From Actinophytocola sp. (GTDB taxonomy: Bacteria > Actinomycetota > Actinomycetes > Mycobacteriales > Pseudonocardiaceae), in contig NZ_JBJMIE010000042.1 in NCBI RefSeq assembly GCF_045807065.1, positions 2,724-66,723 on the forward strand: DNA of 64,000 bases, read 5' to 3'. Of this stretch, positions 1 to 64,000 are shown piece after piece (the first letter of the stretch is position 1; the number at the start of each line of letters is the position of its first letter). Made by a program: the position numbers and the translations under genes. The notes under the pieces are model-generated. The model made no database searches. It saw nothing but the letters and a program-made list of their open reading frames with translations, and was not told where the DNA came from.

Positions 1-348
1 CGGTTCGGCGACGATGCGTCCCACTGGCATCCGCGGATCCAGGCTGGCATAGGGGTCCTGGGGGATCAGCTGCATTCGCCGCCGCACGGCTCGCAATGCG
101 CGGGTGTTGAGATCGGTGATGTCCTGCCCGGCGAAGTGGATGCGGCCGGCGTCCGGGCGATGGGTCCGCATCACGGCCAGCGCCACCGTGGACTTGCCGG
201 CACCGGACTCCCCGACCAGCGCCACCGTGTGCCCGTTGTGAACGGTCAGTGAGACGTCGTCGACGGCGCGCAGCGGCCGGCCTCCGGCTGTGAACGTGAC
301 GGTGAGGTTCTCGACACGCAGTAGTGGCTCAGCCAGTGGCTCAGCCAT
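1..348 (-). CDS. Oligopeptide/dipeptide-type ABC transporter ATP-binding subunit, 3' part outside the window
   Basis: Read manually on the minus strand from ATG at 348: MAEPLAEPLLRVENLTVTF...LVGESGAGKSTVALAVM...QLIPQDPYASLDPRMPVGRIVAEP. Has Walker A and the DppD/F-type Q-loop; overlaps the stop of the upstream gene. Confidence 0.9.
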   Translation of the reverse strand, partial: MAEPLAEPLLRVENLTVTFTAGGRPLRAVDDVSLTVHNGHTVALVGESGAGKSTVALAVMRTHRPDAGRIHFAGQDITDLNTRALRAVRRRMQLIPQDPYASLDPRMPVGRIVAEP

Positions 349-2149
349 CGGCATCGCCGGCCTTGACGCAGGCAACCTGCACGTCGCCGACGGCCCGCAG
401 CGCGGGTTCGTCGCCCTCGCACCGAGTTTCGGCGACCGGGCAACGCGGGGCGAATCGGCACCCGGGCGGCTCCTGGCCCGGTGCCGGTGGTTGTCCGGGG
501 ATGGGGTGCAGTGGTGCCCGGGGGGTGGCGAAGTGTGGCCGGGCGGCCAGCAGCCCCCGCGTGTAGGGGTGGCGCGGTATGGCCAGCAGGCTCGCGGTGG
601 GTCCGATCTCCACGATCCGCCCGGCGTAGACCACGGCGACGCTGTCGCACGTCTGCGCGGCGACGCCGAGGTCGTGGGTGATCAGGATGATGGCGGTGGT
701 GCTGGCCTGCTCGCGCAGTACGTCGAGAACCTGGGCCTGGATCGTCGCGTCCAGCGCGGTGGTGGGCTCGTCCGCGACCAGTACTGCCGGCGAATTGGCC
801 AGCGCAAGGGCGATCACGGCTCGCTGGCGTAGGCCGCCGGACAGTGTGTGCGGGTAGGCCCGCACACGCTCTTCGGGGGCCGGCATACCCACCCGTCGCA
901 GCGTCCGAATGGCCTGCACCTGTGCGTCCTTCCTGGACAGGTGTTGATGTCGGCGGATCGACTCGACCAGGAGCGACCCGATGGTCCGCACCGGGTTGAG
1001 TGCCATCATCGGGTCCTGGAACACCATCGCGATCCGCGCGCCGCGTAACGAGCGCAACCGGCGTTCGTCCGCGCCGAGGATCTCCTCGCCCGTCACGCGC
1101 ACCGAGCCGGTGACCACGCCGGGCGGGGGCACGAGCCCCAACAGGCTCATCGCGAGCGTCGTCTTGCCGGCACCGGACTCGCCGACCAGACCGAGCGTCT
1201 CGCCCTGCCGTAGACACAGGCTGACGTCACGAACCACCGGACGGGGGCCGGTGCCGCCGGGAAAGGTCACCGTCAGCCCCCGCACCGTGATCGCCGCGGC
1301 GTCGTCCGGCTCGCCGATCGCTCTTGATGGACCGGGGCCTGCTGTGCGCCGGCGGGGGAGCACTTGGCCGCGGATCGCGGAGTCGGTTCCGACGAGGTTG
1401 GCCGCGGTCACCGCCAGCACGATCGCGATGCCGGGTCCGAGCAGCAGCCAGGGCGCGTCGACCAGGTGCGCGCGGCTGTCGGCGAGCATGTTGCCCCAGG
1501 TCGGTGTGCCGAGCGGGGCACCGAGACCGAGGAACGAGAGGCCGGACTCCGCGATGATCACCTCGGCGAACTGCAGCGCGCACAGCACCCGCAGGGTCGC
1601 GCCCAGTGCCGGGAGCACGTGGGTGACCAGGATGCGTGCCGACGCCGCGCCGGTCAGGCGTGCGACGAGCACGTAGGGGCGGGTCCGGACGCTGAGCGTC
1701 TCGGCGTAGGTCACCCGCGCGTAGCTGGGCCAGGTCACCAGGCCGAGCGTCAGCGCCAGCGGCCAGAACCCGTGACCGGCGAGCGCGACGACCACGACCG
1801 CGACCACCAGGTACGGGAAGGCGATCATCAGGTCGATCAGCCTGGTCAACACGGCACGCGACCAGCCGGTGCGCCAGCCGGCAAGCAGCCCGACGAGCGT
1901 GCCGATGGCCGCGCCCACGATGGTCGCCACCAGGCTGATACCCAGGGACCACGGGAACCCCGCCAGCACCCGGGAGAGCACGTCGCGACCGAGTTGATCG
2001 GTGCCGAGCAGGTGCGAAGGCCAGTCCGGAGCCGCCAGCCGGTGCGGGAGGTCGGCGGCGTACGGGTTCGCGGGCGCCAGCACCGGCTGGATGACCGCGA
2101 GGACGCCGAGCAGCGCCGCGATGCCGAGGCCGACCCGCCGCCCGGTCAC
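341..2149 (-). CDS. Fused ABC permease (DppC-like) and ATP-binding (DppD-like) protein
   Basis: N-half: HLLGTDQLGRDVLSR and EAxLSFLGLG permease motifs. C-half: GESGAGKT, LSGGLRQR, DEPTTALD, HPYTRGLL and the C-terminal CRFAPRC Cys cluster. Confidence 0.92.
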   Translation of the reverse strand: MTGRRVGLGIAALLGVLAVIQPVLAPANPYAADLPHRLAAPDWPSHLLGTDQLGRDVLSRVLAGFPWSLGISLVATIVGAAIGTLVGLLAGWRTGWSRAVLTRLIDLMIAFPYLVVAVVVVALAGHGFWPLALTLGLVTWPSYARVTYAETLSVRTRPYVLVARLTGAASARILVTHVLPALGATLRVLCALQFAEVIIAESGLSFLGLGAPLGTPTWGNMLADSRAHLVDAPWLLLGPGIAIVLAVTAANLVGTDSAIRGQVLPRRRTAGPGPSRAIGEPDDAAAITVRGLTVTFPGGTGPRPVVRDVSLCLRQGETLGLVGESGAGKTTLAMSLLGLVPPPGVVTGSVRVTGEEILGADERRLRSLRGARIAMVFQDPMMALNPVRTIGSLLVESIRRHQHLSRKDAQVQAIRTLRRVGMPAPEERVRAYPHTLSGGLRQRAVIALALANSPAVLVADEPTTALDATIQAQVLDVLREQASTTAIILITHDLGVAAQTCDSVAVVYAGRIVEIGPTASLLAIPRHPYTRGLLAARPHFATPRAPLHPIPGQPPAPGQEPPGCRFAPRCPVAETRCEGDEPALRAVGDVQVACVKAGDADG

Positions 2150-3066
2150 GATGCGCTCCGCAGGCGTGGGTCGAGCATCCGGAACACCAGGTCCAGCCCG
2201 GTGTTGACGACGAACACGCCGACGGCGACGACGACGACGGTGGCCTGGACCACCGGGAAGTCCAGCCGGGTGACCGCCTCGACCAGCAGCCGGCCGAGCC
2301 CCGGCCAGCCGAAGATGACCTCGGTGAGCAGGGCACCGGAGATGAGGTAGGCGAACTGGGTGCCGATGACGGCGACCGTGGCCAGCAGGGCGTTGGGCAG
2401 CACGTGCCTGACGAGCAGGGCCGCACCGCCGGCACCGGTCGCCAACGCGGTACGAACGTAGTCCTCGCGCATGGCTTCGGCGACGTTGGTAGCCACGATC
2501 CGGATCAGTTGCGGAGCAAGGAAAGCAGCCAGCGTCAGCGACGGCAGCACCCAGCTGCCCGGTCCGGCGGCGCCGATCGAGGGCAGCCAGCGCAGGTCGA
2601 CGGCGAAGACCTGGATGAGCAGGAGGCCGACGACATAGGCGGGTACGGCCTGGGCGACGAAGACGCCCGAACTGACCACCCGGCGGCCGATGGAGCCGGT
2701 GCGGGCACCAAGCCAGGTACCCACCACGACGGCGAGCACCGCGTCGACGGTGATCGCGGTGGCCGCCAGCGACAGGGTCGGGGTGATCCGGGCGAACACC
2801 AGGTCCAGGGCAGGTTGACCGGTGGCCAGTGACGTGCCGAGGTCTCCGGTCAGGACGTTGCCGACGAACGTCGCGTACTGCGCCGGCAAGGGTCGGTCCA
2901 GCCCGTAGTGGGCGCTGATCCGGGCCACCGCGTCCGGGGTGGGGTCCGAGCCGGCGAGCACGACGGCCGGATCACCGGTCAGCCGTAGCACGAAGAACAG
3001 CACCGTCGAAATGAGGATCAGCAGGATCGCCAACTGCGCGGCGCGGTTGAGCAGGACGCGCGCCAC
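2146..3066 (-). CDS. ABC transporter permease (DppB-like)
   Basis: YGLDRPLPAQY, GDLGTSL, EDYVRTALATG, EVIFGWPGLGRL and RLDFPVVQ motifs; overlaps the next gene. Confidence 0.93.
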   Translation of the reverse strand: MARVLLNRAAQLAILLILISTVLFFVLRLTGDPAVVLAGSDPTPDAVARISAHYGLDRPLPAQYATFVGNVLTGDLGTSLATGQPALDLVFARITPTLSLAATAITVDAVLAVVVGTWLGARTGSIGRRVVSSGVFVAQAVPAYVVGLLLIQVFAVDLRWLPSIGAAGPGSWVLPSLTLAAFLAPQLIRIVATNVAEAMREDYVRTALATGAGGAALLVRHVLPNALLATVAVIGTQFAYLISGALLTEVIFGWPGLGRLLVEAVTRLDFPVVQATVVVVAVGVFVVNTGLDLVFRMLDPRLRSAS

Positions 3067-3070
3067 GTCG

Positions 3071-4618
3071 CTACGAGCCCACGGTCAGCTCGTGGTAGTT
3101 GATCACCCGGTTGACGTCGTGGTAGCCCTTGACCCCACCGGCGGTCGCGTTGAGGTCGATCTGTTCGACCAGCAGCAGGCTTGGTGGGTTGTCGTGCGCT
3201 GCCCTGGCCAGGTCAGCGAGCAGCGTTGCCCGCCGTCCGGTGTCGAATTCGGTGCTCGCCTTGGCCTGTAACGGCATTACCGCCTCGTCGCAGAAGAACG
3301 CCGGCGTCTTCGCGCAGGAGAACAGGGCGTACGGACGGGAGGCGTCCAGGATCGGTGCGGTATTCCAGGACAACCCGAACGCGGGCGTGTCCCAGGTGCC
3401 CTTGGTGTACTTGTCCAGCCAGGCCGCGAACTGCACCTGACGCAACGTCACCCGCACCCCGACTTTGGCCAGGTCGGCCGCCATCGCCTGGTAGATCTCC
3501 GCGTCGGCGGGGTAGGTGCCGACCACGACCTCGGCGGGCAGCGCGAAACCACTGCCTACGCCCGCCTCGGCCAACAGCCGTCTGGCCTTCGCCGGGTCGT
3601 AGGGATACGGTTTGACGTCCTCGGCGTAGCCGAAGGCACCGGGGGTGGCGCCCTGGCTCGCCGGCCGGCCAAGCCCGGCCATGACGTTGTCCACAATGGA
3701 GTTCTTGTCTACGGCGTAGTTGAGCGCCTGTCGCACTCGCCGGTCGCTCAGCGGTGTGCTGCCCCTGGTCGTGACGAACGCCAGGGACATCACCTGCGGG
3801 GCCGGGGTGACCTGGACTGTGGCGCCAGCCGCGGTGATCCGTGCCTGTTGGTCAGGGGACAGGCCGAGTACCAGGTCGAGCTGGCCGGACTGCAGAGCCT
3901 GCAGGCGGGCCGCCGGCTCACCAATTTCGGTGATCTCGAGTCGAGGCACCACGGGTCTACGCCAGGAGCCGTTGAAGCCGGTGAAGGTCACCTTTCCCGG
4001 ATTCCACGACTCGACCTGATAAGAACCGGAACCCACCGGACTGGCGGCGAACCCTCCCGGGCCCCGCTCGGCCCAGGCTTTCGGCGCGACGATGTACATC
4101 GTGGCAATCCGGTTCGGCAGGATCGGATCCGGCGCCGCTGTGGTGAACTCGACCTCGGTTGCGGAGACCGCCCGGCTCGCGCTCAGCGTGAGCAGCTCTT
4201 TCCCGACGACGGTGGCCCTGCCCGGGTCGGAGTGAAGATAGTCGAACGTGGCCACGACCGCGGCGGCGTCGAGCTTCTCGCCGTCGCTGAACCTCAGACC
4301 GGAACGCAGGGTGAACGTCCACGTCGTGCGGCTGGTCGACGCCCACTTCCGCGCCAAAGCAGGGGCCGGTTCGCCGTTCGCGTTCACCACGGTGAGCGCA
4401 TCGAACATCGGCGACCAGGTGTAGATGCTCGGAGAGCCCACTGCACTGAACGGATTTCCCTGACCCGGCGGCAAGGTCTGGACCCCGACACGCAGCACCC
4501 CGGCCGTCGCGGCGTCGCCACCCTCGCCGTCGGAACCGCAGCCGGACATCATCAGCATGCCGATCGACAACACGACGATGAATCGGCGACAGCCAGGACC
4601 TGTCGAGGAACACAGCAT
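3071..4618 (-). CDS. ABC transporter substrate-binding lipoprotein (family 5)
   Basis: Lipobox-like MMSGC; PALAxKW, FTLRSGLRFSDG, PVGSGSY, RVRQALNYAVD and YDPAKARRLLAEAG motifs. Start uncertain. Confidence 0.9.
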   Translation of the reverse strand: MLCSSTGPGCRRFIVVLSIGMLMMSGCGSDGEGGDAATAGVLRVGVQTLPPGQGNPFSAVGSPSIYTWSPMFDALTVVNANGEPAPALARKWASTSRTTWTFTLRSGLRFSDGEKLDAAAVVATFDYLHSDPGRATVVGKELLTLSASRAVSATEVEFTTAAPDPILPNRIATMYIVAPKAWAERGPGGFAASPVGSGSYQVESWNPGKVTFTGFNGSWRRPVVPRLEITEIGEPAARLQALQSGQLDLVLGLSPDQQARITAAGATVQVTPAPQVMSLAFVTTRGSTPLSDRRVRQALNYAVDKNSIVDNVMAGLGRPASQGATPGAFGYAEDVKPYPYDPAKARRLLAEAGVGSGFALPAEVVVGTYPADAEIYQAMAADLAKVGVRVTLRQVQFAAWLDKYTKGTWDTPAFGLSWNTAPILDASRPYALFSCAKTPAFFCDEAVMPLQAKASTEFDTGRRATLLADLARAAHDNPPSLLLVEQIDLNATAGGVKGYHDVNRVINYHELTVGS

Positions 4619-4684
4619 CGGTAACTCCCTCGTTCGCCCGACCCGTCGCCGCGAGAGAAACGCTAGCCAGTATTCATCATCAAC

Positions 4685-5539
4685 TCAACGAAAGGCCGAC
4701 GGCCGCAACTCGAGAATCGCACCGTCCGGGGTCACCAGCACGCGCGGCGCGCTTTTCGGCGCATCGACGACGACCACGGCGACTCCCGGCGGAAGGGCAC
4801 CGGACAGCACCGGACGCCGGACAGCCAGCGGCGGATACTGGTTGATCTCAACCAGGTTCCGTCCAGCCAGCTGAACCGAGCTGAGCCGGTGCACGGCGGA
4901 CGCGGGCAACCCGAATGCCTGGTTGAGCACACCGATCGCACCGAACCGGTCCGAACAGCGGCGCACCGAAAACGTTTCCTCCCACCAGGTCCGAGCCAGC
5001 TCCAGATCCTCGGCGGCATACACGACGCCGTAGACACCATCCACCGCACCAACACCAGGATCCGGCCGGCCCGGCAACTCGAACGGCGGCAGCTCGCCGC
5101 GAATCTCAGTCAGGTACAACACCTCGCCGGTCGGCCCTGCCACCTGGGCCGACCGCAGCACTGCTCCCGCCCTGCCGGTCAGCGGCGCCGGCGCGCGCAG
5201 CGTCGTGAACCCCGCGCCAAGGCCAGCGAACACCACATCGACGTCAGCCACCGACAACTCCAGCGCCGCCCAGCCAAAACTGCGCATCGGCAGGTAGCCA
5301 GGTGTGGCCGCGCCCTCCACCATCTGGATCACACCACCCACGCCGCTCGCCGAGGCAACCGTCACGTACGGCGCGCCCGCCACAGCCGGCGCAAGCCAGC
5401 GTGCCGCAGTCCGATCATCGATCACGCCGACGGCCACGACACCGAACCCGAGCCCGTCCCGGTAAGCAGTGACACTCCGCTCGAGATCGCCGGTGCTCAC
5501 CACAACCGAGCGAATCGGCCCCACCCTGGGAATTCTCAC
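4685..5539 (-). CDS. VOC/glyoxalase-superfamily protein (two-domain)
   Basis: SVVVSTGDLERSVTAYRDGLGF and VVYAAEDLELARTWWEETF resemble two VOC beta-alpha-beta starts; co-oriented upstream of the ABC genes. Confidence 0.6.
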   Translation of the reverse strand: MRIPRVGPIRSVVVSTGDLERSVTAYRDGLGFGVVAVGVIDDRTAARWLAPAVAGAPYVTVASASGVGGVIQMVEGAATPGYLPMRSFGWAALELSVADVDVVFAGLGAGFTTLRAPAPLTGRAGAVLRSAQVAGPTGEVLYLTEIRGELPPFELPGRPDPGVGAVDGVYGVVYAAEDLELARTWWEETFSVRRCSDRFGAIGVLNQAFGLPASAVHRLSSVQLAGRNLVEINQYPPLAVRRPVLSGALPPGVAVVVVDAPKSAPRVLVTPDGAILELRPSAFR

Positions 5540-5593
5540 CTTCCCACAACTAGCAGGGACAATGGCTGGTGTGAACCCGTCCTGGTGAGGAGA

Positions 5594-6030
5594 TCATGCA
5601 CTAGACGGGATTGTTTGGCCAAAAATGATGTGGACCGGGAGGCCGCCGGTGACGGCCTCCGTGGCAAACATCCGCCGGAAGTCGTGGGGCCGGTAACGCA
5701 GCGGTTCGTTGTCGGCGGCTGTCAAGCTGGTGTGGCCGAGGGCCTGGTCGAGCAACTTGTAAATGGTGGTATCGCGTGGGACTTCCCACTTCCAGCCGTT
5801 GGGCTTGTGCTGGAACAGGTGCAGTAACGGTGGGCCGACCACGTGTTCGTGGTGTCGTAACGCCCGGTCAGGGGAATGGTGCTGTCGTTGTCGTGACGGA
5901 GCCGGTGCAGCCACACGAACGACTCCTGTTTGGCCGGCAGCCACTGCTCGGCCTCGATCCCTTGCGGATCACCCGCACGAGCTGGTCGTCCCAGTGCAGG
6001 TCAACTCCGCTAAGTGCGGGCAGGCACCGG
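5594..6030 (-). pseudogene. Fused, frameshifted fragments of tyrosine recombinases (trio/Tn554-like element remnant)
   Basis: RYRPHDFRRMFATEAVTGGLPVHI contains the H-x-x-R box. The upstream piece VDLHWDDQLVRVIRKGS/EQWLPA resembles the lysine region of a second recombinase. No start and no catalytic Tyr. Confidence 0.75.
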
Positions 6031-6110
6031 GCCATTCCGGAACGGTACTGAGGGGCGCCGCGCCGAGCGGTGCCCCTCACCATCACTCGGTAGTACAGGC
6101 ATCCGTTCTG

Positions 6111-6140
6111 CCTTCTTGCCGGGACGCCCCGGCAAGGAGG
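6111..6140 (-). terminator. Intrinsic terminator-like hairpin downstream of the beta-helix gene
   Basis: ccttcttgccggg-acgc-cccggcaaggagg: 13-bp stem with one mismatch, 12 nt past the stop at 6153. Confidence 0.65.
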
Positions 6141-6152
6141 CACGGCAAGAAC

Positions 6153-7223
6153 TCAGGTGTTGCCCCACGTTCGAACCCGCTGTTCGCCGTCGTTGGTGCA
6201 CGGGGCGGCGCCGGAGTAGGTGAGGCTGCCGACGATCATGGCCCAGTTCGACAGGGAGGCGCCGTCGTAGCCGGAGATGTTGTCGTTCTCGTGGAAGAGG
6301 TTGCCTTGTGACGCGCACTCGCGCGGGTGTGTCGAGTCGACGCAGCCGGTGCTGGTGTCGCAGAACCAGTCCGAGAACTGGCCCTTCTGGCCGGTGCGTT
6401 CGAGGACGTTGCCGTAGATGTCGTTGTGGTTGCTGTCGTTGCGGGCGCGGACCGGGTCGCCGCTGACATAGGCGAACTCGTTGTTGACGATGACGTTGTC
6501 GCTGCTGTGGTGCGCGATGTACACGCCGTGCAGCAGCGCCGTCTGGCTGCCGGTGTTCTCCAGGTGCACGAAATGGTTGTCCTGTATGACGTTCCCGCTG
6601 GAGTTCACCAGGTCCACGCCGCCGTAGGCGTAGCCGGCCGACGACCACTTGGAGCCGATGTCGACCAGTTCCATGCCGAAGACCTTGTTGTGGTTGAAGC
6701 CCGCGTCCGCCGGGACGCGGAGGCCGTCCACGGTCTGGTAGCGGCCCGCCAGGGCGATTCCGCCCTCGCTGTAGCGTTCCACCCGCAGATAGTAGAACCG
6801 CAGGCCGCCGTCGCCGCCCTGCGGCATGGTGTCGGGCATCTTGCCTCGCAACCAGTACCCCGCCGTGCCGTTGCCGCGGAAGACGGGGCGTCCCGCGATG
6901 TCGTCGACTCCGTCGCCGTACTCGTAGTCGGTCGGCATGAAGTTCACGGTGTGGCCCGGCACGATGTAGGTCCAGGTGGTCGTCGGGGCGGTGTAGGTGC
7001 CCTGCTTGATCCGGACCTCGACATCTGTCTGTGGCTGCGCCGCGGTCAGCACCTCCTGTGCCCGGGTCAGGGTCCTCACCGGCGCCGAGGCGCTCAGCCC
7101 GGAGTTGGTGTCCGACCCCGCGGGGTCCAGGAACACCTGGAACGCATCGGCGGGCTCCGCTGTGGCTTGACCAGCCCCGCTGAGCAGAAGCGTCAGCACA
7201 GCCGCGATCACGGTCGCGCGCAT
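6153..7223 (-). CDS. Secreted right-handed parallel beta-helix protein (pectin-lyase-like fold)
   Basis: Signal peptide; VFLDPAGSDTNSGLSASAPVRTL (DUF1565-like start); Asn-rich rungs (SSGNVIQDNHF, SSDNVIVNNEF, SNHNDIYGNVL). Confidence 0.8.
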   Translation of the reverse strand: MRATVIAAVLTLLLSGAGQATAEPADAFQVFLDPAGSDTNSGLSASAPVRTLTRAQEVLTAAQPQTDVEVRIKQGTYTAPTTTWTYIVPGHTVNFMPTDYEYGDGVDDIAGRPVFRGNGTAGYWLRGKMPDTMPQGGDGGLRFYYLRVERYSEGGIALAGRYQTVDGLRVPADAGFNHNKVFGMELVDIGSKWSSAGYAYGGVDLVNSSGNVIQDNHFVHLENTGSQTALLHGVYIAHHSSDNVIVNNEFAYVSGDPVRARNDSNHNDIYGNVLERTGQKGQFSDWFCDTSTGCVDSTHPRECASQGNLFHENDNISGYDGASLSNWAMIVGSLTYSGAAPCTNDGEQRVRTWGNT

Positions 7224-7621
7224 CGTTGTCTCCTGTCTGGTTCACGGCTCATGACGCCGTGTCTAGCGCGCGATGCGTTGTCCGGCTTCGTGGTTCGGAC
7301 GCCGGACATCAGGGACCGGACAACGGGTCAGCCGCAGGCGGGGTGGAAGGGCGCTTCGGGGTCGACGACATCGGAGAGCTTCGCCTTGGTAGCACCCCGT
7401 CAAGCTCGGCGATGGCCGGGTTGTAGGCGCCTTTCTGCAGCCTGAAGTTGGCGGCGGTAAGACCTGCCGAGGCGGCCGTCACGTGAATGCTCAGCGCGGC
7501 AGCCGCGTTCATCATGACCCGCTCAGGACAGCCCATGACACCCGGTCCAGACTCGCGCACGCTACCCGTCCACGAAACTTCCGACCGGCGGCGCGTGGGG
7601 GTTTGCGCCATCATTCGGGGT

Positions 7622-7831
7622 ATGGCGGAAAAGTACGAGTACAAGGTTGTCGAGCTTCGGGAGAAGCTGCTCGGCGGCAAGATGTCCGGCGCGAAGCTCG
7701 AAAGCGTGCTCAACGAGCACGCGGCGAAGGGTTGGCAACTGAAGGCCATCACGGCCACGGAGGTGAAGGGCCGCATCGGGCCGGGAGGTGTTGACGGGGT
7801 CCTGGTCACCTTCGAACGCAGGGCGGGCTGA
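7622..7831 (+). CDS. DUF4177-type small protein
   Basis: MAEKYEYKVVELREKLLGG...LESVLNEHAAKGWQL matches the typical YEYKVV...LN.A..GW pattern. Confidence 0.8.
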   Translation: MAEKYEYKVVELREKLLGGKMSGAKLESVLNEHAAKGWQLKAITATEVKGRIGPGGVDGVLVTFERRAG

Positions 7832-7851
7832 GCAGCACGCCGCCCCCGGGG

Positions 7852-8313
7852 TCAGTACTCGTTCTTGATGACGAAGTAGGAGCCGCGGATGGTTCCGGCC
7901 AGCTTCGACTTCTGTCGGGCGAACTTGAACGAGGAGAGTTCGGCGGGGACCTCCATCCCGTCGGAGAGTTTGAAGCCGACGGCTCGTTTGCCGGAGTCTT
8001 CGAGGGTGTACATCACGTTGATCGACAGGCCGTTCTCGTAGAACACGTATGCCATCCGGATGTTCTCGACCTCGAACGCGGTCGCTTCGAGCGGGCGGGC
8101 GGAGATCTCGATGCCGCGTTCCTCCTTGAGGATCCGGGCCACCCAGTCGATGGTCGGCCCGGCGTCGCTCGCGGGCTCGACCGTGAAGACGTGGTCGTAC
8201 TTGTTCTTGAAGTACCGGGCCTCGTTCGCCCGCAGGCCGGCGAGCGCGGGCGCGACCGGCGACGACTCCAGGCCGACGGTCGACACGGTGTCGAAGTCCA
8301 CGGCATGGGGCAT
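7852..8313 (-). CDS. Conserved hypothetical protein
   Basis: Coding-like codon bias, globular composition, GGAG RBS upstream; no motif I can assign. Confidence 0.7.
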   Translation of the reverse strand: MPHAVDFDTVSTVGLESSPVAPALAGLRANEARYFKNKYDHVFTVEPASDAGPTIDWVARILKEERGIEISARPLEATAFEVENIRMAYVFYENGLSINVMYTLEDSGKRAVGFKLSDGMEVPAELSSFKFARQKSKLAGTIRGSYFVIKNEY

Positions 8314-8383
8314 GTCCAGCTCCTCCGGTCGGATTCAGCGTATGCGCTGGTAGCGAAGGTACGCGAGGCGGGACGCGCGTGCC

Positions 8384-8944
8384 TCACGACGGCAGGAAGA
8401 TCGTCGTCGCCTCGTCGGCGAGTGCGGCGGAGTTGGGGGCGTCCGGGTCGGTCTGCGCCAGGTGCAGCAGTCCGAGGATGGCCGCGTAGGCGACCCGCGC
8501 CCGGGACACCGCCCGGTCCGGCGGTAGGCCGAGCTCGCGGTACGTGCGGGCCAGGAGGTCCAGCCGGGCCCGGTTCACCTGGCGGACCGCGTTCCTGACC
8601 CGGGGGTCGTTGCGGTCGCCGAGCAGACTCAGGTGCACCGATGGGGCCAGCGGCTGGACGGCGTGCACGACCGTGGTGAGCAGGTCGCGCAACCGCTGCG
8701 CCGGATCGGTGATCGCGGCGAGCTCGGCGAGCCCCTCGTCGCCGTGGGTTCGTACCCACTCGGCGAGCGCGGCCGTGACCAGCTCGTCGCGGTTCCGGTA
8801 GTGCGCGTAGAAACTGCCCTTGGTCACGCCGAGTGTCCGCGCCAGCGGTTCGACCGCGACCGCGGCCAGCCCGCCGTCCGCGATCGCCTTCAGCGCGGCC
8901 CGCGCCCAGTCCCGGGCGGACAGCCGGGTCGACTCGCTCACCAC
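8384..8944 (-). CDS. TetR/AcrR family transcriptional regulator
   Basis: GLAAVAVEPLARTLGVTKGSFYAHYRNRDELV HTH; GTG start at 8944 or 8941 (ORF track over-extends). Confidence 0.9.
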   Translation of the reverse strand: MVSESTRLSARDWARAALKAIADGGLAAVAVEPLARTLGVTKGSFYAHYRNRDELVTAALAEWVRTHGDEGLAELAAITDPAQRLRDLLTTVVHAVQPLAPSVHLSLLGDRNDPRVRNAVRQVNRARLDLLARTYRELGLPPDRAVSRARVAYAAILGLLHLAQTDPDAPNSAALADEATTIFLPS

Positions 8945-8954
8945 GGGCCACAGG

Positions 8955-9019
8955 ATACGCGTGCGTATTGACGGTCCCGCCAGCGCTGGATACGGTACCG
9001 TATCAATACGGTGGCGTAT
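8955..9019. promoter_or_regulatory. Three ATACG-N4-CGTAT palindromes, putative TetR operators
   Basis: Copies at 8955-8968, 8990-9003 (perfect 16-bp GATACGGTACCGTATC at 8989-9004) and 9006-9019, between the divergent tetR and cupin genes. Confidence 0.75.
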
Positions 9020-9034
9020 TAAGGAGTGGAGCGC

Positions 9035-9574
9035 ATGGGAGTTCGCCGAGTGGTCACCGGGCACGACGCCGAGGGCAGGGCCCGCGTGGTCGACGACGGC
9101 GTGGTCGAGCCCATCACGTCCGAGCTGATGCCCGGCTGTGCGGCCTACCGGCTGTGGGGCCGGGACGAGCGGCCCACGTTCCCGGACGACGGCGCGCCGC
9201 GCGGCGCGGAGGCGTACTTCCCGCCTCGGGACGGATCGCGCTTCATGATCAACACGATCCCGCCCGGTGAGCTGGTCCCATCCCCGGACCTCGACGTGGC
9301 CGCGGCCTGGGACGAGCTGGAGCGGCAGATGCCGGGCGCGGCGGCCACGATGGAGCCCGACGCCCCGGGGATGCACACCACCGACAGCCTCGACTACGTC
9401 CTGGTCGCGTCGGGCGAGGTCACGCTGGAACTCGACGACGGCGAGCGGACGGTGTTGCGAGCAGGCGACGTGGTCATCCAGAACGGCACCCGGCACGCCT
9501 GGCGCAACCACGGCACCGAGACCTGCACGATCGTCGGCGTCGCCATCGGCGCGGACCGGCCCCGGCCGGCATAG
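9035..9574 (+). CDS. Cupin domain protein
   Basis: RRVVTGHDAEGRA start, MHTTDSLDYVLVASGEVTLELDDG, GDVVIQNGTRHAWRN; AGGAG RBS before ATG 9035. Confidence 0.9.
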   Translation: MGVRRVVTGHDAEGRARVVDDGVVEPITSELMPGCAAYRLWGRDERPTFPDDGAPRGAEAYFPPRDGSRFMINTIPPGELVPSPDLDVAAAWDELERQMPGAAATMEPDAPGMHTTDSLDYVLVASGEVTLELDDGERTVLRAGDVVIQNGTRHAWRNHGTETCTIVGVAIGADRPRPA

Positions 9575-9622
9575 TCCGCCGCCGCTTCGCGTTCGACACG
9601 ACGAAGTCCCCGGCCGCCCAGA

Positions 9623-10231
9623 TCACGATCTCGGCAACGCCACACGGTAGGTGAGCTCGTACTCGTAGCCGTCGACCACCCGCACCGTGGCCGACAGCAC
9701 CGGGGCGCGCACGGTGCACGCCGTGGCCTCCCTGGTCACGTAGTCACCGCAGTCGATCGCGCCGTACAGGCTGTACGCGTCCGGTTGGCCGGTCGCGCCG
9801 CTGACCATCATCAGCACGCCGAAGATGGCGGACTTGAGGTCGCGGGGCGGGGCCGCGTCCAGCGTCGTCGTACCCGTCCCGTCGGCGTTCAGCGGGAAGC
9901 TCCAGGTGGTCATGCCGTACCGCGTGGTGATGCGGCTGTTGTTCGCCCGGCGCTCGTCGTGGAAGAACGTGCTTGAGTAGCCGTAGCGGCCGGCCGCGTC
10001 GCGCAGGCGACAGGTGTAGCCGGAGTCGTCGGGCACGGTGCAGTGGGCGGTGACCGTCGTGTGCTCTTCCCGCCCGACGCCCGACGCCACGTCCTGCTCG
10101 GCCTCATGCTGACTGGGTAGCGACGGCGTGGCCAGGGACCAGATCCCCACCGCGATACCCACCGCAGTGAGCACCGCCAGGCCGCGGAACCACCAGGACC
10201 TGACAACCTGGCTGGGCGTCTTGCTCTCCAC
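9623..10231 (-). CDS. Hypothetical membrane-anchored/exported protein
   Basis: Single N-terminal hydrophobic helix followed by a domain with four Cys. Confidence 0.6.
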   Translation of the reverse strand: MESKTPSQVVRSWWFRGLAVLTAVGIAVGIWSLATPSLPSQHEAEQDVASGVGREEHTTVTAHCTVPDDSGYTCRLRDAAGRYGYSSTFFHDERRANNSRITTRYGMTTWSFPLNADGTGTTTLDAAPPRDLKSAIFGVLMMVSGATGQPDAYSLYGAIDCGDYVTREATACTVRAPVLSATVRVVDGYEYELTYRVALPRS

Positions 10232-10503
10232 GCGACCTGTGATGGCCGGCGGTCACGTGCGGTTCCCTGTGACATCGTCGTGTGATGACACCTGCCCGCC
10301 ACCAGAGACTTTCGGTCTTCCTGTGGCGGCCCGCCGGGGACGGCAACCGGGTGCGCGTCGGCTAACCCGGGCTGCGCGGTGATCGTGTCGTCCGGGACCA
10401 GGCCGCGACCGCGGTCGCGAAGAAGGTGTGGACCCACCTACCCGAACCGTGACGGACGCGACCTCGATCGGCGCGGCGGCGGCGCCTGGAGGACGATCAA
10501 GCC

Positions 10504-10881
10504 GTGGACCTTCCCGAGGAACTGCTCGACCTGTTGCGGAACCGCGCCCTCTGCTTCGTCGCGACGGTCATGCCCGACGGCGCGCCCCAGCTGACCGAGA
10601 CCTGGGTCGACACCGACGGCACGCACATCCTCGTGAATACCGTCGAGGGGTTCCAGAAGATCAAGAACGTGCGGCGGGACCCGAGGGTGGCGCTCAACAT
10701 CGCCGATCCGGACCGGCCGGTGCGCTACTTCGACGTCCGTGGCCGGGTCGTCGGCATCTCCACGGACGGTGCCGCCGAGCACATCGAGAAGCTGTCACAC
10801 CGGTACACCGGCAAGCCCTACTCGTTCGGGCGCGGCGGTACGCGAGTGCTGCTCACGATCGAGGTCGACCGGGTCCGCTGA
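10504..10881 (+). CDS. PPOX-class F420-dependent oxidoreductase
   Basis: CFVATVMPDGAPQLTETW, KIKNVRRDPRVAL, YFDVRGRV, IEKLSHRYTG. Confidence 0.9.
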   Translation: MDLPEELLDLLRNRALCFVATVMPDGAPQLTETWVDTDGTHILVNTVEGFQKIKNVRRDPRVALNIADPDRPVRYFDVRGRVVGISTDGAAEHIEKLSHRYTGKPYSFGRGGTRVLLTIEVDRVR

Positions 10882-10961
10882 GGACGTTTGTTGGCATCGG
10901 CAGCGACAGAGGTTCGTCCGCCGGCCACGGGCCCGTCACCGAGGGCTGCTGATGTTGCCCC

Positions 10962-12998
10962 ATGTCAGAGACCACGGGACTCAACCGCCGCAGGTTCCTG
11001 CAACTGGCCGGCGCGACCGCGACATTCACCGCCTTATCGGACAGCATAGCCGCGGCCGCCGCCCTGCCGGCCCACCGCCGCACCGGCACCATCCGCGACG
11101 TCGAGCACATCGTGGTCCTGATGCAGGAGAACCGGTCGTTCGATCACTACTTCGGCGCGCTGCGCGGTGTCCGCGGCTTCGGCGACCCGCGCCCGGTGTC
11201 GCTGCCGAACGGCAGGTCGGTGTGGCACCAGTCCGACGGCACCAGGGACGTCCTGCCGTTCCGCCCGGCCGCCGACGACCTCGGCCTGCAGTTCATCCAG
11301 GACCTCAACCACGACTGGCAGGGCGGCCACCGCGCGCTCAACGGCGGTAGGTACGACCAGTGGATCCCGGCCAAGACGCCGACCACCATGGCGTACCTGA
11401 CCCGCGAGGACATCCCGTTCCACTACGCGCTCGCCGACGCCTTCACCGTCTGCGACGCCTACCACTGCTCGTTCATCGGCTCCACCGACCCGAACCGCTA
11501 CTACCTCTGGACCGGCTACACCGGCAACGACGGCACGGGCGGGGGACCGGTGCTCGGCAACGACGAAGCCGGCTACGGCTGGACCACCTACCCCGAGCGC
11601 CTCGAGCGCGCGGGCGTGTCGTGGAAGATCTACCAGGACGTCGGGGACGGCCTGGACGCCGCCGGTTCCTGGGGCTGGACGAACGACGCCTACATCGGCA
11701 ACTACGGCGACAACTCGCTGCTGTACTTCAACCAGTACCGCACCGCGCGGCCGGGGAACCCGCTCTACGACAAGGCGCGCACCGGCACCAACGCCAAGTC
11801 GGGCCAGGGTTTCTTCGACATCCTCGAAGCGGACGTGCGCGCGAACCGGCTGCCGCGGATCTCCTGGATCGCCGCGCCGGAGGCGTTCACCGAACACCCG
11901 AACTGGCCGGCGAACTACGGCGCCTGGTATGTCGCGCGCGTGCTCGACGCGTTGACCAGCAACCCGGACGTGTGGAGCAGGACGGCCCTGTTCATCACCT
12001 ACGACGAGAACGACGGCTTCTTCGACCACGTCGTCCCGCCGATGCCGCCGCTCTCACCCGCGCAGGGCAGGTCGACCGTCGACGTGGGCCTCGACCTCTA
12101 TCCCGGCGACGCGAGCCGCGTGCCCGGCGCGTACGGGCTGGGGCAGCGGGTGCCGATGCTGGTCGTGTCGCCGTGGAGCAAGGGCGGTTTCGTCTGCTCG
12201 GAGACGTTCGACCACACGTCGGTCATCCGCTTCATGGAAGAACGCTTCGGCGTGCACGAGCCGAACATCTCGCCGTGGCGCCGTACCGTCTGCGGTGACC
12301 TGACCTCGGCGTTCGACTTCGCGCAGGCCGATCCGCGGCCCGCGCGACTGCCCGGCACCGGCGGGTACGAGCCACCCGACCGCGACCGCCACCCCGACTA
12401 CGTGCCGCCGGTGCCCGCCGACCCGAAGCTGCCGGTGCAGGAACGCGGCCGGCGCCACACCAGACCCCTCCAGTACCAGCCGTTCGTGGACGCCCACGTG
12501 CAGCGGTCGGCACTGACGCTGACCTTCGGCACCGGCCCGGCGGCGGGCGGCGCGTTCCACGTCACGGCCGCGAACCGCACGGACGGCCCGTGGACGTACA
12601 CCACCGAGGCGGGCAAGACGGTCACGGACACGTGGACCGGTGCGTACGACCTGACCGTGTTCGGGCCCAACGGTTTCCTGCGCACGTTCGCGGGCGCGGC
12701 GCCGGTGGCCGAGGTGACCGCCCGGCACAACGGCGGCCGGGAGGCCCTGACCCTGACCCTGCACAACCCGTCGACCACGACGGTGAGTCTGACCGTCACC
12801 AGCGCGTACGGCGGACAGCGGACGTTCACCCTGCACCGCAACGCGACGCTCACGCACACGGTCGACCTGGACCGCACCGACCGCTGGTACGACGTGACCG
12901 TGACGTGCGACAAGGACAGGACGTTCCGCCGCCGGTTCGCAGGCCACGTCGAGAACGGCAAGCCAGGCCTGAGTGACCCGGCGATACTCACCCACTGA
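10962..12998 (+). CDS. Tat-exported phosphocholine-specific phospholipase C
   Basis: NRRRFLQ Tat signal; EHIVVLMQENRSFDHYFG, CDAYHCS, TDPNRYYLWTG, TYDENDGFFDHV, GLGQRVP; C-terminal DUF756-like domains. Confidence 0.95.
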   Translation: MSETTGLNRRRFLQLAGATATFTALSDSIAAAAALPAHRRTGTIRDVEHIVVLMQENRSFDHYFGALRGVRGFGDPRPVSLPNGRSVWHQSDGTRDVLPFRPAADDLGLQFIQDLNHDWQGGHRALNGGRYDQWIPAKTPTTMAYLTREDIPFHYALADAFTVCDAYHCSFIGSTDPNRYYLWTGYTGNDGTGGGPVLGNDEAGYGWTTYPERLERAGVSWKIYQDVGDGLDAAGSWGWTNDAYIGNYGDNSLLYFNQYRTARPGNPLYDKARTGTNAKSGQGFFDILEADVRANRLPRISWIAAPEAFTEHPNWPANYGAWYVARVLDALTSNPDVWSRTALFITYDENDGFFDHVVPPMPPLSPAQGRSTVDVGLDLYPGDASRVPGAYGLGQRVPMLVVSPWSKGGFVCSETFDHTSVIRFMEERFGVHEPNISPWRRTVCGDLTSAFDFAQADPRPARLPGTGGYEPPDRDRHPDYVPPVPADPKLPVQERGRRHTRPLQYQPFVDAHVQRSALTLTFGTGPAAGGAFHVTAANRTDGPWTYTTEAGKTVTDTWTGAYDLTVFGPNGFLRTFAGAAPVAEVTARHNGGREALTLTLHNPSTTTVSLTVTSAYGGQRTFTLHRNATLTHTVDLDRTDRWYDVTVTCDKDRTFRRRFAGHVENGKPGLSDPAILTH

Positions 12999-13057
12999 GG
13001 CACCGCACGAGCCGGCGTGTGACTGTCGGCCTGGGACGGGTCTGTGGTGTTCGTGAC

Positions 13058-14074
13058 ATGTCGGCTCGGACGGGGGTCGGGGCTGTCACCGTGGGACCAG
13101 TGACCGGGCGTGATGAGTTGGTGGGGCCGGAGTCGTCGACGGCACGCGGCGTTGTCCCTGTTGTGGGGGCGGTGACCGCTGGCGTCGGGCTGGCGGTGCA
13201 GGCCCGGTTGAACGGGGAGCTCGGTTCGTGGGTGGGCGACGGTATCGCGGCGACACTGGCGTCGACGACGGTCGGGCTCGTCCTGCTGCTGGTGGTTGTC
13301 CCGCTGCTCCCGGCCGGCCGACGCGGGCTGGATCTGATCCGCACGGCAGTGCGCACCGGCGAGTTGCGCTGGTACCACCTGGCCGGCGGTGTCTGCGGCG
13401 CGGTGTTCGTGGCCGGCCAGGGAATCAGCGTCGGAGCCGTCGGGGTCGCCGTGTTCACTGTCGCCGTCGTGGGCGGCACGGCCGTCGGTGGTCTGGTCGT
13501 CGACCGTTTCTGGAGCGGCGGCCCCAGCGGTCCGCGGCCGATCACGATGGCGCGGACGGCAGGGGCCGGGGTGTGTGTGGTGGCGGTCGCGATCGCCGGG
13601 CACGGAGCGTGGGACGGCTCCGGATCCCTGGCACTGGTCGTGCTGCCACTAATCGGCGGGATCGCGATCGCGGTCCAGTCAGGACTGAACGGGCGGGTCG
13701 GCGCGGTCGCGAGGTCTCCGTGGCCGCCCACGCTGATCAACTTCACGGTTGCCGCCGTCTCACTCACCCTCGCCCTGACCGTGCGGGTCGTGTTCCGCGG
13801 GGGCCCACCCGGCCGCCTCCCGACGGAACCGCTGCTCTACCTGGCCGGAGTGATCGGTATCGGCGTCATCGCGGTCGCCACGATCGCCGTGCGGCACATC
13901 GGTGTTCTGGTCTTCGGCCTGGCCAGCGTCACCGGCCAACTGCTCGGCGCGGTCGTGCTCGACGCACTCACCCCCGGCCGGCAGCCCTCACCCGCCACGT
14001 TCACCGGCGTCGCGATCACCTTCCTCGCACTGGTGCTGGCCGCCCAACCAGGTTTCCGAGGCGCCAACCACTGA
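13058..14074 (+). CDS. DMT family transporter (YdcZ/DUF606-like, duplicated domain)
   Basis: Two repeats (AVQARLNGEL / AVQSGLNGRV) and about ten hydrophobic helices. Start uncertain. Confidence 0.85.
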   Translation: MSARTGVGAVTVGPVTGRDELVGPESSTARGVVPVVGAVTAGVGLAVQARLNGELGSWVGDGIAATLASTTVGLVLLLVVVPLLPAGRRGLDLIRTAVRTGELRWYHLAGGVCGAVFVAGQGISVGAVGVAVFTVAVVGGTAVGGLVVDRFWSGGPSGPRPITMARTAGAGVCVVAVAIAGHGAWDGSGSLALVVLPLIGGIAIAVQSGLNGRVGAVARSPWPPTLINFTVAAVSLTLALTVRVVFRGGPPGRLPTEPLLYLAGVIGIGVIAVATIAVRHIGVLVFGLASVTGQLLGAVVLDALTPGRQPSPATFTGVAITFLALVLAAQPGFRGANH

Positions 14075-14143
14075 CTCGGGCGAGTGAACGCGCTCACACG
14101 AGACCGGGCCGGGCAGATCGGCGCCGCCGCGAGACGGCAACGG

Positions 14144-15457
14144 TCAGCACGGTGGACGTCTCGGCTGGCGCAACGCGGCCGGGATGAGCTCACCGTGCGC
14201 CGCCAACAGCTCGTCGCACATCGCCTCGGCCTGGCGGGTGGTCAGCACGGCGGCGGCGTTCGGGTCGAGTAGTACCGCTTGGTGCACGTGCCGGCGGTCG
14301 CCGTCCAGTACGGCGCGTACCGTCAGCTCGACGACGTTGAGGAACGTGCGGTTGAGGGCCGCCAGCTGCGGTGGCAGTGCGCCGACCGGCTGCGGGTGCG
14401 GCCCCGACGCGTCGACGACGGCCGGTACCTCCACACAGCATTCCGCCGGCAGGTTGCTGATCAGCCCGTCGTTGCGGACGTTGAGGTAGATCTCCCGCGC
14501 GGCACCGGTCTGGTGCGCGTGGATGAACTCCGACGCGAGCTCCGAGGTCGGTGTCAGCGTGAGCGGGCCGCCGCTCTCCAGCTCCCTGCGGGTCTCGCCG
14601 TACTCGTCGAGGTTGCGCTCGGACCGGCGCAGGTACTCCCCGACCGGGATGCGGAAGTGCTCGATCTCGTCGTCGTGGCGCATGAACCAGGGCACGTACT
14701 CCGCGCCGTGCTCGCTGGACTCGGTGGGGAAGTAGCCGAAGCGGCGGAAGATCTCGACCCGGACCCTGCGCCGCAGCTGGGGATCGGCGTCGATCGCGGC
14801 GTGAAGTCGGGGATACAGGTCGGTTCCGTCGTGCTCGAAGCGAAGCACGAACGCCTGGTGGTTGAAGCCGGCGGTCAGGAAGTCCACTTCGGACACCGGC
14901 AGGCCGGCGACCCCGGCGAGGAACCGGTGCGTGTCCCGGACCGAGTGGCACATCCCGACGACCCGGGCGAACGGCGTCCCGGCGTAGACCGCCCACGGCA
15001 GCATCGCCATCGGGTTGCTGTAGTTCAGCAGGTACGCGTCCGGCGCGACCTTCGCCAGGTCCTCACCGATCGCCATCAGCACCGGGATCGTGCGCAGGCC
15101 ACGGAAGACGCCGCCGACACCGATGGTGTCCGAGATGGTCTGGCGGACGCCGTAACGCGCGGGGATGTCGAAGTCGGTCCGCGTGGCCCGGTAGCCGCCG
15201 ACCTGGATCTCGTTGATGACGTAGTCCGCGCCCTCGACCGCGGCCTGCCGGTCGAGGCTCGAGCCGACGCGGGCACCCGCGCCGGTCTGCTGGTTTATCC
15301 GCCGTACCAACGCTTCCGCGTACCCGAGCCGCTCCTCGTCGATGTCGTGCAACATCAGGTCCAGCTGGCCGTGCAGCGCAGTGAACCCGCACAGGTCGGT
15401 GACGACGTTGCGGGTGAACTCGACGCTGCCCGCGCCGATGAACGCCACCTTGGTCAT
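14144..15457 (-). CDS. melA: GH4 alpha-galactosidase/alpha-glucosidase
   Basis: KVAFIGAGS NAD-binding start, DTIGVGGVFRGLRTIP, LNYSNPM, VGMCHSV (GH4 Cys-His), AGFNHQAF. Confidence 0.92.
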   Translation of the reverse strand: MTKVAFIGAGSVEFTRNVVTDLCGFTALHGQLDLMLHDIDEERLGYAEALVRRINQQTGAGARVGSSLDRQAAVEGADYVINEIQVGGYRATRTDFDIPARYGVRQTISDTIGVGGVFRGLRTIPVLMAIGEDLAKVAPDAYLLNYSNPMAMLPWAVYAGTPFARVVGMCHSVRDTHRFLAGVAGLPVSEVDFLTAGFNHQAFVLRFEHDGTDLYPRLHAAIDADPQLRRRVRVEIFRRFGYFPTESSEHGAEYVPWFMRHDDEIEHFRIPVGEYLRRSERNLDEYGETRRELESGGPLTLTPTSELASEFIHAHQTGAAREIYLNVRNDGLISNLPAECCVEVPAVVDASGPHPQPVGALPPQLAALNRTFLNVVELTVRAVLDGDRRHVHQAVLLDPNAAAVLTTRQAEAMCDELLAAHGELIPAALRQPRRPPC

Positions 15458-15504
15458 GCTCGCACTATGACACCGACTGCACGAAGCAAACAACGACTCG
15501 ACTC

Positions 15505-15539
15505 AAACGCGCAACTTCTACGCCGTTTACTGCGCGTTT
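15505..15539. promoter_or_regulatory. AAACGCGCA-N17-TGCGCGTTT inverted repeat upstream of the GH4 gene
   Basis: Shares the AACGCGCA half-site with the palindrome at 16494-16515. Confidence 0.5.
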
Positions 15540-15552
15540 GATCATGCGTACC

Positions 15553-16311
15553 TCAGACGAGCGTGACCTCGCAGCCGAGCGCCCGAATCGCGCCGATCTT
15601 GGCCTCGTCGGCGCGGTCGTCGGTGATCAGCAGGTCCACCTCGCCCATCTCGCACACCCGCGCGAGCGCGACCCGGCCGATCTTCGTGGCGTCGGCCAGC
15701 ACGATGGTCCGCCGCGCGCGGCTGCGCATCACCCCGTTCGCACGCGATCCCGCCGGGTCGTAGTTCGTGCAGCCGGCCTCGGCGTCGACCCCGTCCACGC
15801 CGACGAACGCGACGTCGAGGTTGTACTCGGACAGGAAGGTCTCGGCGGAGTGGCCGACCGCCTCCTGGCTGCTGCTGCGGATCTCCCCACCCGCCGAGAA
15901 CACCCGCAGCCGCGGGTTGTCCAGCAGGTGCAGCGCGACGTTGAGGGCGTTGGTGACGACGGTGAGCCCCTCGTGTTCCAGCAGCAGCCGCGCGAACTCG
16001 GTGACCGTGGTGCCGCCGGTCACCCCGATGACCCTGGCGCCGGCCAGGTGCTTGCGTGCCTCGTGCGCGATCTTGCGCTTCTCGGTAAGGTCCTGCGTGG
16101 TCTTGTAGCTCAGCGGCAGGTCGTTGAACGCGGCGTGGATCGTCGCGCCGCCCCGGGTCCGGCTGACCAGCCGCTGCTGTTCGAGCAGCTCGAGATCGCG
16201 CCGGATGGTCGCATGCGACACGTCGAACATCTCGGCGAGCTCCGGAACCTCCAACGACCCGTGCGCGACCACAGTGGACAGGATCTGGTTGAGACGTTGG
16301 TTGCGCCGCAT
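15553..16311 (-). CDS. DeoR/GlpR family transcriptional regulator
   Basis: LAEMFDVSHATIRRDLELLE HTH; GGTT, VVTNALN, LDVAFVG, TIVLADATKIG. Confidence 0.93.
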   Translation of the reverse strand: MRRNQRLNQILSTVVAHGSLEVPELAEMFDVSHATIRRDLELLEQQRLVSRTRGGATIHAAFNDLPLSYKTTQDLTEKRKIAHEARKHLAGARVIGVTGGTTVTEFARLLLEHEGLTVVTNALNVALHLLDNPRLRVFSAGGEIRSSSQEAVGHSAETFLSEYNLDVAFVGVDGVDAEAGCTNYDPAGSRANGVMRSRARRTIVLADATKIGRVALARVCEMGEVDLLITDDRADEAKIGAIRALGCEVTLV

Positions 16312-16493
16312 GGCGCCGAGGGTATCGCACGAACAAGCAGAGTGCGCATAGCTTCCCCGTCCTGCGCGCAATTTGCGCACAGGAGAGCGTTACCCGGTCT
16401 TAACCCCAACAAAGCGGAAGTATCGGACTTCGCTCTGTTGACCAGCCGATGAACGCGTGCCATAGTCCAGTTCAACATTCGGACCGATCATGT

Positions 16494-16515
16494 AACGCGC
16501 AAATATTTGCGCGTT
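16494..16515. promoter_or_regulatory. Perfect 22-bp palindrome AACGCGCAAATATTTGCGCGTT, putative DeoR operator
   Basis: Lies between the divergent deoR and sugar-ABC starts. Confidence 0.7.
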
Positions 16516-16577
16516 TTCTGATCGAAATGCTCGGAGTTCGCCGGCCCGGCCAGTCCCAGTTGTGAGAGGCGTCGCTC

Positions 16578-17906
16578 ATGTTCTCGCCGCGAAGGAACGT
16601 CCGGCTGACCGCCGGCATCGCCGTCCTGTCCAGCCTCGCCCTGCTGGGCACCGCGTGCGGGGGCGGCGACAGCGGCGCGTCCCAGGAGACGACCGGCGTC
16701 ACGATCAACGTCACCCTGGGAGCCGCGTCGCCGCCCCAGGCGGCGCTGGAGGCGTTCACGAAGTCCACCGGCATCAAGGTGAACTGGACGAACCTCGACT
16801 GGGACAGCCTGCAGACGAAGATCGCGGCGGCCGCCACCGCGAAGACCTACTTCGCCGACGCGACCGACGTCGACTGGTCGCGGGTGGGCCAGCTGGGCAA
16901 GCTCAACTGGTTCTATCCCATGGAGAAATACCTCGACACCAAGAAGCTGACCTCGGACATGCCGCAGCTGTCGTCGTTCACGACCGACGGCCACGTCGTC
17001 GGCATCCCGTACGACGCGTCGTTCCTCGTGGCCACGGTCAACAAGAAGATGTTCGCCGACGCCGGCGTCACGTCGATGCCGACGACGATCGCCCAGTACA
17101 CACAGGATCTGAAGCAGATCAAGGCAAAGGGCGCCGTCCAGTACCCGCTGAACATCCCGTTCGCGGCGGCCGAGGGCCTGTCCACCTACTGGTACCAGAC
17201 CACCGCGGCGTTCGGCGGCAAGGTACTGGACGAGAAGGGCAAGCCGCAGTTCGCCAGCCGAGGTTCCGCGGGGTACAAGGCGGCACAGTGGATGGTCGAC
17301 GCGCTGAAGCAGGGCCTCGTCGCGCCAGGCAACATCAACGTGACCGACAGCCAGGGACAGCAGACCCTGATGGCGCACGGGCAGACGGCCAGCGTGTTCG
17401 GCGACTACTCCGGCAACGTCGGCAGCCTGTACGACGTGCCGGAATCCTCGACGGTGGTCCATCAGGTCGGCTACCTGCCGACGCCCGGGGTGAGCGGACC
17501 GGGGCCGAACATGAGTAACCCCGACGGCATCGGCATCCCCGTGAACGCCAAGTACCCGAAGGCCGCGGCGAAGTTCATCGAATGGTTCACCTCGGCGGAG
17601 AACCAGGCCGACTTCGCGGGCCTGAACGGGCCGGACAAGGCGTGGAAGAGTTACAACATGCCGTCCCGCCTCAGCGCGGTCGAGCAGCTCAACAAGAACG
17701 GCAACATCATCGGCGGGGACACGCTCGCCTCGCTGCTGAAGGACCAGGCCCGGCCGGTGTTCCCCGGCGGCGCACCGAAGTGGTACCCGGAGTTCTCCAC
17801 CGCCGTCTACACGAACCTGCACGCGGCCGCGACGGGCGCGATGTCGGTCGACACAGCGATCAAGACCATCGCCGGCACCACGGACCGGCTGGCGAGCGGC
17901 CAGTGA
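16578..17906 (+). CDS. Sugar ABC transporter substrate-binding lipoprotein
   Basis: Lipobox LGTACG; family-1 SBP features (GIPYD, KAAAKFIEWF). Confidence 0.9.
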   Translation: MFSPRRNVRLTAGIAVLSSLALLGTACGGGDSGASQETTGVTINVTLGAASPPQAALEAFTKSTGIKVNWTNLDWDSLQTKIAAAATAKTYFADATDVDWSRVGQLGKLNWFYPMEKYLDTKKLTSDMPQLSSFTTDGHVVGIPYDASFLVATVNKKMFADAGVTSMPTTIAQYTQDLKQIKAKGAVQYPLNIPFAAAEGLSTYWYQTTAAFGGKVLDEKGKPQFASRGSAGYKAAQWMVDALKQGLVAPGNINVTDSQGQQTLMAHGQTASVFGDYSGNVGSLYDVPESSTVVHQVGYLPTPGVSGPGPNMSNPDGIGIPVNAKYPKAAAKFIEWFTSAENQADFAGLNGPDKAWKSYNMPSRLSAVEQLNKNGNIIGGDTLASLLKDQARPVFPGGAPKWYPEFSTAVYTNLHAAATGAMSVDTAIKTIAGTTDRLASGQ

Positions 17907-18841
17907 CCAGTACCCGGCTCCCGACCAGGCCGGTGACGACCAGCGAGCCCAGCCCGAGGCAGCGAAAACGCCGTCGCCGGTTCGATCTCCTGCCGTACGT
18001 GCTGGTCGCGCCGCTGGCGCTGTTCATCGTCGGCCTGGCGCTGGTGCCGGCGGGTTTCACGGTCGTGGAGTCGTTCTTCAAGGTCGACACCCTCGACCCG
18101 CCGACCCGGTTCTTCGGCCTCGGCAACTTCCGGCAGATCTTCGGAGATCCGCTGCTGCGCACCACCGTCGTCAACACGCTCGGCTACGTCGTGATCGGGA
18201 CGGCGTTGTCCACCATCCTCGGCATCGCGATGGCGGTCACCCTCCAGCACCGCTTCGCCGGGCGCTCGGTGCTCATCGCGATCCTGGTGCTGCCGTGGGC
18301 GCTGCCCGGTGTCGTGGAAGGCATCGTGTGGACCGGGATCTGGGACGCGAACACCGGACTGCTCAACAGCGTGCTCACCTCCCTGCACCTGATCGACCAC
18401 TACCAGGTCTTCCTCGGCCAGCACCGGTGGCTGACGATCTTCCTGATCGAGATCGTGCAGGTGTGGCAGATAACGCCGCTGTCGGCGCTGCTGGTGCTGG
18501 CCGCGCTGCAGAACATCCCCGGCGACCTGTACGAGTCCGCCCGGCTCGACGGCTGTTCGGGCCCGCAGGCGTTCCGGCGGATCACGCTGCCGCTGGCCCG
18601 GCCGGGCATCGCGATCGCGATGGTGCAGGCGGTGATCACCACACTCAACGTCTTCGACCAGCCGTACGTGCTCAACGGCGCCGCGTCGACCGCGTCGTCG
18701 GTGATGATCCAGACCTACCTCGTCAGCTTCCAGAACCTGAACTTCGGCGAAGGATATGCGTTGTCACTGCTCGTCACCGTGGCCACGCTGGTGCTGTCCC
18801 TCGGCGCGGTGAAGCTCGTGTACCGACGGGTGGAGTACTGA
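17903..18841 (+). CDS. Carbohydrate ABC transporter permease
   Basis: FFGLGNF and EAA loop IPGDLYESARLDGCS; GTG start overlaps the upstream stop. Confidence 0.92.
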   Translation: MTSTRLPTRPVTTSEPSPRQRKRRRRFDLLPYVLVAPLALFIVGLALVPAGFTVVESFFKVDTLDPPTRFFGLGNFRQIFGDPLLRTTVVNTLGYVVIGTALSTILGIAMAVTLQHRFAGRSVLIAILVLPWALPGVVEGIVWTGIWDANTGLLNSVLTSLHLIDHYQVFLGQHRWLTIFLIEIVQVWQITPLSALLVLAALQNIPGDLYESARLDGCSGPQAFRRITLPLARPGIAIAMVQAVITTLNVFDQPYVLNGAASTASSVMIQTYLVSFQNLNFGEGYALSLLVTVATLVLSLGAVKLVYRRVEY

Positions 18842-19674
18842 TGCGCGCGCGGATCCGGCTGCGGTGGTTCGGGATCGCGTTCATCCTGCTGTGGTCGCTC
18901 GTCCCGATCTACTGGACGATCAACATCAGCCTGCAGTCCGAGGCAGACCTCGGCAGCAAACCGGCGCACTACCTGCCACCCAATCCGACGCTGAAGAACT
19001 ACGAGGCACTGCTCAGCGGATCCGGCCCCGTGCCCGGCCAGATCCGCGCCTCCGCGGTCAACATCGTCGTCGAGTGCGCCGCCGCGACCATCATCACGGT
19101 CGTGCTGTCCACCCTTGCCGCGTACGCGTTCGCACGCATGAAGTTCAAGGGCCGCAACGTGTTGTTCTACGCGACCCTGGCGACGATGGCCTTCCCCGCC
19201 TACACGACGTTGATACCCCTGTACCAGATCCTCACCGAGTTCAGCCTCGTCAACACCTACACCGGCATCGTCCTGGTGTACGTCTCCGGCTTCCTCCCGC
19301 TGGCGACCTGGATCATGTACAACTACCTGCAGAGCCTGCCCGCCTCCCTGGAGGAAGCGGGCCTCGTCGACGGCGCACACCGGATGCAGGTCTTCTGGCA
19401 CGTGCTCCTACCGCTGGCCCGCCCCGGCATCATCTCGACGGCCATCATCACGTTCCTGTTCTCGTGGACGCAGTTCCTCTTCCCACTGGTGCTCTCCACC
19501 GACCTGTCCACCCAACCGCTGACCGTCGTCGTGCAGGCACTGCAAGGACAACACGTGGTACCGACGACGCTGCTCAGCGCCGCGGGCGTAATCGCGATCG
19601 CCGTACCCGCCGTCATCGGGTTCACCCTCAACCGCTACATCGTGAGCGGCCTACTCGCGGGAAGCGTCAAATAG
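18841..19674 (+). CDS. Carbohydrate ABC transporter permease
   Basis: AAYAFARMKFKGR and LPASLEEAGLVDGA; ATG overlaps the upstream TGA. Confidence 0.92.
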   Translation: MRARIRLRWFGIAFILLWSLVPIYWTINISLQSEADLGSKPAHYLPPNPTLKNYEALLSGSGPVPGQIRASAVNIVVECAAATIITVVLSTLAAYAFARMKFKGRNVLFYATLATMAFPAYTTLIPLYQILTEFSLVNTYTGIVLVYVSGFLPLATWIMYNYLQSLPASLEEAGLVDGAHRMQVFWHVLLPLARPGIISTAIITFLFSWTQFLFPLVLSTDLSTQPLTVVVQALQGQHVVPTTLLSAAGVIAIAVPAVIGFTLNRYIVSGLLAGSVK

Positions 19675-19714
19675 CGCGAACCGCTCCCACGAGTCCGTCC
19701 GCCCCGGCGAACAG

Positions 19715-20695
19715 TCAATGGTGGCCGAGCACGGCGTGCGGTCGGTACGGTGCGTGCAGCGTGGCCACCTCGTCCTCGGTCAGTCCCGTATGGACCGCGG
19801 CGATCGCGTCCGTCAGGTGTTCTGTTCTGGTTGCGCCGATGATCGGTGCGCTCACCCCTGGCCGGCCGAGTAGCCAGGCCAGGGCGATCCGCGCCGGCGG
19901 CAGGTCGCGCTGGGCGGCGACCGTGCGCACCGCGTCGACCACGTCGAAGTCGTCGTCGGTGTACAGGTTGTCGGCGACGGGGTCGGAGCCGGACCGCACG
20001 GTGGTCTGTGCGCCGCCGCGTCCGCGGGTGCCGGTGAGCAGTCCGCGTGCCAGCGGGCTCCACGGGATGAGGCCGACACCCTGGTCGAGGCAGAGGGGGA
20101 TCATCTCCCGTTCCTCCTCGCGGTAGACGAGGTTGTAGTGGTTCTGCATCGACACGAACCTGGTCCAGCCGTGGGTATCGGCGACGTGCTGTGCCTTGGC
20201 GAACTGCCAGGCGTACATGCTCGACGCGCCGATGTACCTGGCCTTCCCGGCGGAGACCACGTCGTCGAGGGCGTTCATGGTCTCCTCGATCGGGGTCTCG
20301 GGGTCCCAGCGGTGGATCTGGTACAGGTCGACGTGGTCGACGCCCAGCCGGTCGAGCGAGGCGTCGATGGCGGCCATGATGTGCTTGCGGGACAAGCCCT
20401 TGTCGTTCAGACCGGGCCCCACTGGGAAGTAGACCTTGGTGGCCAGGACGTAGTCGTCGCGGCGGGGGAACAGCTTGGCGAGCAACCGGCCGGTGATCAC
20501 CTCGCTGGCTCCGTCGGAGTACATGTCCGCGGTGTCGAAGAACGTCACGCCCGCCTCGACGGCGTGGCGGACGATCGGCTCCGCGGCGTCCTCGCCGAGG
20601 ATCCAGTCCCGCTTGGTGGGGCTGCCGTAGCTCATCATGCCGAGGCAGATGCGGGACACGGCGAGGCCGGAGGTGCCCAACCGGGTGTAGTCCAT
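19715..20695 (-). CDS. Aldo/keto reductase
   Basis: MDYTRLGTSGLAVSRICLG, FFDTADMYSDG, DHVDLYQIHRWD, MQNHYNL, PWSPLARG. Confidence 0.95.
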   Translation of the reverse strand: MDYTRLGTSGLAVSRICLGMMSYGSPTKRDWILGEDAAEPIVRHAVEAGVTFFDTADMYSDGASEVITGRLLAKLFPRRDDYVLATKVYFPVGPGLNDKGLSRKHIMAAIDASLDRLGVDHVDLYQIHRWDPETPIEETMNALDDVVSAGKARYIGASSMYAWQFAKAQHVADTHGWTRFVSMQNHYNLVYREEEREMIPLCLDQGVGLIPWSPLARGLLTGTRGRGGAQTTVRSGSDPVADNLYTDDDFDVVDAVRTVAAQRDLPPARIALAWLLGRPGVSAPIIGATRTEHLTDAIAAVHTGLTEDEVATLHAPYRPHAVLGHH

Positions 20696-21561
20696 CAGTT
20701 TTCCTCTTCTCCCTGGGGTTCCTGGTGCACGGCGACGCCTGTGGCGATCAGCGCGATGCCGGTCAGCTCCCGGATGGTGGGCACCTGGGTGAGCACGACG
20801 ATCCCGATCACCGTCGCGACCGCCGGCAGGATGGTCAGCATCAGCGCGAAGGTGTCCCGGCGCAACCGGGCCATGGCGAGTTGGTCGGTCACGTAGGGGA
20901 TGACTGACGAGCAGATGCCCACGCCCACCCCGGCCAGCAGCGCCGCCGGGCTGATGAAGGCCGGCGCGGCGGCGGTGACGGAGAACGGTGTCGCGACCAC
21001 CGCGGCGACCAGCATCGCGGCGCCCAACTGGTCGATGCCGGCGCCGGTGTTGGCGATCCGGTGGCCGAGGACCACGTAGAGCATGAACAGCGCGCAGTTG
21101 ACGAACGCGAAGACGAAGCCGAGCGCCGCACCGGCGAGTTGGAGATCGGTCAACGCGACCACCCCACCCACGGCGAGCACGAGGGCGATCAGGTTGCGGG
21201 CGTTGCGCACCCCGACCGCAGCGAGCACGATCGTGCCGAGGAACTCGATGGCCCCGACGGTCGCGAGCGGCAGCCGGTCGATGGCGAGGTAGAACGTGGT
21301 GTTCATGACCGCGAGCACCACCCCGAGCCCGAGCAACACGCGGCGCTGGCGCGGTGCGAGACGCCGGACCAGCCGCCAGGGCCTGCGCCACACCGCGAAC
21401 ACCACGGCGGCACTGGCGATCCGCAGCCAGGCCACGCCGAGCACGTCCACGCGGGCGAACAGCAACACGGCGAAGGCCGGCCCGAGGTAGTGGAAGACCG
21501 CGCTGACGCCGAAGTAGACCGGCGCCGGCATCCGAGACGCGATCCCGGACGGTGTCGTCAT
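20695..21561 (-). CDS. EamA family transporter
   Basis: HYLGPAFA, FYLAIDRLPLATVGAIEFLG, SSVIPY; about ten TM helices. Confidence 0.9.
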   Translation of the reverse strand: MTTPSGIASRMPAPVYFGVSAVFHYLGPAFAVLLFARVDVLGVAWLRIASAAVVFAVWRRPWRLVRRLAPRQRRVLLGLGVVLAVMNTTFYLAIDRLPLATVGAIEFLGTIVLAAVGVRNARNLIALVLAVGGVVALTDLQLAGAALGFVFAFVNCALFMLYVVLGHRIANTGAGIDQLGAAMLVAAVVATPFSVTAAAPAFISPAALLAGVGVGICSSVIPYVTDQLAMARLRRDTFALMLTILPAVATVIGIVVLTQVPTIRELTGIALIATGVAVHQEPQGEEEN

Positions 21562-21625
21562 GCGGAGTATCTTCCAAAGCAATACCCCGAGGCCGGAATG
21601 GCACTATCCAGGAAGAAGGCCTGAG

Positions 21626-22132
21626 TTGCCTGGAACTTCAAGGCCAACCGGCCAAGATTCCTTCCCCGAGCGGTCCCGGCTGCTGGACGAGGTGAACGTG
21701 CGACTGCTGAACGAACTGCACGAGAACCCGCGGCTGTCGATGTCCGAACTGGCCCGCCGCGTCGGCATGTCGGCCCCCGCGGTAACTGAGCGTGTACAAC
21801 GCCTGGAACGCACCGGTGTGATCACCGGCTTCCGGATGGAGGTCGACCCGGCCGCCCTGGGCATGCCCGTGACGGCGCTGGTGCGCATCCGCCCCGGCCC
21901 CGGTCAACTCCCCAAGATCGCGGCAGCGGCCCGAGACACGCCACAGGTGGTGGAGTGCTCCCGCATCACCGGCGAGGACTGCTTCCTACTCAAGATGCAC
22001 GGCCCGTCAATCAGCCAACTCGAAGAAATACTCGATCGGTTCCTGATGTTCGGCCAGACCACCACGTCGATCGTCGTATCCGAGCCGGTCCCACGCCGAC
22101 CGCTGCCCGTCCCCACCGTGGACAAGCGATAA
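21626..22132 (+). CDS. Lrp/AsnC family transcriptional regulator
   Basis: NPRLSMSELARRVGMSAPAVTERVQRLE and RITGEDCFLLK. Start uncertain (TTG 21626 chosen). Confidence 0.92.
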   Translation: MPGTSRPTGQDSFPERSRLLDEVNVRLLNELHENPRLSMSELARRVGMSAPAVTERVQRLERTGVITGFRMEVDPAALGMPVTALVRIRPGPGQLPKIAAAARDTPQVVECSRITGEDCFLLKMHGPSISQLEEILDRFLMFGQTTTSIVVSEPVPRRPLPVPTVDKR

Positions 22133-22300
22133 CGCGCCCTCAACCGAGCCAGGACTGTCACCGCCGACCTCGCTGGCCAGTGCACGTCCTCGCGGTTCGT
22201 TGCTGGGGGTGGAGCCGTCCGGCTCATTTTGCTAGGCCGTACAACGCAAACACGGTCTGAATGGTGTTGGTGCCGGTCGGGGCGGCCCAAGATAGCCGTC

Positions 22301-22690
22301 ATGGACAGACTTTCCGTGATCCGCCGGTTAGCCGGATTCGCCATGGCCCTTGTCGCCGCGCTCGCTCTGGCGACCGCCCCGGCCGCCGCTCAGACGACAC
22401 CGCAGATCACCATGGCGAGTGCGGTGGCCGTGGTGAATCCGGGTAACCAGAGGCTCGTCGAGTTCGATTCGGTGCAGCTTCAGATGACCGCGACTGGCGG
22501 TGCCTCGCCGTACACGTGGGCGGCGGCCGGGCTGAGCACACGGCTGAACATCAACCCGTCGACGGGCCTGATCTCCGGGATCGCGACGGCCGGCCGCTAC
22601 ACCGTGACGGTCACCGCGACGGACGCAGCCGGTTCGGCTGGCAGTGTCACCTTCACCATCTGGGTTCCTCGGGAGTGTCGCACCTGCTGA
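22301..22690 (+). CDS. Small secreted protein with a single putative Ig-like domain
   Basis: Signal peptide then TATGGASPYTWAAAGL...INPSTGLISG...YTVTVTATDAAG (He_PIG-like); ends CRTC. Confidence 0.8.
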   Translation: MDRLSVIRRLAGFAMALVAALALATAPAAAQTTPQITMASAVAVVNPGNQRLVEFDSVQLQMTATGGASPYTWAAAGLSTRLNINPSTGLISGIATAGRYTVTVTATDAAGSAGSVTFTIWVPRECRTC

Positions 22691-22914
22691 GCGTCGCACC
22701 TGCCCAGCGGGACGGAGGAGGCTCGGTCCCGTTTTCCGCTTCGTCCTGGCGGTGGATCTCGATCAGTTCCTCACGATAGCGAGGTCCACTATGGACAGTT
22801 CTCGTGTGTCTCGGCGCCGTTTTCCCATCAGTGGATCAGGCCGCGGTCCAGTTGCTATGGAGTGCGAACGGTGCGAGAGTGGTCGCGGGAACAAGTCTGG
22901 TCCGATGTGGACCG

Positions 22915-23562
22915 TCAGCGGGGTTCGTATCGGGCGAGGAACGTGTCCACGGCGCCGGTGGTCAGCCGGTCGGCCAGGTCGCCGGGCAGTGTGTCGCCGA
23001 AGGAGGCCGCCACCAGGTGCGGGTACACGGTGAGCGCGTAGAACTGGATCGTGGCCACCTCCGGGTCGGGCACTTCCAGGCGGCCGTGTGCGGTCTGGTC
23101 GCGTAGCCAGTCGGCGAAGTAGCCCGCGAACCGTGCTGGGCCACGCCGTTCCCAGGTGCGGCCGAGGTCGGGGAACCGGCGCAATTCGCCCGACATGAGG
23201 TTGCGCATGGCCAGGACGTCCGGCCTGGTGACGCTGGCGATCAGCGACCGGGCGGCCTCGGTGAGTGCCGCGCGCAGGTCGGTGGCGTCGGTCAGGACCG
23301 CGGTGGCGGCGTCCATGGTGAGGGCGCTGGTCTCGTCGCCCAGTTCGCCGATGACCGCCGTGAACAGGTCTTCCTTGCTGCCGAAGTGGTTGTACACCGT
23401 CACCTTGGACACGCCGGCGCGCGCGGCGATCGTGTCCATGCTCGCGTCGAACCCGTCTCGCAGGAACTCCGCCCGCGCGGCGGCCACGATGGCCCGGCGG
23501 CTGCGTTCGGCTCGCTTGCCCGAGGGCGGCTCGGTTCCGGTGGCGACCATGACCACCAGCAT
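22915..23562 (-). CDS. TetR/AcrR family regulator (TetR_C_7-like C-terminus)
   Basis: SMDTIAARAGVSKVTVYNHFGSKEDLF. Confidence 0.92.
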   Translation of the reverse strand: MLVVMVATGTEPPSGKRAERSRRAIVAAARAEFLRDGFDASMDTIAARAGVSKVTVYNHFGSKEDLFTAVIGELGDETSALTMDAATAVLTDATDLRAALTEAARSLIASVTRPDVLAMRNLMSGELRRFPDLGRTWERRGPARFAGYFADWLRDQTAHGRLEVPDPEVATIQFYALTVYPHLVAASFGDTLPGDLADRLTTGAVDTFLARYEPR

Positions 23563-23565
23563 AAC

Positions 23566-23609
23566 TGTACTGTTGCGTACATCAAAACTGACCTGTACCG
23601 TTCAGTACA
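23566..23609. promoter_or_regulatory. Two TGTAC-N6-GTACA palindromes, putative TetR operators
   Basis: Copies at 23566-23581 and 23594-23609 in the short divergent intergenic region. Confidence 0.7.
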
Positions 23610-23631
23610 GTCACTTCGAGGGGAGCCACCC

Positions 23632-24441
23632 ATGATGTCCACCGCCAGCAGCCTTGCCGTGCCGGGAGTACGGCTGCACTACGAACTCCGCGGCGCCGGC
23701 CCCCTGGTGGCGCTCGTTGGCAGCCCCATGGACGCCGCCGCGTTCGCGCCGCTGGCCGAGTCGCTGGCCGCCGACCACACGGTGCTCACCACCGACCCGC
23801 GCGGCATCAACCGCAGCCCGCTGGACGACCCGACCGCCGAGTCCACGCCCGACCTGCGTGCCGGCGACCTGTCCCTGCTGTTGGCCCATGTCGACGCCGG
23901 TCCGGCCGCGGTGCTGGGCTCCAGTGGTGGCGCGGTCACCGCGCTCGCGCTGGCCCAGGCGCACCCCGAACGGGTGCACACCGTCATCGCCCACGAGCCG
24001 CCGCTGGCCCAGCTGCTGCCCGACCGCGAGGCGTTGCTCGCGGCCACCGACGACACGATCGCCACCTACCTGGGCGGCGACGTTCGCGGCGCCTGGGCGA
24101 AGTTCATGGTCACGGCGAGCATCCAGCTGCCCGACGGCGTGCTGGACATGATGTCCCGGCCGGACCGGGACGCCCAGCAGGTGGCCGACGAGCGGCGCTG
24201 GTTCGCACACGAGATGCGGGCCACCATCGCCTGGCGGCCCGACCTGTCCGCGCTGCGGGCGGCGAGCCCACGCGTCGTCGTGGGCATCGGCAAGGACTCG
24301 GCCGGACAGCTGTGCGACCGCACGTCCCGGGCGCTGGCCCTCGAGCTGGGGATCGAGCCCACCATGTTCAGCGGCGGGCACACCGGGTTCGTCGACAACC
24401 CCGCGCGCTTCGCGGCCGAACTTCGGGCCGTGCTGGACTAG
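23632..24441 (+). CDS. Alpha/beta hydrolase
   Basis: DPRGINRS, nucleophile elbow GSSGG, HEPP, C-terminal GGHTGF. Confidence 0.9.
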   Translation: MMSTASSLAVPGVRLHYELRGAGPLVALVGSPMDAAAFAPLAESLAADHTVLTTDPRGINRSPLDDPTAESTPDLRAGDLSLLLAHVDAGPAAVLGSSGGAVTALALAQAHPERVHTVIAHEPPLAQLLPDREALLAATDDTIATYLGGDVRGAWAKFMVTASIQLPDGVLDMMSRPDRDAQQVADERRWFAHEMRATIAWRPDLSALRAASPRVVVGIGKDSAGQLCDRTSRALALELGIEPTMFSGGHTGFVDNPARFAAELRAVLD

Positions 24442-24510
24442 ACCGAGAGCTGGCGCCCCTCCAACCGGATCACACGCCGGCGAGCCCAGGTGGCGCCGAG
24501 CCCACCCCCG

Positions 24511-24695
24511 GTGAACGCGCTGGGCATGCACCGCGTCATGTTCGCCGTCCACGACATCGAGGACGTCATCGACCGCCTCAAACCACGCGGCGCCGAACTC
24601 GTCGGCGAGGTGGTGTCGTACGAGAACAGCTACCGGCTCGCCTATCTGCGCGGCCCGCGGGCATCTTCGTCGCGCTGGCCGAGCAGACCACGTGA
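24511..24695 (+). pseudogene. C-terminal fragment of a VOC family protein, frameshifted
   Basis: NALGMHRVMFAVHDIEDVIDRLKPRGAELVGEVVSYENSYRLAYLRGP then a frameshift to GIFVALAEQ; N-terminus missing. Confidence 0.75.
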
Positions 24696-24801
24696 GAACC
24701 ATAACCCCGTCTCGCAGCGGACGTCCGCTGCCGCCGATGGTCGGCTAGCGCCTCCATCGTCGCCGCTGGTGCGCGGATCCTGACGCCTGTCGCCATGCCC
24801 T

Positions 24802-24844
24802 TCCCGAAGGGATCGGCATCCGGTGGGCGCCGATCCCTTCGGGA
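24802..24844 (-). terminator. Strong hairpin, probable terminator of the large secreted-protein gene
   Basis: tcccgaagggatcggc / gccgatcccttcggga: perfect 16-bp stem, 11-nt loop, 7 nt past the stop at 24852. Confidence 0.75.
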
Positions 24845-24851
24845 CAAGAGG

Positions 24852-27800
24852 TCAGAAGCCGCCGCCGTCGCTGGACGTGCTGCTGTCGCTGGACGTACTG
24901 CTGGACATACCGCTGCTGTCGCTGGACATGCTGCTGCTTTCGCTGCTGGTCGACGACGTGTCGCCGCCATAGCTGGTCGAGGTGTCTCCGTCCATCGAGG
25001 AGGTCGCCGCGCTGTCGCTGGAGGCGGGTTCGCTGTCGGAACTGGTAGTCGTGGTGTCGGTATCGGTGCTGTAGTCGCCGGTCGGCGCGTACCCGCCGAG
25101 GGTGTCGGTCGTGGTCGCAGGGGCCTCGGGACTCACCACGGTGTCGGTGGTTTCCGTGCTGTAGTCCCGGGTCGGGGCATACCCGTCGTCGTAGGTGTCG
25201 TCGGGGGTGGGAGCCTCGGCACTCAGCTCGGACGGTGTCTCGGTGTCCATATCGGGGTCGACATCGGCCAGTGCCGTCTGCTGCTCGGGGTCGAGCGTCA
25301 GGTCGTCCGCCCGGCGCTCGGGCAGCGGTGGCGGTGCGAACGGGTTGCGCTCCGGGTCGGGCGGCGGTGCGAACGGGTTGCGCTCGGGGACCGGCGGGGT
25401 CACCAACGCCACGAGGGCGTCGTTGATGTCCTTGTTGGTGAGGGCGAAACCCGGCAGGTTCAGGGAGTTGGGCGGATTCGTCATGGCCGCCTGGACCCCG
25501 ATGCGGTCCGCGAGGTCACTGAGGACTCGGTTGTTCGCCACGGTGTCCGGGTCGGTCTCGGCCAGGTCCCGCGCCCGCTGGATCATGTCGCCCTGGGACA
25601 GGGTGTAGTTCTGGCCGAGAGCCCGGAACGACACCTCGTTGACGTTCACGCCACTGTCCTTGACGCTACGAATCGTCGCGTCGACGGGGACCGACTCGCC
25701 ACCGAAGATCGTGTGGCCTCCGTACTGGACCGAGACGTCTCCGAAGGGACCACCGGTGCCCAGCCGGCTGATCTCCGTCTTCGTGTAGCCGACCGGCTCG
25801 GCGTGGCTGGGGTCACCGTCCACCGACTTCATGAGCGTGTAGTTCGTGGTGACGACCCCGGTCCGGCTGACCGCGCCCTTGGCCTCGCCCTCGGGCAGGC
25901 CGGGAATGCTCTTCCCGGAGACCCTGTCGCCCGCGTAGCTGACGCCCTCCAGCTTGTTCGAGCTGACGTCGGTGTAGTACGTGCCCGGCTCCTGGACTGG
26001 AACCTGTTGGTTCTCGAGGCTTTCGCGGGCTGTCCGGAGGGCGTTCAGTCCCTCCGGCGTCTTGGCGTCGTACACGACCTCGGTGCCGTGGAGGTTGGTC
26101 TCCGTCGAGTCGACGTTGTTGCCGACCGTGTTCGCCATCCACGAGGCCTGACCGGTGAAGCGGGTGCGTGCGGAGTCGGCCTGACCGTAAGTGAGGCTGT
26201 AGAGCCCGTCGCCCAGCGCCTTCACGGTGTAGGTCAGTTGCGGCCCCTCATAGCCCTTGCCGACGCTGACCTCGGCGAACTTGCCCACCGGCCGTCCCAC
26301 GCCGTACTCGGTGACCTTGCCGGCGGGCGTGCGCGTGATCGAGTCACCCGGTTGCATGTTGCTGAAGTTGGGGATCTTGTTGCCGAGCTCGAGCGACTGC
26401 GGTCCCACCTTGGCGCTCGTCCGGTCCGCGTCCTGGTTCGAGTACCGCGCGAAGCCCCCGGGGATCTCGTAGGTGGTTCCGTCCCGACTGGTCACCTCGA
26501 ACTCGGCCGTGCCGTTCTCGGCGTCCCTGACGGCCTTGGCCGACTGGTTCGACTTCTCCCCACCCTTCCCGGCCTTCCCCGCGGCCGTGAGGGTGCCGGC
26601 GGTGTCGACGGTGACGGGATCGTTGTTCGGCACGAACTGGGTGAGATAGTCGGCGGCGTCCAGCTGCCGCATGGTGTTTTCCCTGTTCGGGACGTCCCCG
26701 AAGTAGCCGGGAAGACTGAACTCCGGGATCGGCGTCTCGCCGATGTCATACCCGCGGATCGGGCTGGGGGTGGGCATGGGCGGCGTCTGTTGTGCCTTGG
26801 ACGGTCGGGAAGCGACCGTGTCGCCAGGACCGGGAACGGAAGGACCGTAGATGGCCGGGGGCGTGGTGGGCATGTCAGCAGCCGCGAGGGTCATCATGCC
26901 GTCGGCGGTGACGGGCCCGTCGACGGCCGAACCGTCCAGCGAGGCCATCATGGGCGTGGCGGCGTCTTCCTGGACAGCCACGTCCTCGCCGGCGTCCGGG
27001 CCACCGGGCTCGGGCGGTGCCGCGGCGGGTTCCACCGACAGGGCCACAGGGCCGACGACGAGGGTGTCCTCGCGCGCCGGAACCTGGTAGTCGACGCGCT
27101 CCATGCGCGGGGGCTCGTCGTCCCCACCGCGGCTGGGGTGGGCCGGCCGCGTGTCGCGAAGTCCCTCGACGTCGACCGCGACGGGCGGGCGTGACCGCCT
27201 GTCGCCCGGCGCGGGGGCGTCCTGGGAACGGGACGGGTCGTCGGGCGCCCGGTCCTCGGCGTCGGACACCCGGTCGCCATCCCGGTCGGACGCGCCGCTC
27301 CGCACGTCGATGTTGTCCGGCGTGGTCATCCGCCCGTCACTCGGCGCCGGTGCGGTGACCGAGAGCAGCTGGGCGATGGTGTCCGCGATCGGGTTGGCGA
27401 TCAGGGACGCGCCCTTCTCGTTGGGCTGGAACTGTGCCTGCGGTGCCGGTAGACCGGCCTGGGTGAGCTGCTCGTTGAACGCCGAGTCGGTGGTGTACGC
27501 CTCGTGGCCCGCCACCGCGCCGGACATGTCCACAAGGGACGCGCACTGGCAGATCCGCACGGCCCGGTCGATCGCCTTGTTCAGGTCGTAGCCGAACTTC
27601 CGCACGGTGGTCAGGTCGTCCTCACCGATCGTGCTCGCGGCGTGCGGGTTCTGCGGGTCCACGGCCAGCGGGTAGTTGGTGACCACGATCGTGGCATGCG
27701 GTGCCCTGGCCCGGACGCCGGCCACCACCTGCAGCATCCGCGACACCAGGGTCGGCGCCTGCCCCATCGGCGACGACTTCGCCTGCTCGACGTACTCCTC

Positions 27801-28331
27801 GTCCGACGCGCCGGTGTCCAGCAACGGACCGAGGTCGTGGACGACCTTGTCCAGCGACGCGTTCGGCCCGCCGGCGGTGCGCCTCGCGTTCGCGATCACC
27901 GTCGCCAGCTGGGCGTCCTCGCCGCCGAAGCCAACGATGACGAACTGGGCGTCGGGACGGACCTGGTCGCGCTGTGCCGGATTGACGACGACGTGGTTCA
28001 GCCCGGTCTGTGCCTGGAAGAAGTTGGCGATCTCGGCGCCGGAGGCCGCGACGATGTTCGCGTCCACCTTCAGCTGGACGTTGTCACTCGCCACCCGGGA
28101 CAGCGCCTGCAACGTCGGTGCGGCCGAGGAGCGGTGGCGTGGATCGGCCGGGTCGAGGTAGTCGGCGCCGACCCCGTCGCCTGCCATGTAGGAGTCGCCG
28201 ACGACGTCGACCGTCACGGCGAGACTGTGGGGCGGCGCAGAAACCGGGTCCGCGGACGCCGACGGCAGCAGACCCAGCGCGGCGCCGACCGACACCACGC
28301 CCACTGTCGCCACGGACAGCGCTCGCGGCAT
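24852..28331 (-). CDS. Large secreted protein: SGNH/GDSL-like domain (probably inactive), unknown central domain, low-complexity acidic tail
   Basis: Signal peptide from ATG 28331 (MPRALSVATVG...); GDSY block I, GGED block III, FQPN in place of FHPN; Pro-rich linker; Ser/Thr/Asp-rich C-terminus. Confidence 0.75.
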   Translation of the reverse strand: MPRALSVATVGVVSVGAALGLLPSASADPVSAPPHSLAVTVDVVGDSYMAGDGVGADYLDPADPRHRSSAAPTLQALSRVASDNVQLKVDANIVAASGAEIANFFQAQTGLNHVVVNPAQRDQVRPDAQFVIVGFGGEDAQLATVIANARRTAGGPNASLDKVVHDLGPLLDTGASDEEYVEQAKSSPMGQAPTLVSRMLQVVAGVRARAPHATIVVTNYPLAVDPQNPHAASTIGEDDLTTVRKFGYDLNKAIDRAVRICQCASLVDMSGAVAGHEAYTTDSAFNEQLTQAGLPAPQAQFQPNEKGASLIANPIADTIAQLLSVTAPAPSDGRMTTPDNIDVRSGASDRDGDRVSDAEDRAPDDPSRSQDAPAPGDRRSRPPVAVDVEGLRDTRPAHPSRGGDDEPPRMERVDYQVPAREDTLVVGPVALSVEPAAAPPEPGGPDAGEDVAVQEDAATPMMASLDGSAVDGPVTADGMMTLAAADMPTTPPAIYGPSVPGPGDTVASRPSKAQQTPPMPTPSPIRGYDIGETPIPEFSLPGYFGDVPNRENTMRQLDAADYLTQFVPNNDPVTVDTAGTLTAAGKAGKGGEKSNQSAKAVRDAENGTAEFEVTSRDGTTYEIPGGFARYSNQDADRTSAKVGPQSLELGNKIPNFSNMQPGDSITRTPAGKVTEYGVGRPVGKFAEVSVGKGYEGPQLTYTVKALGDGLYSLTYGQADSARTRFTGQASWMANTVGNNVDSTETNLHGTEVVYDAKTPEGLNALRTARESLENQQVPVQEPGTYYTDVSSNKLEGVSYAGDRVSGKSIPGLPEGEAKGAVSRTGVVTTNYTLMKSVDGDPSHAEPVGYTKTEISRLGTGGPFGDVSVQYGGHTIFGGESVPVDATIRSVKDSGVNVNEVSFRALGQNYTLSQGDMIQRARDLAETDPDTVANNRVLSDLADRIGVQAAMTNPPNSLNLPGFALTNKDINDALVALVTPPVPERNPFAPPPDPERNPFAPPPLPERRADDLTLDPEQQTALADVDPDMDTETPSELSAEAPTPDDTYDDGYAPTRDYSTETTDTVVSPEAPATTTDTLGGYAPTGDYSTDTDTTTTSSDSEPASSDSAATSSMDGDTSTSYGGDTSSTSSESSSMSSDSSGMSSSTSSDSSTSSDGGGF
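25330..25385 (-). repeat. 33-bp-period tandem repeat encoding PERNPFAPPP twice
   Basis: ggcggtgcgaacgggttgcgctc at 25330 and 25363. Confidence 0.85.
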
Positions 28332-28523
28332 TCTCGTGCATTCCTCACCCGAACCGCGCTTTTTGTGCGCAGGAATGAACATTGTTCGACCCTTCAGCAG
28401 CGTTTTCGAATGACGCCTGGGTATGAGTTCCAGCATCGAATCCTGGTGTGGTCTCGCGTGCGCGGTCCATGCCGCACGTGTGCGGCATGGACGCATCGGG
28501 GAGCCGATGCCAGGCTGGAGGGG

Positions 28524-29771
28524 ATGAGTACCCGTACCGAGTCGGCGATGTCGGAGGGCGAAGCTCTGCCGGCACGCGAGCCAGGTGTGGTGAGCCTGCA
28601 TCGGCAGGTGCGCGGGATCGTGGCGGCGGTGGTGGTGCTTTCCCGGTTGGCCACACTGGCGATGGTCGCCATCAGCATCGTCGGTGCCGTACAAGTCCAC
28701 GCCTACGCGCGGGTCGCGCTGGCCGTCACCGTGTACGCGACCCTGTTCGCATGGAGCGCGGTGCTGATCACGCTGGTGCTCCGCAGCGCGGCCGTGTCCG
28801 GCAAGGTGATGGTCGCGGACGTCGCGGTCACCGTCGCCACCATGATCATGCTGCCGCTGACGGTGGACAACACGGCCTTCTCGCTCGTGTCCAACTCCTA
28901 CCTGGAGCCGATCATGGTCAGCGTCGCGGCATCCGTGGCGCTGGTCAGCGGTTCGGCGCGGGGCACCGCGGTCAGCTGCACCGCGCTCGCAATCGCCTAC
29001 GTCGTCGGACAGGCGCCGCTTTCCAAGAGCGGCGCGGACGACGCGTCACTGGTCAGCACGGTCGGCTGGCAGGTCGGCTTCGCCGTGTGCTGCCTGGTGT
29101 TCATCAAGCGGTTGCGGCAGGTGGCACATCAGGTGGACGTCGCCACCACGCAGGTGATCACGGCACGGGAATGGCTCGCCGCCGAGCGCGCGCACACCGA
29201 GGAACGCGCCAGGCACTTCAGCGAGCAGGTCCGCCGCTACCGCGCCCTGCACGACGGGCCGCTGCGCATCCTGACCGCGATCGCCGGTCCTGGACCCGCC
29301 GCACATCCCGATCCTACGGTGCGACGCCAGTGCGCGGTCAGCGTCGACATCCTGCGCGGGGCCGCCCCCGACGAGACCGGCGGCACCCTCACCGACCTGT
29401 CACTGGCCCTCATGGAGGCCGGCAGCAGCAGCGCCGCACTGGGGCTGCGGGTGGAGTACCACTTCACCAACCTGCCGGACAACCTCCCCAGCACCGTGGT
29501 CGAGGCGTTGCGCCTCGCCAGTGCCGAGGCGTTGAGCAACGTCGCCGCGCACGCCGGCACCACCCGTGCGCGCCTCACCGCGATGGCCAGTGGGGAGGTC
29601 GTGACCGTCGCGATCGTCGACCAGGGCAAGGGGTTCGACCCGGCGACCACAGAAATCGGGTACGGCATCCGGCACTCGATCATCGACCGGATGAGCGAGA
29701 TCGGCGCGTCGGCCGCCGTGGACAGCCAGCCAGGTGAAGGCACCCGCATCGACCTGCGGTGGCCGGCATGA
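28524..29771 (+). CDS. Membrane sensor histidine kinase (HisKA_3-type)
   Basis: About five TM helices, H-box RALHDG, EALSNVAAHAG, DQGKGFD, GYGIRHSI; GGAGG RBS before ATG 28524. Confidence 0.88.
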   Translation: MSTRTESAMSEGEALPAREPGVVSLHRQVRGIVAAVVVLSRLATLAMVAISIVGAVQVHAYARVALAVTVYATLFAWSAVLITLVLRSAAVSGKVMVADVAVTVATMIMLPLTVDNTAFSLVSNSYLEPIMVSVAASVALVSGSARGTAVSCTALAIAYVVGQAPLSKSGADDASLVSTVGWQVGFAVCCLVFIKRLRQVAHQVDVATTQVITAREWLAAERAHTEERARHFSEQVRRYRALHDGPLRILTAIAGPGPAAHPDPTVRRQCAVSVDILRGAAPDETGGTLTDLSLALMEAGSSSAALGLRVEYHFTNLPDNLPSTVVEALRLASAEALSNVAAHAGTTRARLTAMASGEVVTVAIVDQGKGFDPATTEIGYGIRHSIIDRMSEIGASAAVDSQPGEGTRIDLRWPA

Positions 29772-30394
29772 TCCGCATCGCCGTGATCGACAACGACAAG
29801 CTCGTGCCCGCCGGTCTCCAGGCGCTGCTCGCCGACACCACCGACATCACCCTCACCCAGACCGCCACCACCGTCGGCGACTACCTCGCGGCCACTCCCG
29901 GCGACGCGGACGTCGTCCTGCTCGACCTGCGACTGGAGGACGGCAGCAACCCCGCGGCCAACGTCGCGGCGCTACGCGCCACCGGCATCGCCGTCCTCGT
30001 CCACTCCGTACACGGCGACCGCCGCCACGTCCGCGCCACCATCCGCGCGGGCGCCTCCGGCTACCTCATCAAGGACGACGAAGCCGACAAGCTCGCCGAC
30101 GCCATCCGCACCGTCCACAAGGGACAGCTGGCGCTGACCACCGAGCTGATGACCCTCATCAACGACGACCCGCCCGAGCTGTCGACCCAGGAGCTGCACG
30201 TCCTCTACCTCTACGGCACCGGTAGTACGCTCGCGGCCACCGCGCGCCGCCTCGGCATCGCCATCCCCACCGTCCGCTCCTACCTCGACCGCATTCGAGC
30301 GAAATGGGCGGCGGCCGACGAGCCGGTCGACGACATCCGGGACCTCATCCACGAGTACCCGCACCCCAACCCACCGCCGGCCGCGGGGCACTAG
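29768..30394 (+). CDS. NarL/LuxR-type response regulator
   Basis: IAVIDND, DVVLLDLRL, GASGYLIK, C-terminal HTH; ATGA overlap with the kinase. Confidence 0.92.
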   Translation: MIRIAVIDNDKLVPAGLQALLADTTDITLTQTATTVGDYLAATPGDADVVLLDLRLEDGSNPAANVAALRATGIAVLVHSVHGDRRHVRATIRAGASGYLIKDDEADKLADAIRTVHKGQLALTTELMTLINDDPPELSTQELHVLYLYGTGSTLAATARRLGIAIPTVRSYLDRIRAKWAAADEPVDDIRDLIHEYPHPNPPPAAGH

Positions 30395-30461
30395 CAGCCA
30401 GAACACCGTCATTGACGCCATCCTGGGGCTGCCGGGCCGAGGCGGTGTTTCTGGCGACCGT

Positions 30462-30491
30462 TTCTAACGAAAGCCTGCGTTGTTCTTAGAA
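30462..30491. promoter_or_regulatory. TTCTAA-N18-TTAGAA inverted repeat upstream of the HTH regulator
   Basis: A second copy (N17) lies at 31131-31159. Confidence 0.6.
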
Positions 30492-30498
30492 TGGTGGG

Positions 30499-31152
30499 AT
30501 GGAGGACATCGAGGCGATCGTCGTGCTGCAGGACGCTGTCCGGCGGCGGCTGTACGAGTACGTGGTTGCCCAGGACCACGAGGTGAGCCGGAACGAGGCC
30601 GCCGAGGGTGCCGGGATCCAGCGGACGCTCGCCGCGTTCCACCTCGACAAGCTCGTCGACGCCGGGTTGCTCGTCACCGAGAGCCGGCGGCTCACCGGGC
30701 GTTCGGGTCCGGGCGCGGGTCGGCCGGCCAAGCTCTACCGCCGGTCCGGCGCCGAACACCACGTCTCGGTTCCCGCTCGGGACTACCGCACCGCCGCCGA
30801 CCTGCTGGCCGAGGTGGCGGACTGCGCCCGGCTGGACGACGAGTTGCGGGCCGCCGCCGCGCGGGAGGGGCGGGCCGCGCTGGCCGCCGCCGGACCGATC
30901 GAGGACCTCGACGCGATGCGGGCCGTGCTGTCCGCGCGCGGCTACGAGCCGCGGGCGGACGGCGCCGTCCTTCGCCTGGTCAACTGCCCGTTCCACGTCC
31001 TCTCGGAGCGGCATCCCGCGCTGATCTGCGGCATGAACCTGGCGCTGCTAGAGGGGCTTGTCGAGGGCGCCGAAGGGCTGCGGGCCCGCATGGATCCGCG
31101 GCCTGGAATGTGTTGTGTCGCGGTCGAGACTTCTAAAAATAATGACGATTGA
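30499..31152 (+). CDS. ArsR-like/SufR-like HTH transcriptional regulator with C-terminal Cys motifs
   Basis: VRRRLYEYV, AAFHLDKLVDAGLL, GAGRPAKLYR, NCPFH...LICGMNL...PGMCCV. Confidence 0.88.
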   Translation: MEDIEAIVVLQDAVRRRLYEYVVAQDHEVSRNEAAEGAGIQRTLAAFHLDKLVDAGLLVTESRRLTGRSGPGAGRPAKLYRRSGAEHHVSVPARDYRTAADLLAEVADCARLDDELRAAAAREGRAALAAAGPIEDLDAMRAVLSARGYEPRADGAVLRLVNCPFHVLSERHPALICGMNLALLEGLVEGAEGLRARMDPRPGMCCVAVETSKNNDD

Positions 31153-31159
31153 CTTAGAA
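31131..31159. promoter_or_regulatory. TTCTAA-N17-TTAGAA inverted repeat containing a TTGACT -35-like box, upstream of the DUF3291 gene
   Basis: Overlaps the regulator's stop codon; matches the copy at 30462. Confidence 0.62.
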
Positions 31160-31184
31160 GGTGCGGGATGGTGAGGTGAGTGGC

Positions 31185-31691
31185 ATGAGCGGACACCACC
31201 TCGCCCAGCTCAACGTGGGCACCCTGAGACACCCTCTGGACGACCCGCGCACGCACGGCTTCACGTCGATGCTGGACACCCTGAACAGCGTCGCCGACCG
31301 GTCGCCCGGGTTCGTGTGGCGACTGGTCGGCGACGGGGGCAACGACGCCACCGCGATCCGGACCTCACTCGGCGCGGACGTCATCGTGAACATGTCGGTC
31401 TGGGAGAGCCGCGAGAGCCTGTGGGACTACGTCTACCGCAGCGGTCACCTGGACGTGCTCCGGCGCCGCGCCGAGTGGTTCGAGCTGCCGAAGACGGCGT
31501 TCCAGGTTATGTGGTGGGTTCCGGCCGGCCACGTGCCCACCGTCGAGGAGGCGGTCGAGCGGCTGGAACTCCTGCGCGCGCACGGGCCGTCGCCCAGCGC
31601 CTTCGGCTTCAGGGACCGGTACACGGCCGCGGAGGCAGACCTTGCCGTCCTGGCACCGGCGGCGACGACCAAGGCCCAGCCCACCGACTGA
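31185..31691 (+). CDS. DUF3291 domain protein
   Basis: HLAQLNVG, ADRSPGFVWRL, NMSVWES, YVYRSGH, RRRAEWF, WWVPAGH. Confidence 0.9.
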   Translation: MSGHHLAQLNVGTLRHPLDDPRTHGFTSMLDTLNSVADRSPGFVWRLVGDGGNDATAIRTSLGADVIVNMSVWESRESLWDYVYRSGHLDVLRRRAEWFELPKTAFQVMWWVPAGHVPTVEEAVERLELLRAHGPSPSAFGFRDRYTAAEADLAVLAPAATTKAQPTD

Positions 31692-31731
31692 GCGTCGACC
31701 GTCCGCAATGCGGCAGTCATGGCCGGGTTCC

Positions 31732-32304
31732 TCAATGGACTATGCGGTAACGCAGATGTGTGGCGTCGCGGCCTTCGAGCCGCCGGACGAGCTCCAGTTC
31801 GATGTGGCCGTGTCCGGTCGGCTCGAACAGCCGCCGCCCGTCACCCAGCAGTACGGGGACGAGGTGCAGTTCGAGTTCGTCGAGCTGGCTGGCCGCCAGC
31901 AACGCCTGCGCCGCACCCGCGCCGTGGACCAGCACGGCTCGATCTCCCGCCGCTTCTCGGGCCTCGTCGGCGCACGCGTTGACGTCGGTGTAGTACTTCA
32001 CGCTGCCCGGTGGCTCGTCGGCCGGGTCGATGTGGTGGGTGAGCACGTGGATCGGCACGCCGTCGTGGTGGTCGCCGTGCCATCGACCGGCCAGCTCGTA
32101 GGTGCGGCGTCCGGATATCACGGCGCCGGTCGAGCTGGCCTCGGCGTACACCTGCCCGTTGATCCCCTCGGACATCCGGTCGTCGAGCCAGTTGAACAGC
32201 CGCCCTCCGTCGCGGCCGAGCTCCTGGCCCGGCCGGTCGTCCGGCCCGGCGATGTACCCGTCGACCGACATGGACATGTACAGCCGCAGCGGCGTCCTAC
32301 CCAT
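31732..32304 (-). CDS. Dihydrofolate reductase/RibD C-terminal family protein
   Basis: YMSMSVDGYIAGPDD, GAVISGRRTY, LDELELHLVPVLLGDGRRLF. Confidence 0.9.
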   Translation of the reverse strand: MGRTPLRLYMSMSVDGYIAGPDDRPGQELGRDGGRLFNWLDDRMSEGINGQVYAEASSTGAVISGRRTYELAGRWHGDHHDGVPIHVLTHHIDPADEPPGSVKYYTDVNACADEAREAAGDRAVLVHGAGAAQALLAASQLDELELHLVPVLLGDGRRLFEPTGHGHIELELVRRLEGRDATHLRYRIVH

Positions 32305-32467
32305 CCTGGTTCCCCTTCCTCTGGCCGGTCGGCACCGACTCGACCCGCGCCGATCATCCCCGTGACTAGCCCACATTGACAGGGGTTCGGCTAGGTTGAG
32401 GCAGTTCCGCCGGCAATGGACCCGGCTGAACCTCATACGTGACGGACAGGAGACTGAGGTGGCCGAG

Positions 32468-33016
32468 TGTCCCGCCCCGGGTTTGATGGAGACATTGAAC
32501 ACCCGGAGGATCTGGAGTTATGGCGGCACCACGGAAGTACCCGGATGAGTTGCGTGAGCGGGTGACGCGTTTGGCGGTCGAGGCCAGGCGGGATCCGGCG
32601 TCTGCTGGTGGGGCGATCAAACGGATCTCGGACCAGTTGGGTGTGCATCCGGAGGCGTTGCGGACGTGGGTGAAGTAGGCCGAGACCGATGGCGGGGTGC
32701 GGTCGGGGACGACCTCGACCGAGGCCGCCAGGATCGCCGAGTTGGAGCGGGAGAACCGTGAGCTGCGGCGTGTGAACCAGATTTGAAGTCAGCGGCCAGT
32801 TTCTTTGCGGCGGAGCTGGACCGTCCGTCGCGATGAAGGTCGAGTTCGTCGACGCCCAGCGGGAGGAACACGGTGTCCAGCCGGTCCTGGAGGCGCTCAA
32901 GCACACGCCTGCCGGGATCGCACCGTCGACCTACTATGCCGCCAAGACCCGCCGCGAGTCCGCTGGTGCGGCCCGGGACCGGGAGCTGGTCGAGAAGATC
33001 AGGCGGGTTCACGATG
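32468..33016 (+). mobile_element. Degenerate IS3-family element (left end, broken orfA, start of orfB)
   Basis: IRL-like TGTCCCGCCCCGGGTTTGATGGAGAC at 32468. orfA from ATG 32520 (MAAPRKYPDELRER...) has a premature TAG and a frameshift. orfB (FVDAQREEHGVQPV...IAPSTYYA) is cut after about 60 codons; no right end found. Confidence 0.88.
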
Positions 33017-33663
33017 ACACGCCGAGGACGAGGAACCGGTCCGACAGCGCGAAGGGCGGCGTGCTGTTCATCGACGAGGCCTACGCGCTCTCCCGGGAGG
33101 ACGACGGCGGGGACTCCGGCCGCGAGGCGATCGACACTCTGGTCAAGCTCGATGTCGAGAAGTGGCCGGGTACCGGCATCGACCAGGGTGACGATGTCGC
33201 GAGGTGGCTCGGTGACGTGCTGGGCAGGCCCGCTCGGCTCGTCCGTGAACCCGCCAGGGCCGCGCGTGCCCGCCGGCCCGACCCCACCACGGTGCCGATC
33301 ACCACCGAGTCCTCTTTGGACCTGCTCAACACCCACATTCAGCGCCGCGGCGCCAGTGCGGTGCCGATGACCCGGTTTCGTCCCAACATCGTCATCACCG
33401 GCTGGCCAGCCCCACACACCGAGGACCGCGTGCACCACATGACGATCGGCACCACCGGCGTCGGCTTCAGCGAACTGGCCATCCGCTGCGCGATGACCAT
33501 GACCGACCAGGCCACCGGCCACCGCCGCGGCCCCGAACCGCTGCGCACCCTCGCCGACTACCGCCGCGAACCCGACGGCGTCAGCTTCGGCCTGAAGGCC
33601 ACCGTCCTCACCCCCGGCCACATCGCCACGAACGACCCCGTCACCGTCACCGCCTGGCGTTGA
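33017..33663 (+). pseudogene. AAA ATPase (CbbX/SpoVK-like) fragment fused in frame to a MOSC-domain C-terminal fragment
   Basis: AKGGVLFIDEAYALS...GREAIDTLVKL (Walker B), then SLDLLN...MTRFRPNIVITG...EPLRTLADYRR...GVSFG. Confidence 0.75.
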
Positions 33664-33743
33664 CCCCGTGCACCCGTAGCCGTGTATCGCGGATGTCGGA
33701 ATCGCATACGGCGTGCAACGGTGTTGCGTCTTCAGTGGCGGGC

Positions 33744-34144
33744 ATGGATCACAGCGCATCGACGGTCAGTTCGTCGGAGTCCGTACGTGGTGTCGACCGG
33801 CGGCGGTTGCTCGGGTGGGGCGGGTTGGCGGCCGCCGGCGTGGTGGCGGCCGGCACGCCGCTGCTGAACGCACAGCCTGGCCACGCCGACCGCAGGACCT
33901 GCAACGCGTCTTCTACAGCCGGGAGGAGGTGCACGAGTACAACGAGCAGTGGACCCGGCAGGCGACGCTCGTGGCCGCCCCCGGCACCGGCACCAACGGC
34001 CACTCCGGCGTCAACCCCGGCAGCGCCGCCAGCTGGAACATCTACCCGTACACCGGCTGGGTCGGCGTCGTCCTCAGCAACAGCGACGACGCGCCGTTGC
34101 AGGACATCCTGCAGCGGGAGGTGCGGGCCGTCACGGGCACGTGA
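33744..34144 (+). pseudogene. Internally deleted Tat-exported serine hydrolase (beta-lactamase family)
   Basis: Tat-like leader VDRRRLLGWGGLAAAG from ATG 33744; in another frame the C-terminal GHSG...IYPYTGWVGVVLSN; the SxxK catalytic core is absent. Confidence 0.65.
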
Positions 34145-34275
34145 CGATCTCCGCCGTTCCCACCGCATCTGCCGACCCCCGCCGCTAACTTGAGCGTGGG
34201 TCCGCGTGTCGGCGGACCCAGCTCAAGCCAGGTGTCGAGTCGACCGGTGTTGGTGCCGGGGGAACAGGAGATCCG

Positions 34276-34950
34276 GTGTCGATGGAACCGCATGAGACCG
34301 GCGGGTGGTACGAACCGCACCCGGAGTCCCCGGCCCCGCCGAACGGCGGTCGTGCGGTCGCGGTCGTCGCCGGCGTTGTCGGCGTGGTCGTCGGCGCCGG
34401 TCTGGCGAGTGGCGCGTGGCTGCTGTTCGGTGGTGACGGTGGCGGCGGCTCGTCGGCCGCCGTCTCGGCGCCGGCGCGGCTCGGTGACTACTACCGGTAC
34501 CCGGACCTGCAGAAGGTGCGCGAGCGCAACGGCCAGAGCGGCGACATGACGAAGCTGGTGGACCACCAGGCCACGTGGGACAAGGAGAGCTCGGCCCGCC
34601 TGTCGGCGAGCCGCGACGGCGCTGGTGCAGTCGTGCAGCAGTACGCGAACGAAGAGCTCGAGTCGATGTTCTCGCTGGAGGTGGTGCGTTCGCCCAGCGC
34701 GTCGCCGCAGTACGTGGCCTACTCCGACCCCGGGTACCTCGGCGTCGACAAGCCCCCGGAGGAGATGGTCGAGTTCGGCCCGGTGTCGTGCGTGGTGCGG
34801 AACGACACGACCGGGCAGACGTTCGTGGTCAACTGCCAGCGCACGAGCGCCGAGCTGACCGTGACCGTCACCCACGCGAACGGCGACCTCGGCGGAAACC
34901 CGCGAGCCGTCGCGGACGTGGTGAACGAGGCCTGGTCACAGCTCGGCTGA
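34276..34950 (+). CDS. Hypothetical single-pass membrane protein
   Basis: Pro-rich N-terminus, one TM helix, Gly linker, extracellular domain with two Cys. Confidence 0.7.
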   Translation: MSMEPHETGGWYEPHPESPAPPNGGRAVAVVAGVVGVVVGAGLASGAWLLFGGDGGGGSSAAVSAPARLGDYYRYPDLQKVRERNGQSGDMTKLVDHQATWDKESSARLSASRDGAGAVVQQYANEELESMFSLEVVRSPSASPQYVAYSDPGYLGVDKPPEEMVEFGPVSCVVRNDTTGQTFVVNCQRTSAELTVTVTHANGDLGGNPRAVADVVNEAWSQLG

Positions 34951-36132
34951 CCGGGCCGGCTCGTTCCCCCGACGACGACCGCGGCGCCATTCCCGAAGCG
35001 GCGACGCGGCGACGGCGAGGACGACCGCCGCGGCCCACACGTAGGCGTTCCCGGTCAGCAGGCGCCAGACGCCCCATGGTGCCTTCGGGTCCCACCACCA
35101 GTGTGGCGCGAGGGCGAAGAGCAGCGTCCCCGCGGCGACGGCGGCGATCGCGGTCACGCGTCGGGTGCGCCAGGCGAAGACGCCGCCGGTCAGCAGGATC
35201 GGCACGATCCACACCCAGTGATGCGAGTACGACACGGGGGAGAACAGCAGCGTGCCGAGCGCGTTGAGGCTCAACGCCCACGCCGGCCATCCCGCGGCGA
35301 ACGCCCGTCGCATGCCGATGGCGGTCACGCCGAGCACCGCGACCGCGAGCAGCGGCCACAGCAGCTTCGGGTCCACGCCGAACCGCACCAGCAGCACCTT
35401 GAGCGACTGGTTCATCTCGTTGGACATGCCGCGGAACTGGGCGGAGAAGAACGCCTCGTGCGTCCAGAACCGCACGGAGTTCGACCAGCTCACCAGGAAC
35501 CCGACGGCCGTCGCGCACAGGAACGACACGCCCGCGGTGAGTGCGGCCCGACGGTCGCCGCGCAGCAGGAAGAACAGCACGAAGACCGCGGGCGTCAGCT
35601 TCACCGCCGCGGCGATGCCCACCAGCGCGCCGCGCGGCCAACGTGGGGAGCGGACCAGGCAGTCCGCCACGACCAGCACCATCAAGAACGCGTTGACCTG
35701 GCCGAAGTACAGCGTCTCGCGTACCGGCTCCAGTGCCAGGGACACCGGCAGCAGCGTGCCGACCAGCAGTGCGGTGGGTCGCACGTCCAGGGCGCGGAGC
35801 ACCAGCACGAGCACCAGTGCCACCGCCGCGATCGTGACGAGCGCGAAGACCGCGCTGGCCAGCCAGAACGGCACCACGGCGAACGGCGCCAGCACGACGA
35901 CCGCGAACGGCGGGTAGATGTAGGGCAGCTGCCAGCCGTTCTGCAGCGTGGGCAACTCCGCGTACAGGTCACCGCCCCGCCACCACACGTCCACAGCGAC
36001 CCGGTAGACATCCAGGTCCATGCGGTAGGCGCTGCCGAGCACCCCGTCCCGGAATGACAGCAGGACCCACGCGACCACGGCGACGTTGACCACCACCAGA
36101 CCGACGAGCACAGCCTTTCGTACGGCGACCAA
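34936..36132 (-). CDS. GT87 family (alpha-1,2-mannosyltransferase-like) membrane glycosyltransferase
   Basis: DLDVYR, PYIYPPFA, EPVRETLYFGQVN, AAAVKLTPA, NQSL, SPVSYSHHWVW. Confidence 0.9.
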   Translation of the reverse strand: MVAVRKAVLVGLVVVNVAVVAWVLLSFRDGVLGSAYRMDLDVYRVAVDVWWRGGDLYAELPTLQNGWQLPYIYPPFAVVVLAPFAVVPFWLASAVFALVTIAAVALVLVLVLRALDVRPTALLVGTLLPVSLALEPVRETLYFGQVNAFLMVLVVADCLVRSPRWPRGALVGIAAAVKLTPAVFVLFFLLRGDRRAALTAGVSFLCATAVGFLVSWSNSVRFWTHEAFFSAQFRGMSNEMNQSLKVLLVRFGVDPKLLWPLLAVAVLGVTAIGMRRAFAAGWPAWALSLNALGTLLFSPVSYSHHWVWIVPILLTGGVFAWRTRRVTAIAAVAAGTLLFALAPHWWWDPKAPWGVWRLLTGNAYVWAAAVVLAVAASPLREWRRGRRRGNEPARSAEL

Positions 36133-36293
36133 CGCGGCTTCCTCCCGGTGACATGATCAAGTGGCGGTCGGCATCATGCCAAGCCGACCCCCGACGCCTA
36201 CCCGCGAGGTAGACGTCCGGCGCCGGCCAGCCGTTCACGTAGCCGATGTGACCTTCCACGAACAACGAGACGTAGGTCGTCACCCGCGGGGCC

Positions 36294-36959
36294 GTGCCGA
36301 TCGCCCACGCGCCGGCCGGCACGCTGAGCCACAGCCAAACGCCGGTCGGTCAGGGAGCGGTAGCCGGCCGCCGCGACCGCGACCAGCGCGGGCATCGTGG
36401 TGTCCCAACCGAACTGGACGGCGAGCAGCAGGGTGCCGATGAGGATCAGCGGGAAGCGGGCGAGCAGCCAGCCCAGCTCGACCAGCCGCAGGGCGTCGAG
36501 CATTCGAGGGGACGTCGCGCCGACGAGGAGCTCCCGTACGGTGCGGACCTCGGGCAGCTCGACGGCGGCGGCGTCGCGACCGAGCCGGACGACCAGGAAC
36601 CACGAGCCGACGAGCGCCACGGCGATGACCGGCATGGAGTAGCGGGCGTCGTCGCCGACCAGTTGGTGGCAGATGAAGCCGCCGTAGGCGCGGTGCCGGT
36701 GGCTATCACGAGCGTCCACAACGCGACTCGCGCGGCGAGTGTCCGGCGGGTCCCGCCGGTCGGGAAGCCGGCCGCGGCACGCAGTTCCGCCGCGAGCTCG
36801 ACCGGTGGCCGAGCTCGCCGGCCGCCGCCGTGTCCGCGAGCCGCGGTGCGATGTCGTCGATGATCGCGTCCACCTCGGCGTGCGGCAGGTCGCGAGCACC
36901 TGCCGCAGCTCGGCGACGCAGATCTCGGCGTGAGTGTCGGTGGCGTGGTTGGTGTTCAC
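36294..36959 (-). pseudogene. Frameshifted/deleted HAAS-domain (DUF1700-like) membrane protein
   Basis: GTG overlaps the padR stop; YV/CVAELRQ.L / DLPHAEVDAIIDDI...ELAAELRAAAG is spread over frames, followed by hydrophobic fragments. Confidence 0.55.
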
Positions 36960-37233
36960 GCGTTCGCTCCCAACAGATCGGTCATCGTGGCGGCGAAGCC
37001 GTGCCACACGGCGGACGACTCGGCGAGCCGGCGGCGGCCGGTGTCGTTCAGGCCGTAGTACTCGCGGTGCGGCCCCTCCTCGCTCGGCACCACGTACGAC
37101 GTGAGCGCGCCCTGGTTGTACAGCCGGCGCAGCGTGCCGTAGACCGAGGCGTCCCCGACCTCGGTCAGCCCCGCCAGGCGCAACCGGCGCACGACGTCGT
37201 AGCCGTAGCCGTCCTCCGTGCCCACTGCACAAA
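36956..37233 (-). pseudogene. PadR family regulator lacking its N-terminal helix
   Basis: EDGYGYDVVRRL...SVYGTLRRL...SEEGPHREYYGLNDTG; no start codon or RBS in frame nearby. Confidence 0.8.
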
Positions 37234-37492
37234 CACCTGCTGCAGCAGGACCCGCTGATCTGGCGGCCCCACCTCCACGCCATGAGCGGCAACCCCGCCG
37301 CGCTCGCCCAGGGCGTGAAGGCCGCGCTGGACGCCACCGCCATCCCAGCCCCGACACCACCGGGCTCCCAGCCGCCGATCGACCTGGACACCGCCGGCAT
37401 CGGCCCACTTCTGGGCCGTCGACGACGGCGTCACCTTCGCCAAAGCCCTCCGGTCCGCAGTGGACGCCGCCCACGTGCAACCCGCCAGCTGA
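37222..37492 (+). pseudogene. Doubly deleted DUF1259 (LppY/LpqO-like) gene
   Basis: LHKHLLQQDP...HLHAMSGNPAALAQGVKAALDATAI...PPIDLDTAGI joined to the C-terminal HFWAVDDGVTFAKALR. Confidence 0.6.
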
Positions 37493-37515
37493 CCGCAGTG
37501 GATGATTGCCCCGCG

Positions 37516-38556
37516 CTACCGGGCAGGCTCCTGCTCGAGCAGCGCGGGACGACCGTCCGCCCCGGTAGGTACCGGGTAGAAGCTGTGGTGGCTGCCCGGA
37601 TCCACTGCTACCACATGCGCCCCGTCGGCCAGATGCGCCGACCCGGTCACCGTCAGCCGGCGGTCGCGCAGATCCAGCACCGTGACCGGGCCGCTCTCCG
37701 CGGCGACGTAGAGCCGGTGCGCAGCCGCGTCGTACGCCAACACATCCGGATCGTCGCCGACCATGCTGGTGCCGATCACCTGCCAAGTGTTCAGGTCCAC
37801 GGTCAGCAGGGTCGCGTTGCCGTCGCAGGCCACGAACGCCAACCGGTCCGTGGTGTCCAGGGCGAGGCCGTGGTCGTGGTCGCAACCCGGCAGCGGGACC
37901 CGTCGCTCGACTGTGAGGTCAGCCGGGTCGATCACGGCGAGGTCATCCCGGCCTTGGACGTCGACCAGCATCCGGTCGCTGGCCGGGTCGTAGGCGACGT
38001 TGCCGACCTCACCACCCAACGTGACAGTGCCGCGCACGGCTCCAGTGGCGGCGTCGATCACCGTTTCCGAACCACCGGACTCGTTGGTCGTCCAGATCGC
38101 ACCCCGGCGCGGGTCGTAGGCCAGCCCGTCCGGATACTCGCCCGTCGGCGCCTGGCCGACGACGGTCCCGGTGTCCTCGTCCAGGACGACCATCCGGTTC
38201 GCGCCGGTCGCGGTCGCGAACACCCGATGCAACGCGGGCACCACCAGCACCCCGTGCACCTGCGACAGGTTCTGGATCGTGCGTACCACTCGGTGGGCGT
38301 GGATGTCGATTTCGATGACCTCGCTGGCGCCCAGATGCGCCACGAACAACAAGCCGCGGTCGGCGTCCAGGCTGGCGTAGTCGAAGCGCGAGGAATCCCC
38401 CGGCAACGCCATCTCGCCAGCCGTCCGCAACGGCGACGCCGCGGTCGACGGCTGCCCACCGCCGCTGCGTGTGACCACGACGAGGACCACGACCAAGGCG
38501 ACCACCACGGCACCCGCCGCCACCAGCAGCCTGCGAGAGCGCGCGGCCAGCCTCAT
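37516..38556 (-). CDS. YncE/YVTN-type beta-propeller protein, exported
   Basis: N-terminal TM/signal; RFDYASLD, VHGV, YPDGLAYDP, GNVAYDP, HGLALD, DVLAYD, AHVVAVDP blades. Confidence 0.88.
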   Translation of the reverse strand: MRLAARSRRLLVAAGAVVVALVVVLVVVTRSGGGQPSTAASPLRTAGEMALPGDSSRFDYASLDADRGLLFVAHLGASEVIEIDIHAHRVVRTIQNLSQVHGVLVVPALHRVFATATGANRMVVLDEDTGTVVGQAPTGEYPDGLAYDPRRGAIWTTNESGGSETVIDAATGAVRGTVTLGGEVGNVAYDPASDRMLVDVQGRDDLAVIDPADLTVERRVPLPGCDHDHGLALDTTDRLAFVACDGNATLLTVDLNTWQVIGTSMVGDDPDVLAYDAAAHRLYVAAESGPVTVLDLRDRRLTVTGSAHLADGAHVVAVDPGSHHSFYPVPTGADGRPALLEQEPAR

Positions 38557-38657
38557 CGCACCCGCCTCCGCTACCGACGATCATCGGGCTCAAAGCAACC
38601 AAGGTTACAGTGCAGACGGTGGTGTCCTGGTGTGCTGCGCGGAGGGTGGTGGTCGTG

Positions 38658-38900
38658 GTGATCCGAGCGTCCCAGCCTGGCGGCCCCGGCGACTGGGTGC
38701 TGCTGTCCTACCGGATACCCCGCGAGCCCTCCACACCGCGGATCACGATCTGGCGTAAGCTCAAACGCCTCGGCGTCGCCCAGATCTCCGACGGCCTTAT
38801 CGTCCTCCCGGCCGACGCCCGCACCCGCGAGCACCTGGACTGGACTGCCGACGAGATCCTCGAAGCCAGCGACAGCGCCTCGATCTGGATCGCCCAGCTA
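38658..38900 (+). pseudogene. N-terminal fragment of a ChrB-like chromate-resistance protein
   Basis: WVLLSYRIPREPSTPRITIWRKLKRLGVAQISDGLIVLP...REHLDW; similarity ends abruptly near 38900. Confidence 0.75.
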
Positions 38901-39344
38901 CCACAGGATGAAAAAGCTTCAGTAACCGCTCACGCCTGGTGCGTGCCTTCTATGCGACAACGTAATTTTAAAGCTCCGTGCCAGCGGACATCGGCTGGGA
39001 TACACCACTGGCACGGAGCCTCCTCCCCCCTGCGCCACCACTTTCGCCGATCGATGTTGACCGATAGTTGCGTGCGTGTTGAATCACGCATAACCAGCGA
39101 AGTAAGGCCTGGTGGGTTCCGCACGTGGTGGTACCGCTGCACCGTGCGAGTGAAGGACCTCGGGCCCCGGCACGGTCTTCTCCAGCGGACGCGACGGTCG
39201 AGATCGCGACAAGGCCATGCGAATCGGGGCTTTCACGCTCAACTTGCGTGGTATGGCCGGTGTCATGGCCCATTTCCACGACAGTTCATGGACAGGCGCC
39301 CACGTCAGCACCGTCGTCCGGGGAAGCGGTGCTTGAATGTCGAT

Positions 39345-40961
39345 ATGCATCGTCGGCCGTCTGACCGGGGCAAGTCGGTGTTGGTCGAGGCGCGAGGGGT
39401 TGCCGTTGCTAGCGCGGTCAGCCGGCTGACGGGGTACGTTCGGACGGCGAGTCTCGGAGCCGCGCTCGGCGGTAGCCTGGTGGCGGATATCTATGCCAAC
39501 GCCGTTCTGGTGCCCGCTGTCGTCGAGTCAGTGATATTGGGTGCCGCGTTCAGTGGATTTCTGGTACGGCTCCTGACTGGCGCCGTGCTCGAGTCCGGCG
39601 AGGATGAAGTCTTGTTCGTTCAGCGTCTCGTCACGCTGACGTTCGTGTGCCTGGGCATTCTCGCGACAGCAATGTGGCTGTCGGTGGATCTTCTCGCTAA
39701 CCTGTTCGCGGACGTCCAGGCGCGGGCATTGCTGACCCAGTTCCTGTACCTGGTCATTCCCACCTTCATCTTCTCCGGTATGTACCTCGTGTACTCGGCC
39801 GTGCTAAACGTTCATCGGAGGTTCCGTCCCGCGGCGTGGGCCCCCGTCGGTGCCAACATGCTCGTTTCCGCCATTGCCTGGTACGTCGCCGGCTCGCTGC
39901 GCGACGGTCAGGACTCGCCGGCGACGTTCCCGCGGTGGATCGCCATCCTCATCGCTGGTGCCACCCTGATGGCATCGATATTCCAGGTCGTCGTGCTGAT
40001 TCCATTCCTGCGGTCGGTCAGAGTCACTTTTCGAGCGCGATTTGACTTCTCCCTGTTGCCGCTGCGGAGCGTGGCCCGCAACTTTCTCTGGGGCCTGGTC
40101 GCCGCGGGCTCAGGTCAGGCGAGTATCGTCGTCATCGCCATCCTCGCTAACCGCGCATCCGTCCAGGGTTATGCCGGTCTCTTCATCTTCAACAACGTTT
40201 ACCTGTTGATGGCCGCGGCGCACGGCGTGATCACCTTGTCGATCAACACGGTGGTGTTGCCGCGGATGAGCGAGGCGGCGCACGGCCTCGACCGTGGTGA
40301 CGTGGCGGCACAGGCCGACTTCGCCTGTGTCTACTGCGTCCTGTTGCTGGTCCCGGTATCCGTCGTGTTCCTCGTGCTGAGCGGCGACATCGGCCGGTTG
40401 CTGTTCCAGTGGGGGCGGTTCAGCCCGGCCGATCTGGCGGGCATGGCGCCAGTCATCGCCGTAGCGGCCGTCGCGTTGGTTCCGTTCTCGCTCAGTCAGA
40501 TTGTTCTCATGGCATTCTGGGCATTCGAGGATCTGCGCACAGTGGCACTGCTGGGTTTTCCGACCTATCTTCTCCGGATCGTGCTCAGTATCGCGGCCTT
40601 CGTCGTCCTTCACCCGAGGTACGCCACGGCGGGGACGATGGGAGCGTTGGCGATATCCTTCCTGCTCGAGATCGCGATCGCGCGCCACCTACTCCGGCGA
40701 CGGAAAATAGTGATCTGGGCACACGGCGCCACGCGGACGATGTCGCGTGCCCTGCTGGCCGGGCTGGCGGCAAGTGTGTTCACCGCGGTGTTCACGCATT
40801 ATATGCTGGCTGCGGCACCGACGGCGAAGGTCGCCGAAATGCTCTATTTCGGGGCCGGCTGCTGTTGTGCGGTGGTGTCGTACGTGGTTTTCTGCTGGCT
40901 GTTCCAGGTTTCCGAGATGCGCAGATTGGTCACGGTCGTCACCGGCTGGCTTCGATCGTAG
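39345..40961 (+). CDS. murJ: MurJ/MviN-like lipid-linked substrate flippase (short, extra copy)
   Basis: SAVSRLTGYVR, ADIYANAVLVP, VLNVHRRFRPAAWAPV, VVLPRMSEAA, LLFQWGRFS, ALVPFSLSQ; many TM helices. Start at ATG 39345 is inferred. Confidence 0.8.
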   Translation: MHRRPSDRGKSVLVEARGVAVASAVSRLTGYVRTASLGAALGGSLVADIYANAVLVPAVVESVILGAAFSGFLVRLLTGAVLESGEDEVLFVQRLVTLTFVCLGILATAMWLSVDLLANLFADVQARALLTQFLYLVIPTFIFSGMYLVYSAVLNVHRRFRPAAWAPVGANMLVSAIAWYVAGSLRDGQDSPATFPRWIAILIAGATLMASIFQVVVLIPFLRSVRVTFRARFDFSLLPLRSVARNFLWGLVAAGSGQASIVVIAILANRASVQGYAGLFIFNNVYLLMAAAHGVITLSINTVVLPRMSEAAHGLDRGDVAAQADFACVYCVLLLVPVSVVFLVLSGDIGRLLFQWGRFSPADLAGMAPVIAVAAVALVPFSLSQIVLMAFWAFEDLRTVALLGFPTYLLRIVLSIAAFVVLHPRYATAGTMGALAISFLLEIAIARHLLRRRKIVIWAHGATRTMSRALLAGLAASVFTAVFTHYMLAAAPTAKVAEMLYFGAGCCCAVVSYVVFCWLFQVSEMRRLVTVVTGWLRS

Positions 40962-40965
40962 GGAT

Positions 40966-41877
40966 TCATTTCGCTGGTGGGGCCTCGGGAAACCCCGGTG
41001 GGAGTGGCAGGGAGTGGTCGAGCTCCGGCTCGCGTGTGTCGACCCAGACCGGCAGGTGGCCGGGTAGACAGGAGGAGAAGTCCGGGAACACCATGACCAT
41101 GTTGATCACGGCGTTGCTCAGGAACCACTGGGCGCGCCCGGGGATCTGCATGTCGCACGCGTGGCCGGGATCTGTGTCGGGCACCGGCAGCATCGGGGGC
41201 GTGAACGGCGTGGCCGACGAGACCGGCGGTCCGATCCGATACAGCAAACGGTCACGCCACGGAACCGAACCCGTGTTGTACAGCCGCACGGGAAGCAGGA
41301 ACAGCTCGCCTCGTGTCATCTCCGCGGCGAGCACGGAGTGGACGCGGTCGACGGCTACGCCGTCATCCGGGCTCGCCTGCCATTGTCCGGCGGTGGCCGC
41401 GCCGCGTTCGAAGCGTTTGCGTGCCTCGTGGAGAATACGCACGCGGTCGACGCCATGACGTGCGAGAATTCCGCGGTACTGGCCCATGTTCGCCGGATTG
41501 GTCGCGCGTGCGACCAAGGTGAGCGGGTATCGCCACCACCGATTGTCGCTGAGCTGGTCCGCCGCACGGGTCCACCGTTCGAGCCGCTGGCGGGGAGTGG
41601 GTACGGGCACTGGCTCGATGGGGAGTCCGGCCATCCGAAGTCCGGCCACGTCGCCTGCCGCACGGCCACTGGCGATCATTGCCGCCGCGATGTCATCCCA
41701 CAGGGCGTCGGGCAGTTCCGAGTCGCCGGACTCGACGTCGCGAAGACGGTGCCGGCTCAGCCGGCCTGCCGCAAGGCCGTTGGCGGCAAGGAGCTCTGTG
41801 AACGCCCGCAACGACATGTCACCGCGTAGCCGCCGCAACGTGTGGCGTCGCTGGTCAGATGAGTACTCATCCGGCAT
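40966..41877 (-). CDS. XRE-like HTH plus NBR1/Ig-like (FW) domain protein
   Basis: LRRLRGDMSLRAF...LSRHRLRDVESG at the N-terminus; C-terminal RLYNTGSVPWRDR...VPDTDPG. Confidence 0.65.
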   Translation of the reverse strand: MPDEYSSDQRRHTLRRLRGDMSLRAFTELLAANGLAAGRLSRHRLRDVESGDSELPDALWDDIAAAMIASGRAAGDVAGLRMAGLPIEPVPVPTPRQRLERWTRAADQLSDNRWWRYPLTLVARATNPANMGQYRGILARHGVDRVRILHEARKRFERGAATAGQWQASPDDGVAVDRVHSVLAAEMTRGELFLLPVRLYNTGSVPWRDRLLYRIGPPVSSATPFTPPMLPVPDTDPGHACDMQIPGRAQWFLSNAVINMVMVFPDFSSCLPGHLPVWVDTREPELDHSLPLPPGFPEAPPAK

Positions 41878-42892
41878 GATCAACCCATTCCGGCAGCGGA
41901 TCGATCAGATCGGCAGGTGCCACGACCACGGTGACGAACAGCCCGAGCAGTGTGGTCGGAAAGCAGTAGGTGCCATCCGGCCACCCTTGCTTCAGACAGG
42001 CCCGGTAGGTGCCAGGGGTTTTCGGTACCCGCATCGGACATTGGATCCGCACGGACGAGCCGGGGTCGACGTCGGGGATGACGATGAACGCGGGCGTCCG
42101 CACTCCGCCCAAGTAACTGCCGACCCGGTACACCACCCGGTGGCGCCAGGGCACCGAGCCGGTGTTGTGCAGTACCCAGCTGGCGACCAGTTGGCTGTCG
42201 GGAGCGACAAGTAGCCCTTCCGGGGTTTCGTCCTCGGCGCTCGACTCGTCCGCCGCCGACGGCCACCACGGCGCGTTGGGGCTTGAACGTACGTCACGCA
42301 ACCCGACGACAGCCTCGGCCTGAGCCGCCAGCACGGCGGACACGCGACCGTCGGTATCGGGGAAGTGTTCGGTGAAGAAGTCGAGTTCTCGACCCGGTGG
42401 CACGTGCGCGGGCAGGTCGCGCAGCCGCCGGGGGACATCCCGGAGCTGGTCGGCCAACAGGGCGTTGCTCCAGGCGTACATGTCCACCAGGTAGCCATCC
42501 GCGCCGAACGCGAGATCGTAGGCGCGAACCAGCCATCCCGGCACCCGGCTGGTGTAGAGCCGGGTCCTGTCGCCGACCTTTGTGAGGTTGATCCACGCGG
42601 GCAGCCGGTAAAGATCTAGCCGTGAATGATGGCCCTTCTCCAAAGCCTGCAGGAAGGCCTCGTCAACCAGATGTGGGTGCGCACGTACGTGCGTTCCTGC
42701 GTCGGCCCAGGTAGCGCCCGGATACAGGGATGTGATCGCCGGGTTCAGCATCGCCACCGCACTCGACAGGCTGTCGCCGGTGGCCACCCGAAGCTGCCGC
42801 ATCGCGGCTGTCAGTTCACGCGCGGCCAGGATGTGCACCGGGGCCGGCGGGCGGGGCCGGCCGCGCAGGACGTGCCGGGGCACTGTGATCAC
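41867..42892 (-). CDS. HTH-like plus NBR1/Ig-like (FW) domain protein
   Basis: GAGGAG RBS and GTG start; AMRQLRVATG...VRAYDLAFGADG; C-terminal DETPEGLLVAP...SWVLHNTGSVPW...IPDVDPG...PKTPGTYRACLK. Confidence 0.68.
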   Translation of the reverse strand: MITVPRHVLRGRPRPPAPVHILAARELTAAMRQLRVATGDSLSSAVAMLNPAITSLYPGATWADAGTHVRAHPHLVDEAFLQALEKGHHSRLDLYRLPAWINLTKVGDRTRLYTSRVPGWLVRAYDLAFGADGYLVDMYAWSNALLADQLRDVPRRLRDLPAHVPPGRELDFFTEHFPDTDGRVSAVLAAQAEAVVGLRDVRSSPNAPWWPSAADESSAEDETPEGLLVAPDSQLVASWVLHNTGSVPWRHRVVYRVGSYLGGVRTPAFIVIPDVDPGSSVRIQCPMRVPKTPGTYRACLKQGWPDGTYCFPTTLLGLFVTVVVAPADLIDPLPEWVDHAG

Positions 42893-43482
42893 AAACTCCT
42901 CGGTGCCGCTGTGGTCAGGCTGGTGCGCGTTTTTCGTTGTATCGCACTATTGCCGCATGAACAACATTCCTCAGCAAAATTCGCGACGACCGGAGAGTGC
43001 CGAATATCTCGCCCTCGACGTGCCGGTGAGCGGAGGATGGATGAACCGGCCCTGGAAGCACCCGAGAGGCCCGCCGACCGAACAAATTCACACGACAACG
43101 TGCCGGTACGGCAACCTGCTTTGTTGACCACGACGCAAAGCAGTAAGAAAAGCCTCGGCTATTTCGCATTCGAGCGGCATCCCATCTCGCCACAATCCAG
43201 GTGGAAACTGCCACAAATCACGTGGCCGGATCCTCCTGTGCCCGAAAACGCATAGTGAAAGGATCGCAGAAATGTTCAAAATCTTTGTTGGTGGGGCACT
43301 CGTTCTCATCTTCGCGGTCGCAGGTTCAGCGCTCAGGTCGGTCACCGCCGAACATTCTCGAAGCTCGGTCGAAGTCTTCGTGGCCGGCGACATCCCCTGT
43401 TGCCGGATGATGCCGTAGGTCGATCGGCCGGGGATCGGCGCCGTCGGTCCCCGGCCACACCCAGCGGACTGCCCGTCGTCTG

Positions 43483-46326
43483 TCATGGCTGTGGCGGCTT
43501 CTTGGGTCCGGGTAGTCGCGCATACTCGTCGAATGCGTCTGCCCTGACCTGGGTACCGTGCAGGTCCTGGCTGAGCCGCACGGCTTGCTCCGCGTAGTAG
43601 CGCGCCCGGTCCGGTTCACCGTGTAGCCGGTGAGCTCTGGCGAGCGTGGTGAGTGCCCATATCTCCCCGTAGCGATATGTGTGTCTACGGGCGAGGTCGA
43701 GCCCGCGGGTCATGATCGTGATCGCCTGCTCGTAGTTCCCTCGGTCGACATGAATCTTCGCCAGTATCTCGTGTGCGTCGCACTGCCGATAGTGATCGCC
43801 GGTTTTATTATACCAGGACAGCCCTTTCTCGACCATGGTGATGGCCTCGCCGGAATTGCCGAGTTGGTGGTTCGCCTTGCCGAGGTTGACCAGCGCGAAA
43901 GCCTGGCCGAGGGGCACGCCGATGTCCCGGGCGAGGTCCAGTTGTTGTTGAAGGTAGGCGATGGCCTGCTCCGGTTGCCGCTGGGCGAGATGGGTGTGGC
44001 CGAGGTTGCCCAGCGCACGCTGCTCACCGAACCGGTCGCGGATCTCCTGGCAGATGGCCAGTTCCTCGAGAAGGTGGGCACGTGCCTGGTCGAGCTGACC
44101 GATCTGGCTCAGATGCATGGCCAGGTTGCCGTGTGCGTGCGCCAGCGCGACAGAGTGCCCGAGGCGCTCGGCTGCTGCGACGACGCTGTCGAGGAAGCTG
44201 ATCGTGTCGGGTAGGTCGCTCACGCCGGAGTGGAGAAAGCGGTACCAGTGCAGAGCCAGGGCGAGCCCGACGCCGAGGCGGACCTCCTCGGCGGGACCCT
44301 GCCAAGCTTGTAGGACTACCGCGACCATGTTGTGGTGTTGTTCGTCGAGCCACTGCAGCGCTTCGTCGTGGTTGGCCAACGGTTTGGGCGGCGCGGTAAC
44401 CTCGGGTGCGGGGTGGTGCGCTCGATGTGGGTAGACCAGCGCATTGGCTCGACAGGTCGTGGCGATGTAGTAGCTCAGCACGCGAATTATCAGCATGTGT
44501 CGTTCCGCCGGCGCGAGGGTTCTGGTGCCGAGTTCGTGCGCGAAGAGCCTGGTGAGGTCGTGCATGTGCAACCGCCCGGGCTTGGGTTCCTCCATCAGGT
44601 GCGCGTCGAGCAGGCGCTCGGTGATCAGGTCAGCCTCGGCGGGCGTCGTGTCGAGCACTGCGGCGGCGAGGTCCGAGTCGGTGTCGGTGCTGGGTAGCAG
44701 TCCGAAGAGGCAGAGTGCTCGGGCTGCCTTCCGGTCGATGTGGTTGGCACTGTCGTGAAGGGCGGTGTGGCTGACAGCGAGGCTGCTGCGCAAGGCGATG
44801 TCGTCGGCGGCGAGCTCGGTGAGCCGGTGCCGCTCGTTGGCCAGCCGGTCGACCATGTCGTGCACGCGCCAGCTCGGTCGGGCGTTGAGCCGGGCAGCGG
44901 CTACGTGCAGCCCCAACGGCAGATGGTCGCACAGCTCCGCCAGCCGGTAGGTCGCTTCGAACTCCACCGGTCTAATGTCCGGAAGCAGGCTCGCGAGCAT
45001 CATACGGGCCTCGTCGGGAGTGAGCGGACCGAGGACCAGGTGAGTCGCGCCTTCGAGTGCCGCCAAACGGCTTCGGCTGGTGATCAGCACAGCGGTGTCC
45101 GGACCGCCGGGCAGCAGCGGTCGTACCTGACCGGTGCTGGCGGCGTTGTCCAGCATGATAAGCAGCCGCCGCCCGGCCACCACGGTACGCAGCCGTGCGG
45201 CCGCTTCTTCTACGCCAGACGGTATCTCCGTGTTGGCGACGCCCAGCGTCCGCAGCAGGTGGTGCACGGCCTCCACCGCGGACAGCGGCCGCATGCCCGG
45301 TGTCGCGCCACGCAGGTTGACGTGCAGCTGCCCATCCGGGAAACGTGGCATCACCAGATGTGCCGCACGCACGGCGAGCGCCGACTTACCCACTCCTGGC
45401 GCGCCGTGGATGACCACGACCGGTCCCGCCGCCGACGTGGGTTCCGTGGTGAGGAGGCCGGTGAGGGTGGCCACTTCCTGGTCCCGGCCGACAAACGTGT
45501 TCAGGTCACGCGGAAGTTGTCGATGTGTCCGAGTTCCGGTGGCGTGCCCTGCCGCGACACCGGTGTCGGGGGCCGGTGTGGAGATGATCAGCGTCGGGTC
45601 GGCGTTGAGAATTCGTTGGTGCAGTTGCTGCAACGGCTGGCCGGGATCGACGCCGAGCTGTTCTGCGAGCCGCAGTCGGATCTGTTGATAACACTCAAGG
45701 GCCTCAGCCTGCCGTCCACAACGGTACAGCACTGTCATGAGTTGGCTGGCGCACCTCTCGTCCAAGGGGTATGCCGATACTTGCGCCAACACCCGGGCGA
45801 GCAACTCCTTGTGGCGGCCAAGCCGCAGCTCGACGTCGGTCCGGTCAAGCTCGGCGGCCAGCCGTTCCTGGTTCAGCGCGAGCCGGGTGGCATTGATCCA
45901 CGGAGTGTCCAGTCCGCCGAAGGCCTCGCCTCGCCACAGGTTCAGTCCCTGCGCGAAGAGCTCGGCGGCGGCGTCATCAGCTCCAACCGAGCGAGCTTGG
46001 GCGAGTAGGCGTCGACTGACGAACAGATCCACCGACTCGGGCGCGGTCGTCACCACATAGCCGGCCAGTCGCCGTTCTATGCCAACATCTTCCGCACCCG
46101 CCAGCACCTGCCGAAGACGTGACACATAGCTGGCAAGAGAACGGTCGGCCCGCGCCGGCAACCGCTCCCCCCACACGCGCTCGGCGAGGACCCCGGTCGG
46201 TACCGCACGGCCAACATCGACCAGCAGAGCCACCAACACGGCCCGCTGACGGGCATGACCAGGGTCAACCTGCCGTCCGTCGACCCACGCCTCGACATCG
46301 CCCAGAACTCTGAATCTCGTCGCCAC
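43483..46326 (-). CDS. AfsR/SARP family regulator (wHTH-BTAD-NB-ARC-TPR)
   Basis: FRVLGDVEAW, QRAVLVALLV, LNLWRGEAF, YPLDER, FVGRDQE, Walker A GAPGVGKS, LIMLDNA, HLPLGL, MHDLTR, TPR tail. GTG 46326 is the likely start. Confidence 0.93.
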   Translation of the reverse strand: MATRFRVLGDVEAWVDGRQVDPGHARQRAVLVALLVDVGRAVPTGVLAERVWGERLPARADRSLASYVSRLRQVLAGAEDVGIERRLAGYVVTTAPESVDLFVSRRLLAQARSVGADDAAAELFAQGLNLWRGEAFGGLDTPWINATRLALNQERLAAELDRTDVELRLGRHKELLARVLAQVSAYPLDERCASQLMTVLYRCGRQAEALECYQQIRLRLAEQLGVDPGQPLQQLHQRILNADPTLIISTPAPDTGVAAGHATGTRTHRQLPRDLNTFVGRDQEVATLTGLLTTEPTSAAGPVVVIHGAPGVGKSALAVRAAHLVMPRFPDGQLHVNLRGATPGMRPLSAVEAVHHLLRTLGVANTEIPSGVEEAAARLRTVVAGRRLLIMLDNAASTGQVRPLLPGGPDTAVLITSRSRLAALEGATHLVLGPLTPDEARMMLASLLPDIRPVEFEATYRLAELCDHLPLGLHVAAARLNARPSWRVHDMVDRLANERHRLTELAADDIALRSSLAVSHTALHDSANHIDRKAARALCLFGLLPSTDTDSDLAAAVLDTTPAEADLITERLLDAHLMEEPKPGRLHMHDLTRLFAHELGTRTLAPAERHMLIIRVLSYYIATTCRANALVYPHRAHHPAPEVTAPPKPLANHDEALQWLDEQHHNMVAVVLQAWQGPAEEVRLGVGLALALHWYRFLHSGVSDLPDTISFLDSVVAAAERLGHSVALAHAHGNLAMHLSQIGQLDQARAHLLEELAICQEIRDRFGEQRALGNLGHTHLAQRQPEQAIAYLQQQLDLARDIGVPLGQAFALVNLGKANHQLGNSGEAITMVEKGLSWYNKTGDHYRQCDAHEILAKIHVDRGNYEQAITIMTRGLDLARRHTYRYGEIWALTTLARAHRLHGEPDRARYYAEQAVRLSQDLHGTQVRADAFDEYARLPGPKKPPQP

Positions 46327-46566
46327 AGCGCGTCCTCTGATAGACAGCACCCGGATAACCACGGGTATCCCAGTCATCAACTGTTCAACAATCTCACAAC
46401 AGTTTGCCGACATCGAGCGGGCAACATGGTGGAGCGCTGGTGCGGCACCGTTCAGCAGCGCGGAACCGGCCCGGTCCGAACCGCTCGGGTAGGTCGACGA
46501 CCGAGGACGAAACGACCATCACCTGGCAGGCATCGAAAGTATGCGGAGACGTACGTGCTGACACTG

Positions 46567-48585
46567 ATGACGGTGTTGCTGGTCGCTGTGGTCGGCATCA
46601 GGCGACGTCGGCGCACAACCGCTGGCAAGCCGCGGTTACGAGCTCGGACTCGATCCGTCATCCTGGTGTCGGCGATTCTCGCGTTCAACATGACACCGGG
46701 CACCTCCGCCGAGGCAAAGAGTCGTCATTCCATTCCAGACATACCGAACCCGTGCACCGATATTCTCGGCAAGATCCCCAGTATGCCCTACCTGCCCGAG
46801 GCGTGCGACAAGGTCTTCGACGCGGTTGACCGAGCCGTGAGGAATGCGTGTACCGACGCGCCGGACATACAGCGACCAGGTGCGGGTCTGGTGGGTGCGG
46901 TCGACCCGTCACGAGGCCACGGGAGTGAGGGCAGCGTGTACCGCGACTACGGCTACGCGGGCATGGTCTGGCAGGTGTACGACGACAACTGCGTTCTCCC
47001 GAAGCCGGTCACCGACCCGATGACGACCATTGACACCTGGACCGGAAACCAGTTGTTCAACCTGGGAAAGTTCGTGGTGGGAGTCACGAACTCACTACAC
47101 TACGCGCTGTACGACGGTCGCATCCTCGAGCGTCTGAACAACAAGGTGAAAGACCTCGCCCAACAGGTGTTCGACAACATCTACCTCAAGCTCGCCGGCT
47201 TGTTCCTGCTGGTTCTCGCCGTACTCATGTTCCGGCATATCTGGCGCGGTGACCTGGCCTCGGTGTCGAAGCGAGCACTTTTCGCGCTCTGCGGGATGTG
47301 GTTCGCGTCGTCGACTGTGGTAATGGTGGGCAACTACGGCCGGATAGACGACACGATCGTCGGAGTCACCACGGGCATCCAGAACGGCTTTGTCGAGCCG
47401 GAGAAGAAGGGTGACGCCAGGGACACACTGCCAACCGAGCTGCACACGAAGGTGGTGTACGACAACTGGTTGCGCGGTGAGTTCGGCAGTCCGGACACCG
47501 AGCAGGCGCGGAAGCTCGGCCGCACACTGCTCGACGCGCAGGCGTGGACCTGGGAACAGGAGGCGCAGAGCACCAACGAGAAATCCAGGAACCAGACAGA
47601 GAACGGGAAGAAGTCGCGGTACAAGCAGTTCGTCTACCAGCTCGGGCCTACCGCCGGGACCTTCACCGGCACGGACGGATCTCGCATGGGTGCCGGGTTC
47701 CTGTCATTCCTGCAAGCGCTCGTCTACTCACTGTTCCAACTGTTCGCCAAGTTCGCCGTGCTGCTGGCCCAACTGCTCCTGCGGATTCTCACACTCACCG
47801 CTCCGATCATCGGCTTGGTCGCCGTGGTCCACCACGAGATCCTTCGACGGGTTGGCAAGGCGGCCGCCGCAGTGGTGCTCAACGTCCTCGTACTCGCGAT
47901 ACTGGCCGGCGTGCACTCCAAGTTCCTGCAACTGATCTTCGGCCCTGGCATGAACCTGTCCCTCACGGTCCAAATGCTACTCGGGGCCATCGTCACACTG
48001 GTGTTCATCCGCGCTGGGCGCCCACTGCAACGCATCTGGCAGATGGTCGACCTCTCCATGGGCGCGGTGGGCATCTCCAACCCGACAGCCGAGCGCACCC
48101 GCCGGACCCGACCCAATCGCCCATCGCACAACTCCGCGTCGGCACAAGGTGGGTTCTGGAGCGGAGTCCGCGAAAGAGCAAACGGCAAGGAGAAAACCAG
48201 GACGGTCACGGCCGGACGGCCGGAGGCACGACCACCCGTCCCCGCTGTCGCCCAACCCCGCCACACGGGTAACAGCCCTGCCGGGGCGACCAGGTCATCG
48301 ACTTCGAACGCGCGGCGGCGTCGAACCGTGATCCTCGAAGGAAACGACAAGGCAGCCAACAGGCGAAATGTCCACGACGATGTCCACGCAACACCAAAGA
48401 GGGCGATGATGACGCCGAACACAGCACCCGCCGGTGATCGTGACTACGGTCGCCCGAAGAACCTTGACTACAAAGGTCCCCGGACACAGCTTGTCTACCG
48501 TCCGTCGACCGGTCGGGTCGAGCCAGCTCCCAGCCAACAGCCACGAAGTACGTTGAGCGACAGCGAAGCGCCACAGACTCGATGA
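46567..48585 (+). CDS. VirB6/TrbL-like membrane protein of the actinomycete conjugation-like gene family
   Basis: YGYAGMVWQVYD, IDTWTGNQLFNLGK, YDNWLRGEFG, DAQAWT, multiple TM helices, basic/Pro-rich disordered tail. Start uncertain. Confidence 0.62.
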   Translation: MTVLLVAVVGIRRRRRTTAGKPRLRARTRSVILVSAILAFNMTPGTSAEAKSRHSIPDIPNPCTDILGKIPSMPYLPEACDKVFDAVDRAVRNACTDAPDIQRPGAGLVGAVDPSRGHGSEGSVYRDYGYAGMVWQVYDDNCVLPKPVTDPMTTIDTWTGNQLFNLGKFVVGVTNSLHYALYDGRILERLNNKVKDLAQQVFDNIYLKLAGLFLLVLAVLMFRHIWRGDLASVSKRALFALCGMWFASSTVVMVGNYGRIDDTIVGVTTGIQNGFVEPEKKGDARDTLPTELHTKVVYDNWLRGEFGSPDTEQARKLGRTLLDAQAWTWEQEAQSTNEKSRNQTENGKKSRYKQFVYQLGPTAGTFTGTDGSRMGAGFLSFLQALVYSLFQLFAKFAVLLAQLLLRILTLTAPIIGLVAVVHHEILRRVGKAAAAVVLNVLVLAILAGVHSKFLQLIFGPGMNLSLTVQMLLGAIVTLVFIRAGRPLQRIWQMVDLSMGAVGISNPTAERTRRTRPNRPSHNSASAQGGFWSGVRERANGKEKTRTVTAGRPEARPPVPAVAQPRHTGNSPAGATRSSTSNARRRRTVILEGNDKAANRRNVHDDVHATPKRAMMTPNTAPAGDRDYGRPKNLDYKGPRTQLVYRPSTGRVEPAPSQQPRSTLSDSEAPQTR

Positions 48586-48594
48586 GGATCACCC

Positions 48595-48897
48595 ATGTAT
48601 ATTCGCGCGAGCGCGGCCGCCGTGTCGATGGCTTTCGAAGTTGCTCAACCGACACCTGACGGGCCACCGACGCTGGGCACAGGCGGTCTGCAAAACTGGA
48701 TTCTCGACAACGTCATTCCGCTGTTTCTTCTGCTGGTAGCGCTGTTAATTCTCTGGCTCGGCGGCGCCAAGGGCGACAACGCGGGAGTCATGCGGCGCCT
48801 CGGTGGTGTGGTTGTCGCCCTGGCCCTCATCGGCCTGGCGCTGAGCGGCGCCGGCGTGAACATCGGCACCTGGCTGACCGATCTGATCGTGCATTAG
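48595..48897 (+). CDS. Small two-TM protein (VirB2/pilin-like of actinomycete conjugation-like clusters)
   Basis: GLQNWILDNVIPLFLLLVALLILWLGGAKGDNAGVMRRLGG; AGGA RBS directly after the previous stop. Confidence 0.65.
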   Translation: MYIRASAAAVSMAFEVAQPTPDGPPTLGTGGLQNWILDNVIPLFLLLVALLILWLGGAKGDNAGVMRRLGGVVVALALIGLALSGAGVNIGTWLTDLIVH

Positions 48898-49547
48898 ACA
48901 CTACTGACACTCTGGCGCTACTCACCGCCGGTACCACTCCACCACGTCTTCGTTCAGCAACACGGAGATGATGACGCCCGCGATCACGATGCCGACGAGG
49001 CCGCCAGGGCGGTCATTGTATCTGACGGCGGTTCGACCTGATCGTCAAAGCGTGTAACTGGCGGACTCGGCTCGACCATGACCTGCCCCGTCTTGGTCGA
49101 CGATTGGCCGGGAACGGTGGTCGTCGGAACAGGGCTTCGGCGGTGATGGCGAGGTCGCGGACGCGACGGCCAGTGGGTGAAAGACGGCTCCAGCCGCCGA
49201 TGACTCATCCACGGCCCCGGTTCGCGAAGTGTGCGTTCGTGCCCCTGGGGCGGCTTGCGCTGCATTCACGTCGAGGTCCGCCTGGCAGCTTTTCCGACCG
49301 ATATGGTCCCGACAGGGCGCTTCGCACGAACTTCGCCGGCGTGGGGTTGATGTCGATGATGCGGCCGCCAAGTGCTTGATCTGGGTGTCGGGATGGGTTG
49401 TTGGCAGGTGTGGCAGTGGCCAGCGGGCAGCCTGCCATGCCCTCGCCTCATGGCGGCTACTCGAACCGCCCGCGCAGGTAAGCGGTGTGTAGCGCCGCGT
49501 CCCTAGCGTTGTCCATCGACTGGTCTGCGTGTGGAGAGGGGAAGCGC

Positions 49548-50480
49548 GTGAGCGGGTTTTCGGTGGAGTGCGCGTCGGCGCAGGACTTGCAGCAGGCGGC
49601 GTCGGCGGCCCTGGTGCCGCTGCGGGTGACGGCTCCGGACACGGCGCCGTTCTGGGCCAGCGTCGTCGCGGTCCGGGCTGGGCGGGTGGCGGTCGCCAGA
49701 GTGCGGAGCGAGCCGCATGAGGTGTGCCGGCCGGCGGAGTGGATCACCTCGACCGACCCCGAGCTGGTGAAGGTGACCTGGCATCGGCGGGGGTCCTGGA
49801 CGGTGGCGCAGGGCGAGCGGCAGAGCCGCGTGCGAGCGGGGCAGCTGGTCGTGTTCGACACCACCAGACCCTACTCGATCAGGGTGACGGAGCGGTGCGA
49901 CGTCGTGGCCGCCAGCGTGCCACGCGCGATGCTTGGCCGCCACGCCGACCGGTTGCGCCACCACATCGCCGCGCCGCTCGCCGGGGACGACGGGATGCGA
50001 GCGGTGCTGGCGGCCCTGCTGTGCGGTATCGGCGACCACGCCGACGAGCTGACGGGCGCGATCCGACCACGGCTGGGCGATGCGCTCGCCACGCTGCTGG
50101 CCGGCACACTCACCGACGAGCCGGCGCGACGGACCGACGTGACCGTCGAACTGCTGGATCAGATCGTTGTCCACGTGCTGGCCAACCTTGGCGACCCCGA
50201 CCTGTCGGTCACGTCGGTCGCCCGCCGGCACGGCATCTCACCCCGGTACCTGCACCGGTTGTTCCAGCGGCACGAACGCGGTTTCGCCGCGTGGGTACGA
50301 CACGAACGGCTGCGCCGCATCCGCCGTGACCTGCTGGATCCCACGCTCGCCGGACGCACGACGGCAGCGATCGCCGCGCGCTGGGGGCTACTCGACCACC
50401 GGCACCTCGGCCGCGCGCTACGCGCCGAGTTCGGCGCCACCGCCGAGGAACTGCGACGGTCGGCGGTCCGCTCCCGATGA
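49548..50480 (+). CDS. AraC family regulator with FeaR-like N-terminal domain
   Basis: VAQGERQSRVRAGQLVVFDTTRPY, DPDLSVTSVARRHGISPRYLHRLFQ, IAARWGL...RAEFGATAEE. Confidence 0.9.
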   Translation: MSGFSVECASAQDLQQAASAALVPLRVTAPDTAPFWASVVAVRAGRVAVARVRSEPHEVCRPAEWITSTDPELVKVTWHRRGSWTVAQGERQSRVRAGQLVVFDTTRPYSIRVTERCDVVAASVPRAMLGRHADRLRHHIAAPLAGDDGMRAVLAALLCGIGDHADELTGAIRPRLGDALATLLAGTLTDEPARRTDVTVELLDQIVVHVLANLGDPDLSVTSVARRHGISPRYLHRLFQRHERGFAAWVRHERLRRIRRDLLDPTLAGRTTAAIAARWGLLDHRHLGRALRAEFGATAEELRRSAVRSR

Positions 50481-50502
50481 GCACGGGAGCGGACCGGAGG
50501 CG

Positions 50503-50886
50503 CTACGGCGCGACGTGCCAGACACCGACGCAGTGACCACCGCTGGCCGGGAACAGCTCCACCCTGCCCCACCCGGCGACCTCGTCCGGGGTGTTGACCG
50601 AGGTCTGGCCCGGCCCCACCGAGCTGACGTCCGTGTTGTACCCGAGCTGCGGCGAGTCGGAGTAGTCCAGGTAGATGATGTCGTTGTAGTGGCCGCCGGT
50701 GATCTGGCCGTGCCACTGACCGTTGGCGTTGTTGTACCAGAGGACCGCGTGCGTGCTGCCAATGGTGCAGCCGCTCAGCTGGACGTAGCTGTACGGCCCG
50801 ACGGTATCGGCCTTGGCCGTGCCGGCCGCCAACCCCGCGCTGAGCACCACACCGGCGACAAGTGCCGCCGCCTGGGTCATCCTCAT
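50503..50886 (-). CDS. Small secreted hypothetical protein
   Basis: Signal peptide ending AGTAKA, GGAGG-type RBS, two Cys. Confidence 0.7.
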   Translation of the reverse strand: MRMTQAAALVAGVVLSAGLAAGTAKADTVGPYSYVQLSGCTIGSTHAVLWYNNANGQWHGQITGGHYNDIIYLDYSDSPQLGYNTDVSSVGPGQTSVNTPDEVAGWGRVELFPASGGHCVGVWHVAP

Positions 50887-51109
50887 GAGTTCCCTCCCTC
50901 GACAGGCGCACCAGTTGAGTGCGCGAGAAGAACGCTAGACAGCCAGAAGCACCGTGCTGCGCCTGATCGCGCAGGCGGAGTCGCCATTCAGCGCACAGCC
51001 ACAGGGCGGGGCACGGAGAGCGGGTCTGCTGACGCCCGAAAGGCCGACACCTGACCGGATCACCCAGGTTGCCTTCCGGTTCTCTTTTGGTCCAGTCTTC
51101 CTCGGTGAA

Positions 51110-51540
51110 CACCCGCGTCGCCCACGCGCTCGACGCACTGCCCGCCCCCGGCGCGCGGGTTCGCGGCGAGGTCCTCGATGTCGCGGACCCCACGCCGCCG
51201 CCGGCTTCGCCGCGCGGGATCTGCTGCTGCGGGCAGGTCAGGCGATGGTGCCACCCTTCGCGCCGAGGCGCCGCGGGACGAGACCGCCGCGGTGGTGCGC
51301 CGGCTGGCGGCGCTGCTCACCCCGACCTCGCCGCGCTGCGGCGCACCTTCACCGTCCAGACCTTGGACCTGGTCGGCGCGGCACCGGCCCGGGTCTGCTC
51401 GACCTGGCCCGGCGCGAGGCGCCGGACGTCTCGCTGCGGGTGCTGGCCGAGGAGTGGGAGGCGGGCCCCGCACTGCGCGTGTCCGCCGCCTCTGGGGGAG
51501 GGCCGTCCCATGCCGCCCGACGTGAAGTGTCGGCGCCTTG
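51110..51540 (+). pseudogene. Degraded LysR-type regulator fragments
   Basis: Frameshifted pieces: VAHALDAL, DLLLRAGQAMVP, DLAALRRTFTVQ, LARREAPDVSLRVLAE. Confidence 0.55.
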
Positions 51541-52245
51541 TCAGCCCCGGAGGATCGGTGGGTACAGCACGGTCGCCGAACCACGCCGGTAAAGCATTGC
51601 CGGGCGGCCGCCGTTCTTGATGCTCTGCTCGCCCGTGGGGTCGAGGAAGTTCTCGACGCTGGTCACCTTGCGGTGGAAGTTGCGCGGGTCCAACTGCTGC
51701 CCCCACACGATCTCGTAGACGTTCCGCAGCTCGGTGACGGTGAACACCGGTGGGCAGAATGCGGTGGCCAGGTTGGTGTATTCGAGCTTGCTCCGTGCCC
51801 GCTCGACGGCGTCGCCGACGATCTTCTTGTGGTCGAAAGCGAGCGGTCGTCTTGTTCTGAGGATCTTGTCGACGGGTTTCCATTCCGCCGCCTGTGCGTC
51901 ACCGCCTGCCGCCGGTAACGGCAGGTCAGGCACCAGCGCGAGATAGCACACCGTGACGACGCGGCGCCGTGGATCACGGTCAGGAGCGCCGTAGGTGCGC
52001 AGCTGTTCCAGGTGCAGGCGCTCCACCGCCAGCCCGGTCTCCTCTGCGAGCTCCCGCGCCGCCGCGGTGTCGATGTCCTCGTCCTCGGATGCCAGGAAGC
52101 CGCCGGGTAACGCCCACGTCCCGAGGAACGGCTCGATGCCACGACGTACGAGTAATATCTGCAGCTGTCCTGACTGGACGGTGAGTATTGCCAGGTCGAC
52201 TGCGACGGCCACCGTGGGGATCGTCCAGCCGTCTTCGGATGTCAT
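51541..52245 (-). CDS. nrtR: NrtR-family Nudix-related transcriptional regulator
   Basis: VAVDLAIL...WALPGGF...AAARELAEETG...LEQLRTYGAPDRDPR...LAFDH..I, then wHTH FTVTELRNVYE...LDPRNFHRKV...GGRPAMLYR. Confidence 0.9.
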   Translation of the reverse strand: MTSEDGWTIPTVAVAVDLAILTVQSGQLQILLVRRGIEPFLGTWALPGGFLASEDEDIDTAAARELAEETGLAVERLHLEQLRTYGAPDRDPRRRVVTVCYLALVPDLPLPAAGGDAQAAEWKPVDKILRTRRPLAFDHKKIVGDAVERARSKLEYTNLATAFCPPVFTVTELRNVYEIVWGQQLDPRNFHRKVTSVENFLDPTGEQSIKNGGRPAMLYRRGSATVLYPPILRG

Positions 52246-52259
52246 GCGTGCAGTCTAGG

Positions 52260-52314
52260 TTATCGTCAACGTGACGACAAGCAATGATCGACATTACCGT
52301 CATGTTGACGAGAA
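52260..52314. promoter_or_regulatory. Two 21-bp palindromes (TT-N2-CGTCA-N3-TGACG-N2-AA), putative NrtR operators
   Basis: TTATCGTCAACGTGACGACAA at 52260-52280 and TTACCGTCATGTTGACGAGAA at 52294-52314, in the 103-bp divergent intergenic region. Confidence 0.8.
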
Positions 52315-52348
52315 ATAGGGTCGCGGTCTACCGTCGAGACTTCGGTTC

Positions 52349-53254
52349 ATGGGGGACCGTAAAAATCGGAGCGAGCCAATGATCGTGATCCTCACCGCAC
52401 TGCAACGAGAATTCACAGCGGTTCGACGACACCTGACCGACGTGCGAACGCATCGGCACAACGCTGGCACACTGTTCGAAGTCGGGTCGCTCGCGGACCA
52501 CCCGGACCGGCAGGTCGGGCTGGCGGTCATCGGCGAGGGCAACGCGCCGGCGGCGACCATCACCGAGCGGGCGATCAACGAGTTCTGCCCGACTGCCGTG
52601 ATGTTCGTCGGGATCGCCGGAGCGCTGCACGGGTGGCTCCAGCTGGGTGACGTCGTGGTGGCGACGCGGGTTTACGGCTACCACGGCGGAAGCAGCCGAG
52701 ACGACGGGTTCAAGGCTCGGCCACGTGCCTGGGACAGCTCACACGAGCTCGAACAGGTGGCCCGGCATGTCAACCAGGATGATGTCCGGTGGTCGGCGAT
52801 GTCGGGCAAACCGACGGTCTATTTCTGCCCCATCGCCGCCGGCGAGGTACTTTTGGAGTCTTCGGCGTCACCCGTCGCGAAGCAGTTGCACGACCACTAC
52901 AACGACGCGGTGGCCGTCGAGATGGAAAGCGCCGGAGTCGCCCAGGCGAGCCAGCTGAACCTGTCGACGCTCTCCATCACGATCCGCGGCATCAGCGACT
53001 TCGCCAGCAGGACGAAGCGGTTCACCGACCGGCAGGGGATGCCGCAGGTCGCGGCCGACAACGCCGCCGCGTTCGCGGTGGCCGTCATCTCCGGAATCGT
53101 GGACACCGGAGAACGGTCCGACCGGGGTGGGGCGGACGAGAAGCGCTATCGCGTCAAGAACGAGGCCACGGGCAACGCGAACGTCGTCGCGCAGATCGGT
53201 GTGGTGCACGGCAGTGTCCAGTTCGGCTCGGACACGGGCAAGGGCGGATCGTGA
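52349..53254 (+). CDS. PNP_UDP_1 / MTA-SAH nucleosidase-family effector with C-terminal RHIM/BASS-like motif
   Basis: VILTALQREF, FVGIAG, GDVVV, IAAGEVL, AVEMESAGVA, IRGISDFA; tail VKNEATGNANVVAQIGVVHGSVQF. Confidence 0.88.
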   Translation: MGDRKNRSEPMIVILTALQREFTAVRRHLTDVRTHRHNAGTLFEVGSLADHPDRQVGLAVIGEGNAPAATITERAINEFCPTAVMFVGIAGALHGWLQLGDVVVATRVYGYHGGSSRDDGFKARPRAWDSSHELEQVARHVNQDDVRWSAMSGKPTVYFCPIAAGEVLLESSASPVAKQLHDHYNDAVAVEMESAGVAQASQLNLSTLSITIRGISDFASRTKRFTDRQGMPQVAADNAAAFAVAVISGIVDTGERSDRGGADEKRYRVKNEATGNANVVAQIGVVHGSVQFGSDTGKGGS

Positions 53255-55464
53255 TGCCTGACCCCAAGCCGGCCGGCGGTTCACAGGCGACCAACACCGC
53301 GACCGGAAACGCGACGGTTGATGCCCAGATCGGTTACGTTGAAGGTGACGCAGTCTTCCACAAGCACGAAACCATCTACCAAGTCGCCGCCGACGACTCC
53401 CCCGAGAAGAAGTTCCAAGTGGCACGCAACCTCATCGACGGCGGAGTACCGAGGCCGGCGGAGGATCTCATCAGGCAGGCGCTCAACGTGGGGTATGCCT
53501 CCACGGAGGTCGCGTACTACTACGCCATCTCCGTCCTGAGTGAACGTTCGTTGAACCAACTGGGAGCCAACGAGCTGGACAAGCTCGAACACGCCATACG
53601 TGTGGCCGAGCGCGAGCCGCACGATGAATGGTGGGCGGCCATCGTGGTCATCGGCGAGCTGGTGCAGTGCGCAGTCGATCCCGACAGCGCACCCAATCCG
53701 CGACACGCCGCGCTGCGGGTCGTACTCGACGACTTCCGGGCACTCGTTCAGCAACGGCAGGCCGAGATCACGCGGCACCTCGACATGATCTTCAGCGGAG
53801 CGGTGCAGGAGGAGCTCGACCGGCTGAACTCCGCGACCGTCGCCGCGGAACGTGCGAAGGGCAACCGAGCAGACCGCGCGTGGAAGTACTTCCACCCCGA
53901 TCCGACGTCACCGCGACGCGGCACGCCGCCCCCGTTGCGGGACGGAGAGCCACGGTCGTTCGCATGGGCCGTGACAGCGTTCGGCGTCGTCGTGTTCGGC
54001 CTGTTCGCCACACTGGACGTCAGGACCTCTGGAATGTCCTGGCGAAGCCTGTGGCCCCGAATGCTGTTCGTGGTTGGCGCGCTGGTCGTCGTATGGTCCG
54101 GGTCGGAAGCGTTGACCTCCTACATCCGCAGGCGGATGCGGGAAGCCGAGCACGGCAGGAACCCGGCGGAGTTCGACGAGCACGAGGAGCTCGGCATAGC
54201 GCTCAACGCCACGCAGAAGTTCGCGTCCGCGACGTGGAAACGGGTGCGCTACTACTTCGCCGTTCGCGGGCCGATCAGGAACACGGGCGAATGGGCGATG
54301 AAGACGAAGGGTATCCAGGCCGCGCTGCACTGGCGGCTGGTACGGCTGTACAGCGCTGGACGAGTGGAGGTGACCACTCTCAACTGGCTGATCCGGTGGT
54401 ACGCCAAGCAGACCGCCGAGCAGTGGCGAGCCGGGAGCCTGCCCGATTTTCGCCGGACGCTCCGCCCGAGTCCGTCCACGGTCCTGTCGGTGGGAGTTGG
54501 TGCGGTCGTCGCGGCCAGTGGCGCCGTACTGCAGTTCGTGAGCTCCGTTGCGTTGGGCTTTCTGCCCACGCTGCTCTCTGTCCCGCAGGTGCTGACGGCC
54601 TGTGCTGTCGGCGGGGGTGTCATGTACCTGCTGGGCGATCACCGTGCGAGAGCTCGGGAGCAGGAGGTGCTCGACGAGCTCTTCGAAGGTGAGAAGCGCG
54701 AGTTCCACCGGTGGGAGCAGCGCCTGCGGGATCGGCCGACGGACTCCGAGATGGCACACTGGCTGGAGTACGACAAGTCGCACCTGAAGACCCTGGCGAT
54801 GCGCCGCTGCGAGCTGAACAGCCGGGAGATCATCGCTCATGTCGTGCTGACGGCCGGTAAACCACGTGCCATGCGCGCCAGGGTCGTCAACGGTCCACCC
54901 CGTTTCTCCAGATACGTCGTGCTGGTCTTCCTCCTCACCGAGCACGGCGTCCGGGAGGTCGACGTCGACCTGAACTTCCTGACGGGTGCGATCTACGACG
55001 AACGGCGCACGTCGTTCCGATACGACGCGCTCGCGTCCGCTCGGGTGCTCGAGAAGGGCTTCCAGTCGGCCGAAGGCCAGCAGCACGTCGTACTCCTCGG
55101 GCGGGACGTGCACCTGACCGACAAGTCGGCGCTCGTGATCAGCCGGACCTTCGAGCTGGCCCTGGTCAATGACCAGACGATCGAAGTCGTCGTGGACAAC
55201 TACGAAGGGCTGATCGACGACAGCACCGCCGAGGACAAGTCCGCTCTGGACACAATGGCGCTCGATTCGTCCGGTGTCGCGATCGCGCTGCACATTCTCG
55301 AAGCGGTCGCCGCTGAGGGCCGGGAGTGGATCACACGGGAGCAGGACCGCCGGACCCGGCGGTGGCGCGAGTGGGAACGTGGTCGGCGTCGCATTGTCGC
55401 GCTCATCGGCAGACCGTGGCCGCTGACCCTCGCGTCGGGGAGAGGCCCGGCAGAGGCGTCCTAG
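53254..55464 (+). CDS. Membrane protein with N-terminal RHIM/BASS-like motif, helical region, about four TM helices and a soluble C-terminal domain
   Basis: ATG overlaps the upstream TGA. N-terminal ATNTATGNATVDAQIGYVEGDAVF; TPR-like KFQVARNLIDGG...YYYAISVL; hydrophobic segments; no P-loop seen. Confidence 0.78.
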   Translation: MPDPKPAGGSQATNTATGNATVDAQIGYVEGDAVFHKHETIYQVAADDSPEKKFQVARNLIDGGVPRPAEDLIRQALNVGYASTEVAYYYAISVLSERSLNQLGANELDKLEHAIRVAEREPHDEWWAAIVVIGELVQCAVDPDSAPNPRHAALRVVLDDFRALVQQRQAEITRHLDMIFSGAVQEELDRLNSATVAAERAKGNRADRAWKYFHPDPTSPRRGTPPPLRDGEPRSFAWAVTAFGVVVFGLFATLDVRTSGMSWRSLWPRMLFVVGALVVVWSGSEALTSYIRRRMREAEHGRNPAEFDEHEELGIALNATQKFASATWKRVRYYFAVRGPIRNTGEWAMKTKGIQAALHWRLVRLYSAGRVEVTTLNWLIRWYAKQTAEQWRAGSLPDFRRTLRPSPSTVLSVGVGAVVAASGAVLQFVSSVALGFLPTLLSVPQVLTACAVGGGVMYLLGDHRARAREQEVLDELFEGEKREFHRWEQRLRDRPTDSEMAHWLEYDKSHLKTLAMRRCELNSREIIAHVVLTAGKPRAMRARVVNGPPRFSRYVVLVFLLTEHGVREVDVDLNFLTGAIYDERRTSFRYDALASARVLEKGFQSAEGQQHVVLLGRDVHLTDKSALVISRTFELALVNDQTIEVVVDNYEGLIDDSTAEDKSALDTMALDSSGVAIALHILEAVAAEGREWITREQDRRTRRWREWERGRRRIVALIGRPWPLTLASGRGPAEAS

Positions 55465-55616
55465 GTCGACGAGGTGGCAGCCTGCGAGGCCGAGCGAACG
55501 TGCTGCCCCGGCCCTTCCGGTGACCAGCGATGGCCGACCGCGGTCGAACACGCGCCGCGGGCGCTCCAGCTCAGAAATGCGATCGCGCTCGCGATCCACG
55601 ATGAAGGGATAGTTCC

Positions 55617-55952
55617 GTGATTGAGCCGGTTCTCATGTCGATCGCCGCCGCACTCGCCGGGAAGTCCGTGACATCGCTCTACGAGTTGGTGAAGCGCAGG
55701 TTCACCGGTCGCGGGGAGGCCGCGGCGGCGCTCGAGAAGGCGTCGGACGCGGCTCCCGGCTCGCCCGAGGTGGCGGCCTTGGCCGCACACCTCGCTGCCG
55801 CGGAAGTGGAGAACCCGGCCTTTGGCCTCGAGATGCGACACATCTGGCGGCAGGCAACCGCCGACCGCCGCGGTGTGGTCAACGTGATCACGGGAAACGT
55901 GTCCGGCAAGGTAGTTCAGGCGGGGGACATCGAGGGCGGGATCAGGTTCTAG
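55617..55952 (+). CDS. Small Bell/HeLo-like helical protein with C-terminal RHIM/BASS-like motif
   Basis: Hydrophobic N-terminal helix MIEPVLMSIAAALAGKSVTSLYELVKRRF, helical bundle, tail VVNVITGNVSGKVVQAGDIEGGIRF*; GAAGGG RBS before GTG. Confidence 0.78.
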   Translation: MIEPVLMSIAAALAGKSVTSLYELVKRRFTGRGEAAAALEKASDAAPGSPEVAALAAHLAAAEVENPAFGLEMRHIWRQATADRRGVVNVITGNVSGKVVQAGDIEGGIRF

Positions 55953-56159
55953 TCGTCCCGGCAGCTCCAGCCGCGCCCGCTCGAAGGGGCTTCGCCGAAC
56001 GCGTCGCACCACCGCGTGGCGTGAGCGTCCACATCGGACTACCCCTGCCGTGCTGCGGCAGTCCGAGCCGGCCGAACTGGTCGTAGCAATGCGCCGGTGT
56101 CGGTGAGCACGCCGATCCGGTCACCCTCGAGCTGGAACTTCACGACGCTGACGTCCTGG

Positions 56160-56543
56160 CGCATGGCGGCGGGCTCTACGCCTACATCCAGCCCGATGGC
56201 AGCTGGATGATCAACAACACCGGGTTCCTCGTCGGCGCGGGCGGTGTCGTCGCGATCGACTCGTGCTTGACGGAACGGCGGACCCGCGCCTTCCTCGACA
56301 GGGTCCGGACCGTCAGCGGTGGTTCCGTCCACACGCTGCTCAACACCCACAGCCATCCCGACCACACCGCCGGGAACGGCTGGTTCCCCGGTGCCACGAT
56401 CATCGCCCCAGGAACGCACCCGCGCCGACCTGCTCGCGGCGAGAGGCGCACCGCCACTGCGCGACATCTTCGAACCGATCGACGAGGGCGAACTGCCACC
56501 CGCCCCACCGTTCCTGACCTACACCGACGGCGTCACGCTGTAA
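56160..56543 (+). pseudogene. Truncated, frameshifted MBL-fold metallo-hydrolase (cyclase-like)
   Basis: YAYIQPDGSWMINNTGF...LLNTHSHPDHTAGN (HxHxDH), frameshift near 56408, stop after GVTL. Confidence 0.78.
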
Positions 56544-56760
56544 CATCACCACCGACCGAAACGCGAGCGTCTTTCGGATCAGTCCGCTGCCTCCGTACAG
56601 CGCGCACCTCGGGATTCTCGCGGTCCGGCCGCTGGTGTGCCGGCAGCCGCCGTTCGAGCGTCCCGCACGGCGGCCGCCGAGATCCATGTGGCAGGCCGGA
56701 GCGGGTCGCTCGCGCACGTGACACCTGTCCGGCACGGCTTGGGATCAGTGGTGTCAATCA

Positions 56761-56932
56761 ACCTGGATGACGTCGAACAACGGCTCGCCGCGTTCGAGCA
56801 ACGCTACGACGCGACCGCGAAACCGTTCCAGTGGAAGTTCACCCGCACCGAACTCCACGACCTACTCGACCGGATCAACCAGCACGAACAACAACACGAC
56901 ACCACCGACCTTCCAACCGCCGCGAGATCAAC
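56761..56932 (+). mobile_element. IS630-family transposase C-terminal remnant
   Basis: VEQRLAAFEQRYDATAKPFQWKFTRTELHDLLDRI resembles the IS630 C-terminal PF.W motif. Confidence 0.65.
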
Positions 56933-56957
56933 CCCCGAAGAACTTCCAATTCGACCA

Positions 56958-57180
56958 CTAAGCCAACCTGATTTTTGGCCTTCGCGCGGGTGATCCGTTG
57001 TCCCATGGTGGTCTCGGCCACCGCAGGTAGGCGCGGGCGATCTCAGACACGGTCAGATCGCCGACCATGCGCAGCGTCAGTGCCACGCGGGTCTCCAGCG
57101 CGGGGTGGCAGCAGGTGAAGATCAGCCGGAGGCGGTCGTCGTCGATGGCGTCGAGGGGTTCGGGCAGCTGGCCGAACAGG
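56958..57180 (-). pseudogene. Internal fragment of an ECF sigma factor (ECF42/DUF6596-type)
   Basis: IDDDRLRLIFTCCHPAL...VALTLR...EIARAYL / EATMGQRITRAKAKI, with a frameshift. Confidence 0.75.
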
Positions 57181-57262
57181 GGCCGCCGCCCGGCCGAACG
57201 GCGGGAGAATGGCAACTGTCAGCACTTTTTGGTTGCTGTGTACGGGTTTTAGGATTGATGTC

Positions 57263-59875
57263 GTGGGGGACAGATGGCCCCTGGTCGGCCGGTTGTCGGA
57301 GTTACAGGCTATCGACGCGGTCGTTCGCCAGGCCGGCGGTGGGCGTGGTGTGGTGCTGGCAGGCGCCGCGGGGGTGGGGAAGACGCGGCTCGCCCGCGCG
57401 GCGTTGGCCAATGCACGGCGCGATGGGGTGCTCACCCGCTGGGTGGCGGGCTCGGAGTCGGCGCGCACGGTGCCGTTGGGGGCGTTCGCCTCGGTGTTGC
57501 CGTCCGTGGGGTCTGATCCGTTCCGCGCCCTGGGGCAGGCGAGCGGCGCGCTGCTCGCCGGTGCCGGTCAGCAGGGGGCGCTCGTGGTGGTGGACGACGC
57601 GCACCTGTTGGACGAGCTGTCGGCGACGCTGGTGCACCAGCTGGCGGTCGGCGCGGCGGCGACGGTCGTGCTGACCGTGCGTACGGGGGAGCCGGCGCCG
57701 GATGCGGTGACGGCGGTGTGGAAGGACGCCTACCTGGACCGGCTCGAGGTCGCGCCGCTGACCCGGGCCGAGACCGGGATGTTCCTGGAGGCCGTGTTGG
57801 GCGGGCCGGTCGAGATGGTCGCCGCGACGCGGATGTGGCGGCTGTCCCGAGGCAACGCGTTGTACCTGCGGGAACTCGTGGTGGGCGAGCGGGACGCCGG
57901 GCGGCTTACCGACCTCGGTGGCGTGTGGCGCTGGTCCGGTCAGCCCGCGCTGTCACCGAAGCTCGTGGAACTCGTGGAGTCCCGCATGGGCACCGTGCTC
58001 GACCCGGCTCGGGAAGTGGTTGACCTGCTCGCCTTTGCCGGCCCACTCGGCGTGGACGTCCTTGGCCGCCTGGTGGACAACTCCGCGCTGGAGTCGGCGG
58101 AGACGGCCGGCCTGGTGGAGGTGGAGGCCGACGGCCAGCGCTTGACGACGGGGCTCGCGCACCCGCTGTACGGGGAGGTTCGGCGGGCCGCGACCGGGGT
58201 GTTGCGGGCCCGCGGTCTGCGCGGCCGGATCGCCACGGCCCTGCTGGACACCGGCGCCCGCCGTGCCGACGACGAGCTGCGCTGTGCGGCGCTGATGCTC
58301 GACTCCGACCTCACCCTCGACCCGGATCTCCTCTCACGTGCGGCGGGCCGGTCGGCGCAGCTGCTGGACCTGCCGCTCGCGGTGCGGCTCGCACTGGCCG
58401 CGGTGGCGGCCGGCGCCGGGTTCGCCGCGCGGGCGATCGTCGCGCAGTCGCTGACCATGCAGGGGTGGGGTGCCGAGGCGGAGGCCGAGCTGCGGGTCCT
58501 CGCGGAGTTGGCTGATACCGATGTCGAGCGGGCGTGGGTGGCCGCGATGCGGGCCGGCAACATGTTCCTGACGCTGAACGACCCGGCTACCGGTGACCGG
58601 CTGCTGACCGAGGCGCTCACCGCGATCCCGAACGTCGGCGCCAGGGAGATCCTGTGGGCGCTGCGCTCGGTGTTCGACAGTCACCTGGCCCGACCCGCCG
58701 ACGCACGGCGGGCCGCCACCGTCGTGCTCGACGCGCCGTGCCCACAGCCCATCTCGGAGTTCGCGGCCCGCTGGGGGTTGACCGGCGCGCTCGGCCTCAC
58801 CGGCCACGCCGACGAGGTCGAGGCGGTGGCATCCCGCGCCTACCTGCTGGCGAACACCTTCGACACCGCGGTGTTGCGGTTCAACCTGGCCGAGTTCGAA
58901 CTCCTGGCCTACCGGCTCGCCGGGTATCTCGCGCAGGCCGACGCGGTCGCGGCCCGTTGCCGCGACGAGGCCGCCGAGATGCCCGGTGTTCCGCTGCTGT
59001 TCGCCGCCGCGCTGACTGGGCACGCCGAGCTCGCCAGGGGCCACCTGCGGGACGCCGTGCGCTGGCTGCGGGAGGCCCTGGCCGGGTTCACCGTCGTCGA
59101 TCCGGCCGGACGGGTGTTCGACTGCCTGCTCTGGCTGACCCAGGCGCTGGCGACGGCCGGTGACACCGACGCCGCGCGGCGGGCGTTGGCCGACATGGAG
59201 GCCAACCGGCATCACGGGTTCGTGTACCGGGAGCCCGAGGTGTTGCTGGCCAGGGCCACCGTGGCCGCGGCGCAGGGCGCGCTGAGCAAGGCCGTCGCCC
59301 TGGCCAGGGAGGCGGCCGGGACCGCGAGGGCGGCGGGACTCGCGGCCTACGAGGTGCAGGCGCTGCAGACCGCGGTGCGCTTCGGCGATCACGGCACGGC
59401 CGCGCGGCTGGCCGAGCTGGCCGTTCTCGTCGACGGCCCCCGGGCGCGTACCGCCGCCGCGCACGCGGCCGCCCTCGCCGAGCGCGACGGGCTCGCGCTG
59501 CACGCGGTGTCGCTGGAGTGGGAGCGCATGGGTGACCTGATCGCTGCCGCCGACGCCGCTGCCCAGGCCGCTGCCGCGCACGACCGCTGGAATCACGCCG
59601 CCCGACCGAGGACCGACGCCGGGCGGGCGCACCGGCTGGCCGAGGCGTGCCAGGGTGCCAGGACACCCGCGATCCGCGCCGCCGCACGCCCTCTGCCGAT
59701 CACCGCGCGAGAGCGGGAGATCGTCGGCCTCGCCGGTGGTGGTCTGTCCAACCGGGACATCGCGGAACGGCTCGGGGTCTCCGTGCGCACGGTGGAGGGC
59801 CACCTCTACCGTGCCGCTGCCAAGCTCGGCGTCACCCGCCGGGCCGACTTCGCCGAGCTGCTGGGCAACGTCTGA
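57263..59875 (+). CDS. LuxR-family AAA ATPase regulator (MalT/LAL-like)
   Basis: WPLVGR, Walker A GAAGVGKT, VVDDAHLLD, GNALYLREL, C-terminal ITARERE...SNRDIAERLGVSVRTVEGHLYR. Start uncertain. Confidence 0.92.
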   Translation: MGDRWPLVGRLSELQAIDAVVRQAGGGRGVVLAGAAGVGKTRLARAALANARRDGVLTRWVAGSESARTVPLGAFASVLPSVGSDPFRALGQASGALLAGAGQQGALVVVDDAHLLDELSATLVHQLAVGAAATVVLTVRTGEPAPDAVTAVWKDAYLDRLEVAPLTRAETGMFLEAVLGGPVEMVAATRMWRLSRGNALYLRELVVGERDAGRLTDLGGVWRWSGQPALSPKLVELVESRMGTVLDPAREVVDLLAFAGPLGVDVLGRLVDNSALESAETAGLVEVEADGQRLTTGLAHPLYGEVRRAATGVLRARGLRGRIATALLDTGARRADDELRCAALMLDSDLTLDPDLLSRAAGRSAQLLDLPLAVRLALAAVAAGAGFAARAIVAQSLTMQGWGAEAEAELRVLAELADTDVERAWVAAMRAGNMFLTLNDPATGDRLLTEALTAIPNVGAREILWALRSVFDSHLARPADARRAATVVLDAPCPQPISEFAARWGLTGALGLTGHADEVEAVASRAYLLANTFDTAVLRFNLAEFELLAYRLAGYLAQADAVAARCRDEAAEMPGVPLLFAAALTGHAELARGHLRDAVRWLREALAGFTVVDPAGRVFDCLLWLTQALATAGDTDAARRALADMEANRHHGFVYREPEVLLARATVAAAQGALSKAVALAREAAGTARAAGLAAYEVQALQTAVRFGDHGTAARLAELAVLVDGPRARTAAAHAAALAERDGLALHAVSLEWERMGDLIAAADAAAQAAAAHDRWNHAARPRTDAGRAHRLAEACQGARTPAIRAAARPLPITAREREIVGLAGGGLSNRDIAERLGVSVRTVEGHLYRAAAKLGVTRRADFAELLGNV

Positions 59876-59880
59876 GGCGG

Positions 59881-62800
59881 TCAGATCGTGGTGAGGATGT
59901 TGCCGGTCGTCCAGCGGGTCTTCACCCAGGCGGTGACGGGGCCCCAGGGTTGGCTCGCGCCGGTCGCGAGGCCGACGGTGATGTCGCCGTTGGCGGCGAC
60001 CGCGCCGATGTCGTCACGGCCGTCCCCGTCGACGTCGGCCACGATGATCCGTTCGGCCGTCGTGCCGTTGATCAGGTCGGTGTCGCCGCGAACGAACGAC
60101 GTGTAGAGCCGGAAGTCCGCGGACAGGTCGCCGGTGGACAGGGACACCTGGATCGGGCCGGAGCTGAGCACCGCGGCGATGTCGTCCCGGCCGTCGCCGT
60201 TGACGTCGGCGACCAGGATTCTCGGCACGTTGGCCTGCGTCCACGCGGTCTGCACGACGGCCGTGGCGGGTCCGAGGACCTGGGCGTCGGTCATGGATCC
60301 CGACGCCAGCCACATGCGGACGTCACCGGTGCTGTAGTTGGCGCCGATGTCGTCGCGCCCGTCGCCGTTGACGTCGGCGACCAGGATCCTCGGGACGTTG
60401 GCGAGAGTCCATCCGGTGCCGGCGCTGACCGAGCTCGGGACAAGCCGGAAGTCGCCGGACAGGTCGCCGGTGGAGGGCCAGAACCGCAGCTCGCCGCTGG
60501 CCAGCACGGTGCCGATGTCGTCGCGCCGGTCGCCGTTGACGTCGGCGATCACGATCCGGGGCATGGCGGTGGCGGTCCACCCTGTCGCGACCAGCACGCC
60601 GGGCCCGCGCGCCCGGAAGTCGCCGGACAGGTCGCCGGTCGACGGCCAGAACCGCACGTCGCCGTTGCGGTAGACGGCACCGAAGTCGTCCTTGCCGTCG
60701 CCGTCGACGTCGGCCGTCAGGATCCGGCTGACCACCGCCGAGAGCCAGCCGGTGTCGACCAGTGCCGGCGGACCGTAGAGCCGGAAGTCGCCGGTGACGT
60801 CCCCGGTGCTGGGCCAGATCCGGACGTCGCCGGTCGGCGACACCGCTCCGATGTCGTCGCGGCCGTCGCCGGTGCGGTCGCCGGCCCTGACCACGGTGGG
60901 CTGGTCGGACACCGCGCCGCCGGTGATCTCCCGCGCCGTGGCCTGGGCGACGGCTCTGGTGCCGGTGGGTGCCGCCGGGACCGGCGCCGAGGGGCCGCCG
61001 GACACCGGCCCGTCCAGGGTCAGCGTGACGTCGTCGAGCACGAACGAGGTCTGCTGGATGGCGTCCTCGGTCCCGGTGAACAGGATCGACGCGCCGGACG
61101 GTGCGGAGACCTTCACCGTGCGGCGCACGTACCCCGGTGCGTGGTCCAGGTTGGAGTAGGTCGCGAGCACGGTGCCGTTGGCGGTGACGGTCAGCCGGTC
61201 GAACGGGGTGACCGTGGTGGTCTCGGCGGTGTCGACGTGCAGGGCGAAGCTCAGCGTCGCCCTGCAGCCGGGCGGGACGACCGCCGCCGGCTGCAGCGTG
61301 TCGGTGTGGGGTTGCCCGTAGCCGTCGAGCCACGCGGTCCGGGTTCCGCCGGCCGGTGGTTGGTCCCGTTGCGGGATGATCACTCCTCGGGTGGCGGTCC
61401 AACCGGTGGCGCCGTCCTCGAAGCCGGGGTTGGGCAGTATCTGCCCGGCGCAGTCGCTGATCGACCAGGTGAAGGTCACCGAGCGGCGCTGGGGCAGCGG
61501 GGAGCTGCTGGTGACCGTCACGGTCACCGTGAACGTGCCCGCCGCGGTGGGGGTCCCCAAGATCAGACCGGTGGCGGCGTTGATGGTCAGTCCTGGCGGC
61601 AGGCCGGTGGCGGTCCAGGTGTAGGGGGCGGTGCCGCCGGCGGCGGTGACTGGCGCGCTGGTCGCCACGCCGGTGACCCCGGTGCGGTTGCCAGGACTGG
61701 TGACGGTGAGCCCAGTGGCCGGTGAGCACGTCTCGGCGGCCTGTTGCGGCACGCGTTCCGCGTTCCATGCCGCTTGCACGACGAAGAACGGCGTGCAGTC
61801 GGTCGGGCTGAGGTACTTGGCGACCAGCAGCGTCCACGTGCGGTAGGAGGAGTAGGTGGCCGCGGAGTTCTTCATCAGCATGGCGCCGTAGAGGATCGCG
61901 AGGGCGAGTTGCACCGGGATGGCGGGTGCCTGGGTCACCGAACAGCTCGCCGGCGACACCGGCGGCGGCACGAACGTGGAAGCGACGAGCATGGCGAACC
62001 ACCGGTCGCCAGGACCGGAGGCCTGATGTGGGGTCGCGTTCTCGATTCCCGGCAGGTAGCAGTCGAGGGCGCCGAACCGTGACGGCTGGGCCAGGTAGCG
62101 GACCGGCGGACCCGGTCGTTCGCCAATGGTGAAGAGCTGATCGAGAGGGGTGCTCCGCTGGATGAAGTAGTCGGTCGCCACGCCGAACGCGTCCGCGATG
62201 AACTCCTGGAGGCCGCTGGAGTACCCGAAATGCGGGGTCGGGGTGTTGCCGTCGACGCTGTGCCCGAGTTCGTGGCTGACGATGTCCGGGGCGCTGTTCC
62301 AGAGGCCGTTCGAACGGCCGACGACGACCCGGTCCCCGTCGAACCACGAGTCCGGCAGGGTGGGGTCGAGGCGGATCGGCCAGCCGCCTCCGGAACCGTC
62401 AAACCCGTTGCGCGACAACCACGTCGAGAGTAGCCGCCGCTGGGACTGGGCGGCGAACAGTGCGTCGACGCAGGCGGTTGTCGGGTCGGTTTTGTTGTTG
62501 TTGCCGAAGACGTCGGTCACCTGCGCGGTCGGCGTGGCGCCGACCTGGCAGTCGAGGCCGGGCACGTTCGGATCGGCCAGTGTGTACCCGGCCGCGGTGT
62601 GCGTGGTGGCGAGCGGCACCGTGCCGCTCCATGCGCTGAGCCCGGTCCCGTGCGCCACGAGGTCTCTGACCTCGATGGCCTGGCCGGTCATGGCGTCCAC
62701 GAACACAGTCGGCCGGGACGGATAGTTGGGTGCGACCGAGCTGCGGCCCGTGACGGTGGTGCGCCAGGCGAGCCGGGGCGCGCCGCGTGCGAAGACCACG

Positions 62801-63249
62801 AGTTCCGGCGGGTCCACCGCGCTCACGGCGATCGTCCGGGACGCGCTCACGGCGATGCCCGCCACGGAGTCCGGCGGCACCGTGGGGTCCGTGGCGGCCA
62901 GGTTCACCGCGGTGCCGAGGGCGCTGGACTGGGCCACCACCGTCCCTGTCAGGTCGGTGACCACCACGAAGTCGCCCCCGACCACCGCAAGCCCGCGGTA
63001 GGTCCGGTCGTAGGGCACGAACTGCAGACCTCCGAGGTAGGAGATCACGGGATGCTGGACGTACGCGTCGTCCGCGCTCACGTGCAGCCACTCGGGCCGG
63101 GAGGCGACGAGGTCGGCGGCCGCACGCGCGGCCAGGGTCGGTGAGTCGGCCGGCGGCTCGGGATCCGCAGTGACGGGGGACGGGGCGATCACCGAGGCCG
63201 CGATCAGCGCGACGATCGCGGGCAGCGCGGCGATCCTGCGAGTACGCAT
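59881..63249 (-). CDS. Secreted M4 (thermolysin-like) metallopeptidase with propeptide, Ig-like, beta-sandwich and FG-GAP repeat domains
   Basis: Signal peptide; YDRTYRGLAVVGGD (FTP); DIVSHELGH zinc motif plus GLQEFIAD; TGLPPGLTIN Ig domain; about six ADV[ND]GDGRDDIG repeats. Confidence 0.88.
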   Translation of the reverse strand: MRTRRIAALPAIVALIAASVIAPSPVTADPEPPADSPTLAARAAADLVASRPEWLHVSADDAYVQHPVISYLGGLQFVPYDRTYRGLAVVGGDFVVVTDLTGTVVAQSSALGTAVNLAATDPTVPPDSVAGIAVSASRTIAVSAVDPPELVVFARGAPRLAWRTTVTGRSSVAPNYPSRPTVFVDAMTGQAIEVRDLVAHGTGLSAWSGTVPLATTHTAAGYTLADPNVPGLDCQVGATPTAQVTDVFGNNNKTDPTTACVDALFAAQSQRRLLSTWLSRNGFDGSGGGWPIRLDPTLPDSWFDGDRVVVGRSNGLWNSAPDIVSHELGHSVDGNTPTPHFGYSSGLQEFIADAFGVATDYFIQRSTPLDQLFTIGERPGPPVRYLAQPSRFGALDCYLPGIENATPHQASGPGDRWFAMLVASTFVPPPVSPASCSVTQAPAIPVQLALAILYGAMLMKNSAATYSSYRTWTLLVAKYLSPTDCTPFFVVQAAWNAERVPQQAAETCSPATGLTVTSPGNRTGVTGVATSAPVTAAGGTAPYTWTATGLPPGLTINAATGLILGTPTAAGTFTVTVTVTSSSPLPQRRSVTFTWSISDCAGQILPNPGFEDGATGWTATRGVIIPQRDQPPAGGTRTAWLDGYGQPHTDTLQPAAVVPPGCRATLSFALHVDTAETTTVTPFDRLTVTANGTVLATYSNLDHAPGYVRRTVKVSAPSGASILFTGTEDAIQQTSFVLDDVTLTLDGPVSGGPSAPVPAAPTGTRAVAQATAREITGGAVSDQPTVVRAGDRTGDGRDDIGAVSPTGDVRIWPSTGDVTGDFRLYGPPALVDTGWLSAVVSRILTADVDGDGKDDFGAVYRNGDVRFWPSTGDLSGDFRARGPGVLVATGWTATAMPRIVIADVNGDRRDDIGTVLASGELRFWPSTGDLSGDFRLVPSSVSAGTGWTLANVPRILVADVNGDGRDDIGANYSTGDVRMWLASGSMTDAQVLGPATAVVQTAWTQANVPRILVADVNGDGRDDIAAVLSSGPIQVSLSTGDLSADFRLYTSFVRGDTDLINGTTAERIIVADVDGDGRDDIGAVAANGDITVGLATGASQPWGPVTAWVKTRWTTGNILTTI

Positions 63250-63297
63250 GGGCGCTCCTGTGACGAGTTCACCAAGGGGACCAAGTTCGCGATCGGG

Positions 63298-63786
63298 TCA
63301 GCACCGCGCGAGGGAAGTACCGGACCGGCTCCACACGCCGGGCCGCACCTGCTGCTCGTCGATCCAGTACCGGAAGTTGGCGGAGGAGAGGCCCCAGACG
63401 CTTCTCCGCTCGCCGATCAGTCGGTGCCGGGCGATGAACGCCCCCACGACATCCGTGTAGGTCCCGATGCTGGTCGGGGTCGTGCAGGCGGGCTGCCCGG
63501 CCAGCGCCGCCGGCGTCAGGGTGGTCACCGGCCGGCTGACGTCGAGGACGCTGCACGAGACGGTGTCGGCGGAGCTGAACCGGAACTGCCCGAGGACGAG
63601 GTCCTCATGCAGCCAGTACATGCGCGACGTCGGCGGCGTTCCCTCCGTGGCGACCCGCCAGTGGGTCGTGTACGGCGGCACGGTCGTGCTGAAGTCGCCG
63701 GTGGTGCACCGCCAGTCCAGCGGGTCCGCGTCCGCGGTAGTGGGCGCCGCCATGAGCAGGAGGATGGCTATGAGCATGTATTTCAC
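63298..63786 (-). CDS. Small secreted hypothetical protein
   Basis: AAGGA RBS, GTG start, signal peptide ending TADA, four Cys. Confidence 0.65.
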   Translation of the reverse strand: MKYMLIAILLLMAAPTTADADPLDWRCTTGDFSTTVPPYTTHWRVATEGTPPTSRMYWLHEDLVLGQFRFSSADTVSCSVLDVSRPVTTLTPAALAGQPACTTPTSIGTYTDVVGAFIARHRLIGERRSVWGLSSANFRYWIDEQQVRPGVWSRSGTSLARC

Positions 63787-63919
63787 TGGAACCCGTTCCT
63801 TCTGTTCTGTCCCTGTTCCGCAAACCGGCGCGATGGCGTGACATCGACGGCCCTGCTCCGTCGCCATGGTGTGAAGCACTACCCCGCCTAGACTCTGGAA
63901 CCCACGCGGCGCCGCGTCA

Positions 63920-63937
63920 CGAGTAGTCGACTACTCG
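63920..63937. promoter_or_regulatory. Perfect 18-bp palindrome CGAGTAGTCGACTACTCG
   Basis: Lies about 130 bp upstream of the minus-strand secreted-protein gene. Confidence 0.45.
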
Positions 63938-64000
63938 AAACGTTCCCAAAATGTGCGCACCGTGGCTCCCTCCCGCTCCGGCCAGCAACGCCGCCGCGCC

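Follow-up and report, generated by a model that had tools for sequence, protein, structure and literature searches.

Organization of the locus

The window analyzed here, a stretch of 64,000 nucleotides from the soil actinomycete Actinophytocola sp., carries on its forward strand a nucleosidase gene (P0001, 52349..53254), the gene of a membrane protein immediately downstream (P0003, 53254..55464, 736 amino acids), and a small gene (P0002, 55617..55952, 111 amino acids). An NrtR-like regulator is encoded on the reverse strand (51541..52245), divergently from the nucleosidase gene. The P0001 frame is uninterrupted and, as listed, gives a product of 301 amino acids. Translation probably begins at ATG 52379 (Met-11), giving 291 amino acids, because a GGAG lies 7 nucleotides upstream of this codon and the closest homologues are 291 amino acids long (i.e. 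301 − 10). Moving the start from 52349 to 52379 leaves the nucleosidase and motif findings unaffected, and P0001 residue numbers follow the 301-amino acid reading.

Residues 12–247 of P0001 (52382..53089, forward strand) were assigned to a PNP_UDP_1 catalytic domain using Pfam and alignment with MtnN, DtcC, and Cap17. The match to PNP_UDP_1 (PF01048) had an E value of 6.6e-28 and a score of 98.1 bits against a gathering cut-off of 25.1, and covered positions 2–232 of the 233 in the model; the PADLOC "Effector PN-superfamily" model also matched (3.6e-22). The MTA/SAH-nucleosidase motifs named in the original prediction were all found intact, namely GIAG (residues 88–91, 52610-52621), AVEMES (residues 189–194, 52913-52930), and IRGISD (residues 212–217, 52982-52999). 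By alignment, E12, E172/M173/E174, R193, and the catalytic D197 of Escherichia coli MtnN correspond to E21, E191/M192/E193, R213, and D217 of P0001. D217, within IRGISD, is also aligned with D353 of DtcC, mutation of which abolished Detocs defence (10.1101/2023.01.24.525353); its equivalence to Cap17 D472 is taken from the published description (10.1101/2023.01.24.525353), the aligned part of Cap17 ending earlier. The position of MtnN S76 is occupied by Ile in P0001, likewise in Cap17 and DtcC. In the pocket for the 5'-substituent, the hydrophobic 5'-alkylthio loop (approximately residues 100–113 of E. coli MtnN) is replaced by YGYHGGSSRDDGFKARPR, which contains the basic segment FKARPR (residues 121–126). 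This basic loop is conserved throughout the P0001 clade with the pattern Y..GG.S.DDGF.ARPR, and it resembles KFAPRP of Cap17.

Behind the catalytic domain, as the original prediction had described, lie a short charged linker, DTGERSDRGGADEKRYRVK (residues 252–270, 53102..53158, forward strand), and then a C-terminal BASS-like motif, NEATGNANVVAQIGVVHGSVQF (residues 271–292, 53159..53224, forward strand). The linker, 19 residues in P0001, varies in sequence and length among homologues, and the motif behind it is conserved. The gene closes with a conserved G-x-x-G-[EK]-G-G-S end and the stop codon (53225..53254, forward strand), the GEGGS ending being kept in close homologues. Within these last codons there is a Shine–Dalgarno-like stretch (AAGGG/GAGGG), a candidate Shine–Dalgarno sequence for the P0003 gene. 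The TGA of P0001 overlaps the ATG of P0003 (TGATG), and the two genes are therefore regarded as translationally coupled and co-expressed at near-stoichiometric levels.

P0003 is made up of an N-terminal motif, NTATGNATVDAQIGYVEGDAVF (residues 14–35, 53293..53358, forward strand), a TPR-like helical region, two transmembrane (TM) hairpins, a further helical region, and a β-rich C-terminal domain (residues 526–648, 54829..55197, forward strand; AF2 secondary structure). The hairpins were placed by a Kyte–Doolittle scan and by long helices in the AF2 model, at residues 236–254 and 270–288 (53959..54117, forward strand) and at residues 410–428 and 434–452 (54481..54609, forward strand). K/R-rich cytoplasmic stretches flank the TM segments in the Kyte–Doolittle scan, and the predicted topology places the large domains, including the β-rich one, on the cytoplasmic side. 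Confidence in the AF2 model was moderate overall (pLDDT 70.8, pTM 0.58) and pLDDT was approximately 30 over residues 1–42, so the motif is without confident structure. No match to P0003 was found in Pfam, PADLOC, NCBIfam, or PDB chain sequences, and a Foldseek comparison of the model with the PDB gave nothing below an E value of 0.01; what it did return were weak TPR-like hits in the helical N-terminal part. Sequence profiles and PDB fold comparison detected no recognizable sensor or oligomerization domain. A P-loop/Walker A is absent from P0003, and the 2 of 164 family members that match do so by chance. Some homologues carry C-terminal α/β-hydrolase fusions.

The product of the divergent gene matched Pfam NUDIX (8.4e-21) and NrtR_WHD (1e-15), giving a Nudix domain and an NrtR winged-helix domain. 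A repeat search of the intergenic region found two 21-bp palindromic sites, TTATCGTCAACGTGACGACAA (52260-52280) and TTACCGTCATGTTGACGAGAA (52294-52314), and judging from the sequence, these palindromes (52260..52314) are probable operators of the NrtR-like regulator. In most related loci, an NrtR-like homologue, divergent or co-directional, adjoins the PNP gene, and the order NrtR–PNP–partner held at all 14 partner loci sampled across the class. P0001 sits in a multi-gene module made up of an NrtR-like Nudix regulator, the PNP, and the membrane partner, conserved across loci.

Among 301 Pseudonocardiaceae genomes, the PNP family is present in 101 (9 of 14 in the genus, a patchy distribution) and a P0003-type partner in 83 (6 of 14 in the genus). 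The PNP was found in 77 of the 83 partner-positive genomes (Fisher p = 1.8e-42, genomes counted as independent). The module was also seen in Micromonospora and Nonomuraea and on pLBRS, a mobilizable linear plasmid of Streptomyces; several actinomycete families retain the three-gene unit, and the flanking genes vary between genomes. No known defence system was detected near the locus in the window, where PADLOC returned a generic TPR match alone, and these neighbours therefore offer no defence-island argument. The four-TM partner, the wide spread of the family, the helical domain that usually follows the motif (see below), and the NrtR-type third component go beyond what had been noted earlier.

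A motif shared by the nucleosidase and its partner

The original prediction had referred to a receptor motif, and the tail motif of P0001 is matched in the adjacent P0003. Residues 271–292 of P0001 and 14–35 of P0003 are identical at 14 of 22 positions, with a Smith–Waterman score of 63 compared with 23.8 ± 4.7 for shuffled tails, and 1 of 20,000 shuffles reached 63. The corresponding DNA segments are 75% alike across 36 nucleotides, and each protein has a single copy of the motif. Conserved positions in it include Q282 and G284 of P0001 and Q25 and G27 of P0003. In composition, the motif is enriched in Asn (3.7-fold), Gln (3.4-fold), Gly (1.35-fold), and Val (1.3-fold) and depleted in Leu (0.14-fold) and Lys (0.77-fold); an N/Q-rich, Leu-poor bias of this kind has been reported for BASS motifs (10.1101/2020.01.06.895854).

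The PNP gene abuts a P0003-type partner gene in 32 related loci, and motif pairs were read in frames running from stop to stop, with the PNP stop codon as anchor. Across 26 dereplicated loci, the PNP motif obtained a score of 57.8 with its own partner; permuted partners gave 37.4 ± 2.4, and 0 of 100,000 permutations came up to 57.8. The own partner ranked first in 9 of the 26 loci. Paired changes could be followed in single residues, with DN present in both proteins at locus L042 and DH in both at its close relative L043. It follows from this co-variation only that both segments must fit each other. Within the P0003 family, 111 of 147 representatives carry the N-terminal motif as judged by regular expression, and at three loci (L044, L050, and L052), two tandem P0003 paralogues both match the single PNP tail. 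Most enzymes outside Pseudonocardiaceae have the motif at an internal site, with a helical domain of approximately 90 amino acids behind it, and this is the most frequent version of the enzyme. This internal placement departs from the classical terminal position of amyloid signalling motifs.

Relationship of P0001 to immune and housekeeping nucleosidases

The catalytic residues of P0001 are common to MtnN and to the immune PNPs and are therefore not discriminating. P0001 scored far under the MtnN equivalog cut-offs (78.7 versus 169 bits for NCBIfam NF004079 and 44.2 versus 73.8 bits for TIGR01704) and under that of the futalosine hydrolase MqnB (63.9 versus 124.7 bits for TIGR03664). Among 81 genomes from the class, just 1 had a bona fide MtnN; as MtnN is generally missing from the class, no MtnN gene is expected here. 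In the maximum likelihood tree, the sister group of the P0001 clade consists of PNP domains fused to nSTAND1 and WD40, NB-ARC and TPR, NACHT, or NACHT and LRR (support 93/97). The proposal that a motif tail stands in P0001 where relatives have an NTPase fusion agrees with this placement, its nearest relatives being PNPs fused to STAND/NLR NTPases.

At a deeper node, the P0001 clade, the STAND-fused PNPs, DtcC, and Cap17 were split from E. coli and actinobacterial MtnN with support of 97/89, in a tree in which Cap17 is represented by the first ~160 residues of its PNP domain and both DtcC and Cap17 form long branches. The best tree places P0001 with Cap17 and DtcC and apart from MtnN, but a tree constrained to unite the P0001 clade with MtnN is not rejected by the AU test (p = 0.129). 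The sole PNP in a phage collection was one distant sequence in a Leptospira phage, which was uninformative. Taken with the basic loop and the patchy family, the equivalog scores bear out the earlier expectation that P0001 is not a housekeeping MtnN, and they support its classification as a nucleosidase of immune type; the clade to which it belongs probably also includes the ATP nucleosidases Cap17 and DtcC. The annotation of its homologues as "MTA/SAH nucleosidase" is very probably wrong.

Interpretation of the P0001/P0003 pair

We favour the reading that P0001 and P0003 are an effector/receptor pair of the amyloid-signalling type, with P0001 as the enzymatic effector, and consider this assignment evenly poised between right and wrong. 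The data point to a hitherto undescribed module for defence or cell death, with the nucleotide-cleaving enzyme under the control of a membrane protein instead of an NLR ATPase. By analogy with the systems compared below, the P0001/P0003 motif would form amyloid, P0001 would be activated by templated oligomerization, and its substrate may be ATP/dATP; we also infer a defence role for the module and the type of trigger. An NrtR-type repressor would hold the operon at a low level until relieved by an ADP-ribose-type nucleotide signal. P0003, in the receptor role held by NLRs in other systems, would then be made to cluster by a cytoplasmic or membrane-linked cue, and its clustered N-terminal motifs could form a β-arch or cross-β nucleus. 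This nucleus would recruit or template the P0001 tail, bringing the catalytic domains together. The active sites of PNP-family enzymes sit at subunit interfaces. Once assembled, P0001 would release adenine by cleaving a phosphorylated adenine nucleotide, with ATP/dATP the likeliest substrate, resulting in a growth stop or cell death (abortive infection or regulated cell death). The most extended form of this proposal, a widespread antiphage or cell-death system that joins an NTPase-free four-TM amyloid-nucleating receptor, an ATP-cleaving nucleosidase templated through its tail, and gating by an ADP-ribose-sensing NrtR paralogue, is offered tentatively and may well be wrong in one part or another.

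Stable docking, in which heterotypic β-strand pairing of the motif tethers P0001 1:1 to the cytoplasmic face of P0003, is unlikely, though it deserves serious consideration. P0003 would then be an anchor, an antitoxin-like inhibitor, or an allosteric regulator whose release or change of conformation would govern the enzyme in place of prion-like propagation, and a role in defence would still be possible. The TGATG overlap and tight operon imply co-translation at similar levels, and near-stoichiometric co-expression suits a stable complex as well as a templating cascade; docking would also agree with a motif that is single-copy, that in the most frequent version of the enzyme lies internally, ahead of a helical domain, and that has no confident AF2 structure, and the co-variation shows fit between the segments alone and not its manner. 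Set against this are the N/Q/G/V-rich, Leu-poor composition and the length of the motif, its flexible linker, and its position at the C terminus of the effector and the N terminus of the neighbour, which together are the signature of validated amyloid motifs, as well as the tandem P0003 paralogues per single tail, which suit many receptors feeding one effector better than a 1:1 complex, and the homologous fungal PNP_UDP/PUASM arrangement, which is a prion-forming amyloid.

A metabolic or regulatory function is improbable. P0001 would in that case be an NrtR-controlled nucleosidase with, for instance, AMP, NMN, ADP-ribose, or a similar metabolite as its substrate, sited at the membrane with P0003, and serving NAD/adenylate homeostasis or the development of filamentous actinomycetes rather than immunity. 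NrtR regulons classically govern NAD metabolism, and the NrtR-type neighbour with its two operator-like palindromes is in keeping with such a role, as are the retention of the three-gene unit across several actinomycete families and the lack of a PADLOC match for P0003 and of a defence island within the window. The PNP_UDP superfamily includes AMP nucleosidase, a further point in its favour. Distribution speaks otherwise, being patchy even within the genus (partner in 6 of 14), with variable flanks and a plasmid copy; moreover, the nearest relatives of P0001 are N-terminal effector domains of STAND/NLR proteins, the motif architecture matches that of cell-death signalling pairs, and the α/β-hydrolase fused to some P0003 homologues is another typical effector domain. 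The reading of P0001 as a housekeeping MtnN or MqnB, with a low-complexity C-terminal extension that resembles its neighbour by chance, is very improbable and close to refuted. It can draw on the public annotation of homologues as 5'-methylthioadenosine/S-adenosylhomocysteine nucleosidase, on catalytic residues that are those of MtnN, on the failure to find a second MtnN-type gene in this 90%-complete genome, and on the AU test (p = 0.129), but it conflicts with scores far under every equivalog cut-off, the general absence of MtnN from the class, the absence of the gene from two-thirds of Pseudonocardiaceae, the replacement of the hydrophobic 5'-alkylthio loop by a basic one, and a tail/neighbour match that is far above chance and co-varies across loci.

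For the amyloid-signalling pair that we favour, the closest counterpart is fungal, where PNP_UDP effectors carry a C-terminal PUASM motif and have an NLR adjacent, and where amyloid/prion behaviour is experimental (Wojciechowski et al. 2022, PMC9815663). The fungal effectors, with their PUASM (HRAM-like NLR12) motif and NACHT/WD40 NLRs encoded alongside, are like P0001 a free-standing PNP_UDP_1 domain with a single C-terminal motif of ~22 residues; in both cases, the motif recurs at the N terminus of the adjacent gene product, and "all-in-one" PNP–NLR fusions exist in the same taxa. The motifs read differently, as N-x-A-x-G-N-A-x-V-x-x-Q-I-G-V-x-x-G here and F-x-G-x-G-x-Q-x-x-G-x-G-x-F in PUASM, and whereas the fungal receptor is an NLR, that of the bacterial locus would be a four-TM protein without NOD or repeats. 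The locus further differs in being bacterial, in its translationally coupled genes, and in having an NrtR-type regulator in the unit. Fungal PNP_UDP effectors with a C-terminal amyloid motif are reportedly also the subject of work by Daskalov et al. in 2012.

Among bacterial systems, BASS1–10 were described in Bell/NLR pairs, with α/β-hydrolase and TIR2, together with CHAT and guanylate cyclase, as non-Bell effector domains (Dyrka et al. 2020, 10.1101/2020.01.06.895854), and BASS11 in Bab/Agp, an antiphage system of E. coli, with TIR, CHAT, and EAD7 along with NACHT and NB-ARC as associated domains (Ibarlosa et al. 2024, 10.1101/2024.11.07.622273). Agp of E. coli is a non-NLR receptor carrying an N-terminal amyloid motif (10.1101/2024.11.07.622273), and an NLR receptor is therefore not obligatory in amyloid signalling pairs. 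The locus shares with BASS systems its gene-pair logic, motif length, composition bias, linker, and filamentous actinomycete hosts. PNP_UDP, the effector here, is missing from the domain lists of the 2020 and 2024 preprints; nor do these describe a membrane-embedded receptor such as the four-TM P0003, which in turn lacks the NOD NTPase and repeats of BASS/FASS NLRs.

Cap17 of type III CBASS and DtcC of Detocs are ATP nucleosidases, and among the members of the "Cap17 clade" are NLR-like proteins from Amycolatopsis, Kibdelosporangium, and Streptomyces (Rousset et al. 2023, 10.1101/2023.01.24.525353). P0001 has in common with these enzymes the PNP fold, the catalytic Asp, the Ile at the S76 position, and the basic loop. 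Their activation depends on a domain that senses cyclic nucleotides (TPALS/SAVED context) or on phosphotransfer to a receiver domain, whereas that of P0001 would, by analogy, go through the short shared motif. The PNP-STAND proteins of Pseudonocardiaceae are nearest to the P0001 catalytic domain (36–45% identity, support 93/97), with the difference that they combine sensor NTPase and enzyme in one fusion protein, while P0001 is free and is joined by the motif to an unrelated membrane protein. The regulator has the Nudix and winged-helix architecture of the NrtR family, here with two 21-bp palindromes in the promoter region; the family controls NAD biosynthesis genes, whereas in this locus the putative target is a nucleosidase/membrane-protein operon.

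Bacterial amyloid signalling has so far been tied by experiment to pore-forming Bell/Bab effectors and, by sequence, to few other domains, with receptors that are nearly always of NLR type. This locus and its several hundred relatives would add an enzymatic, nucleotide-destroying effector, and the membrane receptor would extend the nucleators of amyloid signalling beyond STAND NTPases. If the favoured reading is true, the ATP-depletion strategy of Cap17 and Detocs would be linked with prion-like signal transmission in a system that is directly equivalent, on the bacterial side, to the fungal PNP_UDP/PUASM/NLR pairs, and P0003 would be the first membrane-embedded receptor of amyloid signalling. 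P0001 would likewise be a prokaryotic enzyme under functional-amyloid control, for which no experimental precedent was found in the literature examined. The pair would also provide a tractable two-gene bacterial system for how amyloid templating activates enzymes, a question open for fungal PNP_UDP and SesB.

P0002 is restricted to the loci most closely related to this one, and its membership in the module is uncertain. Its disordered tail, NVITGNVSGKVVQAGDIEGGIRF (55881-55949, forward strand), is weakly similar to the P0001 and P0003 motifs (Smith–Waterman 44 versus 24 ± 5; 33 versus 21 ± 5) and is near-invariant in ~70 homologues, whose genomic surroundings are unrelated and offer no matching neighbour. 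P0002 is for these reasons not firmly counted among the module components, and its candidacy as a third member of the motif family was dropped on the weak tail similarity and the unrelated neighbourhoods. No match was found in Pfam, NCBIfam, PADLOC, or PDB chain sequences, and Foldseek against the PDB, a set that may lack the Bab structure, gave none with E < 4; a Bell/Bab/HeLo fold was accordingly not assigned, homology being undetected by Pfam, PDB, and Foldseek, although the five-helix layout agrees. AF2 predicted five helices in residues 4–84 (pLDDT 82–91) followed by disorder over residues 85–111. With its hydrophobic N-terminal helix (IEPVLMSIAAALAGKS), small helical bundle, and C-terminal motif, the 111-amino acid P0002 shares the layout of the 109-amino acid Bab.

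Catalytic domain and phylogeny of the nucleosidase

The ORF at 52349–53254 (+) is open and encodes a product of 301 amino acids, with a PNP_UDP_1 domain (Pfam) at residues 12–247 (E 6.6e-28). The true start is probably the ATG at 52379, which is preceded by a GGAG at a distance of 7 nt and would give the 291 amino acids of the nearest homologues. The original observation of intact MTA/SAH-nucleosidase motifs, followed by a short charged linker and a tail motif, was borne out: GIAG (88–91), AVEMES (189–194), and IRGISD (212–217) were all located, as were the linker DTGERSDRGGADEKRYRVK (252–270) and the motif NEATGNANVVAQIGVVHGSVQF (271–292). Alignment with E. coli MtnN (taken from NC_000913.3) showed that E12, E172/M173/E174, R193, and the catalytic D197 of MtnN are kept as E21, E191/M192/E193, R213, and D217. 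The immune PNP of Detocs, DtcC, aligned its D353 with D217; mutation of DtcC D353 or of the corresponding D472 of Cap17, from type III CBASS, destroys defence (Rousset et al., 10.1101/2023.01.24.525353). The aligned part of Cap17 ends before D472, and its correspondence to D217 follows the description in that paper. The position of MtnN S76 is Ile in the enzyme, as in Cap17 and DtcC. Where MtnN has the loop forming its hydrophobic 5'-alkylthio pocket, the enzyme has a basic segment that is conserved (Y..GG.S.DDGF.ARPR; KFAPRP in Cap17) and would suit a phosphorylated substrate.

Scored against the NCBIfam equivalogs, the enzyme reached 78.7 bits (cut-off 169) and 44.2 bits (cut-off 73.8) as MtnN and 63.9 bits (cut-off 124.7) as futalosine hydrolase. 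Its matches to MTA/SAH nucleosidases of the PDB did not go beyond E values of about 1e-10. Apart from the enzyme, PF01048 is represented in the 10.4-Mb genome by two genes only, one PunA-like beside a phosphomutase and one Udp-like. As a true MtnN exceeded the cut-off in only 1 of 81 genomes of the class, no MtnN gene is expected here. Homologues of the enzyme (E ≤ 1e-10) were present in only 101 of the 301 genomes of Pseudonocardiaceae, some in very long frames combining PNP with nSTAND1 and WD40, with NB-ARC and TPR, with NACHT, or with NACHT and LRR (Pfam); these fusions are the classical "all-in-one" NLR-like architecture.

A maximum-likelihood tree of PNP domains was built from 38 sequences, among them three MtnN (one of E. 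coli, two actinobacterial) and, as given in the supplement to Rousset et al., DtcC and part of Cap17. Motif-bearing enzymes formed one group (support 91/94), with the NLR-fused PNP domains as its sister (93/97), in keeping with the predicted tail in place of an NTPase fusion. The expected separation from housekeeping MtnN was recovered in the best tree, where a 97/89 branch set the motif-bearing and NLR-fused PNPs, DtcC, and partial Cap17 apart from all three MtnN sequences, and the Ile at the S76 position and the basic pocket loop agree with this topology. An alternative tree grouping the enzyme clade with MtnN gave p 0.129 in the AU test, so that the placement with Cap17/DtcC is not statistically secure.

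Other arrangements of the domain were also observed. Four Pseudonocardiaceae proteins of 470–630 amino acids (L081:1282–3144(−), L082:433–2316(+), L083:515–1930(+), and one in L087) carry PNP, a short G/N-rich segment, and one transmembrane helix, followed in the L081 and L082 proteins by extracytoplasmic RCC1 repeats (Pfam); the nucleosidase is thus joined directly to a membrane sensor. Their PNP domains nest inside the motif-bearing clade. In L084:278–1339, L085:369–1247, and L086:296–1192, an N/G-rich beta-motif-like stretch (e.g. VNNTSNTKFTFNGGNTNIREVNSGIVINQ) is N-terminal, not C-terminal, to PNP, and these PNPs group as a separate clade with good support, next to the Cap17/DtcC branch. 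A "phosphorylase family protein" of Leptospira phage LE1 (KF114878.1, 18946–19623) shows 32% identity to the nucleosidase over 73% of its length.

The tail motif and the membrane partner

After the motif the enzyme ends in GSDTGKGGS and a stop codon, which overlaps the start of the partner gene (TGATG at 53252–53256). The partner (53254–55464 (+), 736 amino acids) has the N terminus MPDPKPAGGSQATNTATGNATVDAQIGYVEGDAVFHK, and its residues 14–35 share 14 of 22 positions with the enzyme tail. The Smith–Waterman score was 63, against 23.8 ± 4.7 for shuffled tails, and was reached by 1 of 20,000 shuffles; the repeat is also detectable in the DNA (75% over 36 nt). Asn (3.7-fold), Gln (3.4-fold), Gly, and Val are over-represented in the motif cores, and Leu (0.14-fold) and Lys are under-represented; the same bias has been reported for bacterial amyloid signalling sequences (BASS; 10.1101/2020.01.06.895854).

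For a co-variation test, the post-PNP segment of each of 26 dereplicated loci was aligned with residues 1–60 of every partner. The mean score was 57.8 for own partners and 37.4 ± 2.4 for permuted ones, with none of 100,000 permutations reaching the observed mean; the own partner ranked first in 9 loci and within the top three in 17. Both versions vary together between lineages, NTVNGKSNNSMQIGIVNGG occurring with NTVEGDDNHVTQVGVVNGG and, in another lineage, GSTVGIQARDVTNSTV with GSSVGIQAEQVHNSTV, and a paired change was seen between L042 (DN in both proteins) and its close relative L043 (DH in both). Two tandem partner paralogues follow a single PNP gene in L044, L050, and L052 (genomes G036, G162, and G139), and the N termini of both resemble the one enzyme tail.

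The partner gave no sequence match in Pfam, NCBIfam, PADLOC, or the PDB, no Walker A motif, and no significant PDB fold match for its model by Foldseek. Hydropathy and an AF2 model (pLDDT 70.8) gave two transmembrane hairpins (236–288 and 410–452) with K/R-rich cytoplasmic flanks, so the N-terminal motif, a TPR-like helical region (50–212), a middle helical region, and a beta-rich C-terminal domain (526–648) should all be cytoplasmic. The N-terminal motif is a family-wide trait of the partner. A few members (P0178, P0182, and P0221, about 1100 amino acids; P0167, 897 amino acids) carry a C-terminal alpha/beta-hydrolase or histidine-phosphatase fusion.

Distribution of the module

A word-indexed search returned 20 partner homologues, 13 of them sharing a contig with a PNP homologue, and an exhaustive profile search returned 589 cluster representatives. 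Whole-genome searches located the partner in 31 of 60 Pseudonocardiaceae genera and 83 of 301 genomes (6 of 14 in the window's genus); of these 83 genomes, 77 also held the PNP (Fisher p 1.8e-42, kinship of genomes ignored). In 32 fetched loci the PNP gene lies immediately upstream of the partner, mostly with stop/start overlap, and an NrtR-like Nudix regulator adjoins the pair, divergent or co-directional; in the window, two 21-bp palindromes lie by this regulator (52260–52314). In a class-wide sample the partner occurred in 15 of 401 genomes, and all 14 loci besides that of the window were NrtR–PNP–partner. The three genes stand together in Micromonospora and Nonomuraea too, with unrelated flanks, and a NUDIX/"MTA/SAH nucleosidase" (396 amino acids)/hypothetical (656 amino acids) module is carried by pLBRS, a mobilizable linear plasmid of 191 kb from Streptomyces sp. 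M54 (NZ_CP059899.1, 30006–33889; L123).

The enzyme occurs in a short form, as in the window (about 290 amino acids, motif at the end), and in a commoner long form of 365–390 amino acids, in which a helical domain of ~90 amino acids (...LKRLRGLVADVAELAAK...) comes after the motif. Upstream of a partner homologue, L071:4561–4989(+) (genome G046) encodes a 129–143-amino acid protein of motif and helical domain without PNP, so this helical domain may represent a separate module.

Proposed signalling and surroundings of the locus

The best-supported reading of this analysis is that enzyme and partner are an amyloid-signalling-type pair of effector and receptor. By the place of their motifs, the membrane partner (N-terminal motif) holds the receptor position and the nucleosidase (C-terminal motif after a flexible linker) that of the effector. 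On clustering, the receptor would provide the nucleus of a beta-arch fold, by which the enzyme tail is recruited or templated. Once assembled, the enzyme would cleave an adenine nucleotide, most probably ATP/dATP, like the ATP nucleosidases Cap17 and DtcC (10.1101/2023.01.24.525353). The NrtR-type repressor, with the palindromes as putative operators, would add transcriptional gating. We infer amyloid formation, activation by assembly, substrate, trigger, and defence role alike. Each element has a precedent. Amyloid and prion behaviour has been shown experimentally for fungal PNP_UDP effectors with PUASM tails and adjoining NLRs (PMC9815663), and an N-terminal amyloid motif is found on Agp, the non-NLR receptor of the E. 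coli Bab/Agp antiphage system (10.1101/2024.11.07.622273).

The chief alternative is that the shared motif mediates stable docking of a non-amyloid kind, a reading favored by the stop/start overlap of the two genes and by the internal position of the motif in long-form enzymes. A metabolic role of the enzyme under NrtR control is a weaker contender, and a housekeeping MtnN is nearly excluded. For an amyloid-signalling pair, the signalling logic and the effector fold are already known; the receptor type, the bacterial combination of effector and motif, and the regulatory layer would be new. PNP_UDP is absent from the effector domains listed for BASS (10.1101/2020.01.06.895854, 10.1101/2024.11.07.622273), its pairing with such a motif has been described only in fungi (including PMC9815663), and a literature search found no paper joining NrtR, nucleosidase, and phage.

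Downstream, P0002 (55617–55952 (+), 111 amino acids) combines a hydrophobic helix at the N terminus with a bundle of five helices and a disordered tail of 27 residues. This layout is like that of Bell/Bab proteins; homology to them was not demonstrable by Pfam, PDB sequences, or Foldseek. The tail (NVITGNVSGKVVQAGDIEGGIRF) bears a weak likeness to the enzyme and partner motifs and is almost invariant in about 70 homologues, which lie in unrelated neighbourhoods. The gene stands beside the enzyme–partner pair only in the closest relatives of the locus, where no other matching partner was found near it, and P0002 is possibly an add-on to the module, not a secure member.

Beyond P0002, the stretch at 56000–57200 has a decayed appearance, with short overlapping ORFs without matches and a truncated metallo-beta-lactamase-fold fragment (56207–56440; Pfam Lactamase_B over only 74 residues). 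The region is flanked by a SARP/BTAD, NB-ARC-like, and TPR regulator (43483–46413, −) and a LuxR-family AAA_16 and GerE regulator (57209–59875, +), the motif being absent from both. Elsewhere in the same genome, contig C242 (reverse strand, about nt 968–1757 of the reverse complement) encodes a protein with a TIR-like start, VFVSYAHESDEHKAR, and the end GRVVNQITGTVTGNVVQAETIQGDLHF. Its tail resembles that of P0002 in type, which makes a second amyloid-motif effector in this genome probable.
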